A DNA stretch of 64,000 bases, from NCBI GenBank assembly GCA_012295275.1, contig CM022671.1, forward strand, positions 21,390,001 to 21,454,000, in the 5' to 3' direction. The position numbers were made by a program, and so were the translations under genes. Of this stretch, positions 1 to 64,000 are shown in pieces. A model generated the notes under the pieces. The model saw only the letters and a program-made list of their open reading frames with translations. It ran no database searches and was not told where the DNA came from. The DNA comes from Chrysomallon squamiferum (taxonomy: Eukaryota; Animalia; Mollusca). Position 1 is the first letter of the stretch. The number at the start of each line of letters is the position of its first letter.

Positions 1-495
1 ACACATAGCCTTCAGTTAATTAAAACTTTGCAAAGATAGATTCCTTAGGTAACCTCTGTGATTGGTATGAAAACGTAATTAAGTTTAACAAAAAGGATTT
101 TAAACAAGGATCATCAGAATCCACTTCTCTATTAAGCTGTAATAAGAAAATTCACATTTGCTAAATACTTAATTACCAGTGTAACAGTGACATAAATAAT
201 CACTCTAGGTGAACTGCAGTCAACTTACTGAATCAATTAATAATTATTCAAAACTGTAACAGAGATAAACCAACTATCATAGATTAGAATAATCATCTAA
301 ATATTATATATATTATTTTTTTTTTTTTTTTTTTTTTGTAAATATTCTATCAAGATAATTTTAAGAAATAACTAAAAAGAACAGTTATAACATTAATTTT
401 TGTTAATAATTGATGAAACTGAAGATTTGTATATCATTTTTTTCATTTGTTATGTGTACTTTAGCCCTTTTTACTTTATATAATAATAATAATAA

Positions 496-553
<58 letters not shown>

Positions 554-572
554 TGTGCGAACACACGCTTAC

Positions 573-1038
573 CTTTCTGGACACAGATCTTGAGTGTGGG
601 GTTAGCTGCTGAGATGTAGCACTGCTCCCATAGTCCCCAGGTATTGTGCTCTTCATTACCTGATTTCAACGTCACATCCACCCAGCCAGAAGCAGCTGCA
701 GCAATGATGACCAGTAGAACAGAAATACTGGTAAAGATTACTGCTATCAGCTGCAATTAAAGTGACATCTTCAAAGGTTGGAGGTTTTTTTTGCTACGTT
801 AAAATGCATGTGAATGAAATATCATCATTTATGCAAGTAACTATGCAGTTTGGGGTGGTGTCTTTTTGTTGAGTGTGGGGGTACTTTGTTGTCGTTATTA
901 TTTATATCATCAGGACATATTTAATATTAATATCGTTAAACTTTTTTTACAAAAACAGCAGTATATTACTTAGCATTAAAAAATAGTATACTCACCAAAC
1001 ATTTTGATTAAAACAAATGAACTAAAATAACTATTTTT

Positions 1039-1083
<45 letters not shown>

Positions 1084-1873
1084 TTTTTTATTTTTTTTTT
1101 TTTTTTTTCATTCTTTCTTTTTAAATTTTAAATTCAAGGAATTAAATAATAAAATTTCCTTTTAAGTTATATCTGTCTCTCTGATCTGAGTATGGCTGGG
1201 AATTTTACTGATTAGAAAATGGAAGCTTGCCCATAATAATTTTAATCATTCTGTTATATTAAATAATTTCACGCATGTACGTATTTAGTAACTGTAACTC
1301 AACAATGTAGGCCTAGCTTTAAAGAAACTTATTATAAAATTATATAGATATTAATAATTATAACATATTTATCATAAATCTTAATAATTCTAATAAGTCG
1401 ATGAATTTTCATTATTTAACCAAAAGTCTAATAATAACAATTAGTTTGAAGCTGATTAACCGTATTCATATATTACATAATTATAAAGATCAGTGTTGAT
1501 GTTCACACCTGCGTAGCCCATACAGGTGTTTTTGATTAAACTATTTATTCACGTCTATGTTTATCATCTCAGTAAATGTGAGACTTTAAATTACAAGTAC
1601 TATTATTATTATTAATTTAATAAAACATAAAAGGAAATAATCAGAATAATGAATAGCAGGTAATGGTATGAAATGGAATGCGCGGCAAAGACACACTGAC
1701 ATTTTGTATACATATTTTGACAGTGAGTTGTGACCTAAATATTTTCTTTTATCATTTAGATGTTAATATTATGTGCGATTGTCCATGCATCGCACAACTA
1801 TGCCAGTGTTTATTAGAATATACAAATAAATACTTACCTTTATTGGGCGATATTGTTTCTCGACTTCAGCCAT
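573..1873 (-). CDS. TMEM47/PERP/VAB-9-like tetraspan membrane protein (claudin/PMP22 superfamily), 5' part; continues beyond the window start
   Basis: Exon 1873-1838 (MAEVEKQYRPIK, donor AAG|GTAAGT) splices in phase 0 to exon 750-573 (LIAVIFTSISVLLVIIAAAASGWVDV...TWGLWEQCY...C, donor G|GTAAG). A TM helix followed by W...GLW..C...C is the claudin-family motif. RPIKLIA resembles the TMEM47 N-terminus. Confidence 0.75.
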
Positions 1874-4069
1874 TGTCAAAGTAATTGCACAACAACAATA
1901 ATCATATAATGACAATATTTATAGTTAACATTTGTCAACACACTCTCGTTTCGCCATTCTTCTATAATTGAATTTATACGCTAATCTTTTATTTCCGGTA
2001 GAAGCTAGACTATTTTCCCTACGGGATTTCGCGATTATATAAAAGAAGTGAAAGGCATTGTTGTCGTCGATTGGAACCGAATTTTTACCGTTCATAATAA
2101 AAAGTTTTAAAACAAAGTGATCGAGTTTCTTGTTTATTTTATTTTTTTTTTTTTTTTTTTTTTATTTATTTAACTAATTCTTATTATTATTATTATTATT
2201 GTCGTGGATATCACGGTGTTCTGTATTATTATTATTGTTTATTATTATTACTATTATTTTACACCTATTTTTCGATACATAAAGAATAAAACAAACAAAC
2301 AAAAAATAGAAGAAAAGAAAGAAAAATATTGACAGTGGCTGCTTCATTTTTGTCCTAGCTCTTATAACTCTTCAATAAAAATTATGAAAGCAGAGCAAAA
2401 AGAATTGTTAATACCATTATTTTAAGTTATATAAATCAGTAGAAGTTCAGAAAAATAAACAATATAAATTTAATAAAATATAGACAGATAGTTAGATGGA
2501 TGAATAGATATAGCTAGTGGCGGTATTCTAAAATCCCTTTGATCTGTGGTATAAGGCTTAGTGTTAAGTGCTGCTAAATTACAACAGATCTATGAATCAG
2601 GTATCCTTAAACTATTTCCCTCACATGGTTTATCAGCAACATAGTTTGCCATTTGTTGTTAGTGGAAAAGATTGTTAAAAAGATAATTTGATGTTTATCC
2701 TTTACAACAGACTTTTAATTTGATGCAGTAGTAATTTTCAACATATCAATTTATTTTTTAAATTGTTTGCTATTTACTATATTCAGTTTAAAAAAACAAA
2801 TACATTTTACAGTTTGGAATAAAACAAGCATGAACATACTGTGAACCCTGTTTTACTACTTTATTTTATTTATTTTTTTTTCTTCCACGAATCATTAACT
2901 TCATGATTTGATTTCAGAAAACTTGATGTAATATGTATATAGAGTTCAGTTAATTATAACTGAACAGAAACAACATTACAAATGTGAATGACAGACAAAT
3001 GATTTATTTTCTCCTTGTCAGATACTAACAATATTGAACCGGACTATTTCTTCTTATTATTTCTTTGATTGGACAACAGCTTCCAACAAGCTTAATACAA
3101 ACATTCTTGTAACAGTAATGACATGTTAAGTTACATCAGTGACATTTTTGCATGATAAATAAATATCCAGTCTTACACATACATCACCATTCAAACTATC
3201 ATATACAAATATATATTTCTTAGAACAACTATTTATAACTTCAATAAATTTAGATTGCCTTGCATTTAATTATGAAATATATTTTGATAATTTTATTGCA
3301 TGGATAGGAAATTAATATAATAATAATAATAATAATAGAATTATCATTGTAATTATAATTATGGTATTATTAATAATGAAGAAAATAATGTAATAATAAT
3401 ACCAATAATAATAATAATAAACTAAAACAGATTTTAAAAAGTGTCTGAATTAACAGTTTACAGATGTTTGTAATTTTAAGTAGAAAATAGAATACTGTCT
3501 AACTACAAGTAGTCAATAATGACTGGTTTGCATACGTATGTAAACATGACAAACAATGAAATGAAAGCAACTACCAGCATAGTTAACATTCAGCCACAAC
3601 TGAAAACACTGATTTGATGAAGGATTAATACATAAATGAATCTTGATTGTCCAAATATGCTTGATGACTAAGAATAGAATCTTGTACCAGTATTCAGAAA
3701 AGTCTTTAAAATAATGCATTCTTAACTAAGGCAGTCACTTTGTAAATTTTTACTTGAAATACTTAACAATTTTTTTTTTTTTCATTTGTGATTTCAGTAA
3801 ATATTCATTCTTCATTTTGTACATTTTTACTTGTTTCTTACTAAAAATAATTTCCTATTTTTGTTCTTTTATTTCTGTTTATTATCTTTGTGTTGGCATC
3901 AAGTAGCTACATGCTTTCTCTGATCTGTGATCTGGTGTGTTATTAAGTTGTTACTGATTTTACATAAAAATGGATGGTGAAATAAGCAGATCTTGATAAA
4001 GATTTGTTTCATATGAGACAGATACTGATAATTATCAGATAAAAACAAGCACATTAACATAGTAGAAAA

Positions 4070-4490
4070 CCTCAACCTATTGTAAAGACAAAATTTTGTT
4101 TAAAACTAAATTACCAATCTTCAACAGGCTTTAAGCCAACATTTGCTTGAACCAAATTTTCAAGACATATTGAAAGCCTCAAGCCAAGATTTCCCAGAAT
4201 GTAAATTATAAAGAAACCTACTGAGAACAGTGAACCTAAATTACTTGATCTCAACAGACCACGAGCAAAGTTTTGCTTGAAATTAAATTTCGAACTGTCA
4301 GTAGTCTTTAAAACAATTTGAACAGGCCAAAACGCAAATTTTTTCTGGGAACTAAATTTCAATACTTCATGCTAATTTTTTGCTTCAACAATGACATCAC
4401 TTGAACATAAATTATTACAAGTCCTCAACAGACTAAAGGCCAGGTTTTGCTGGAAATTAAATTTCAAATCTTCAGGAGTCTAATTTTTAA
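4070..4490. repeat. Degenerate tandem repeat in the BRE1 3' UTR
   Basis: Recurring unit resembling (C)TCAACAG.....AAG..A..TTTTGCT.GAAATTAAATTTC at ~4071, 4121, 4250, 4320 and 4424. Confidence 0.55.
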
Positions 4491-4528
4491 TGGAATATAA
4501 AGTACAAGTCTTCAGTACAAGTTTTTAT

Positions 4529-7500
4529 TCATCCAATGTAAAGTCTGTGAAAGTCATTGGCTCCAAAACCAGCATTGCACTTGGGACACTTTCTCTGTCT
4601 GGTTTCGTATCGCGTCCGCAAACACTCGAGACAAAACACATGAAAACACTTGGTTAGCACAGCATCCTTCTTGTTCACTTTACAAGACGGACAGGTAAGT
4701 TGTTCCTGTGAAAGAAATTTCTAAATTAAATTTAGCTGATAAAATACATTAAAAAAATAGTAATAATAATCATAATCTAAATAACAATTAAATAAAATAA
4801 TAATAAAAGAAAGAAAATTCTAACATGTTTTGAATGCAGAAATGTATTATAAAATATAAAATAATGATAAGAAATGTTAATCTGTAATACATTTCTTAAA
4901 AGAGACAGATGCAGAACAAAAATGAGATTGGATGCTGTGTTTATTTCTGAACAATATATCTCACCAAATATAATATTAAAACTTTAAAGAACAATCACAA
5001 AAATGCAAAAAAAAAAGAATCTGCAGAAAGGTATGTCAACTGCTACATATATGAAAATCTATGTTTAAAGAAGAATTAATTAATTTATTAAATGAATGAA
5101 CAATTATATTTTAAAATATTTTTTTTACATATTTGAAAAAAAAATATGTTTTGTTGTTTACCTTGTATTCTTTAATTTCCTCCAAAAGTACTTCATCTGC
5201 AGCTCCAGCCATTTCTATCTTTTTACTTCTTTCCAATTTGCGCATTAACTTGGCTAATTCCTCCTAAAATGTACCCACACTCACCATTACATTATATCAT
5301 TAAATGAACCAATCAGAGGTACAATATTATCCTTTAAAACCATGTGAAATACACATATCTGTAATAATTTGAAATTTATTTGATTTTGTTTTCAATACAA
5401 AAGAAGCAAAAATGTAATTCTAATTTTTATAAAATAAAATTATTTTTGAAGAATTACATATCATATATATCCAAACATGTCCCATGTTAAATTTTATAGC
5501 AATATATTTCTCAACAGACTAGACTTAAATTTTCCGAATTAATATGTGTGTCCTTCAAATTACCAGAAATATATTTATATATATATATCACAATGTACCT
5601 GAGTTCTCTTGTATTTGTAGGATTCCTGTTCAATGGACCCAGTCTTGTCAGCTACTGCTACTTGAGCTTCTTTCAGCTGAGCCTGGTACTTGTCAAGGTG
5701 AAGTTTCAAGTCGGCTGCTGTCTGGGAACTCTCCACAGCTTTACGTTTATACATGTCCATCGCCTGCTGAGTGAGACTGTGAAAAAACAGTCAAAATAAA
5801 TGAAAACAGCATTACTGTATTGTAAACAATAATCTAGACTGAAACAGAGAACACCAAATAAATCCATACAGTGTTGAATGTATAGGAAAAGGAAATAATA
5901 CAGCCATCTACTAAAACTGAACTTTATTTTGACTAAAGTTAATCTATTTTCACATATAAACAATAGTGACACACACATACATTCACTTATTCTTTCTCTC
6001 TCTCAAATTTCTGATTAGTGTTTATTTTTCTTAAAACTGACAAGTTTGTTATGTAACTGAAAATCACAAACCTCAGTTCTTTCTCTAAAGCTGACAAGTT
6101 GTTTTGCAAGATTCTTTCTTTCTCCTCCAGTTTTCTGACCACCAGGTTCTGTGCATCAACCTGGAACTGCAGTGTGGCCACCTGATCCACCAGAATGTCT
6201 TTTTCTTCTCTCAGCAACTTGTGTATCTGATTGGATTTAATCCTCTGTAATATGTAAAAAGGAAACCAAATAATAACCTATAGAAAGTCAAGTTAATATC
6301 CCCAGTAATAATGTTGCATGTATTCTTTGTGTAGGATTATAGCAAAAAATTCTAAATTCAAATCTATGTAAAGAAACAGTCTGTTTTTTTTTCTTTTGTG
6401 ACCACATAAAGCTTTTCAATCACCGAACCCATAAAAACTATACAGATGTATAAAATTTAGTACCACAAAATATTGATTACATATTTAAGTCAGAAGGTCT
6501 AATGCAAAAATTTCTTTTCCATCTATACATAAAAATAATCTAAATATTGCAAAACAGCACACCATCAGAACAATACTGCTATTTCTCGAACTATAGGAAA
6601 TGTAAAGTGGTAACAATAGTAATGATGGTCATGTACTGTTATGGAGTTACTTTTAAAATATTATAAATTTTATAAGATTTTATATATTTTGTTTGATCTG
6701 AAATTATTATGATTTATTAGTACTATTATTATTATTATTATTATCATTTACCCTTCTTTAAAGCAACTGCTAACAAAATACTGAGTAAATATTTTGTATT
6801 AAAACTTTTCATAATTCAGTATGCACTACAAACCAACCTCTGACATTAGTTTAAAGTTTGCATCATCTTTCTCTCTTAGCTGTTGTAGTAGTCGAGTGTT
6901 CTGTTCTTGCATATCCTCAAAAGCTTGTCCTGTCACTTCAAGATCATTTAACAGTGCTTCTTCTCTCTGAGTAAAAATGTAAAAATATTAATAGTTTAAC
7001 ACTAAAAAGGGAAAAGGAACTAACACAAATGGATGGAAATCTATAAAACTTTCAAGTTCCAATCATTATATTAAACTTCAGATATTTTTTTTTTTTTTTT
7101 TAAGAAATTATCTGAATGACAAATAGTTATTTCACCCAAAGCCAGAAATGCACTGTCATTCATGATGATTCTCTCTCTTATTTTTTTCTAACATATAAAT
7201 GCAGTTGTTAGTAAACAGATGTTTTCACACACATTAACACACACTATGTAATATACATTTAATAAAGTAAAGTGTTATTTTTCACCTGTTTCTGTGCTGT
7301 TAAATGTTTCTGCAAGTCTGCAATGACCTCATCGTTCCTTTTTATCTTCTTAATGGCATCATCCTCTGCCAGTTTCCTTCGATCTTTTCTTTCGGCTTCC
7401 TGCATTTTCTTGATGTGGTTTTTCAGTTCTTCTATCTCTTGTTTAGCTTTTCTCTCACTAGCCATTAACTGGATTAAAATAAAAAAATAAAAAAATGACA

Positions 7501-10500
7501 CCCAGAAATTAAAACAACAAACTATAAGATATTTAGACCACAACAATGAGTTTAAATACTGCAAATACATGGTTATGCAAGAGTAAAAGAAACAAAAATT
7601 TGGCACTTTAATATTATTTTATATGTTGTTATTGTTGCTGTTATTTTTCTGTTTGCTTAATTGATTGAATTCACACAAAAATTTTGAGATTACCATCACT
7701 TTGTCTCTCTGCTCTTTGGGAGCACTTTTGTACATATCCAAAAGCAATTTCAGCTCCTTCTGACTATCTTGAGCCTTCCTGCAACAAAAATAATAAAACT
7801 GTATTTCCTAATGTATCTGTTCCACAGTCAGTTATAATTATATTAATGACTGGTACCAGAGGCACTGTCTTTTTACCCACTTCCTTTTCCTCTGCTTCCA
7901 TTCCTTTTATTTATTTAACTATTTTAAATCTGTTCTTCTCTCAAAAACAATAATAATAAATTAAATAAATGATGATGATAATGATGTAATATGATTATAA
8001 TGATAATGATAGAATATAAATGTGTCAATTCAAATTATACTCAATTCAGTTGTGCTATAAAAATAAAAAGAACAAGAACAAGAACAAGAACAAGAACAAG
8101 AACAAGAACAAGAACAAGAACAAGAGCAAGAAATATGAGTAACAAAATATAAATGTGTGAATTCAGACTTACTTCAGCTGTGCTCTAAGTTCCCTAACAA
8201 CATCACTTTCTATCCTTCCTTTATCCTTGTGTTCAAAATCATCACCTTCGTCTCTGTCTTTCACCACAATCACCTCAGCCTCTGCTGCCTTCGGTGTCAC
8301 CTGTACTGGAGTGGAAACCACAGCTTCTTCTTTCACTTCTTTGGCATCTGAAGATGATGATGGTGTGAATGATGCAGACGATGTAGATGATGCAGCTCCT
8401 TCTGCTTTCAACTGTAAATGAACACTAAAGAATCAGTATCTGTTACAATAAAGTACACATCAGGTTTTTTTTTCTAACAATTTCACTACCAAGATGGGTA
8501 CTGCCAATTAAATATAAAAACTGTAATTATGGTAAAAGTAGATGATTCAGAGGCACCATACTATAGTAAAAACATAATATGATAGTTCAGTGATTTTGTT
8601 TTAATTCAATACAATGTGACCAATGAAGCTATCATTTTAGGTGTGAATGAAGTACAATTGTTTACTGCTATACCATTCACTAAAAATTTTCAAGAGAACA
8701 ATGCCAACAAAATTATGTACCCAATAAAGAATACATTATTGTAAAAAAAATAGGATGAAATGGTTTTGCATTCAGTATGCCAGTTCTTAAATTCACCAAA
8801 AGATCCACATTTTATTAAAATTAAGAAAACTCAAATCAATCTAATGAAAAAATTAATATTGTCTTTGCTGATGTGTTTTATTCTAATTTACCTTGGCAAT
8901 ATCTGCTTGTGCTTCTTTCAACCTTCTCTTGTACCTGCCTGATTCCATTTTCAGCTGCTGGTTATGGTTTTGTAGACTCTGAATGAGATTCCTCATTTCT
9001 CGATTAATGGTCCCTAAAAAACCCACAAAAAAACACAATATTTAATTAAATTAGTTATGTACAATTACATACACACTGCTCTGCAAGTATTATCCATATA
9101 ATGCAACTATTACCAATTTTTCATAATTTTCGTAAATTTTCAAAAACAAATTAATAAAACAGGGCAGAAATTTGGATCTAATTATTTGAAATATCCAACA
9201 CACTTTTTTCACTGATATTTAGTTTCTGTTTATCCATATTATTTTGTATTTTTTCTGTAAATGGAGAGATAAATAATTGTTTGATTTAGTATTTATGTAA
9301 AACCAGTTATTAATATTATTTCAGTGGTTGTTTATTAGTGTTTTAGACATTAATAAAACTCAGTAATGAATAAACTCACCTGTCTGTTCATTGGCAGCTA
9401 AGGTTTGTTCAAATTCTATTCTCAACATTTCATATTCCTTCCGCACCTGAGCAAGCATATCCTCCAGCTGAATAATTTCTGATCGTAACTTCTTCTGACA
9501 GAGTAGCTCATCACTCTGTAAAACCAGTAACATGTAACAGTAATACAACAACACATCAGTAATATATAACAATAACATATTAGTAACGGGTAACGATAAC
9601 AGATCAGTAACATAAAACAATAACAAATCAATAACATAAAACAATAACAAATCAGTAACACATAACAATAATACAACAGCATCAGTAGTTATTTTCTATA
9701 ATCTTTCAGTAATAAACTAAAACCAGTATTTTTCATGAATGTCAAAGTAAAGGTAAAGGACACCTTCCACCTTTTCCCTACACATCAATTTTTCAACAAA
9801 GAAAAATGCAAGATTTTAACATTACAAATTTATGTTCAGTTGCATTTCATGGATTACATATGAAATCTATTACCATATCAGGCATGATCTACACCTTTAT
9901 CACCATATCAATAAAAATCATTTTTATTACGCAAAATATCATAAATGGGAATATCAAATTGTGCTAAAAAAAAACAAAAAAAGAAACATTTTCATGAAAT
10001 ATGGAATATTTTCTGTCTGTTCTACTACATGTTACCAAAACAAGATGCAAATTTATTAACACAATTTCAAAAAAAACTGTTACGAGGCATCATCAGTAAT
10101 CTAAAATCTCCCCATTTAAAGTACTTACTTGAATTACATAAAACATTACAAATTGAATATTAGATTTTATCGCTATCCCTTATTAATTTTGACTCTGAAA
10201 AAACTTTGTATGTTTGAAATGTGGAGTATATTTTAGTTTTCTCTGTTCTAATAACAGCTACCAAAAAAAATGCAAATTGTTTTCATACTACAAAGTGTGA
10301 AATATAAAATGTATCTGACCTCCATCTGTTCTATATGTCTGAGGTGAGTGTTCTTGGTGTTCTGAAGCTGACTGCGAGCCTCTTCAAGCTGGGTTTTCAT
10401 TGTCAGACTCTCATTGTACAACACAGAGAACTTCGACTGAAGACATTTGTACTCGGTAGTTTCCACAATTACTGACTCGGGCAAGTGAAGCAGCTATTAA

Positions 10501-13500
10501 TAATATATAAGATAACTTGTACAAATAGGTCTAATAAATATACCTGGATCTAGAATGGTAAAGATATCCATATAAACAACTTTTTTCTTTTTTTTTAAAT
10601 TATTTTTTTAAGGCAGATTTTAGTCATGAGATTTTACAGACATATACCTAGATATACACTCATACACACACAGGAATGAAATACATGTTTACATCAAGTT
10701 AAATGAAAATTATTAATGCATGTCTATAATACTGAAATTAAAAAACTAACATCCATTTTCAGTTTCTCTACTTCTTTCTTTGCTTCCTGATGGTCTCTGT
10801 TCATTTTCTCTAATTCTGTTAAACGATTTGCTGCCAGCTCTCGAAGTTCCTCCAATTCAGAAAATACCTCATCAAGCTATAACAAGAAAGAAAGAAGATA
10901 AATAAATAAATAAATAAATGTAAAGAATAAGAGAAGAAGTTTCAGATATCTCACAAAGTATTAAAATGAAAGTAATAAACTTCTGATATGTCAAAAACAG
11001 AACAAGTCATGTGCCATTTACATGTAATACAAGTAAAAGATTTTAGATTTCATTAAATAAAACAGGCTTAAAGAAACTGTCATTGTGACTGTGAAATATA
11101 GTTTTAACATGCAATTTTTTTTAATTTTTTTTTTGACATTATTTAATATACTAAACTGTTAAAAAACAAAATGGCAATTCAGAAAATTAGGATCTCTCCA
11201 TAAATAATAAAGGAAATTGAATTCAACTATCAGCTATGTTAGGAAAATATTTAGAAATATATAATCTTGAAAAACAAAAATTAAAGAAAATAAATATATA
11301 TATATATTATTTTGTTTACCCTGGTTCCTCCTATGCTTTTTACACCTTCCACTCTGATAGCTCCTGTTGTTTCTTTGTAAGTTCTAATTGTGTTGTAGGC
11401 ATCTGCAAGCAAGCGATCAAGTTTATCACATCTCTGATCAGCTTTCTCATACTGGTACTGCAAGTCATCCAGCTCATTTTTTAATTCAGCAATCTCTGTC
11501 TCTGTGGATGTTACTTTGTCCTGTAGCTGAGAAATCTACAAGTAAGAACCAATTAGGTTTAGTTACAGAAGAAATAACTGGAAAATATAAAAGGTGTTTG
11601 CAGTGAATAATAGTCTGTTAAAAAATTATGTAACAAATTATATCATCTAACTGAAAAAGAAAAAGGGAAGAAAATAAATTATAACACACTCAGTGGTGTG
11701 AAACAAAATTCAAATCTGCTAAAATTCCAAAATAAAGTCATTGTTAAATAACTGCTGTGCACTTCTTTAACAAAATAATTTAACTACAACAAATATGTCA
11801 AGTTTATCATGAGAGGTACCTTTTTTTTTTTTTTTTTACTGTCTTCAATAAGACAGTCAAAAATCTGTGATTTTATAATATGCTGAGAATATGTAAAACT
11901 GAAAAAAGAAAGCCTCACTATTTAACATGCTTTTATTTTGTGTTAAAATTTCAAGTTCTCACCCGCAGTGTGTGGTCGTGGTGTCTCTGGTGCAGCTGTG
12001 TGACTAGGTTGTGCATTTGTTTGTTTTCTTTACGTAAATCAGACAATTCATTCTTCACTACATCCTCAACTTCTGCCAGTTTAGTGTGTAATTCGTCCTT
12101 CTCTTCATCCTTCTTCTCCTCCCCTCCTTCTTCCTCTTCTAAAACAAGTGAAAAAGAAAAATTAGATTTACATTCATTTTACTACAACATATCTATGGTA
12201 GGTCTTACATACATGATGAACTCTGTCCATTAGTATGAGCTGAAAGTTATCAGTATCACATATAATTGTTAATTTTGATTCTCTTAAAGGAAAACATGAT
12301 CTAAGATGATAAACAGAAGCTTCGAGACAAGTGCAGTAATGCACAATTTGTAATAATGTAGCAGTATCAGTGATAAACAACATTTCAGATATGTGCCAAA
12401 AATATTATAATATTCTAACTGTGAAAAAATATACCCCAGTTAATATCATAGTAACATTTTAATATATATGTATATACAGTTCCTTGGGAGAATTTTCCTA
12501 TTCACTCAGAATATCTTAGATCAGATTACAGTATAAAATGTAAAAATATTAAACGTGCCTTTTCAAAAGTACAGGCCAGCTGTAAGTATACCTTTTTTCT
12601 CATCTTCATTATTTTCTTCTTTCTTCACCGTAGCATCCTGGCCAGATTTTAAAGCCTGTCCTAACAAGTCTTCTTTCTCTTTTTCTGCTTTGTTTTCCAG
12701 TGCTTTGTGTAACTTCTCATTGCGCTGTAACATTCGATCAAACGCCTGCAGCAGTTTGCCTATTGCACGTTTTGAAAACTCCACCCTCTGTCCCAGAGTT
12801 TCCTCCAATTCCTGTTTGTCCCATGTCGACAGCATGGCCAGAAATGAAGTCGTTTCATTGCTTTCATCTGTTATGTACAACAACATAGAAATTTTTTATA
12901 ACATTAATTTATATAATGATAACAGCAAAATCTAATGTCTTGAAGTTGTTCATTGCTTTCATATGTTATGCATAATGAAATGAAATTTTTTATAACATAA
13001 ATTTATATAATGATAACAACAAAATCTAATATCTTGAAGTTGTTCATTGCTTTCATATGTTATGCATAATGAAATGAAATTTTTTATAACATAAATTTAT
13101 ATAATGATAACAACAAAATCTAATATCTTGAAGAAATGAAGTTGTTTCATTGCTTTCATCTCTTAAGGTATAACAAAAGGAAATTTTTTTACAACTTGAA
13201 TGTATATAATGATAATAAAGCAAAATTTAACATCTTGAAGAAATGAAGATATTTCACTGCTTTCATCTGTTATGAAATGAATGTATATATATTAATAGTA
13301 AAATGTCACATCTAGAAAAATAAATCTGAAATATATTTACTTTAGAACTACATTTTTCAAAAATCAATAATAAATAAAAAATGTCTCTATAAAAAAATAA
13401 CAACAGTAAAAACTAAATGGAATATACAAGAACATTTAATTTGAATATTCAATGTGCCAAATATAGAACAACTGATTAAATTTAAAAAAATTTAATCTCA

Positions 13501-14984
13501 CTTTTTGTTTCTGTCTCATCAGCAGTTTCAGCATCCAATCTTTGAAGAAGAACTCGAACATCCTCATCTAGCTGAAAAAAAAAAATGAAAAAAACTATTA
13601 TTTAAAATACACACAAATCTGCAGTGCAAGAGTTGCTTCCCCTCAAATTAAACCAACCAGTAACACATGTGTTTCTCTCCCCTTTGTACATTAATTCAAT
13701 CAACTGAACTTTTAGTACTCCCACCAAGATTCATGTTCAGCAGTCTTCAACAACTTTATTACTAGTTGATAAGGGGTGTACTTAACAGTCTGCCACCAAC
13801 TTTACCTCACTCCAGTGTTTGCTAACTATCTTCTGCATGTTTATCACAGACCAAAATATTATTTTTAATAAACACCTTAACATTTTTTTCAAAACTTGAT
13901 GGTAACACTCAATTCAAGGGTCTGCTGACAGTCATTGTCACATTTCTCAAAGATAAAATGTTTGTTTTTGACTAGTAATCATTAAATAATGTAGCACAAT
14001 GATTATAATATGCAATTCTCTTTAGTCAACAAACTTCAGCATTCTTAATTATGAAAAATAATCAAAATAATTGTTAATGAATATCTTCAGAATAATATCA
14101 AACAATGATAATAATCTGATACCAAGATTTCTTGACAATATTCGTCACATTGTATAATAATAATAATAGCTGATTCCAGTATCTGTTCACAGTAAAATAA
14201 CATACAACACTATATAATAATAATAATTCTTGAATCCTATATCTATTGACAGTAAAATAATGTTCAACAAGCTATAATAATAATACCCAAATCCTGTACC
14301 TATTGACTGTAAAATAATATTGTAAATAATAACAGCCAATTACGCTATTTGTTGACTGTAAAATTATATAACACTGTAAAATAACAATAATACCTGATTC
14401 CAGTATCTGTTGACTATCATCAACACAGCATCATCAGTTCTCTGTCTGTTCTCCAGCTGCTCTCGATGCGTTTATGAAGTTCATTCTCTGCCTTCTTCCT
14501 CTGTTCTATCCTTTCAGCCAACTTCTTGTTTTGAAAAGCAAGTACCTTTAGGTCAAGTTGTTCCTGAAAAGAAGAAAAAAATTATTATAAATTTAAAATT
14601 GGAATTTTTTTAAACTAAATTCGTTTCTTTGAGATTAATATAGAAATTTTCACACAGAAGTTAGAAAATATAATTAAGATTTCAGAAAGTGAGAGTGTGC
14701 ATATTATGGTGAGATTTTTTTGTTTTTTTTTTGTTAGCTATAACTATTGAGTCAGAATTACCAAATAACTGATATGCAAAAGAAGATTAAAAAAGTAATT
14801 AATTAATCTGTGTTTTTACTGGGCCTTTCTGGTGTCACCCAACAAAAGAAACTTTAATAAAAATAAAAAGCCAACATACTAGATTGTAAATTGGACCCAT
14901 CTTCATGGACTCGATCCGGGTCATGGCTTTCTTGGCTGAAGGTCCAGCTGAACTGGTTTCTTCAGCTGGACGTTTAGAAGCCAT
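4529..14984 (-). CDS. BRE1: E3 ubiquitin-protein ligase BRE1 (RNF20/RNF40 ortholog), ~944 aa if the exon-2 frameshift is corrected
   Basis: 18 coding exons: 14984-14880, 14563-14394, 13571-13502, 12867-12592, 12138-11963, 11535-11320, 10876-10751, 10493-10320, 9515-9380, 9013-8892, 8411-8173, 7778-7694, 7468-7286, 6966-6838, 6244-6072, 5776-5599, 5263-5162, 4705-4529. All are GT-AG and phase-consistent apart from 2 extra nt at ~14461. Motifs include [39 protein letters not shown] and [17 protein letters not shown], plus the C-terminal RING CPSC...[22 protein letters not shown]...DFHRLYIG*. Confidence 0.95.
8066..8130. repeat. (AAGAAC)n hexanucleotide microsatellite
   Basis: About 10 tandem copies in a BRE1 intron. 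Confidence 0.9.
9525..9688. repeat. ~24-bp minisatellite beside a BRE1 splice acceptor
   Basis: Unit ~CAGTAACATAAAACAATAACAAAT, about 6 copies. It explains the repetitive ORFs 9360-9668 and 9422-9682. Confidence 0.8.
12841..13275. repeat. ~95-105-bp tandem repeat containing a BRE1 intron/exon junction
   Basis: Unit TGAAGT.GTTTCATTGCTTTCAT.TGTTATG...TATATAATGATAA...CAAAATCTAAT.TCT. Copies start near 12841, 12941, 13034, 13133 and 13240. Confidence 0.85.
14165..14420. repeat. ~55-60-bp degenerate tandem repeat containing the 3' end and donor of BRE1 coding exon 2
   Basis: CTGATTCCAGTATCTGTT at 14170 matches the exon end at 14394. Degenerate copies lie at ~14231, 14290 and 14340. Confidence 0.75.
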
Positions 14985-16130
14985 GTTGCTCTCCTTTAGA
15001 TTCCAGTCCTCTCAGCAAGTAAAATCAGAAGCAAGTCTCAGGATGGATAAAGAATTATCTGCATAAATACCTAAATTGAAAAAAAAATTATTACAAATTT
15101 AAACATTTTTATCACTTAAACTTTCTATTTAATATTTTCAGGTTATAATTTGATTAAGTACCATGTCCCATATAACTAAGTATTTGCTGGCAAGCTATCT
15201 CAATTATGGACAAGATAATACAAGTCAAGTGTTTGCTTTAGTGAACTCATACAAAGACAGCAGACTGTTACATTCAAGGTATGGTTTTATTTGTTCCCCA
15301 AATCCAGCTGTAAAAATAAAATTATATTACTGCAAAATTTGATGAAAGTGTTTACTTTCTTCATATTACTGTAATAACATTTGAGTACATTTGTTTTCTG
15401 CATCAATGTTAACTTTAAAACATTTCTCAGTCAATTTCGTTGAAGTTGCTTTAAAAAAGTTCAGTAAATGATGAGTCTTGTATTGTGTAATAACCAAAAT
15501 AAAAAAACGTCAGCTATTACTGCACTTAACGTTTCAAATTTTTAAAAGAGATAAATAATACCGTATTTAATCTTTATCTTGATGAATTCAAAGGGTAACT
15601 TTATGCTTATCTATGGACAACAGACATTATATCTCAAATTTTGTTTATCAACTTCTAACACTCTGCTTCATAATAAGATTCGTTTTAATTAATTATCATC
15701 TTCTACACTGCCGATATTGACAAATAATGATACTACATTGACAGTCAATTAACGTATCGTATCATCAGACGATCAGCTTTTATTAATTACAATTCCTTAA
15801 TTGGTTATAAATTAATAATTTACTTCTAGATATACATTGTGGCTATACGCCCTGGTCTAAAGATTGAATATCTTGAAATCGATTATTAATAATAAATGAA
15901 ATATATTTAAAAATTAAGAATTAATATCAAAAATATTAAATAAAATTTAAAAATGACACTCTTAAGTACCGTCGTTCCTACTTTAAAAAAATAATAATAA
16001 ATTTTATGTTAAACTAACATCACCAACACTCAAAATTATATTACTTTTTCAAGTTAATGCGACAATGATAGCATGTTTTGCATTAAAACGATTTCTGATC
16101 AAACTATTTTTCACTAAAATATAAATGTCA

Positions 16131-16140
16131 CGCCATTTTG
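16131..16140 (-). promoter_or_regulatory. YY1-like motif (CAAAATGGCG) in the likely BRE1 promoter/5' UTR region
   Basis: CGCCATTTTG on +, in a CpG-containing patch about 1.15 kb upstream of the BRE1 ATG. Confidence 0.4.
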
Positions 16141-16561
16141 TTTAGACTGGTAACTGCTATTTTCGACTGGTGTAAAACAAATAAATATACTGCGTCTCTT
16201 TCGTCTTACGGCTTCTTTTTGTTGAATATCGGTGTAGTTAAACCAGTATTCACCATGCATTCGTTCGTAAATAAGCGCTACAAATTTACGTTAATACCTA
16301 AAAATAAAAGAATTCGTGATTAATTTTTTCCCATATTTATAAAACTTTTTTTTATTACCTTTATTTTTATTAGTTTTATTTTATTTTATTTTGTAATTAT
16401 TATTTGGGTTTATTTTTGTGGAATAGATAAATCATTTATTATATCAAAACGCACAGGATATAATAAATAGTCCGTTGTCAAAGACTTTTTTTTATTACAT
16501 TCAGCAGGTTAAAAAAAAAATTAAAAAGAACAAACTTCATATCGAACTTTATTTTACTTTT

Positions 16562-16600
<39 letters not shown>

Positions 16601-16818
16601 GTGTTCAGTTTAATATTCTGCTTGTCTTGATAATTATTTTTTATAGAATTAAAAGTATTATTCTTATTGTTTTCATTTTCATTTTTTTATTATTTCATAT
16701 ATTATATATGTTTTGTTTTTTCCTCATGAGTTTATTAATGATTATACTTAAAATATTGTATCTGTATGTTGTCAATATTTAACGATATAATGCAATCACT
16801 TCAGAGTACATTTTTATG

Positions 16819-16857
<39 letters not shown>

Positions 16858-17443
16858 TATTATTTTGTTGTTGTTGTTGTTGTTGATTCTCACAATTGGT
16901 TTAATATATTAATAAGACACATGCAGATCATTTAAGTTAAAGAAAATATTTATCTATACAAACACAGACGCAAACCATTTCTTTATTTTCAGTTCAAGGT
17001 CGATCTACTAGAAGCCGTGTCATCTTTATACATGACCAAACACTCAGGACGTGTATATGTGCATGTATCTGTGGTATATCTATTATCTGTGTGTTTGCGT
17101 ATGTTTGTGAGCGTGTCAGTGCATGTCTTTGAGGCGTAAATGTGTGTATCTTGAATGTATCTGTGGTGTATGTCTGCGTACGTGCGTGTATCTGAAGTAT
17201 ATCCGTGTGTTGGTGCGTGTATCAAAGGCGCAATAACCGCTAATAGAAAAATGTACTGATAAGTTGAACATTCTATTTTCTTGTACGTAATGTGAAATGT
17301 TTACGTATTTGTCTGTCTATCTGTCTCTTTATTTTAATAAAAGTTTAGTTTCTCATGAGTAGAGAGTGTGTTGTAATAATAATAATAGTAATTTACTGTT
17401 AAATTTAATGATTTATTTATAATATTTAAAACATAATAATAAA

Positions 17444-17497
<54 letters not shown>

Positions 17498-17594
17498 CTA
17501 TGGAACTGTCTTTTGATCCATTTTTTATTTACCAGTATTTTGGCAAATTTTACATATTAAAATTTATAAAAGGTCAGTAACCTATAATAGGTCT

Positions 17595-17640
17595 TTTCTT
17601 TGCCGTATTCTTTGTGTTTTCTTTGCCGTATTCTTTGTGT
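17595..17640. repeat. Perfect 23-bp tandem duplication
   Basis: TTTCTTTGCCGTATTCTTTGTGT x2. Confidence 0.85.
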
Positions 17641-19020
17641 TTTCTGTACCGAAGGACAAACGTGTTGTTATTTGACTTCCAGGTTTTTCTGCTTCATTTC
17701 AGTTGTTAGATTGAGAAAATAAGTTTTAGCTGTTGGTATATTTTATTTACGATAATGACTGAATTTTCTTTCTTTTCATGAATGGGTAGGGTCTAACATC
17801 TTTTTTACATCTAAATAATATTATATATTTTTCCGTTCTCTGTAAAAATAAAATATCTGGATTCACATTTTATTTTAAAATAATTACATTTTGAAAAAGC
17901 TGCTATTGGTGGGTGATGTTTGTAGAATGGAACTTGCGTATTTCTGTGTACTGGAGGAAACAACACAGTTTAATGCACCAGATTCGACTGTTTTTTGTCT
18001 GAACTATATATGGTTCTAAAATTACATGTATTAAATAATTTATTTTTTTATAATATATATAATTTAATACACGTAATTTTAACTGCCTTATATAGTTTAT
18101 ATCACACTATAGCTTATATGTATTTGTATATCGAAACAGTTAATGGATAATAAAATAATTGATTAAAATTTATCTAAATGTCGTTTGTTTGAATAGTTTT
18201 AATATTATATCCGTGTCGTTGACTTATTATAACAGACAGATTTAGCTCTGATAACTGAATACAACGTGACCCTGATTCAGTACAAGTTTCTAAATTAAAG
18301 AACCATTTTTACTATGTATAAACATTTAGCTGTTTGAAAGTGTAAAGAAGAACGGATTTTGGTGGGTTGATTATAAGAATCCTGAAGCTGAAACTGAACA
18401 GGTTAACATTCGACGAAGTTGTCAGGTTTTACATTCTGAATCTAATTTTACATAATGCAAGAAGGCTGTGATTTCCATTTTTATTGAACGAAGCATTCGT
18501 GTGTAATATAACATGTCACTGTGCTTCAGTGGAGGCTTCTGTCTTTTAAGGTGATAATTTCCCTCCTACCCAAAACATGATATTACTGTCATCATTGTTG
18601 TCAAGCTCTTCGTGCATATTGTTTTAAAAATGTTACCAGTTCCTAAGTTTATTTTATGTGAAAAAAACAGGCCGGATTAATTCACGAGTTGGTAAAACTG
18701 TTTTCACATCAGCCATAGAGATCATAAAGATCCTAGATTTTTAAACTGATAACCTGAAATTTAATAAAGAAGAAAATCTAATTCAAATATTGATTGATTG
18801 TATAATCTGGTATCATTGTATCAATCATGAAGTAGAACAGAAAATATTAATTTCCTAGAAATAGCTTCCATATTCTGAAGTCAACTGGTCGTTTTTAACA
18901 GTTTATAATGACCACGTATTTAACAATTTCAAGCATAACTTAGAGTTTTAGTTTTAAAAGCAAAACAGTTTTATTACGATGGTTGGGAGACACCTGATAA
19001 TTAATTTGTTCCAACTACAT

Positions 19021-19143
19021 AAATTCTTAGCGGACTAAAAATGTGTATTAAAATCTTAGCGGACTAAAAATGTGTATTTAAATTCTTAGCGGACTAAAAA
19101 TGTGTATTTAAATTCTTAGCGTACTAAAAAATGTGTATTTAAA
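19021..19143. repeat. 30-bp minisatellite, 4 copies
   Basis: AAATTCTTAGCGGACTAAAAATGTGTATTT x4, near-identical and without spacers. Confidence 0.9.
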
Positions 19144-19740
19144 TGCTAACGCTGTACAAACGATCAAAATAGAAAGATGAGATCTAAATGATCGATAACA
19201 AATATCAATTCATAATTTAAAAAAAAAAAAAACAACAACTATTACTGTATTTTTCTCTCTAATTCCGAAAGATGTCGTCTTGATATTGACTTAATTTCTA
19301 CAATTCTTTGTTGCTTTCATTCTCTTAACATTGTCGAAGCAAACGGTTCAATATTCTGATTCATTTCAACGTTTAGGCTCTTAGTTACCGTAATATATGA
19401 AATAACAGAGCTTCCATTCAAACGTATTTAGTTATTTTTGTTTTGCTGCGATATGATCAGCGATAAAAAAAGGGGGGGGGAAGAAAAACCCAGAGAAACT
19501 CCAAATAACAGTGAGTAAAGCTGTTACATTTCTGAAAAGGATTATATGTGTATATGTATGTAAGTTTTTGTGCTTTGTGCATAATTAACGTAATACGAAT
19601 AATTCAAAAGAGCTCGTTAGATTTGACATTGGTTATCTGCAGAGATTCTGGAGTGATTTTGTAGTATTTCTTCATCCACATTTAATTTCTGTTTCATTTC
19701 AATCTTTGGGTTACCCTCTAAAGACCATTTTGTTATATTT

Positions 19741-19826
19741 ACCTTTGTCTGACACCAAATAGCCGATGTTTGTTTGTGCTGGGGTGTCGTTAAATATTCA
19801 TTCTTTCACTCTTTCTTTCTTTCTTC
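19741..19826 (+). mobile_element. Possible 3' tail remnant of a SINE-like retroelement
   Basis: ...GACACCAAATAGCCGATG...GTGCTGGGGTGTCGTTAAATATTCATTC is followed by a simple-repeat tail. A related degenerate tail (GTGCTAAGAAGTCGTTAAAAC) lies at ~43436-43456. It resembles mollusc SINE tails from memory and is unverified. Confidence 0.35.
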
Positions 19827-20299
19827 ACCCTCTAAAGATCTTTATAAATCAGTGATATTTCATTTAAAAAGACAGACAAGAGATGTAAAAACAGGGAGTT
19901 TTATTTAATATCACAGATAAGACGTTTCTCTATGTACAAGTCAACTGATTTCTTTCTTTACATTATTAGATACATTAACATGCAAAATATGAAAAGAAAA
20001 AAAAAGGACTAGTGAGAAGAAATGCCATGGCAGGAGACTGAAAAGAAGATATTATGTAACTGAGGTAAAATCTTTATACGATTATTTACAGTCAAGAGGA
20101 AACAGGAAAATTGGTCAAGATGATTCACTTCCGAGAAAAGAAAAATGTCCGTACAACAGGGCCCTGTTGTCAACCAGAGATGTTAAACTGGTTTTTGATT
20201 GTTTGTTGTTGTTCTCTTTGCCTTTCTTTCTTTTTCTTTACAAAGAATATTTCGTTTGCCCAATGAAAGAGAAATTAGTTAACGGACTATTTATCATTT

Positions 20300-22353
20300 T
20301 TACTTGTTTTCCACTTTTATGTTGCTAAAGAACATTCCCATGGCTTCGCAAACTGGAGCCAAACAACACTGCATAATAGAGCCGAAGAATTTCTGCGCGC
20401 ATCCCAGATTGATCATGCAGACCTTGTAGCAGGGTCCGATGTGCCAGATGTGCTGGAACGCGATCATCGCGAACTCGCATCCCCAGCAGAAGGCGATGAA
20501 GATGCCGCATAGCAAAGTCAGGACCTTGTAACAGCAGTTCTTCGTGCAGGTGAAGCATTTGTAGGAGTTCACCCATACACAGTCCATAGAGTGAATACTC
20601 TCAGGCTCCCCGAAAACATCCTCGAAGTTGACCTGAAGAAAACAGGGAAAAACAATCATAAAGTAATAAAACGGAAAGTAATTGTTGTAAACGATTAAAG
20701 TTTTTAAACTAGCTGAAACGGAATGCATTTAGTTATCAGTTATTTGTACAAGTGGGGGTTTTGAAATCTATTTTCAGTTCATAAAAAACTGTTTTATTAT
20801 TATTTTAATGTAAATTTAGTTAATAATAATCTATTTAATTGAAGGTTCATCTAGATTTATTTAATAATAATTTATTTAATTGATGATTTAATCTATATTT
20901 AGTTAATAATTATATAAACTGTTACAGTTTTAACTAGTTTTAACTGACATCTCTTTAGTAATTGTTTTCAACGATGAATTTTTTTCTTTCGTGTTATCAG
21001 ATATTATTTTTGTTTAATTGGATCTGTTTTCAAGCACAATATTTTAAATATTAACTGCTAGAATTAATAGGTTTTGAAGACTCCGTTGTAACATCGCATT
21101 GTTCTATTTTTTGTTTTTATTTTCTGGAATACGTCTCATTCATGTTCTGAAACAATTTATTATCAACTGACATTTAACGTCCTTCTTAATTATATATGTT
21201 ATTTAGAAAACACTATGCTAAATTCTTAGCATATTAACTGTTACTGTTGTTCATATATTTTATTTGACATAGGTAACATTTTTCCAAAAATTTTATAAAA
21301 CGATTAGAAATTATTATTACCAGTGATTTATTTATTTACGTAATTCTGTATTGAATTTTTCTTTTATTTATTTTATTCTCAACCTTTTATTATTATGATT
21401 ATATGTGCATGTATGTAAAATTAGTACACTGATTCTAATAGATGCTATATATAAGATATAACTGTTACTGTTTTAAGATAACAGCTTTATCCAGTTCAAG
21501 TGAAATGAGATCATAAGACAGTATTTCGTTTTTGTTGGTGATTATATGATGACGGTTTTATTATTATTATTAGTAGTAGTAGTAGCCGTAGTAGTATAAG
21601 TTGTAGTAGTAGTAGTAGTAGTAGTAGTAGTCGTAGTAGTAGCAGTAACAACAGCAACAGTAGTAGTAGTTGTTATTGTTGTAGAGTAGTAGTTGTAGTA
21701 GTAGTAGTTAATTCATTGCCTGAATTGTTTTCTGTGCATGTTTTGTAGCTAAATCATTTCTGAACTTTTTTCTTATTGATATAATTGTTATTTTTACTGA
21801 ACTCAGAATAAAGCGTACCAAACAATTGATATTAAATATTATCAACAAAGCTGTCACGGGGATTATTTATCGTTTAATTCAGATACCGTCTTAATCCATT
21901 CATTTTCGACTTGATGGCTTTTTTTTTTTTTTTTTTTTTATTATGGTCTATAAAACGCAACAACGAGCTTCATTTCCTTTTGTTGTTGCTTAGCAACAAA
22001 GTTCATAAACAAAGATACGACACTGTTCTTTACAACTGATCGAAGGCGTCTGCGAATCATTCACAAAATTAATAACTATTATTAATTCATATAAACACAC
22101 ACACATAGAGAGACAGACAGACAGACACACACACACACACACACACACAAGAATCTGTGGCGAAGATTTTGATGATACGGTTCAGAAATTACTTTCAGTT
22201 TGGGGTCTTTGATAACTAATTCATTTTGATAGCATCGTGATCAACAGTTTCAAAAGCATTTTTCATTAAACTTTTTATCCTGTATCGTAAAAGTGTATTA
22301 GGTAATAATCAAGCAAAAAAAAAAAAATACAAATAAAACGTCTTTATTACTTT

Positions 22354-22390
<37 letters not shown>

Positions 22391-22913
22391 TACTTTGAAA
22401 ACGAATTTATATTCTAGCTAAGGTTTATTTTCTATGAATATATCAATATTCATAAATTTTATTTTAAAGGATGTATTAGAATATAAAAAAAATTATTATC
22501 CAAGCTATATGAAAATTAAATAGGAGGAATTTACACTTTTGTTGTATATTTTAATTCCAGATAAAAGATATTTGTAAGTTTATTTTTTATTTTTTTTATT
22601 TATGAACTCCCAAATGAGCATAGAATGTTTTTAAAGAAATAATAGACCCACTAAATACATTTTCAAATATGATTTCTTTAAAATTCGACTTATGCCATAA
22701 AAATAAAACGAAACGAAACACTGAAAGAAAAGAAAGAAACTGAAAACGAAACGAAATCTTATTTCTTTTCCTTAAAAAAAAAAAAAAAAAAAAAAAAGGA
22801 AAAAAAAAAAAAAAAGAAAGAAAGAATGAAGAAATAAAAAATCTTACCCCAACATGCGAGTTAAGATCATTTGGATCTCTGTTAGCCAAATCGACAGGTG
22901 TTTGTTCGGTCAT
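20300..22913 (-). CDS. Caveolin paralog A (132 aa)
   Basis: Exon 1 22913-22848 (MTEQTPVDLANRDPNDLNSHVG, GGG|GTAAGA) joins exon 2 20632-20300 (TTCAG|VNFEDVFGEPESIHSMDCVW...KVENK*). It carries the caveolin RDP..LN and FEDV..EP signatures, and the intron is at the position used by vertebrate caveolins. Confidence 0.93.
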
Positions 22914-23165
22914 TTTGAAAATTGCTTTAAAGTAAATCCAATCAAAACTCCAACAGACGACAATTCAAAAGTTTATGCCAGCCGACCCCAAGCAGGAATG
23001 AAGGATTTGGAAGCATCCTGGCTTATAATAAATGTTTACTTGGATACTTGTTTGTCATCTCAACGACATACAATACGCTGCACGGTCGCTTAGAAAGTGT
23101 ATCCATATACAAACTAAAATCCCTCCCACTTTCGGAAATTTTCACCGAAGCGTTGAAATAAACAG

Positions 23166-23175
23166 GTCACGTGAC
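23166..23175. promoter_or_regulatory. Perfect CLEAR/E-box palindrome GTCACGTGAC
   Basis: 253 bp upstream of the caveolin A ATG. An identical element lies 242 bp upstream of caveolin C exon 1 (proximal). Confidence 0.5.
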
Positions 23176-24495
23176 TATGGAACTGTTTCTCCTTTCCCAT
23201 ATTGATCTCCAATCTACGTGTTTCCGACGATTCCAAATAATACACCCAAAAAAAAGAAATACCAAAAGTAACCTAGTGACACCAGGGCATTTCCTTTCTT
23301 TGGTTAAGGGGGGGTGCATGAAATGCACAAGAAATGTTGAAGTTAATTCCTCGTTTCAGTGAAAGAATTCGACGTTTAGGGATTTCGCCTTAAAAATGTT
23401 TCTTATACTTCTGTCAAAAATGGGAGACTAATTTTATTTTATTTATTTATTTTTATTTTTATTTTTTCGTTACACAGAAATCTGAGTAAAATCAAATGTA
23501 ACTGTCTCTTCTGTGATAATTTAATATGTTGCTCTCAGTTTAAAGATCTTGATAAGACAGTTCAGAGCCATCATTATCAAAAATCTTCAGTATTATTTTC
23601 AATGTAATCACCGCCGTTTCCTTAAAGAAATTCAACGTTAAAACAAACAACAATAAAGCAATAAAGACTAAAATAGGATGAATTTGTCAAACATATGAGG
23701 GCTTTTCTTTTTGTATATTTTCGCTGAATAATATTATCCATAGTAGTACTGAAATATAGACGTGATCTTTTTCTTCGTTTCAAACCCATGAACGTACACC
23801 AACCCCACCCTTATGCTATTGCAGGGACTTCACTAAAGACCAGCATTATTTTGTATTTATTATTGAAGCATTTCTATTCACAGAACTCATTATTCGTTGC
23901 CTTTGGTGATAAACCGTTTCACTGTCTGAGTCCTGATCGTATAATCCTGTTTTCGCATAAAGGTTGTAACTTGTACTAGATGCTTGCTTTTTATTCCTTT
24001 ATATTGAAAACGTTTCACCTCATAATAACTCAGTCCATTCTCCTGACTGTCAAATACACGAATGTGTGTGGGAATGTTGAAAAAGGAAAAAAGGAAGCAC
24101 AATGAAAGCTTGTTCGTGCATTTATTCTCTGCTCCTAATATTAAAAGTTAACTCAGTAGATCTTTTTTTTCTCGTAAGCTCACACAGAAATCTAAGTGTG
24201 GGTTACTATTAATGTTTTATTCATACCGCACTTATAATTATTATACATATATATTTATTTAGTTTTAGTTGTTTTGTCTTTTTTCAATTATTATTATTTT
24301 TTTCAAACCAGTCCCAATTTCGGTATAATTCTTATCAATACATTTTAAATTTTTCGTTGTTGTTTATATTAGGTCCGGGTCATTAATAAAGTAAATGAAT
24401 ATGCTCAGAAATGCAGGAGAGAATTCGGATTTAACATATTACCGAGTGAAAAAAATTAGTTATGTCCATAGAGTGCTGCAAAACTATTGTATTTA

Positions 24496-24547
<52 letters not shown>

Positions 24548-26318
24548 ATTATTGTTAGTTCTGTTGTATTGTATCTACAGTGACCATCATTCATTTACAT
24601 TATTAGATATATAGATATAAATATAGATATAGGTAGGCATATAGATAGATACAGATATATATATATACATATATATTTACATAAACATATATATATATAT
24701 ACACATACTAAGACACATATATATATATTATTTCTTAACTGTTTTATTCACTGGAAGTACAGATCAGTGGGTGTTATTTGCAAATGGCAATAAAAAGCAA
24801 ATTAGGAAAGGATTTCTGAGAACTGACAGAGTTCTGTGCAGCAAAGTAATGCCACTCAGATACTGATGTTATCAAGATGCTTCACGGACATTAGTTATTT
24901 TTCTTTAAGGGGCACAATAACCAGATTCAAAACAAGACAGTGTCTTAATTGATTACCTTCCCCGTTTAAGTCAGACACAATTTACTTGAAAATTCTTATA
25001 ATAGTTCTATAAAATTAAGTATGCATTATCCAAAATTACAAAAATTCCGAAAAGATCAGAAATGCCAAGCGTTTTTTCGAGAAGTTGAAGTACAGGTATC
25101 TTATAGTTTTTGGATAGTCTATTGTAGACAAAATTTTATTTCATGCATTATACGTATTACATATAAGTACTTGCAGACTATCTGTGTAAGCCATATAATC
25201 ATGAAATATTAATATAACTGGATTGGAGGTGGGTGAATCTTTCATTTTATTTTATTTTATTTTTTTTTTTTTGTTAATATATTTCAAAATCGGAAAATTT
25301 CGACTTTATTCATGAGTACATCATCTTTCGTTAATTTTGTTTCAGTATTCTTTCTTTAAAATGTGCATCAGTCCTATTTTTATCTCTTTTTATCTTTCTT
25401 TACAGAAATTTAATTCGTTTATTCATTCCTAATATTAATAGTATTCATCCTTTTTTCTTTCTTTTTTCCTTTTGACAACAGGAAAACGTATTAACACGTC
25501 TGTTTATTTGATGTCATATATTACGATTCTCAAAATTAACTAATTCACTCAGCTGTAATATTAATTACTCTGATTTTCAAATTACGTGATTCCATTCAGT
25601 TTCCTTCAATTTTCTAACGACACTTGACAGTTCACGTCATTGCCTTCACGTGAAAACAAAAATCGATGATTTTTTCCGTCAAAGGCACTTCATCATGAAT
25701 TGATTTATGTTAACCATCAGAAACATTCGATCAGATTTCTGTGTGAAAATGGTGTAGCTGCAATGATTTTATTTAGACACCGTGGATGGTGTAAGAAAAA
25801 GGACATGTTAGGACTTGCTGCGTGTTTGTTTTTGTTTTTTTGTTTTTTTTTTTTTTTTTTTTTCGTTTTTTGAAAAGATACGTTATGGATTTTTAACAAG
25901 ATATTGCAAAATTATGAATGAACTTTCAGGGCTTTTGGTGATGCTAAATCAATGCGTAATAGTTCTTATTATAGAGGATAGTTTCATTTATTTTATATTC
26001 TTTTTTAGCTGTCATTATTTTGTTCTTGACTTTTTGAGAAAAAAAGAAAAAAGAAATATTGCTGATCCAGAAAAGAGTGAAGAGCAAAGACTCCTATCGA
26101 GGATATTCGCGTACATACATTTAGATGTACAAACAGTAATAATAATAATAATAATAAAAACAAAATTAACATAACAACAACAGCAACATCAACAATAACA
26201 ATAATAATAATAATAAACTATAATAAAACATCAACAACAGCAACAGCATCCGCAACACCACCACCACAATCACCAACAACACCAACAACAACAATAATAA
26301 TAATAATAATAATAATAT

Positions 26319-26359
<41 letters not shown>

Positions 26360-27396
26360 TAAAAATAATAAACGATAATTTAACAAATAAATAAATATAT
26401 AAATATTTCTCAGCTCAAACACACATATTCATGCCACTGTAACCAAAACCACTATTAATACATTGATATATTGGATATTTTGTTCAGATGGCCTTGAACG
26501 CTAAATTTATCAAGACCTGTCTCATATTTTAATGTATTGTGCATGTATAATACAATAGGTATTGATCAGCAAAATCACAATGCACTGTCCACTGGTCTGG
26601 ATCGCACTGCTTGTTCATAATTACAATAGTGTTGTTGTTTTGTTTTCTCTGTATAGATTATAGATAACTTGTAATCGAGTGTGAAGTATGACGAACGAAT
26701 GGATTAATCGTTAATGACATCATTTACGAACAAAAGCCAGGATGTATAAATAAATGTACAGGCGATGACCACAAAGAAAATATCTACGTACAAAAATGAT
26801 TAAGAAAAAAAGTAAATATGGCCCAAGATGACCTGCTGTTTAATGCTTTTATATGGTTTGAATCTCGAAGGTGTTTATTTTCATATTATTTTTATTTATT
26901 TATTTATTTATTTATTTATTATTATTATTATTATTGTTTATTTATTTATTTATTTTATTATTATTATTATTAATAAAATAACAACAAAATATGTATCAGT
27001 TTTGTAAAATTTTATTCCTTGATTAACGATAATAAAAAATATATATTTTTAAAGAAAAATCATTAATGAGAATAATACAGAAATGTTGGGCTTGCTCTGT
27101 CAAAATACGCCTTTTATAATGATACACAAGATGAAAATTTCAAATATAACAACAAAAGTCATAAAGTCATTAATTTCCTTTTTGAATGCTAGCTGTTCGT
27201 GAACAATATCTTAAAATTTCAACGAGCTTGACCTCGGCTTTCGGAAAAGTCACACTTAATAATAACAGAAATTCTTTATACATTTTAGCTATAATAACAG
27301 TACGCAGTGTTCAGCGCGAATGACAAAAATTGATGTAAAAAATATTAGGTAATTATTATGTGCTGATATTATACGCAATTGAGATTGACGCCGTCG

Positions 27397-28074
27397 TTAT
27401 TTGTTTTCCACCTTCACGTTGCTGAACATCATTCCAACTGCCTCGCAAACGGGAGCCAGACAACAGTTCATAAGGGCGCCGCAGAATTTCTGAGCGCATC
27501 CCAAGTTGATCATGTAGACCCTGAGACAAGGGGTGATCTGCCAGACGTGTTGGAAGGTGATCATGGCAAACTCACAGCCCCAGCAGAAGGAGATCGGGAT
27601 GGCGCAGAGGAACGTGAGCAGAAGGTAACAGCAGTTCTTGGTGCACGTGAAGCACGTGTAAGAGTTTCGCCAGACGCAGTCAGCGCTGTGCGTTCCTTCC
27701 GGTTCACCGATAACATCTTCGAACATCACCTGAAAAGAGAAAAAAAACAGAAAAACTTGAATGTAATGCTAGAGCTAGTGGGCTTGTGATTGTTGGTTCT
27801 TATTGCTGATGCAGTGCTTCTTCGTGTTTTCGCAGAGATCTTTATTTCGTAAAGGCAGCGACAAGAAAAATAACTGACAAAATGATGTTGGCAAATTATT
27901 CAATATTAAAGTGTCAACAGCAGCAGAAGAAACGTCAAAAGTGGTGTTATAGATGCGGTAGTTGTTGTAATGTTGTTAATTGCTAAAAGCAGCAGTATAG
28001 AGATAGTACTGGTAGTAGATGATTTACCGACTATGGGGAGATACAGTTACAAATCGTAGTAGTAGTGATAGTAA

Positions 28075-28110
<36 letters not shown>

Positions 28111-28417
28111 AAGTAGTAGTACTTGTTGTTGCTGCTGGTGGTGGTGTCGTACACAGTAATAGCACTAGCAGGAGTAGTAGCTGCAGCACCAGAAGCAACA
28201 GTCTCATAGTAAGTAATCGTAATAACTTTGCTGAGTGTTGTAGTATCAGCAGCAGCAGTAGTAGTAGTAGAAGTAGTAGTTGTAGTAGTAGTAGCCTTAA
28301 CTGTAGTAGTAATAGTAGTAGTAATAATGATAGTAATTGCAGTTTTTTCTTTGTTGTTTTTTATTATAATAACAGCCGTAGTAGCAGTAACAGTAACAGC
28401 AGTAGTAGTAGTAATAA

Positions 28418-28458
<41 letters not shown>

Positions 28459-29955
28459 ATAGTAGTAGTAGTAGTAGAGTAGTAGTAGTAGTAGTAGTAG
28501 TATAAACAATAAAAACGTAATCATTTAGTTACACAAGTGTCTAGTGTATTTATTGATGGTGACGCTCGAGTTGGAAACGGAAGAAAGCAATCAAAGCAAC
28601 AAATCTTTCATTTCCGTTTGTGACTATTTCTAGTATTATCACCTGCATGCAAACCAGGAGACAGGATATTTTTGTCAGGCATTTTTATCTGGAACTCAAG
28701 TAAATGTTTTAATCTGTTTCTTTATTAATGTGAAGTTTTATATTTGGGTTACCAAACAATAAGGGTGATGTTCCTGATAATCTAGTTCAGCAGAAAGTTT
28801 GACAATAAAATAAAAATGTTTTGGATTGTTAGCTTCGTTATGGACGTCTGTCAGTCTGAAGTTTTCTTTTCATCGTTCTCACTTGGCATTAATGAAATCC
28901 GAACTCCAGTATTCATTACCATTTTCACTGCTTGGTAATAACTATTATTTGACAGTTATGTTAAATTAAACAGAGAGACCCGAATGAAACAGTTGAAACA
29001 AATGATTTTTTTTTTTTTTTTTTTTTTTGCCGATGTTTCGTCCTTCTTAGAGCTGACTTTATGGATAGATAAAGAAATGGGGTTTTTTTTTTTTTTTTTC
29101 CCCACTATACATTACTTTTTAATGGGAGAAATGTTTAATAAGTTTATTTAATTTTTACATACAAGATTGTCTATAATGTTTATATAAAAATCAAAACGGT
29201 ATATAGAGAAGAAGGTTTATGTTACAGTTAAAACGCTTTTTGAAGAATATTTATATAATTTTATATAAACTGCTTTATGAGAACACAGTGCAAGAACAGT
29301 TTATGTTAGTCCTTGTATGGCAAAAATGTGATGTGTGTTGTTTTATGTTTTATATAGCCTATACCAGTGTAGTAGCTGCCTACTCAGACACAAGTGCAAA
29401 AACTGAATTACGTACGTACTGGCCTAATGAGAGAAAGACTGAAATTTCTCTCTTCTTCTTTCTTTTTTCACAAGAACGGTTGCTATACTTGAACGTCCCA
29501 GATACATGACAAAACGCTTAGCGTATAATTTCAAGTTTGCTTCATATCATAAAGAAATGCAGAGATAACGACTAATAGTTTTACGTATTGTATCTCTTCC
29601 TTTCGTGTACACTGATTGTATGTTCTTAATGTAGCAACAACTTTAGTACAGTCATTTCATAGAGTACAAAATGCAGCAATTGTTCGTCAATTGTTTAATG
29701 ATCGATTAATGAAAACTATCCTATCCTGGCGTATTGTGTAAGTTACAATAAAATGTGTTTGATATCATCACAAATGTTTAGATGTTATGACACGAACTGA
29801 CTTGTATATGTATTTCTATATGGTCTATGTTGGCTTAGCGGATCAACATTTTAAATGAATTTATTCTGTGTTTTTGTTAATATTTTGTTAATGCTTTAAT
29901 TTATGCTGCTATTCTCGAATTTATTTTTGTCATATAATGAATAAATGGGTTTTTT

Positions 29956-29990
<35 letters not shown>

Positions 29991-30597
29991 GCTTTAGTGA
30001 CTGGTTTGTTTTGTTTAACGTGGTATTTTCGTGCTTTTTTTCTGTGTTTATCTGAGTTTTGTTTTATTTTTAAAAATTTCTGCTTTATCTATTTATTTCT
30101 TTTTCTTTTCTTTTTTTTTTTTTTTTTTTATTCCTCAACACCTTTTTCGAGTTTTGTTTGTTTGTTTGTTTGATTGACTGTTGGCTGGGGCAGATAACAT
30201 AACTTAAAAAAGTATTTTTAAAATAAAATAAAATAAAAAAAATGTCTTCCTTTCTTGAACACTACGGCATGTGTGCTTTGTAGATTACGGCACTACAAAT
30301 GCATGTCAAGCTCATGAGATACGTACAAGAATTATAAGAACTGTCCCTTTAAGGACTCATAAGTGCTTTGTCCACAGATATTACTCTCTAGTCAAGATAA
30401 AAATGTATTGTTATACTTTAAATTGTTAGCTTTAGTCTTCAACAAATATAGACTGTACTTGAGTTTCACGTACAGACTTGCTTATAAGAGATTTATTTTT
30501 TTTTTTTTTGTCTTAAATTTTTCGTTCAGAATATCGTACGAAAACAGAGTTAGATACGACATGTATGCTCAAAAATTATAATGACAGAACTCAGCTA

Positions 30598-30636
<39 letters not shown>

Positions 30637-30990
30637 TAAAGAAAACGGATAAAAAAATAGATGTGTGATATATTTTACATCGTTCGCCTTTGAAGAAAAA
30701 GACAAAGGACAGATGAAATCAGTTAATGGTGTGAAATCATTTTTTTGTTTTATTTTTTTATTATTATTCCAGAAGTTTTATATTTTCACAGCTAGAATGG
30801 ATTTCATTACATATTTGAAAATAACAAAAATTATTTTTAAATCTGCGTATGTCTGCTTGTGAGCATATGCTAATGTGCCCGCTCAAGTGAGTTTGGTGAT
30901 TCGAGATTACTCAAATAACTGTGTTTTAAACGTCATTTTGTAATTATGTGAAATATCACTTTTTCAGTGCATACGTGATCATTCACAAGT

Positions 30991-31041
<51 letters not shown>

Positions 31042-31161
31042 TAAATAATTAAATAATTAACTGCTGTGATATTCACGAAAAAAAAAAAAACAGACCTTAA
31101 CATGTTCATTCAACCCATTAGGGTCTCGGTTTACCATATCCGGTAATTCTGTTGTATCCAT
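27397..31161 (-). CDS. Caveolin paralog B, proximal first exon isoform (132 aa)
   Basis: Exon 1 31161-31096 (MDTTELPDMVNRDPNGLNEHVK, AAG|GTCTGT) joins exon 2 27729-27397 (VMFEDVIGEPEGTHSADCVW...KVENK*). Confidence 0.9.
28055..28501. repeat. (TAG/CAG/TAA)n compound trinucleotide microsatellite
   Basis: Long AGT-type runs in the caveolin B intron. A similar run lies at ~21570-21710. Confidence 0.9.
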
Positions 31162-32264
31162 TTTCGATAGCGACTTTCCTTTATAAAGTCAAGTGAAGTT
31201 TTGCTATCAGGAATCAACAGATTAAAATAAGCCGAAATAAGCATCGTTTCTGTTTACACGACAGGACTCGTCTGCTAAATATTTGCTGTTGCTTTTTCTA
31301 TCGCCTAGCATCCACTGGGCACACGACGTCATGGTGTTCGTGACAACAGGTAAGAAGCAGTCTGGAGTTTCGCTGATCGTCCAAATAAAGAACTGGTTAA
31401 TGGGAAAATTAATTACGTCTTATAATTTATTTATTTTCAGTGGATTTTATTCCCAAGATGTTGTCTTCTTCTTCTTCTTCTTCTTCTTCTTTATATTGAT
31501 TTTAAAATGTTAGGATGGTTGTGGTGATTTTTGTGCTGTTGTTGCAGACAACCCGCGCGCGTACGCACACACACATACATACATACATACACACACACAC
31601 TTTTTGTGTGTGTATATAGTTATATATATATACTAAGATACTTATTGTTGTCTATTAAAATATTTTATAATTCTAACAATAGTTTGATCGTGAATTTAAC
31701 TATTTTGGGTTAGCAGTAGGACGAGTAATAGTAGTAGAGTCGTACTTATTTTAGTAACAGAAGTAATAGCAGTTAGTGTAGAAAAGAAATAGTTTTTAAA
31801 ATAGTAGGATTAGTAGTAAAAGTATTAAGAAATGTAGTAGTAACTATAGTGTTGACAGAAGTTGCAATAATATTAGTAGCACGTTAGTATTAGCAGCAGC
31901 AGCAGTAGTAGTAGCAACAATAACAGAAACAGCAGTAATAGTTTTACTAGTTGGATAGAAATAGTTTTGATTTGTTATTATTGTTATTGTTGAAGTTATT
32001 TTCAAATCGTTATTTTTATATTTCATTTTACTTTGTTTTATTTTCCGATTTTTTATTTATTTTTTGTTATTAAATTAATTGTTTTTGGTATTGTATTTTA
32101 ACATGCAAATAAGCACTGAATGAATGACTGAAAGGGTGAATGAAAGACTATATAACTACATAGAACATAAAAACTAATGATAGTGAACTACCGGTTCCAA
32201 GAACTTACATCAACATAAATTAAACGGATATGACATAATTAAATATAACAAAAAGTACACAAAC

Positions 32265-32324
32265 CTTCAAACCTTCGTTCAGACTGTTCGGGTCACGGTT
32301 TTCCATATCCAGTGAATCGGCCAT
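32265..32324 (-). CDS. Additional (distal) caveolin first coding exon upstream of paralog B
   Basis: AAAATG start context, MADSLDMENRDPNSLNEGLK, phase-0 donor AAG|GTTTGT. No caveolin body exon is visible between it and exon 31161-31096. Confidence 0.85.
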
Positions 32325-35300
32325 TTTGATTCTGTTAGAGACGTATATATTTAAAACACTTCTTTTTATTTCCCTTAATAATTTCTTCTGCTAGAGTTTC
32401 AACACTGTGTTAATGAGTGTTGTCTCTTACATGTTCAGCTTGATTACTTGTTGTCATACGACTGCCTAGCAGTCTTGATACGAAACCGGAGGTCAGAGGT
32501 CAGCCCTGAGAATTACATCTTCTAATTAAGAGCAAGAATGGCGATAAAGCACATCATTTATTTAAAGCTCGCAGACGATTTTTTTTTAATTTATTTTTTT
32601 ATTTTTTGTCGTTGTTGTTGTTGTTGCTGCTGTTGCTATTTCAGCAACAGAAGATTTCTGTTGCATTTGTTTTTATGTTTTATTTTATTTTAGGATTTGG
32701 CGCAGGGGGTTGCGGCATTGTTGCTGAGTTTGTTTTGTTGGTTTTTTGTTGTTGTTTTTGTTGGTTTTATTCTTTCCTTCTTTGTCTTTTCTTTGATTAT
32801 TAGTTTTATCATTATCATCATCATCATCATTACTGTTAGTGTTTTACTATCATCTTCATTATTGTTCCTATTTTATCATCATCATCATCATAATTATCAT
32901 TTTTATTATTAATAGTGTTGTTTTGTTGTTGTCTATCAAAATTGGAAAGAAAATGCTTTTGTTTGTATTCTCCACTAATTCTTCATACATTTATTACCTC
33001 TTTTTTACATACAGACTTAATTAGTATATTTTATCTTCATGATTCTTGTTGTATGTATTATTTCTCGTCTGAAAGCATGATAAAATGGCCAGTTAACCAA
33101 GAACCCAATGAGCCCATTCGAGTGCTTTTTTTGTAGTTGTGTATGTAAGATTTTCGTTGCTTTGTTTCGCCAGAGGGCCTATAATGCTTCTAAGAGGGAC
33201 CCGTTCATTCTGTAAAATGAGTATTTAATTTTTTTTTTTTTTTTCCTTTAAAATATATATATATATATTTATCTTGTTCTGCTTTATTCATATAACTAAA
33301 GTATTGCATGCACCAAAGACACGCATTTATTTATATGTTTACTTGTATGTGAACGACAGAAAAACGAGTTTCATGTTTCTTGAAGACTTCTTATCGCTGT
33401 TTCTATTATATGTAATCTACCAATCGTTTATCATTAGCTCGACAGATTTAAGTATTTCACGCTAAAGGATCGTTTTCCCAAATTTAATCACCTTTGCGTG
33501 CATTTCACACGACTTGTCACTTGTTATAAATTACTTATCTCACTCCTTTAAAATAATGAAAACCAGTTAATAAGATTTACTATGAGATATCATTTAGTCA
33601 TTCCATTTTCATGACACCGTTGTATTTCTATTAACTCTGATATTCGTGAGAAAACAACGGCGTTTCCAGTCTTTATATCGATGTTTATTTACTTTATGAA
33701 AATCAACAAAACTGAAAAAAAAAAAAAAAAAAATAATAATAATAATTATTTAACGACTGTTCATTGTCAAATCTTTCAGTGTTACGCTATTAGTACCTAT
33801 GGTTGCAGTTGGTATTTATTTTGACTGATTATTGTAACGTAATATAATTGTCATAAAAAGTCATAAGCCTTAAAGGTGATTTTTTGTTTCAACAATGACT
33901 CTAGAACTGACAATATAAAGAAAACTTTCTGTCGAAGGTAGAGCAAAATATGAAAATATTCAAAACTACTGGCATAATAGTGGGCGCTAAAAAGAAAAAA
34001 AATTTCCCATTCTAGATAATGTTCAATTATTGATAATAATTTATAATGAAATATTTCTTCTGATGTCAGAGAAATTACAAGAGAGAATTCGCCATCAAAA
34101 AGTACATGGGTCAACAAAGGCGTCACAGAATTCACTGTGTGAGAGATCCACATCACTAAATCGATTTCCAAATTAACTCTTTACGTCAGAAATAAATAGC
34201 ACATCAATACATCAATATTCTGATATGTAAGTCAGTAATTCCGAGTTTGTGTTCAGTTCTACATATAAGACTTTGTAACCATTCTCTTTTTCCTTTTATC
34301 ATTGTCGTAGATTTAAAGGTTGTTAAGTCAAATAAATGCTAGTATTCACATACCCATTCATTCTTATCAATTAATCGTCTTGCAGTACAAATGGAACGAC
34401 GATAGTTTTTAACATTTGTAGAGAAGGTGACAGATATATTTATGGCTAAGATATAGTAATACGTTCCATTTTCTGCCACTGCACCGATGTCTTAAAAAGC
34501 AAGATCATGTTCGCTTATATATATATAAAGCAAGTTTGGAGAATTTTTTTAATTGGAACCAGACTGCAAATGAACTGAAGAGTAGAAATTAAATCTCCTC
34601 TTCTTCGTCCAGACATAAAAGCCGTGTCGAATTAAGGCAAATACACTGGGCCCATTTAATTATCTTTTTACTTCGTGATTATATATGTAGTGGCCTTCGT
34701 GCATTGATTTCTCTGGGGCCTATAATGGTTCTAAGTCGCTTCTGCTTAAGAGCGATGGTTGTTGGTTTAACCACAATGCGATCTAAGCTGAGTGTGGCCA
34801 TGAAAATCGCGATTTGTACACAGCACTTAACATTAATTATAAACATAACTGAGATAAAACGAAATGAACCCGTAACTGCAGATAAAACAAAACAATAGTT
34901 CGTAAAAAGTAAGAGTGTTTATTGCTTGTGACAAAATAATGCTTTGTTTAAATAAGAAACAAAATATATATATATATATATATACATTTTGTGATACATG
35001 CATGTTTTTGTAGTCAATGATTTTTGTAAATGAAGGTTATAATACCCTCTTTCGAACCGTAATTTAAAAAAGATATATTAAAAAAAATTTACTAATGACG
35101 AAGCAAGTTTGTTCATCACAAGCCTTCAGAAAATCATAAGGATAATAATTATAACAGTTACTTTTTCTTGTAGATCTTAAGGCATGATATCTTCTTTGTG
35201 ACAAATTTTTTTTTTTTTTTAATGAAATGTATTATTGTTGTTTTTAAAATAAACTTACAGACACATCTAGTAACGAATACAGAACACAAAATAATGTCGA

Positions 35301-35518
35301 GGACGGATTTGTACGGCTTTTGCTAAAGATTTGTTAAAGATTTCTAATGTTTCAGAAATATTAACACATGTGTTTCAAAAAATTTTAACATTTAAAATAA
35401 AAATATTTTTGTCGAGTTACTGAACAGTTATAAAGGTTATGAAAAATTGCCGATTTTAGTTTATTTCATTTCGATTTATTTTTACGAAGATAGTAGTTTC
35501 CGTCCCCTGTTATCTTCT

Positions 35519-36448
35519 TTACTTATTTTCCACCCGGATGTTGCTGAACATCATCCCAAAAGCCTCGCAGACGGGAGCCAAACAGCAGTTGATGCACGAT
35601 CCAAAGAATTTCTGAGCACATCCCAAGTTGATCATGCAGACTCGGAGACACGGCGAAATCTGCCAGACGTGCTGGAAGGTGATCATGGCAAACTCACAGC
35701 CCCAGCAGAACGACAGCGGGATGGCGCAGAGAAAGGTCAGCAAGACGTAACAGCAGTTCTTGCTGCACGTGAAGCACTTGTACGAGTTCCGCCAGACGCA
35801 GTCCTGGCTATGGCCTCCTTCCGGTTCACCGATAACATCTTCAAACAATACCTAAAAAGAAAAACCGAAAGAGAATTATAAAAAAAAAAAAAAAAAAATA
35901 AAAAAAAAATAGTGTTATAATAGATTTTGTTCGTTTATTGATTTTTTTTTTTTTAAATTTTTTTATATTATTATTAGCATTGATTATTATATTGCCATAG
36001 TTGTAAAAAAAATTATTTTTAAAAATTAAAAATACAAAATTAATGATAATAGGTTACCTTTTCAAATTAAACAAAACTGACTAATAATAAATGGTCGATC
36101 CCCTAATTTCCCTCTGTTAGTAAAAGCATTTTGTTAATCCTCAGATAACGCAGGTAATTAAATGCAAATTTTGCATAAACAAAGGTAATGTTTTCTGTCA
36201 TAAACAGAGCGTTGCTAGGTCGTGTTTGTTTTTTGTCTGTTGGTTACAGCTAACAAACAAACATTAAAAACGTGCGTGTCAAGCGATCGGATATCGGCTT
36301 TATGAGCTTTTTAAAATCTGAACATGAAAAAGTAAAGTTTAGAGGCAACATTAAAATCAAACCTAACACGTGTTATGATATAGGTGTTATTTTACAAACC
36401 CAAGCATGCATATATTTTGAAAATACGCAGAACAGATAGACAGACACA

Positions 36449-36481
<33 letters not shown>

Positions 36482-37822
36482 CATCATGAATATATTTATT
36501 AAAAAAAAAAATTCTTTTAATGTTTTTCTTCTTCTTTTTTTTAAATTATATTTAGTTCCATATTCATAAATACCATCCATATTTGAAAGAAATTTGTTTA
36601 TTATTGTACTAATATTGCCAATATATTTCGTTATAGTTTTTATCTCTAAAAAGAAGGATATAAAACATTTATCTTGTACCAGTTCAATCCAGAGCGCGTA
36701 GCCGATAAAATAAATAAAACATGTGCCATTGACACGTTTTTACATGATTTATCATCTTATACAAGCATATCTCTTACATATAGTATAGTTCAAAGTCAAC
36801 GCATTATCTTTTAGGGAAAAAAAAAAACTGATACGAAAATTAGACAAAATAGAATAGATATAACTCCCAAACATACGCTATGAAAGGATGGCTAATATTA
36901 TAACTCCAGTGCTAACAAAGAATTAATTTGTTTTATGATGTCCAGTAAAAGTAAAATTCAATTTAGGTATTTTTATTGTTATTACTGTTATTATTATTAT
37001 TATCATAATCATCATCATCATCATCATTATCGTCATCATTACTATTTTTTTTTTTTTTTTGTTATTATGTAATGTACATTGAAAACATTCCTGGAATTGT
37101 AACTTAGTGAGACCTCTATCCCTCAACTAACTCTCTAACTGCACAATTGTAAAACTACCGTATGCTTTCCTCTGACTCCATTTTGACATGCTAACACTAA
37201 AACTGTTCTGAGTTTGATGGACCTGATATAAAACCATTCGAAATTCTTGTCCCGTCACATCGTAAAATTACAAGAAATAAAAAGTACTACCGTTGATTTA
37301 CTGATTTCGAATAAACATTTCAGATATGGAATATAAAAGTCTTGAATTCTGTTAGTTCGTTCAGTTAATTTCTGCTAATAAATGTACACATTATTAATAA
37401 TTTTTTCTAGATAATTCAAAAGCACTCTCTTTGCAAACTTTCGTTCCATATTTCTTGAAACACCTGAAAGAAGCAGGCTTAGAAAATAATTTCAGCGAAT
37501 GAGTACGACTTAATGTTTATTTAAAAGTAATGTATTGGATGAAATTAGATAATGAAGACAAAAATGATAATTAATCTAATCTAATCTAATCTAATCTAAT
37601 CTGATCTGATCTAACCTAATAATTATATTCTCTTCCAGTATTTAAAGACTAAACGTAAAACCTAAAGACAACGACAACGACGTTGATGACTTCAGTTTGC
37701 GACCATCTTCAGAAATGTTTTAAACTTTCGTTTTAAATCAGTAAAAAATAGTTATCATATACCTTAACGTGATCATTAAGATTGTTGGGATCCCGTTGCT
37801 CCATGTCCAATGATTCAGCCAT
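35519..37822 (-). CDS. Caveolin paralog C, proximal first exon isoform (130 aa)
   Basis: Exon 1 37822-37763 (MAESLDMEQRDPNNLNDHVK, AAG|GTATAT) joins exon 2 35851-35519 (VLFEDVIGEPEGGHSQDCVW...RVENK*). Confidence 0.9.
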
Positions 37823-38063
37823 GCTTATAATTTATCCGAGTTAACAAAAAAATCTGTTACAAAAAATATACGGGTTCTCTCTGCTGTTACCCTGATCGTG
37901 CCAGTACTTCTACCAGAGTGAGATAATAGATCTTCTTCAAACATTAATGCATTCGGTTACCCATTTTGTTTTCCCATTGCCTAGCGATTGTGAAACAACA
38001 GCGACAGGGACTCGCGTGACAACACTTCAAAACTTACGTGTTGAATTCCTAAATTTAAAGAAA

Positions 38064-38073
38064 GTCACGTGAC
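38064..38073. promoter_or_regulatory. Perfect CLEAR/E-box palindrome GTCACGTGAC
   Basis: 242 bp upstream of the ATG at 37822. Confidence 0.5.
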
Positions 38074-38466
38074 TAGTAATTTCACGACAATAGTGGAGCG
38101 AGCTTATTGTGTCGCCATCTTGCTTGTGTCCTTGATTCATTGAGCGTTTCAGTACAGTAACTGTATTCGATCATTCAACCGATAATATTTTTAATTTTTT
38201 TTATATATTTTTTTATATATATTTGGGGGCGGGGGATGAGTTACAAATATTTAAAAACATGATTCTATTATTTATTAGTGGAATATCGGCTGTTAAAGTA
38301 GAATCATAAAGAGAAGCGTATCTGCATTAAAAAAAACAAAAAAAAAAACATATATAAGCGATAAAGAAGCTTTTGAAAAACTATATTTCTCTCTTTCTCT
38401 CTCTCTGTCTCTCTCTCTCTGTCTCTCTCTCTGCTCTTCTCTCTTTTTCTCTTTTTTTTATCAGTA

Positions 38467-38581
<115 letters not shown>

Positions 38582-38936
38582 ACTACAGACATATATTTTA
38601 TCCACCACCTTTTACAAGTCCTTGTCTTTCGTACTTAAAGAAGGTCAATAAATAAATAAATAAATAATTAAATACACAATCAACTCATTTTATTCTTTCT
38701 TTCAAGTTAAAACAAGCCAAACTGAGTAAGGCAGTAAAAACGATGTCTTTTAAGTGTAACATCAATGCATTAATCATTACAGCTGGTGTGAGTGCTAGCT
38801 ACTTTCCAATAAAAAAAAATTTAAAAACCACTTTAAAAGAATACAAAACTTAGAATATCTTAGTGTTGTTTTTGTAATACTATAATACCGTAACCTTCAA
38901 TACAATGATATTCAGTAATTTGTGCGTAAATCTTAC

Positions 38937-38999
38937 CTTGAGATGATCGTTCAAATTATTGGGATCACGTTTCAAGATATCAATTTCTTCTTGAGACAT
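38937..38999 (-). CDS. Additional (distal) caveolin first coding exon upstream of paralog C
   Basis: MSQEEIDILKRDPNNLNDHLK with a strong phase-0 donor AAG|GTAAGA. No body exon is visible between it and exon 37822-37763. Confidence 0.87.
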
Positions 39000-39739
39000 T
39001 GTTAATTAATTTTATTATTTTTTTTTTTTTTTTTTTTAAATCTAAAGAATCTGGAACTATCTTATTTTCAGAAACGCAAATAAATTAACTAATGTTTGTC
39101 TGTCTGTCTGTCTGTCCGGATAGCTTGTTTCGAAATTTAACCTACTCCCGAGTGACCGTTATTGTTTTCGTATCATCGCCTAGAAACACGCTCCCCCACA
39201 AATAACGGGATCGCCGGGCTGTGGCGTGTTTCTGTTATTTCACACACCCGGCGCCACATTAGCTTTGTTATCTTAAAGGTGCTTTATTTAAATCAGATTG
39301 TTTTTGAACCGCTTTGGTACTTTACTGAACTCAAACTCTTTTGAAATGCTTTGTTAACTCTGCAATCTGAGAACGGTGAGTTCAACTTCGAGTCGGATTT
39401 TCTTATCACGATCTCTCATGAGCCGGGATGTTTCGCTGGACCGATCCGCTCCAGTGACTTAACCTTTGTCTATAACTAATTTTTTTAATTGTTTTTAACT
39501 GTTTTGTTTTGTTTGGGGGTGCTCCTGTAGGAAGGTCGAGAGAAACGAATGAATGAATAAAACAACTAACAAATGAAAGAAGGAGTGAATGAACGAAATA
39601 ACATAGTTTAAGGTTTAATAAGGTTATAAGGTGCCAAAAAAAATATTTTAGATATTCTAACTTATAGTCAGAAGAGCACATATTTCTTTCTATAAAGAAG
39701 ACAGCACAGCCTGGTACCGAATATATCTGTGTATGTGTA

Positions 39740-39774
<35 letters not shown>

Positions 39775-40133
39775 ATGTATGTATGTATGTATGTATGTAT
39801 CATTAAACTCATCTAAGTGAAACACGTGATGTTTGTATGTGATTCTATGTGGGTGGGTGGGTGTTTGTGTAAAGCTGATTTCAGTGATACACATGAGATA
39901 GACAATGATACGTAGGACTCTCAATTATACCAGCACAGTTATAAATATTAAAAAATACACAGATAAATATACATATATGACCATTTTATGAAAAAAAACA
40001 AAAACAGAAAGCATGAAGTACCGTCATCCCAACTGAATGTTGAATCATCAGTGACAAGCTGGTCAAGTTATATTAAATTTAACTTACACAGGCAGAATGT
40101 AAATAAAGCGAATGGAAAAAAATATTCGTAGTA

Positions 40134-40227
<94 letters not shown>

Positions 40228-40599
40228 ATCTCCATGTTACTTTAACTATACTTGTTTCTTAATATCGAAATATATTAGCATACACTATCCAAAATTGAAC
40301 TGGAAATCCTTATAAAAAGACAAGAAACAAAAACAGATTTCATAACGAAGATTTTTATTTCTTTTTACATTAGTTCAGCAAAAAAAAAAAAAAAAATGTA
40401 AGGTAGTTTTAAAATATCAAACAGCAAAAAAAGGGTGAAGTATATTATATACAGTATGAAAAAAAAAAAAAGGTTATATTCATTTCAAGACTCAAATAAA
40501 CAGAACACTGAAAATATCGATATTTTTCCAAATTATTCACTACAGGACAAACTTTCGTGAGTTCGGTGAATGACTCGGTTTAATTCAAAACTGTCGCCT

Positions 40600-41217
40600 C
40601 TATTTAGCGTTAGTTACAGTTATCTTACTGAAACACAGACCACACGCTTCGCACACTGGCACCAGACAACAGTTGACGCAGGAGCCGAGGAACTTCTGCG
40701 CACATCCAAGGTTGATAAACCAAACTTTAAGGCACGGAGTTATCTGCCACACGTGTTGGAAGGTTATCATGGCGAATTCGCAGCCCCAGCAGAAGGCCAG
40801 CGGGATTCCGCAGAGGAAAGTGAGCAGCACGTAACAGCAGTTTTTGGTGCAGTTGAAACACTTGTACGAGTTACGCCACACACAGTCGGAGCTGTGAGCG
40901 CCTTCTGGTTCGCCCAGAACGTCTTCAAACATGAACTGGAAATGAACGACATACAAATTTGTTAAAATAGTTTTATATCATTCCATACAGATACATTCTT
41001 GTACATTAGCTAAATAATTTAGTATTATGTTTGCTAAATACATAGTTGTAAATCTCGAAATATCTCGAAGTGTTAAACGGTTACATTGACCCTAAATATT
41101 CGGCAAGATTGAACAATTATTTGTTTTCTTTTTATTGTTAATGGTTATATTGCTGTCCATTATGATACTCGGGTTAATCTCTCGAATCATATTACACCGG
41201 ATTTATTATCAAAGTAT

Positions 41218-41265
<48 letters not shown>

Positions 41266-41741
41266 TACATATTCATCTTCAAGATACAAACATCAATTAC
41301 CAGGTTGCAAAAATATTATTTTTATTTTTATCTTATTCCTTTACAGTTTTCAAATAAATATATTGAAAACTCATGTTAGTTTAATATTTGTTTAAACGGG
41401 TATTATAATGAACATTTTTCCAAATACAGCATTTATGTTTTGCACACCTTGTCCATTATTTGTTTGCGTTTCATATTTTAGATGCATTTTTCGTAGAAAA
41501 TTAAATTAAATTTCACTTCTGAGCTTGAAATTAAACTCAAAATACATATCTTATGTATAATTCAATATTTGTTACCGTTTTAACTTAACTAGTGGTTACG
41601 ACAGATAAACTTATATTAATTATTAAATATGATATTCTCTATTGCTACAGTTTTGTTCAAAAATTGTTTTATTTGAAAACAAACCTGCACATGACTGTTC
41701 AGTTCATTGGGATCACGATGTTCAAGATCAATCTCGGCCAT
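40600..41741 (-). CDS. Caveolin paralog D (130 aa)
   Basis: Exon 1 41741-41685 (MAEIDLEHRDPNELNSHVQ, CAG|GTTTGT) joins exon 2 40935-40600 (FMFEDVLGEPEGAHSSDCVW...TVTNAK*). Confidence 0.92.
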
Positions 41742-42244
41742 TTTGAATTTTTCAAACTTCACAAAGTTCCGACAAGAAGAACTTCTTACAAATGAGATTT
41801 ATGTCTTGATTCGATTCCTTAAATTATTATTTTGTTATTTTTGTTAAATAGCGATTTTAGTTCTATAAAAGGATATATAATTTGTTGAGATGGTACTGTT
41901 TATCTGAACTACGACACTTGTAGTTATAAAAGCTTGTTACAAAGTAAACATGACACAAGAAGTAAAGGTTCAGAATAATATCCACTAGAATATCCTTGGA
42001 TACGACATGAATGGACAAGTTGATGGAGTAGAGTTGTTGCTTGAAAATTAACCGATCCACTTAAAACGGGGATTGTTCATTGCGTAGCTGTTAAACGAAT
42101 GATTTCTGTCTGCGTTCTCATTCGTGACAAAGTTAATCGCAGTCAGTGTCCTGTTACATTTAACAATATGTACTTACTGGTATAATTGTTTTGCTCCTAG
42201 CAGTGCATGAGGAAAGACAAGGCATGGGAGGGAGAATGAATAAG

Positions 42245-42368
<124 letters not shown>

Positions 42369-43998
42369 ATTACGACTATGATTTAAAATATACTGATTCT
42401 TTTAATTTGTAGAGAGGGTAATGTTCATTTAGGAACATAAAACAGTGAAAAACATGAAAATATTTTACAAATGGTACCAAAGACTGTTAACTTATATTGA
42501 CTGCATAACTATGAATTACTTTTAATTATGCGGCACACATCTTTGTAAACACTTCTCTCTTCTGTCAAAACCTTTTACAAATATGTGTTAGGTGATGTTG
42601 ATAATTTCTATTCATAATGTTCATGAAATGGTTTAATCCTTACAATTCCTCTGTACTACGGAATCTATCATGTTTTCTATTCCGGAAATATTACTATTAC
42701 TGTAAAGAAGTTGCGTCCAGTATACTTTTCATTGTTCCATTACTGCATAATTTCCCATTCTCCGTTATGCTTCATGATTAAATGAACATGTATTGTTTAT
42801 AATGTTTTTGCTAAAGAAAAACCTACACACTGCAAATGTTTAACAACCAGCGAATTCGGTATATTCTGACATATGATAGAATCATTGCTCTTTAACAGCC
42901 AGTAGACCCCAGTTTTAAGTTTGTTTACAAAGTCGAGAAACTCATATTGAATTGAGAGACAATGCCGAATTTCTGTCGTAAGATTAATCTGTTAAGACAG
43001 GGTAATGTTGTACACTTCTGAAATATGAACTGTTATTTCAATTATTTTATTTGATATTTGACCGATTGTGACTTCGGTTGTTGTTAGTCTTATTTTGTTT
43101 TGTGATTGTTGTTCTTTCTGGGGGAGGTTTTGGGGGGGGGAGGTTGTTGGGGTCTTTGGGAAATCATTTGTTTTTATTATTATTTTCTTTTATTTTTAAT
43201 TTTTGGTTTTTTGTTGTTTTTGTTTAATGTTTTGTATTAATATCGTTTGGGTTTTAATGTTTTTTTTTTATTTTAGTTTATTTATTTTGTTTTTATTTTT
43301 TTTTTTTTTTTTTTTGTTTTTGTTCATTTGTTCGTTTTCATTCCTCGTACATGCATTCCCATCTATGAGAAAATGTCTGCTAATATCTCTTGCTCTTAAT
43401 ACGACAGGTCAGTAATGTTTGAGATATTAACTGACGTGCTAAGAAGTCGTTAAAACAAATATTTACATTTATTCATTTATTAATCTGGAGGAGACACAAA
43501 AATAAATATGTACTGATTATCATTTATTTTTGTCTGTGAAATTTTTTCCTTTCATCATCATCATCTGTTAATAACAAAGACGTATTTTCACAAACGTCTT
43601 TCTAGCATGAAGATATATTTAAACTATTAATAATTTTCTCTAAAACTATGACCATATTTTGTATTTATGATGGAAATATATGGCATTAACTGTTATAGAT
43701 ACACTGTAAATGAATTGTTTATACAAACCTGGTCACCTAGAAAGGAATTATTTTTTTATTATTGATTATTTGTCTTTTATAATCTCACTTGTGGGACTTC
43801 CAGTGCCACGATTATTCTTCAGAACGTTGTCAGTATAGATTAATTACGTACAATTGCACGTATCAAGGTTATACGTCCATAATTAAAATAATAATAACGT
43901 ACTGAAGATACTTCCTTAAACTATTGCCTGTAGTTACTTGCTTCTCTTTTTTCTTTTCTTTTTTTTTTTTTTTCCTTTGTTGTTTTTCTTTCTTTAGG

Positions 43999-44043
<45 letters not shown>

Positions 44044-44667
44044 CCTTGTTTGGGATTGTTGTTTCTTTTTTCTTGTTTTTTTTTTTTTTTTTTTAAATTT
44101 CATTTCATTTATTTTATTTTAATGGGTTTTGTTCGTTAACGTACTGGTGCTTGTCGATGTTTTATTGTTATTTCTGCCTGTGATTGTCACTCTTATGCTT
44201 CATTTGCGACTGATTGGAACTGTGTTAGTACATGAGAAATAGAAGCAAGGAAGAAAGGAATCTTTTTTTTTAAAGATACATTCACCGTTTTTCTAATATA
44301 ACAGTGTTAAACGCCATTTACAGAATAAAAGGAAACTCGCGAGCCGCCATTTTTGTTTCTTGGCGAGATTAGCACTTTCCGATTTGACAGAAAAACTCGT
44401 ACAAAAAGAAAATACGGAGTATTATATTACAAATTTATTGTTTATGCAGTATATACATGTTAAAACTTCGCGATATATAAATAAATAGATTAATACGATA
44501 ATTCTGTTTTCAGAAAGTAAACTGCAAGCTTCAGTTTCATTGATCAAGAAAAACGAAATGAATGTTAGTGAAGATCCAAAATCATTAAGTTTTTTTTTTT
44601 TAAATTGTAAGTAATTAAATAATGTTCACTTGGGAGGTAATATGAATTCCAAAGAAACAAATTTTCG

Positions 44668-45116
44668 TTACATGTTCTTAACTTCAATATGGCTGAAACA
44701 CAAACCACATGCTTCGCACACTGGCGCCAAACAACAATTGATACAGGAGCCGAAGAATTTCTGCGCACATCCAAGGCCGATGGCCCATACTCGGAGACAG
44801 GGAGTTATCTGCCACACGTGTTGGAAGGTTATCATGGCGAATTCGCAGCCCCAGCAGAAGGCCAGCGGGATTCCGCAGAGGAAAGTGAGCAGCTTGTAAC
44901 AGCAGTTTTTGGTGCAGTTGAAACACTTGTACGAGTTACGCCACACACAGTCGGCGCTTCGAGCGCCTTCCGGTTCGCCCAGAACGTCTTCAAACATCAC
45001 CTGGTTTAGAACGTAATTGTGTAAAAAACAAAAAAACATTTTTCAAGATGCAAATTTGTAAAATAGTTACCTGTTTTACGTATATTTCCAAAATGAATTA
45101 ATGTTACGCTATTTAG

Positions 45117-45204
<88 letters not shown>

Positions 45205-45530
45205 TTAATTTGTTCTCACTCTGTCCCCTTACCCCACCTTTTATCACCTCATAAATTGGTGACAAAAAATATTTTAAAAGTTAATAAAATTTTAGTCCAT
45301 TTTTATATCTTTTTCTTTCTTTTTTTTTCGTAAATAGATTTTGTAAGTTCATTTATTTTGAAGATAATAGGAATCTAAAATTCAAACTCTGAAGAAAGGT
45401 ACATTAAATTTCTAGAAAAAAAGTTTATTGAATTAAGATTATAACAGGAAGAATCCTGAAAAATTTATTTGTCGGATGTATAGACTTTTATACTTTCTTC
45501 TCCTTCTTCATTTACAATTCATACACCAAC

Positions 45531-45577
<47 letters not shown>

Positions 45578-45723
45578 TTTAATAATTGTTCAGTAATGTT
45601 AGTCATTAAGTTTAAAATCAAAATTATAATTTTGAAAAAAAAAATATATAAAAAAACAAGATTTACCTTCACATGATCGTTAAGATCATTAGGGTCTCGA
45701 TTATCCATGTCAGGTTCCCCCAT
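44668..45723 (-). CDS. Caveolin paralog E (129 aa)
   Basis: Exon 1 45723-45667 (MGEPDMDNRDPNDLNDHVK, AAG|GTAAAT) joins exon 2 45000-44668 (VMFEDVLGEPEGARSADCVW...EVKNM*). There is an AATAAA on - at 44434-44439. Confidence 0.92.
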
Positions 45724-46545
45724 CTTGGCCAGAGTCTGGTCTTTTCTTTACCTGCAAGTCTCTAACAGCCAAATGAACATTTTCATCAAATGCAATCAGT
45801 TAAATATCGAATCCAGAACGTCAAAGTCATTTCTCAGAACCAAGTAACTTAACAAAGACGTGCCTTTAAGTAAATATTTTACAATTCTTAAAGAGTGTTT
45901 GTATATCGCCGTTTACGCAAAACGAAGAGAGGAATATAAAATGTTTAATGTTCCAAACAAGACATTAGCTAGGTAACATCATGTACATCAAACATGTACA
46001 TCATACTGGAAAATTAATGTAATAAGTATTCGTTTCTCTATGCATGACCTGAAATTTTTACAACAGACGATGTATGTTATATCTATATTCAAAGGAATGT
46101 TGTGACATATGAGCTAAGATTTTTTTTTTTAAATAAACAGATAATATATCCTTTTAACAATAATTACAATTTATAAAGTTTACATAATGCTAGAATTTAG
46201 GAAAACGAAAGATAACATTTTAGTTGAAAATCAAAGATGGACGTACATATGATTATAAAATAGTGTAGTTTATAGGAAATATATTGTTTCTCATTTAGAA
46301 AATGATAAATATTTCCACAAAACTGAATTACTTTTTATTTCATCGTCGTTTTTTTTTTTTTTTTTTTTTTTGTTAAGCGCAGTACAAAGACGTCTTTATT
46401 TTTATAAAATTTAAAATTTTATTTCATTGTATTTTATTTTATTTTATTTTATTTTATTTTATTTTATTTATTTTATTTTATTTAATCGTTTTCGTCATCA
46501 GTCTCTTTTTTATTCGTTATTTTGCCTCAGGGTTTGTTTGGTGTT

Positions 46546-46578
<33 letters not shown>

Positions 46579-48721
46579 GCTTTTTTGTTTTGTGTGTCTA
46601 TTGTTTAACATATATATATATAACTGTTCATTTGGCTGTTATATATATATATTAGTTGTTTTTATTTATTTATTTTAATTCATTCTATCTCCTCGTTTAT
46701 TTATTATATTTTAAAAAAAAAATCTTTGTTAATGATGATGTAATAATAACAAACAGTTTGGTAATATGCTTGCTTAAAATAAAAAAAATAATATACGATG
46801 TGTATTTAATTAACAATTCGCATTTGCAATAAGCAGAACTGTTTTGTTGAAGCTACTAACAAGCAATCAACGTTTATTTATGTTGATTTTTCCACAGTCA
46901 CACAAACTCAGGCTTGTTTTAAATATGGGTTTAAAGATGAAATGCACGTACACAGTTAAAACGTATAAATTACTAAAATTGTCTTTATGTGTGGTCAGTC
47001 AACTGTCCAGTAATTTCGGACTGTCATAATCGATCGCTTCCATCTAAAATCGTCAGTGCATGACCAAACAACTGCCCGACGATCGCAATTGATTTCGGTG
47101 TCGTCGTGAAAGAGATCACTACAACGACTGCCCCGCCCGTTTATGTTCAATCATGGATTCCCCACCCCCTGAAACTGGATTTGTGAATGTTAAAACATGA
47201 AGTGAAAAAAAAAATGTCTATAAATAACTTATGATTCTGTATTAATAATATGATCACCTACTTTTGTTTTTTTCTTTCTTTATATATACACATGTATTTA
47301 TTATTTTGAAAAGATCTAATTATACAAACAGATTTTATACATTTTTTTTTTCTTTGAACCTGTATTCAATTAAATCTTTACATGTTTGGCCAAAAAGTTG
47401 GGGTTTTTAATTAATTTTTATTATTATTTGTGTCTGGGTCATATTTTTTTTTCTAAATCAGTATAACTATTATTACGTTTATTTATGCTGTTTGGGGTTT
47501 TTTCTAGGTTTTTTCCCCCCCCTCTAAATGTGTTAGTATTTAATAACGTAAACAATGTAGATGAGTATATCACCATGCCTCCTTCCACTGTTGTCAAGAA
47601 GAAACTGCCACAGTACATTCAAGTAATTTGAATATAAAAAAAAAAGAAGGTGCAGTAAACAACACGTTGAATAAAACGGAGTTGCCTTCATAGCTTCATA
47701 GCTTCATAATTTAAACATCAAATGCTTGTATACGATTTTCTTTTTCGGAAATATCGTAACGTTAATAACTTGTGATAGAGTTGTCTGTAAAAAAAAAATG
47801 TTTGCTTTTGTCTGGTTTCTTTTCTTTCTTATAAACTAATGAAATGTACAGATGCATAATATGTAAGAAAAATAAATATTTGATTTTCAGAATTAAGAAA
47901 TGAATTTTTGGTTTTATATAATTATTCTTTTTTTTTTTTTTTTTTTTTATTTGATGGTAATATTATTATGATTATCTAACTAAATAAATTTTTTTTTAAA
48001 TTATTTTAACTTGCAAACGATTTTTTAATTTTAATGACAAATAAATCCATTAAACATTTTCTGAGGTTGGGTTTGAAGGCAATGTTGGGACAATATATTT
48101 TTTTGTGTTTGTTTTAGTTTCTGTAAAACATACCTAAATATAAATAAGTTTTTATATATATATATATATATATATTCAACATGCTGTATAGTACATACCA
48201 TTATTGGCAACGACGTTGTAGCCATGCACATCAACAAACGCCGTTGCGACAAAACAGAGTTAAACATATCGCAATGTTTACGCTGTCTGTTATTCCTAAT
48301 ACATTGCCAGTGACCAAAACAAACACTGGTGTATCTTTGTTACCAAAGTCACGAAATATCAATCTGTTCTTGACATGCCTTGACTGCGAAATGAATGGCC
48401 ATGCAGGTCAAGTATCTTTATATTTGAGTGCAGTATTTCGTGTAGAATATTAATAATGCTATACGAACAAGGTATACATGGATGTGCAGAGTATACGAAA
48501 GTCCATAATAACTGAATCAGAATTTCACCAGTACGTTTTCTTTAGCCACATAGATAGATGATAACACGAATAAGGTGATTTGGTAAGCGGAAAATATTAG
48601 ATGATTAACTCTGCCTTAATAACTAAATACACTGATTGATATAGAAATGAATAAAGTGCTTCACCTTAATTCTAAACTTAATTCTAAACAGATACTAGTA
48701 TGAAAATTATTGTATGAATTA

Positions 48722-48815
<94 letters not shown>

Positions 48816-51704
48816 AATAAATTATAAGTATTTGTTTGTATAGAAATTAATAATCATCAAGTCAGGAAATAAATTGTGCTGTATGAAAAACGGAATACTC
48901 TGGTTAAATGTCAGGGTTGTTGTGCATATCCACCGATATTAAATGCTGAATTATTGTTAAAAATGAACACATACATTACTGTATTAAAATAACAAATATG
49001 AATATCATGCGTTACCATGTGTACAGTTAATAACAGCAAGCTAGTTACCGTTTAATTATATGGTCGAAAAAGGATCCAAATCGGAATATTTAATGAATTC
49101 TACTTCTTAAAACGGCTTTAACTTTATAATTTTATGGAATTTTATCCAATATTATTTATATATTAATCGTTGATAATCCTTTGTTAATATTAACAAATAT
49201 CATTTCTTGTAGATGTTATTTTTCATTATTTTCTAAATTATCGCTTAGGTCTGCCAACAGTAAGAATACACAATATGTGTCCCAGCGAAAGAAAACCTTT
49301 GTTATCATGGGTTCCGTTTAAAAAATTAGCAAAATAGTATTTTATATATTCAAAAACTTAAAGACAGAACCAAAATTACTGCGTTAATAAACGAGCTGTC
49401 CTATTGCTCTTTCTTATGAAGATAAACATGTTTTTTATCATTATTATTATTTTTTTTATTTATTTTTTTATTTTTTTTTTTGTACTTTAATTTAACTGGT
49501 TTTTAATATCAGAGGTACATATTTTATTATGAACTATTTTAGAAATTTATAATTTTATTTAATATACCAGTGTATAACAGTAAGAATAATTGGTTACAAT
49601 CTTTGCAATAAAATTACACCTTTTTTTTTTTTCTTTTTCTTTTTTTTTTTCTGTTTTAAAAAAATAATAATAATTAAAATAAACTTTTAAAAAAATAATA
49701 ATAATAATGATCTTCGCTGAAAGATTAATTTCAGAATATGACATAACTTGATATGATTTTATTTTCGGATTCCGCCACGAGATTTTGTAGACGCATTTTG
49801 AAATCAACCTGCCTGGCCGCTGCAACGAAGCCAAAACAAGGCCGGTGTTTGGACGTCACCTTAGTTTCCGCTTTTATGGTTAGCGCCCAACCCTAACACC
49901 TCAATGGGCTGTCACTGAGCTGCGTATGAAAATAATTGGAAATCGGTCGGCGAAATAACGGCATACGTGTTAAGTTAGTAAACCAAAACGACGAGCTATT
50001 TCGGTGGTAATGTGACTGCATTCATCTGAACATATTTTTCTTGAATAAGAAATTTAGCATTGAAGAAATGAATAAAGCGTTATTAATTCGCCACACTGGT
50101 AGGTCTTCATGCTATGGAGACGGTTACTACCGACAGAAGGTACTGGACCCATAAAATAAAATAATAAGTTGTTTATCAACCCTGCCGGCATTAGAAAAAT
50201 GTTAAATGTTTTTTATTATTTCAAAATCTTAACTTTTCTACACCTTTCAGAGAATAAACGAAATATTATTTCTTAATACGTGTAATTGCTTTTAATACCA
50301 AAAGGATGGGAAATAAATTATTTTTGTGTCGTATCTTAATAAAAACGTTTTTCAAAAAGTTAGATTTGTAATGTTGTAATATTGCTTGACATTCCCCAAA
50401 GTATTGATCCAAAACCAAAAGTCTGCAAACGACCCATGTAAAAAAAAAATATAGACAGGGTATAATCTATTATCGTGCATAACAAATGTAGTTTACGCTT
50501 GCAATGAATTAATCAAAATGCTGATTCTGCGATCTATGACCAAGTTCTAGAACGCTTTGAAAGAAGATATCTCAATCTAAGTTTATCAGAAAAATGTAAA
50601 GATAATACATACACACTCACATACATGGATGCGTACACACACGTACATACGTACATCATGATGATAACTTAATTTATTACTGTTGTTATTATTACTACTA
50701 CTACTGCTACTACTACTACTACTATATTTTTCTGAAACAAAAACATCAACGTTCATACCGCCATTGTTCATTTCAATAAGTCTATTAGTTTAATAAATTT
50801 GTTCTTTGTGATTATTATTATTAAATTTACTTGTGATTTTCTGTTGATCAGAATAAAATAAAACAAACATATATGTGTGCACTTTAGTAACGCATCTAAA
50901 AGTTTTTCTCACCACTGAACAAGACCAGACTTGTACAATATGATAAATTGCCGTATGACCTTTACTGAGAACAGAATACACGCTCAGGCTATATTTGTAC
51001 CTACGCCAATGTCCATTGATTGCCAAGGCCACAATACCAACACTGCCTCCAAACAACGCGGTTGCTAGTGGTGTGGGTTTCGTGTGACAGATGCTATCAC
51101 TTTAAGAATATAACCAAACAATAATCTAAGGTTATAGTTTCTTGATAACCCATGTGAAAATGATGAATAAAGACCTCCCCTTATGAAACTGACCGACATA
51201 TTGAATCGTTTTACGATAATTTAAAGTTACGAAGAATTTTTTTTTAGTATTATCTGTTCATTTTCAAATACTTTTATCTGAAACGACAAAGATTTTAAAT
51301 ACTTTAATAGTATAATTTCTCCGTTTCTGACATGAACAGAACAAAATTATTGTCGAAATTAGCTGACAAAACATTTGTTTCTGTAACAAAGAAAATACTG
51401 CGAGCGCGCGCACACACACACAAACAAAAAATAAAATACCTGAAAGATTTATTAATTCCATCTCTAATTGATTACTATACAAGCCTTCAGTCCCTCTGTT
51501 CAGACTAAATGACGTTAGACCTTGAAATGTAATATGAGAATGTAAATCGTATATATCTTTCACATTTTAAAAACAAAACAAAAAAACCAACATACACACA
51601 CACATATTAGAATGATAAAATTTGACACTTTAATTATTTAAATCTTCAATGAATTAATTATTTGGCTCTTTACTTTTTATTCATTTATTTAATTTCTTGT
51701 TATT

Positions 51705-51777
<73 letters not shown>

Positions 51778-52627
51778 CAGATATGTATATCAAAAACATA
51801 GCAAGAGTAATACTAAATTAGCAAAAAATAATGTAAATTTTATTTATATTAAGTGAATTCATACACAAATAAAAGTAGACATGCATAAGGATTATATTTT
51901 ACCATTCTAAGGACAAGAACGAAAAGAGAAAAAAACAATGCCTGCAAATAATTAATGTCTTGGTTTTGTTTTTTGTTGTTCATAGCTACGCCGCTCTCCC
52001 GCGGAGCAATAATATCTTTTGACGAAACTGAAAAATAAACAATGTGTCCGTAACCATAACAGGTTAACTGAAGTGAATAATCTTTTCACGGCTGTCACGG
52101 TGCATACTAAATGCTCGCCAATGTTCGCCTTACAAAATTAAATGAATATGCACGAAAGTTGTAGATACTGTATAAATAATAATAATAATAATTTTTGAAA
52201 AATACAGTTTAATCTTTCCAACACTGGTTTTAGCCTCAAAAGGTGTGGTTTGTTTGAAAGGGGCGTTCTGCACTTTTTCAACTAATGAGAATTGTTAGTT
52301 TTCTATAACGAATTAATGAAAATACATTCACAAGTTATGATAAATCTGGTTAATGCAAGACATTTAAACGAACTCAAATTTACCTATCTGTGCAGTAAAC
52401 CAATCCACTTACTACCGTTTGAATATAGATTTGTCCTTTATGCAAAATGACTGATCATTAAAAATATGAATAAATATATGCATATTATAATTATGTATAT
52501 AATAATTTTGTTCTTGACAAAATACGCTATCGATAAATTTTCAAAAAAATATCAGTTCTGATATGAAGATATTATTTTTCAATGTTTATTACAAAGCATA
52601 TAAAGTAAAAAGAAAATAATGTACTAT

Positions 52628-52671
<44 letters not shown>

Positions 52672-52906
52672 TATTGGAGGAATTTTAACTGTGATTTGGT
52701 TGGAGTTTTTAAGCGGAAAACTGGGATATCCTATGACTGAACAATGATTTTATGTTTTGTTACGCTTCGTTATAATAATCAATTGTAAGGATCAACCACA
52801 GGGGATTAGTCTAAAGGAGATTCCCAAATGGTGATGAAATAATCGAAAGGTATTCTAAGGTGCAAATTTTTGTAAAGTAGAACGATATTAGCAAAATTTT
52901 TACAGT

Positions 52907-53405
52907 ATGTCTACTTGCAGATACTTTTTAGGTAAACAACTGTGGCTGCTACATAAGAAAACCACTTATCAACAATTCAGCAGTATTCGCAGATTTTTCA
53001 AACGATTTGCATCAGAGCAGTGTTGGCCAAAACAAAACAACCCGTCTGCGGATTCACTTCTGGAATCATGGTATTACGAGGTTAAAACATTTGGTTTGCT
53101 GAAAATTAAACTACCATTCAACGCCCAAATAAAGTCATTAAATCCAGAAACGCATCCAAAAATGAACAGAGTTATTGTTCAAATCGTGCATGTTTCAGAC
53201 GACACCGAAAGTATAGATAAAAAGATGTTTCTACCATCTTTGTATGATCTAAATACACATGTATGCAAGGAAACGAATGAAGTAGAAATCACTGTTGGCA
53301 TTCAGAAAGGGGTAACTCTGCCTATAGAATGTTTAGTTCAGGCTCCAATAAAAATGAGTAAGTTTATAATTTGAAATTGTAGATTATCATCATCATCTTT
53401 CATCA

Positions 53406-53464
<59 letters not shown>

Positions 53465-56448
53465 AATGCTTGTTGAATAAGTTTCCATTTCTTTTATTTT
53501 TATTTTTATTTAAAATTTAAAATTCTTGTTTAATTTTATAAGTTTTGTGATGTATTATGTCAGTTCTCAATACAGGAGTATGCTGTAACAATATAACTTT
53601 ATTTGTAATGCATTGTACACTTCCAGTGACTTACATGTTTTTAGGTGTCTTGGTTTATTATTTATTTATTTTAATTTTCTAAATATCCTATTTATGTTTT
53701 ATTTAGATCTCCAAATTGAAAGTGAAAATGGAAGTGTTGCAGTGTCAGACTTTGAAAATGAATTTGTCAGTATAAATCTTCAGAAAGGGATGTGTGTTCT
53801 TAACAATCTCAAGGTAAAAACCAAATGCCACCATTTGGACTGAAATAGGTTGCTATTGATATGATCATATGGAAACAAAGACAAAACAAAATGTTATTTT
53901 TTGTTTTATATTTCGATAACTTTCATTTAGATCAGATATCATGAGTTTCAAAACACGGTATAAATTATTAAGATTAAAAAGATTACACATCATTGTTTGT
54001 TAAATATTTATCAAATTATTTTCATATGAATAGTTTAAAATCTGTATAATACTCAAAATATTGATCTCATTACCTTTTTTTTTTACTCAGAGTGGAAAGA
54101 TCAGTGTTGCAAACAATGGTGGAAGTATTATTAGTAATCAAGTTTTACAAGCAAACATTGACCTCCAGTCAACAACAAAAGGGGTAAAGTATATCACATC
54201 ACCTTAACTGATATATGTGAGTGTATCTGTGTATATACACACACACTCACACATTTAGTTGAAATCAACTATATAATACAAAAATTAATAATTCTGTTTG
54301 TTATTTGAATTAAAGATATCTCTATATATTTTTATTAATTATTATGTCACGTGAAGAATGTGTTTTTTTAATACCAGTTTGGCACAGGAAGCATGCTATT
54401 AGCAGTATTAACAATTAGCTAGATGTGCCAAATCCTAAAAGTAACAAAATGCTACAGCCATAGATACACCTGTCATATTTAGCCACTGGATTTACATATA
54501 TGAATAGAATTAATGTTATCATTTGCTACTCGGGCATGCTCAGTAACACTACACAGAGTATGTTTGATGATGCATTTGTGACAGTTCAAACAATTTGATA
54601 GAATAACTAACTAGTCTAAATATTTCTCACAGTATGTTTCTTGAATCAGATTATTAAAATTATTATAAAAAGTAACTGGTAACATATTTTTTATTAATTT
54701 ATATTTTTAAATTTTATTTTGTTTTTGTTTTTAAGGGTATTAAAGTTCATAAGCTGCAAGGTACATCAGTGCTATGTAAGGCAAATGAAGGAGACATACA
54801 CATCCAAGATTTGTATGCTGACTCCAGCAATATTCACACAGACTGTGGTACCATTGATATTGGAAGTTGTCATGGTGATACAGAAGTGTCTGTGGATCAA
54901 GGCAATCTGAAAATAGGTAAAACTTAAACTATGTCTTTTAGAGCTATTTTCATCTATGACAGATGTAGGTGAATAAATGAGAAAATTATTCCTGCTTCTT
55001 TACTATGGGAAACATAAAATTTCTAAAATTTAAAAGCTTGATTCTTTTAATTGGCATTTAGATTTACAATGCAATTTAACAAAACAAGATGCTAAGAAAT
55101 TAAACAAATTCTAAATATATATATTTTGTTGTTGTTGCTACTATTACTGTTTTAATCCAAAAATGATAAAGTAAATTGCTTAACTATGAAATTCAATCCT
55201 AAAATGTATTTTATTTTTTATCTGGGTTTGTTTGTTTTTTGGATTTTTTCATATGTGGTAGTTTCTTAACCTTTTTCAGTATCATTTTATGTTATTTTGA
55301 CATCGTCACAAATGACAATATTGCCAGTGAAGACAAAACTAATGCTACTTTTTTCTTCTTTTCTTTGTTAAATCCACTTTGTTCATAACAAAATGAGCAT
55401 AAATGAATAATTTCTTTTACATTATGTCAACTATTACTTTGTCAGTTACATTACTTCATGGTTTTTTTATTGTCAGCATCCCTAGATGGAAATCTAAGAG
55501 CTTCTGTAAAAGAAGGTCAGACAGATGTGTATGTTTCAAGACATGAGGATGTCATGATCACCTGTGGAAAAGGTAAAATCATTAATTATATAACCTAGCA
55601 GTGCTTTGAAATGTACACCTTACAGGTTTTTAATTTTGTAACTGTTGAAAACATGTAATTAGAAAATTACCTCATTTTTCCACTTAATTTGGGGAAAGAA
55701 TAAAGTTTTAGCTCTGTTAAAGTTTTAATAATTTATTAAAAAGTATATATTTAATTGCTGATTTAATAAACTATTAAGACTTCATTAATTTTAGATAATA
55801 ATTATTTGTTTTCTTTCAGAATTAAATAACTCAGTTAAATTAGTATAGAAATTCAGGAATGAACAGCTATGAAATTATGCAATTTAAAAGTATTATAGAT
55901 CTAATTTTTTCATGAAAGGTCTGAATGTAAAACTCTTACTAATGATTACTTATTAACACAGACTGTTTAATACATTTGTTACAGGGGACATAACTCTGAA
56001 ATATTCAGACACTACTGAGTCAAAGTTGGAGCTAATAGCTGATGCAGTGTTCTGTGATCAGCAAATACAAGATACACTTCAAGAAACACCTTTAGCGAAC
56101 AGCACTACTTATAAAGGTTTGACTTTATTTCAAAATACTTTTAAAGTAAAGTTTCAGAAAATTAAAATGAAACTATGTATTTCTTCAACATTCTTAGAAT
56201 TTTTAATTTTATCTTATTTAATATTTTATACTGTTTAAATATTATGATCAGAGGTTAGATTATTGTTTGTGTGTGTGTGTTTCTGTTTCTGTTTCTGGGT
56301 TTTTTGTTAGTTTAAATGTTTTATATTTTTAACAGGTTTTATCAACAAGGAGAGTGCTAACACAATCAAAGTTTCTACACAACAAGGCAGTATTACTTTT
56401 GCAATACAGGACTGGCTAGCTTCAATAGGTCTCAAACAAACACCATGA
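52907..56448 (+). CDS. FAM185A: FAM185A-like protein (DUF4097/adhesin-like beta-repeat), ~390 aa, with a basic N-terminus resembling a mitochondrial presequence
   Basis: Exons 52907-53357, 53707-53813, 54091-54183, 54736-54916, 55477-55572, 55985-56116 and 56336-56448 are all GT-AG and in frame (1173 nt). Motifs include W.YEVK.FG.LKIKLPF, KLQG, LYADSS, IGSCHG, SLDGNL and a C-terminal QDWLASIGLK. Confidence 0.8.
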
Positions 56449-56858
56449 CAATTTTTGTTTTACTGTCTTATATTGTCTGTGATTTTATAAAGATATTAAT
56501 AAATAAAATAATAAAATGTGAACTTATAATTAATATTCCTGTTGTTTAATTTTGTTTTCATAAAAGAAGCGGTCTTTATATTTCTGGAGGTTTTTTTTTT
56601 TTTTTTTTTTATGTAAATATGAAAGATTTGATATTTTATTTTTAAGAGTGGTGATGGGAATTCTAAATTCAGCATCATTTTCTATCCAAGAATGAAATTC
56701 TAAACATAATAATTTATTTATCTATTTTTTTTTTTTTGGAATAAACATATTTTAAATGCAAACCAAAAACAAACATCTGTAATTCACATTTTACCTGCTG
56801 AATGAAACGGATTTAAAAAAAGACAAAAGAAATTACTTTTGTCTTTCATATACATTTA

Positions 56859-57218
56859 TTATTTAAATAGTTTAAACTGTTTAAAATACTTCTGTACATC
56901 TTCTTTCTTGTATGGTTTTACTGCTACACAAGTTGGAATGTTTTCTGGCTGTTCAATCCAGAGTTTGTGTGCAATGTTTTCACAAGTTAGTTTTTCTGAA
57001 AGAGTTTTCAAACTAGACTCATCCTTTGCCTCCAGGACAACTTTATGCATTCTGTCTAAATCAGATAAATATTGCTTAGTAATTTCATCATCATAATACT
57101 GATGCATTACAGCTGTACATGCATGGCATGCTTGAGCTAACAGTGCCCCAGTTGGCCATTTCAGTGCTGTAACAAGATCACTGCGAACAACAATGTACTG
57201 GACAACATTTGATGCCAT
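56859..57218 (-). CDS. PTRHD1: Peptidyl-tRNA hydrolase domain-containing protein 1 (PTH2 family), intronless CDS, 119 aa
   Basis: Motifs VQYIVVRSDL, WPTGALLAQACHA, LDRMHKVVLE and HKLWIEQPENIPTCVAVKPY...FKLFK. An AATAAA overlaps the stop codon. Confidence 0.93.
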   Translation of the reverse strand: MASNVVQYIVVRSDLVTALKWPTGALLAQACHACTAVMHQYYDDEITKQYLSDLDRMHKVVLEAKDESSLKTLSEKLTCENIAHKLWIEQPENIPTCVAVKPYKKEDVQKYFKQFKLFK

Positions 57219-57223
57219 TTTAT

Positions 57224-58926
57224 TTAGAAAATATCTCTCTGAGGAGGTCTTTCTTCTTCACCAGATATATTCTGAAGTTCTCTTAGGCCCTAGAAAACAA
57301 AGTAACAGAAAATATATAATTTATTTTTACAGTTATATTCTTATAACAATAAGAGATGAATAACCATATATTAATCCATTTTAATATAAATTATTATTAC
57401 GCATCAAGTATGTAGTTTCTTTTCTTTAGTGATGTTTTATTGTTCGTGAAGTTAGCACTACATCTGATTTACATATAGTGTAAATATATTTTCAGTTAAA
57501 TAAAGATACAAACACATATACACAAACCTCAAGCACCAATTTAATGTGAGCTTTTATCAAAGCAATCTTTTTAGTCAGTGATTCTGTGCTTTCAGTTAGT
57601 TTTGCAGTTTTCTTTTCTATGAATTGTAATGCTTCATCCAATGTGAACTCTACAAACACACCAAGACCAACAGCTACAAAGATTTTTGAAGGATCTGGGC
57701 TAAAATAAAATACAAATATATAATTATGATTGAAATAAAGTATAAATGTAGATGTTGCAATATTCAATGGATGTAAATAAATGAAATATCAAAATGCAGC
57801 ATTAATTAAAAATAGTAATATAAGCACAAACACACACATGCACACACACACACACACATACATATTAAAAAAGTTAAATTACAAAATAAAAAATTGTATT
57901 AGAAACACATTTCATTTTTCACTGGTACTGACTTATTACATATATTATAAAATACCTACATTTTAGCCTGAATATAGAAATTGCATCCAATGTCAGTTTT
58001 AGTTTTTAATTCAGTCTTGTGTAAGTTAGTTTCCTACAACAAAAATACTAATTATTGCCATTTTATCTTAAATTAACAAGAAACAGATCTGCAAGAATTT
58101 ACAAATAAATGTCGTCTGAATTTCTAACAGTAATTTTGCTTGAATAGAATCAGTTGCCAGACAAAAAAAAATCTAATGAACCAAACAGCTGTACATTTAG
58201 AAATCTGTTAATTAAAATGCCACTACCAGCACTTAAATCAATACCTCCTATGTTTTAAACATTTTAAATTCATAATTAAATTTTATTTAATTTTATTTTT
58301 TTTAAATATAGATATATCTCAATTACATATATTTTTTCTTATTACTGAACATATATTTTGTTCTGTCTGTTCAACAATTGTTTCATATCTTTTCATGTCA
58401 GAGACTATCCAAAAAACACAATACATAATACTATATTTTCAAACCTATTAATACATCCAGTTATAAAAGTGAAATCTTTGAGTGTCTCTTTAGAATTTTA
58501 CTTAAACTGTAGGTTATCAACAAATAAAAGAAAACTGTCCACAAAAATTAAAAAATCATAAATTTTTTAGCATTTACTACAGTCAAGTGTAATAATGTTA
58601 ATGTTTTACTTCAGTACCAACCTTAAGTCTTTCAATCACAGTTTTCAATTGTAAATATTCAGAAATTTGACCAAATATTCTATCTCTCACATCTAAGGTT
58701 TTTCTGAAATGTTTAAACAAAATAATATAATTTAGTTCCAAATACAAATTAAAAACTGAACAAGTGAACTGAATTTTGAATACTGTATAAGGATTTGATT
58801 AATTCAAAGACTAGTAAAATACTTTTGAGTTATTCATTGTCATCAGAAAATAAAATATATGACACATCTAATGTATAACTTTATTAAATATCTAAGTATA
58901 TCTGGTTTTATCTGGTATTATTATTA

Positions 58927-58984
<58 letters not shown>

Positions 58985-59389
58985 AATGTATAAATTATAT
59001 CAGTGTAATGTGTAATATGGTGTCTAACACAAAAGTAACATTATCTCAATACTTTTTACAATTATAGAATGACGTGTCGTCTATAACAATGAACCTATAA
59101 AGTATAAATTGTTGACAAAATATTTTCTTTGTTTTATATATAATTTACATGTCAATATTATAAATAAACAGTGTCTGTTACTATTACTGTATTTACTGTA
59201 TTAGTATTAGTATTACTAGTATTAATTACAATTAACAAGATAAAGAGGCTGTAATGAATTATAATAATTACATCATTTCTATAAAATGAATTAGATCATA
59301 GATGTTAATTAAAGCTACCTAAGATCTTCCTTTAACGTTTCATTTAAAAACTTTTCGAATTCAAGTACTTTAGCAGACGTATCGCTCAT
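57224..59389 (-). CDS. UXT: Protein UXT (alpha-type prefoldin-like), 154 aa
   Basis: Exons 59389-59319, 58703-58622, 58033-57960, 57699-57528 and 57289-57224 total 465 nt. Motifs include KVLEFEKFLNETLKEDL, EYLQLK..IE.L, TDIGCNFYIQA, IFVAVGLGVFVEFTLDEALQFI and IKAHIKLVLEGLRELQNI. Confidence 0.93.
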
Positions 59390-59727
59390 TTTATCATCTT
59401 CTGTCAACTAGTTAATGTGGCCATGCCTCCAACTGTGTTTTATTGTTTATTACGCTAAGATCTACTTTCACGTTATCTGAAAGTATGTACAATTGCCAGT
59501 TAATTAATGAAAAGGATATTTCGTTGTTATAAAACCAATTAAAGTTATTGTTTAATTAATTTGGAGATATTTTAGAAACAAATGCAGAGAAATATACATA
59601 TATGATGTTAAACATACTTCATGTATTATCTTTTTATTTATAAACTTAGAGTTACTATAACAGCTGTTCAATAACTAGTCCCCTTCCATTTGACTTTATT
59701 CCAAGCAAATAAACACTAGTTAGAAAG

Positions 59728-60654
59728 ATGATTTGTGTAACATGGCTGCAAGCTGCCTTAGTTTTTGTTATCCCTTTGTGTTTTCTATGTCTGTTATATG
59801 TTTTGTCAGTATCTCTGGAGAACTTCAAAAGGAGGAGTATCGAAGATAAAGTTGTCCTTATTACAGGAGCAACATCAGGGCTAGGTAAAGCATGTGCAAA
59901 AATATTTTATGAAGCTGGATGCCATGTGATTTTGGCAGGAAGGAGTGAGGTGAAGCTTGAACAAACAAAGACTGCTTTACAAAAAAATGCCAAATTGCAT
60001 ACAGTCATTATGGATTTAGAGAATCTCGAATCTTTGCAAGAAAAATGCCTTGAAGCCACTGCTATATTTGGTAGAATTGACGTTCTTATTAACAATGCAG
60101 GAATCAGCTATCGAGGACTGATAGAAAACACATCACTAGATGTAGACCAGAAAGTAATGCTTGTGAACTATTTTGGCCATGTTGCCATAACAAAAGCTGT
60201 TCTGCCTGCCATGTTGAGCAGAGGTCAAGGTCATATTGTTGGCATCAGTAGCATACAAGGGAAAATTGCTATTCCTTACAGATCAGCATATGCTGCCTCC
60301 AAACATGCATTCCAGGCCTTTTTTGACTGCCTTCGTGCTGAATTGTCGGACAGAAATATACAGATTACAGTAATCAGCCCTAGTTATGTTAGAACCAGTC
60401 TCTCAGTGAATGCAGTTTGTGAAGATGGAACTAAACATGATGTCATGGACAAGACAACAGCAGCAGGGATGAGTCCAGAATATGTGGCCTTACAAGTGAT
60501 GAACAGTGTCACACTGGGAAGAAAAGATGTCATCATATCCTCTTTAGTTCAGCACCTAGCTATTTACATTAGAACACTTGCACCTAACTTGTTTTTTACA
60601 TTAATGGCTTCAAGAGCTAAAAAACAAAAGAAGGATTATGTGAAGAATAAATGA
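59728..60654 (+). CDS. DHRS7B: Dehydrogenase/reductase SDR family member 7B, single-exon CDS, 308 aa
   Basis: N-terminal TM segment, TGATSGLG Rossmann motif, NNAGISYRG, and ISSIQGKIAIPYRSAYAASKHAFQAFFDCLRAE containing the catalytic YxxxK. Confidence 0.92.
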   Translation: MICVTWLQAALVFVIPLCFLCLLYVLSVSLENFKRRSIEDKVVLITGATSGLGKACAKIFYEAGCHVILAGRSEVKLEQTKTALQKNAKLHTVIMDLENLESLQEKCLEATAIFGRIDVLINNAGISYRGLIENTSLDVDQKVMLVNYFGHVAITKAVLPAMLSRGQGHIVGISSIQGKIAIPYRSAYAASKHAFQAFFDCLRAELSDRNIQITVISPSYVRTSLSVNAVCEDGTKHDVMDKTTAAGMSPEYVALQVMNSVTLGRKDVIISSLVQHLAIYIRTLAPNLFFTLMASRAKKQKKDYVKNK

Positions 60655-61723
60655 ATCAGAACCAAATATGTTTTTCATGGTACTGAAGTTAATCATTGAC
60701 CCTAAAGCACATAGCCCATTTGCTTTGCTTTGTTGATGATCACATTCTGCTTGTACATTTAGCTTAGAGATTTAAAAATCAAAAATAGAAATGCTGTTCA
60801 GATTTTGAATACAATAGATAAGGCTGTGTTCAAAGAAGCAGTATCTGCAACAGAACAAATACATTCTGAAACAAACTAGAACATTTATTTAATAGTTTTA
60901 ACAGCTGATTATCATGTTCTGGTTAGAAATTTGTGATGAATGTGAATTACACAAACCTATTAAAATATAATCTAATCATTTGGTTTCCAATGTAAAATGT
61001 TAAGTAATTGTTTGTTTGTTAAAATATAAAAACAAAATTTTGTAATGGAGATTTTCTTTTCAAATGAAATAAATAAAACAAATATATAACTAAACTTAGT
61101 ATTAGTTTTTTTAAGACATAATTTAGTAATCATTGTTTCACTTATTTCTTTTTTCAGCATAATTTTTTTTAATATTTAATTTATTTATTATTATTTTTTT
61201 TTTTATGGATATGTTATTATTAAAATATATTTATGTACAATTGTAATAATAATATTTAAATCAGAAAATAAACAAATCATCTATACTATATAAAACAGAC
61301 AATCACAATAATGTAATGTGTAATAGATGGATAGCAGTCCTGCATATGAAAACGTATCACCAATGTTAAAAGAAAGAAATTTGATGATAGATTTAATAAA
61401 GTTTGTTAGAAATATTCAGTTAGAATACATTTTTAGGGGGAAAAAAAAAAAAAATCCCCAGGTTAGTTTATGAGATTTATTAATAATTCCAAATTCCAAA
61501 AGATGCATTGTTAAATAAAATTAATTAATTAAAAAGTAATATTATTGTGAAAAATAGAATTAGGTATATGTTTTTCCTAATAAAACTTATAATAATAATA
61601 ACAACAGAGTAACGTGATTTTTATGTATTGCATAATTACAATGTATATGTTATTGTGTGCAACTTCTTGAAAGTTAATGTTGTGCTTTCCAAGCGCTGGA
61701 GGAAAATAGAAAGAAAGAAACAA

Positions 61724-64000
61724 ATGGCGGAGTTATTGCTTGATTCTAATATCAGGGTTTGGGTTTTCTTGCCCATTGTTATTATAACTTTCTTAATAGG
61801 GATAATTAGACATTATGTTACGATACTCCTTTCATCAGAGAAAAAGTCAGAGCTTCAGCAAGTGTCAGATAGGTAAATAACATGACATACTTTTCAATTT
61901 TATGTTCGCAAAAATCGACATTTTCACAAATCTATGTCATGCTTTCTTGAGCGATAAGGGATTGTATTATTATTATAGCCTACATTAGAAATTGGCTAAA
62001 CTTAACCTCACCGATGCCAGTATTCTAATGATTTTGGCTACTTACTGATAAGCGTTAATAAAGTTATTACATTAATTAATTTTTTTCAACAAGATGAAAT
62101 ATTTTACCTCACGATTCAGTCATCAAAAAAATAAAAAATAAATAAATTAAATTAAATAAAAAATAAAAAAGACAAACAAAACAAACGTGGATATCACATG
62201 GTTTATGAAGCACTACTTTTATATGTCCCTGCTTACAGACATACTAGAAAAAGTAGTATTTTGATAAAACACCCTCAGAGAGTTGGCATGCTGATGAGGA
62301 TTCATTGTGAGACTCACAGTCACACTGATTTCCAAAACATCCTGTAGTTCAGTGTTTAACAGTCACCGTGCTTGATGATACTGATAGGATCAAACATCTG
62401 ATTTTATATATCAAGCCATTTGAAGGCCATAATATTGATGTGTACTTTCCTGTTGACTGAAAAGTGTTTATAAATCATGATCTGAAAGATCTTAAATTGC
62501 TACTAATCAGTATTATTAGCACATCAGAGTGTACAGAGGTAGCATATAGTCACAATCATTCATATGATCTATCATTTCTTTTTTAAACATATATTTAACA
62601 CTTCATTTTGTGAAGACCAAAACAAATTCATAAAACTATATTGAGATGCAAGTAAACAGCCATTCATTCAGTTTATTGCAAAGGTAATTTCAGCCAAATA
62701 AAATGACTGAGAAAAAAGTGATCACAGTAACATTATACACAAATACCATCTTGGTGTGTTATGAAACAGATGTGAAATGATCATGCTCAATAAAAAATTA
62801 ATAATGAAAATTGTAAATTACTTAGTAATCACACTCTAAATTTATTTTGTTATCATTGTTATATATCCATAACAAGATAAATAAGAAAAAAACAAAAAAA
62901 TTATAACTGCAGTGTAATCACCCCAAATCTGTTGTGTTTTATAAAATATGCTGTTATTTAAAATTATTTGTTTATTTTATCCATGTCATTCACAATAATG
63001 GTGATTGTTTATTTAAAATAACATGAATCTTGAGGGGTTTATTATACATTTTATTGTGTGTTTTTTTTGTGTTTTTTTTAGTCATGTTTTAATTCGAAGC
63101 AGAACACTTAGAGAAAATGGAAAATATATTCCAAAAGAGGTGAGATCTAAACTAATCTATAAATTAATATTAAATTAACTGTTACAATTAAATTATTATT
63201 TTAGTTCAGTTTTCTTTGTCACATATTACAATTCATCAAGCTATTTAACTTTTAAGATATTTTTAAATTATTGTTATTATTAATTATATGTATGACAGAT
63301 AATTTGGTTTGTCCAGCTTGCACGTTACATTTATTAAATATTCTGCTTATTATTTGTTCCAGTCATTTCTTGTAAGAAAGACATATTTTAATCATCCAGA
63401 GAAAGGATTTTTCAAGAAAGAAAAAAGGGAAACCCAAACCAAAAATCCAATGACAGGTTAGATGTTTTTTTTATATTTTAATTTATGTACCTAAGTTGAA
63501 TTAATAATATCAGATATGTTTATATTAAAGTGCTAGGCAAGACTTGTGACATTAGAAAATTATTTGAAAATGATAGAATGGACTTGGAGTGACATAATTT
63601 GAAATATCATACAGTCTTCAAGAGTTTCACACAAAAAGAATCTATGACTCTGCATTAAAGTGAATTAAATCTAAACATATTTAAAAATTATTAATAATAA
63701 CTATTTTTTGTTGTGTTAGTTAATAGTAAATTGTTAAATCCTATTACAGCTCTTGATTTTCAAGTCAGAATTATGCTTTATTTATGTTTTATCAGTACGT
63801 TTTAGAAGCAGTAAATTACATCTTCACTTATTCACTTGATTCTCTTTTTTCATTGCTGTTATGATTATTAATTAAATTTTTTATTATTTTTTTTCACTAG
63901 AACTTATAAAATTATTTTGAGGTTTTCATAAACAAAAGTAAATCTTGAATTATGTTTATATCATTAATATTTATTTCAGACCCAACAATGATGACAGATA
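61724..64000 (+). CDS. EMC3: ER membrane protein complex subunit 3, 5' part; continues beyond the window
   Basis: Exons 61724-61872 ([32 protein letters not shown]), 63082-63139 ([19 protein letters not shown]), 63363-63456 (SFLVRK...NPMT) and 63980 to the window end (DPTMMTD). Confidence 0.95.

What the first reader, a model, noticed from the sequence alone, without database searches (positions are those of the whole stretch)
56859..57289. UXT and PTRHD1 are 5 nt apart on the same strand: candidate bicistronic animal mRNA
Seen: the last UXT exon (57289-57224) ends ...GAT ATT TTC TAA, followed by ATAAA and then the PTRHD1 ATG (TAA-ATAAA-ATG). There is no intergenic space for a separate promoter or a UXT 3' UTR, so any UXT 3' UTR longer than 5 nt runs into the intronless PTRHD1 ORF. 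The two ORFs are out of frame, so simple stop readthrough cannot fuse them. An AATAAA overlaps the UXT stop and another overlaps the PTRHD1 stop, so poly(A) choice could switch between mono- and bicistronic messages. The PTRHD1 frame stays open for 13 codons back into UXT exon 5. Known: dicistronic mRNAs are rare in animals, and closely spaced stop/start pairs are typical of termination-reinitiation. Inference: PTRHD1 could be made by reinitiation, from a transcript entering at the 57290 acceptor (internal promoter or SL trans-splicing), or as a fusion via -1 frameshifting or a cryptic acceptor. It may be a retrocopy captured in the UXT 3' UTR.
Basis: partly seen in the sequence, partly recalled or inferred. 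Interest (0 to 1): 0.85.

Follow-up and report, generated by a model that had tools for sequence, protein, structure and literature searches.

The report
Two-gene mRNA with AUG-purged first gene
In this mollusc-like animal, spliced RNA runs straight from the chaperone gene UXT into the gene PTRHD1 five bases downstream, and UXT can hold fewer internal start triplets than any relative compared, so ribosomes likely scan past it and make both proteins from one message.

Summary
A five-exon UXT (154 aa) ends 5 nt before an intronless PTRHD1 (119 aa) on the minus strand. RNA contigs of 4 of 4 runs laid (one study) cross the junction. In 2 of 4, one contig carries spliced UXT plus all of PTRHD1; intron 4 has no cover. 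All 4 variants in PTRHD1 are silent. The pair is not conserved: unlinked or far apart in 15 of 15 species with both genes listed. New here: this UXT has no internal Met and only 4 dipeptides that can spell an out-of-frame AUG, lower than all 111 homologues, while PTRHD1 of the same genome is not depleted. A 3-codon uORF overlaps the UXT start. Single-molecule RNA and translation are untested. A second lineage has PTRHD1 0-151 nt behind a different small gene (7 of 80 loci). Verdict: a new, lineage-restricted member of a known kind (dicistronic mRNAs).

The parts
59386..59397 (-). 3-codon upstream ORF (M-I-K-stop) whose stop overlaps the UXT start codon out of frame; A at -3
   Evidence: inside RNA contigs that begin at 59420-59427
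59319..59389 (-). UXT coding exon 1; holds Y11F, which removes a Tyr-Glu pair kept by 31 of 32 named homologues
58622..58703 (-). UXT exon 2; holds Y34F (Tyr in 28 of 32)
57960..58033 (-). UXT exon 3
57528..57699 (-). UXT exon 4 (Prefoldin domain); last upstream AUG at 57637, 181 nt before the PTRHD1 AUG in the spliced RNA
57290..57527 (-). UXT intron 4 (238 nt); spliced out, no RNA cover seen
57224..57289 (-). Coding part of UXT exon 5 with stop; the exon runs on through PTRHD1
57219..57223 (-). 5-nt spacer ATAAA; gives PTRHD1 the best start context on the message (A at -3, G at +4); with the last A of the stop it reads AATAAA
56859..57218 (-). PTRHD1 ORF, 119 aa, intronless, PTH2 family; 4 of 4 RNA variants silent
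56794..56860 (-). 3' end region: AATAAA 56860-56855; three runs' contigs end at 56843, one at 56794; 11-bp perfect inverted repeat 56846-56819
   Evidence: repeat read from the printed sequence
59428..59511 (.). Gap between RNA contigs of UXT (minus) and DHRS7B-like gene (plus); likely shared two-way promoter
   Evidence: inference

Best explanation
Spliced UXT RNA continues through the whole PTRHD1 ORF, and the two proteins are likely made from this one mRNA, PTRHD1 likely by ribosomes that scan past the AUG-poor UXT reading frame. Shown: gene structure, spliced RNA continuity at contig level, silent-only variation in PTRHD1, AUG poverty of UXT, the overlapping uORF. Inferred: some 40S subunits start at the UXT AUG. 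Others skip it, or are diverted by the 3-codon uORF whose stop lies just past the UXT AUG. They then pass four weak out-of-frame AUGs (all T at -3, ORFs of 1-7 codons) and start at the strong PTRHD1 AUG. Inferred history: PTRHD1 came to lie in the UXT 3' UTR in this lineage, without the intron many animal copies carry, and selection then removed competing AUGs from UXT, in part by amino-acid changes at conserved sites. No functional link between the two proteins is implied.
For: RNA: X1 record 2 (934 nt, 59427 to 56794) and X3 record 9 (877 nt, 59420 to 56843) hold all five UXT exons and all of PTRHD1. X2 record 7 runs from exon 1 to 68 nt into PTRHD1. X4 record 12 joins the exon 4 end, exon 5 and the PTRHD1 start. 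No cover in the intron 4 bin, no loose end after the UXT stop. PTRHD1 is 76-78% identical to its two best bivalve hits over full length and 4 of 4 variants are silent. AUG signature: 0 internal Met and 4 AUG-permitting dipeptides, against a mean of 9.9 in 118 homologues, none at 4 or fewer. Per 100 aa (with Met) 2.6 against 7.74 +/- 1.78, 0 of 111 as low. Control PTRHD1 12.6 against 10.5, 108 of 120 at or below it. Site-wise test against 32 named homologues: 4 observed, 12.45 expected, p 0.0002; the lowest leave-one-out value among the 32 is 0.009. Not an AT effect by residue class (FYMINK 0.305 against 0.318, GARP 0.156 against 0.154), and overall identity is normal (0.58 against 0.51-0.61). 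Both common sites whose -3 base must be a purine (Y11-E, D120-A) are lost, and the 3 common sites kept have T at -3. Losses lie at codons 11-120, most far from the stop. The same signature was shown by mutation to mark leaky scanning in algae (PMC11892635, passages).
Against: No synonymous avoidance: all 4 possible AUG sites in UXT are realised (expected about 2 by codon resampling), and a codon shuffle shows no deficit (4 against 4.04). Zero internal Met alone is common (29 of 118 homologues), and 2 of 118 share both zero Met and zero forced-purine sites. The UXT start is not weak (A at -3), unlike the algal pattern. Homologues are related, so ranks are not independent draws, and 3 of 32 leave-one-out values fall under 0.05. 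The AUG statistic was chosen after seeing the lack of Met. Four of the six lost common sites would have had a weak context. An AATAAA at the UXT stop could end some messages early (untested).
Confidence: 0.6

Rival explanations
1. Dicistronic mRNA, but PTRHD1 is made by ribosomes that finish UXT and restart 5 nt later (termination-reinitiation).
For: Stop and start are 5 nt apart with a strong restart context. The UXT start is fairly good, so many ribosomes would reach its stop. AUG loss near a stop can also follow from this model (PMC11892635, passages).
Against: No UGGGA core in the last 243 nt (motif from PMC5972666, passages). No unusual fold at the junction (z 0.61). AUG-permitting sites are lost from codon 11 onward, far from the stop. 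In the second lineage the spacer varies from 0 to 151 nt.
Confidence: 0.13
2. Two overlapping single-gene messages: PTRHD1 has its own start site in intron 4 or exon 5, and the long RNA is just UXT with PTRHD1 as untranslated tail, or a merge by the assembler.
For: A de Bruijn contig can join overlapping transcripts (tool warning). In fly, most dicistronic loci also make single-gene forms (114 of 159; PMC4528330, passages). AATAAA at the UXT stop.
Against: No intron 4 cover and no loose end at the acceptor other than exon 4 letters in 4 of 4 runs. This reading does not predict the AUG loss in UXT.
Confidence: 0.15
3. A UXT-PTRHD1 fusion protein made by -1 frameshift or a cryptic acceptor in exon 5.
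For: The PTRHD1 frame is open 13 codons upstream. Two AG sites (before 57248 and 57236) would join exon 4 in frame without a stop.
Against: 13 open codons has a chance of about 0.21. No slippery heptamer, and those AGs lie in purine-rich sequence. Only the normal acceptor is seen in RNA. None of 8 longer PTRHD1 hits has a Prefoldin domain (weak search) and no stored protein matches both.
Confidence: 0.03
4. Dicistronic mRNA with internal ribosome entry, or a pre-mRNA cut into two messages by spliced-leader trans-splicing.
For: FlyBase curators note most fly pairs do not fit simple scanning and suggest internal entry (PMC4528330, passages). The A-rich spacer is unstructured.
Against: No leader-like loose end at the acceptor. 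Neither route needs an AUG-poor first ORF.
Confidence: 0.07

Closest known systems
Drosophila dicistronic mRNAs (FlyBase: 159 pairs; PMC4528330, passages; Wall et al. 2005, title only, seen in the reference list of PMC11892635)
   Same: Two unrelated conserved ORFs on one processed RNA, short spacer (fly range -34 to 319 nt for obligate cases). The Wall title ties second-cistron translation to absence of in-frame AUGs in the first cistron.
   Different: Different genes and phylum. Whether the fly orthologues are in FlyBase's list is unknown: File S1 could not be read.
Green algal bicistronic loci translated by leaky scanning (Duenas et al. 2025, PMC11892635; passages and supplement term search)
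   Same: Short first ORF, short 5' UTR, few AUGs before ORF2 and those in weak context.
   Different: Algal ORF1 starts tend to be weak; here the UXT start has A at -3 and an overlapping uORF instead. Algal pairs are old and conserved, this one is lineage-restricted. No hit for UXT, prefoldin or PTH2 terms in 7 supplement files, which may list gene ids only.
ASDURF-ASNSD1 (human; PMC11900008, passages) and Mocs2 small/large subunit pair (PMC4528330, passages)
   Same: A small conserved protein encoded upstream of a second gene on one mRNA. ASDURF is a prefoldin-like PAQosome subunit; UXT belongs to the same complex (recalled; co-mentioned in the listing).
   Different: Those pairs are conserved widely. 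Here ORF1 is 154 codons with four introns, and the partner is a recent neighbour.
Calicivirus / influenza B TURBS termination-reinitiation (PMC5972666, passages)
   Same: Stop and start within a few bases.
   Different: No UGGGA core upstream of the stop here.

Membership tests
Cellular dicistronic mRNA | Spliced RNA continuous across both ORFs | tested here: met
   whole span in 2 of 4 runs, junction crossed in 4 of 4; contigs, one study
Cellular dicistronic mRNA | Both ORFs on single full-length mRNA molecules | not testable with these tools
   Only assembled contigs were offered
Cellular dicistronic mRNA | Both ORFs intact and under coding constraint | tested here: met
   PTRHD1 variants 4 of 4 silent, UXT 1 of 3 silent
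Cellular dicistronic mRNA | ORF2 protein is made from the two-ORF message | not testable with these tools
   Needs ribosome profiling or reporter
Leaky-scanning dicistronic | Few AUGs before ORF2, those present in weak context | tested here: met
   no synonymous avoidance
Leaky-scanning dicistronic | Weak start context of ORF1 | tested here: not met
   A at -3, A at +4; an overlapping uORF may serve instead
Leaky-scanning dicistronic | Short 5' UTR | tested here: inconclusive
   Contigs begin 31-38 nt before the AUG in 4 of 4 runs, but contigs cannot show a start
Leaky-scanning dicistronic | ORF2 output falls when the ORF1 start is strengthened | not testable with these tools
   Bench test
TURBS termination-reinitiation | UGGGA core upstream of the stop-restart site | tested here: not met
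   none in 243 nt
Retrocopy | Loss of an intron found in other copies | tested here: met
   Split near residue 63 in L027, L046, L048, L053, L057, L062, L064, L071; but L004 and L006 are also unsplit, and the neighbour DHRS7B-like ORF is also one exon
Retrocopy | Parent copy elsewhere in the genome, poly(A) remnant or target-site repeats | not testable with these tools
   No whole genome held
Spliced-leader operon | Leader sequence joined at the acceptor before ORF2 | tested here: not met
   Loose letters at 57291 are the exon 4 end; contigs drop rare forms

The most novel reading that the evidence does not exclude
A recently formed two-gene mRNA in which the need to let ribosomes scan through has rewritten the amino-acid sequence of a conserved chaperone subunit (Tyr to Phe at positions kept by 31 of 32 and 28 of 32 relatives). 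PTRHD1 is a habitual passenger gene, captured independently behind UXT here and behind a small COX14-like membrane protein gene in a second animal lineage.
Probability: 0.4. Interest if true: 0.72.

Novelty: new member of a known kind. Interest (0 to 1): 0.55.

Why it matters
Most known animal dicistronic mRNAs are old or come from fly, so how one arises is hard to see. Here relatives keep the two genes apart, which gives a before-and-after comparison. If the reading holds, a translation constraint has left a readable mark in protein sequence, and that mark (loss of AUG-permitting dipeptides against orthologues) is a cheap screen for hidden second ORFs in other animal genomes. One-ORF-per-transcript annotation would miss PTRHD1 at such loci.

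Tried and rejected
Whole-genome search: none held, so a second PTRHD1 copy was not looked for. Literature: PTRHD1+UXT 0 papers; PTRHD1+bicistronic 0; dicistronic+Drosophila+gene model+prefoldin 0; CG14903 (fly gene id recalled, not from a call) 1 irrelevant paper; bicistronic+polycistronic+peptidyl-tRNA hydrolase+eukaryot 9 listings, none on this; bicistronic+mollus+transcript+retrogene 0; PTRHD1+peptidyl-tRNA hydrolase 21 papers, 15 listed, mostly clinical or proteomic (listing only). PMC4528329 was the wrong paper (term search only). FlyBase File S1 was not readable, so a fly precedent for PTRHD1 as second cistron is not excluded. Earlier findings: nothing relevant (one search gave two microsporidian intron notes). 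UXT near PTRHD1 in metagenome loci: 0 of 80 at tblastn E up to 1; these are the best 80 of 216, many short or non-animal. Fusion search: none. Synonymous AUG avoidance: none. Junction fold: ordinary. Contig depths were not used to rank UXT against PTRHD1. Three contigs ending at 56843, 12 nt after AATAAA, are one study and sit at an inverted repeat, so they were not taken as a poly(A) site. Identity of the second-lineage small ORF: Pfam COX14 E 2e-4, below cut-off, in 1 of 7 scanned; Atlas no usable hit; PDB none. No complex or structure prediction was run: no binding is claimed.

Full report
Observation. On the minus strand five exons (59389-59319, 58703-58622, 58033-57960, 57699-57528, 57289-57224; introns 615, 588, 260 and 238 nt, all GT..AG) encode a 154-aa UXT. 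Five bases later a one-exon 119-aa PTRHD1 begins in another frame (57218-56859). Pfam gives Prefoldin and PTH2. The best PTRHD1 hits are bivalves and limpets at about 70-78% and the best UXT hits are scallops and snails at about 62-66%, so the animal is mollusc-like with no close relative in the collection. Neither the window's PTRHD1 nor its DHRS7B-like protein is in the collection as an exact sequence. The AATAAA overlaps and the 13 open codons are real but within chance for this AT-rich DNA: 3.1 AATAAA per kb, and about 0.21 for the open stretch.

RNA evidence. Five runs hold the stretch, four on record as RNA from one study; those four were laid. Joints match the four introns exactly: three in 4 of 4 runs, intron 4 as a listed joint in 3 of 4, and in the fourth run as loose letters equal to the exon 4 end. 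In X1 a 934-nt contig and in X3 an 877-nt contig carry all five UXT exons, the spacer and all of PTRHD1. In X2 a 575-nt contig runs from exon 1 to 57151, and in X4 a 168-nt contig runs from the exon 4 end to 57132. Bins wholly inside introns 1, 3 and 4 have no cover; intron 2 has only a 21-nt piece of an unrelated contig in X1. There is no indel and no loose end after the UXT stop. The runs differ from the window at several single bases, so they are not a copy of the assembly and the junction is not a collapse. The four variants inside PTRHD1 are all third-position and silent; of three in UXT one is silent. With about a quarter of random changes silent (rule of thumb), four of four is unlikely by chance, so PTRHD1 is likely a working gene.

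Conservation. Fifteen named species appear in both hit lists, eight of them molluscs. In 14 of 15, including 8 of 8 molluscs, the two proteins are listed with different contig lengths. Where locus tags are shown they are thousands apart (Tegillarca 000495 and 020185, Potamilus 035587 and 038432, Dreissena 069510 and 045291). In Amphiura both lie on one 86-Mb record but about 1,050 accessions apart. Contig length is per cluster, so for clusters with several members this is indirect. Limpets, abalone and chiton could not be compared, since only one of the two genes was listed. None of the 80 metagenome loci kept (of 216) has UXT. The pair is therefore lineage-restricted. Eight loci show PTRHD1 split near residue 63; the L027 sequence shows a phase-0 intron there. 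The window copy lacks it. That fits a retrocopy, but unsplit copies occur elsewhere (L004, L006) and the neighbouring DHRS7B-like ORF is also one exon, so plain intron loss is as possible.

Mechanism. The spliced message has seven AUGs before PTRHD1. One lies 3 nt from the longest contig's start, in good context, and may or may not be in the mRNA. One opens a 3-codon uORF at 59397 whose stop overlaps the UXT AUG. One is the UXT AUG (A at -3, A at +4). Four are out-of-frame AUGs in UXT, all with T at -3 and ORFs of 1-7 codons. UXT has no internal Met. AUG density is 0.86 per 100 nt against 3.3 in PTRHD1 and 3.2 in the DHRS7B-like ORF. The PTRHD1 AUG has A at -3 and G at +4. The deficit is not synonymous: every site where the protein allows an AUG has one (4 of 4), and a codon shuffle gives 4.04. 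It lies in the protein. Counting dipeptides that can spell an out-of-frame AUG, this UXT has 4, while 118 homologues aligned over most of the length average 9.9 and none has 4 or fewer. With Met added, 2.6 per 100 aa is below all 111 homologues of 140-175 aa (of 120 listed; mean 7.74, sd 1.78, minimum 3.09). The control, PTRHD1 of the same genome, is on the high side (108 of 120 at or below it). Against 32 named bilaterian UXTs, 4 sites are seen where 12.45 are expected (p 0.0002 under independent sites); run on each of the 32 the lowest value is 0.009 and three fall under 0.05, so the test is somewhat liberal. Of five departures at 66 well-conserved columns, three (Y11F, Y34F, V76I) touch a commonly AUG-permitting pair and two (L66I, F90V) do not. 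Against this: 29 of 118 homologues also lack internal Met, 2 of 118 lack both Met and forced-purine sites, homologues are related, and I chose the statistic after seeing the lack of Met.

Reading. Few and weak AUGs ahead of ORF2 are the signature that mutational work tied to leaky scanning in algal bicistronic mRNAs; an AUG put back 483 nt before the ORF1 stop cut ORF2 output (PMC11892635, passages). The title of Wall et al. 2005 states the same for two fly transcripts (reference list only). Here the losses run from codon 11 to 120, mostly too far from the stop to matter for reinitiation. The one mismatch is that the UXT start is not weak; the overlapping uORF could supply the bypass, since ribosomes that end there have already passed the UXT AUG (inference from standard uORF behaviour, own knowledge). 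Termination-reinitiation lacks a UGGGA core (PMC5972666, passages) or special structure. Fusion lacks a slippery site, a used cryptic acceptor or any database example. A hidden promoter or leader lacks RNA support but is not excluded.

Second lineage. In 7 of the 80 loci (L003, L004, L005, L006, L008, L040, L065) a conserved small ORF with one hydrophobic stretch ends 47, 17, 145, 0, 151, 33 and 52 nt before the PTRHD1 AUG on the same strand. They were first picked by motif. A profile built from six of them finds the seventh at E 7e-4 and nothing else under 0.09. One of seven hits Pfam COX14 at E 2e-4, below the cut-off. L005 and L008 are about 1-kb contigs holding both ORFs without introns, which looks like transcripts. 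The lineage is not named by any search; a crustacean origin is my guess. So PTRHD1 sits tight behind another gene's stop in at least two settings, with different partners.

Known and new. Dicistronic mRNAs are an established kind: 159 pairs in fly, spacers of -34 to 319 nt for obligate cases, Mocs2 among them (PMC4528330, passages), and human ASDURF-ASNSD1 (PMC11900008, passages). No paper in the library holds PTRHD1 with UXT or with bicistronic (and related searches); subscription papers and FlyBase File S1 were not seen. I file it as a new member of a known kind: about 0.8 that a two-ORF mRNA is the main form, 0.6 that PTRHD1 is made from it by scanning. Interest 0.55, raised by the lineage-restricted origin and the protein-level AUG loss, held down by contig-only RNA from one study and no test of translation.

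Noticed in passing
L003:47-265, L004:5633-5962, L005:3-296, L006:325-606, L008:100-429, L040:3-422, L065:577-915: A conserved small membrane-type ORF (weak COX14 hit in 1 of 7) ends 0-151 nt before PTRHD1 on the same strand; in L006 the stop abuts the AUG. Likely a second, independent two-gene mRNA.
   Followed up: partly
window 59728-60654 (+): DHRS7B-like short-chain dehydrogenase (gene name by recall; Pfam adh_short) in one exon of 308 aa, head-to-head with UXT; RNA contigs of the two genes begin about 90 nt apart.
   Followed up: partly
window 61724 onward (+): EMC3-family gene starts about 1.1 kb after the dehydrogenase stop; part of a tight cluster of housekeeping genes.
   Followed up: no
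window 52892 to about 56240 (+): A multi-exon gene with a mitochondrial-looking N-terminus converges on PTRHD1; the two stretches scanned have no significant Pfam hit.
   Followed up: partly
window 56846-56819 (-): Perfect 11-bp inverted repeat with a 6-nt loop followed by a T run, just after the PTRHD1 AATAAA; three runs' contigs end in its first arm.
   Followed up: no
window about 20300-45040 (-): Tandem array of at least five caveolin genes (one scanned, Pfam Caveolin E 5e-36).
   Followed up: no
window about 5987-12895 (-): Exons of a coiled-coil protein resembling BRE1/RNF20 (name recalled; no confirming hit).
   Followed up: no
window 57590, 57615, 58661: All four RNA runs differ from the window at these UXT sites (S113R, E104D, one silent): population difference or assembly error.
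   Followed up: partly
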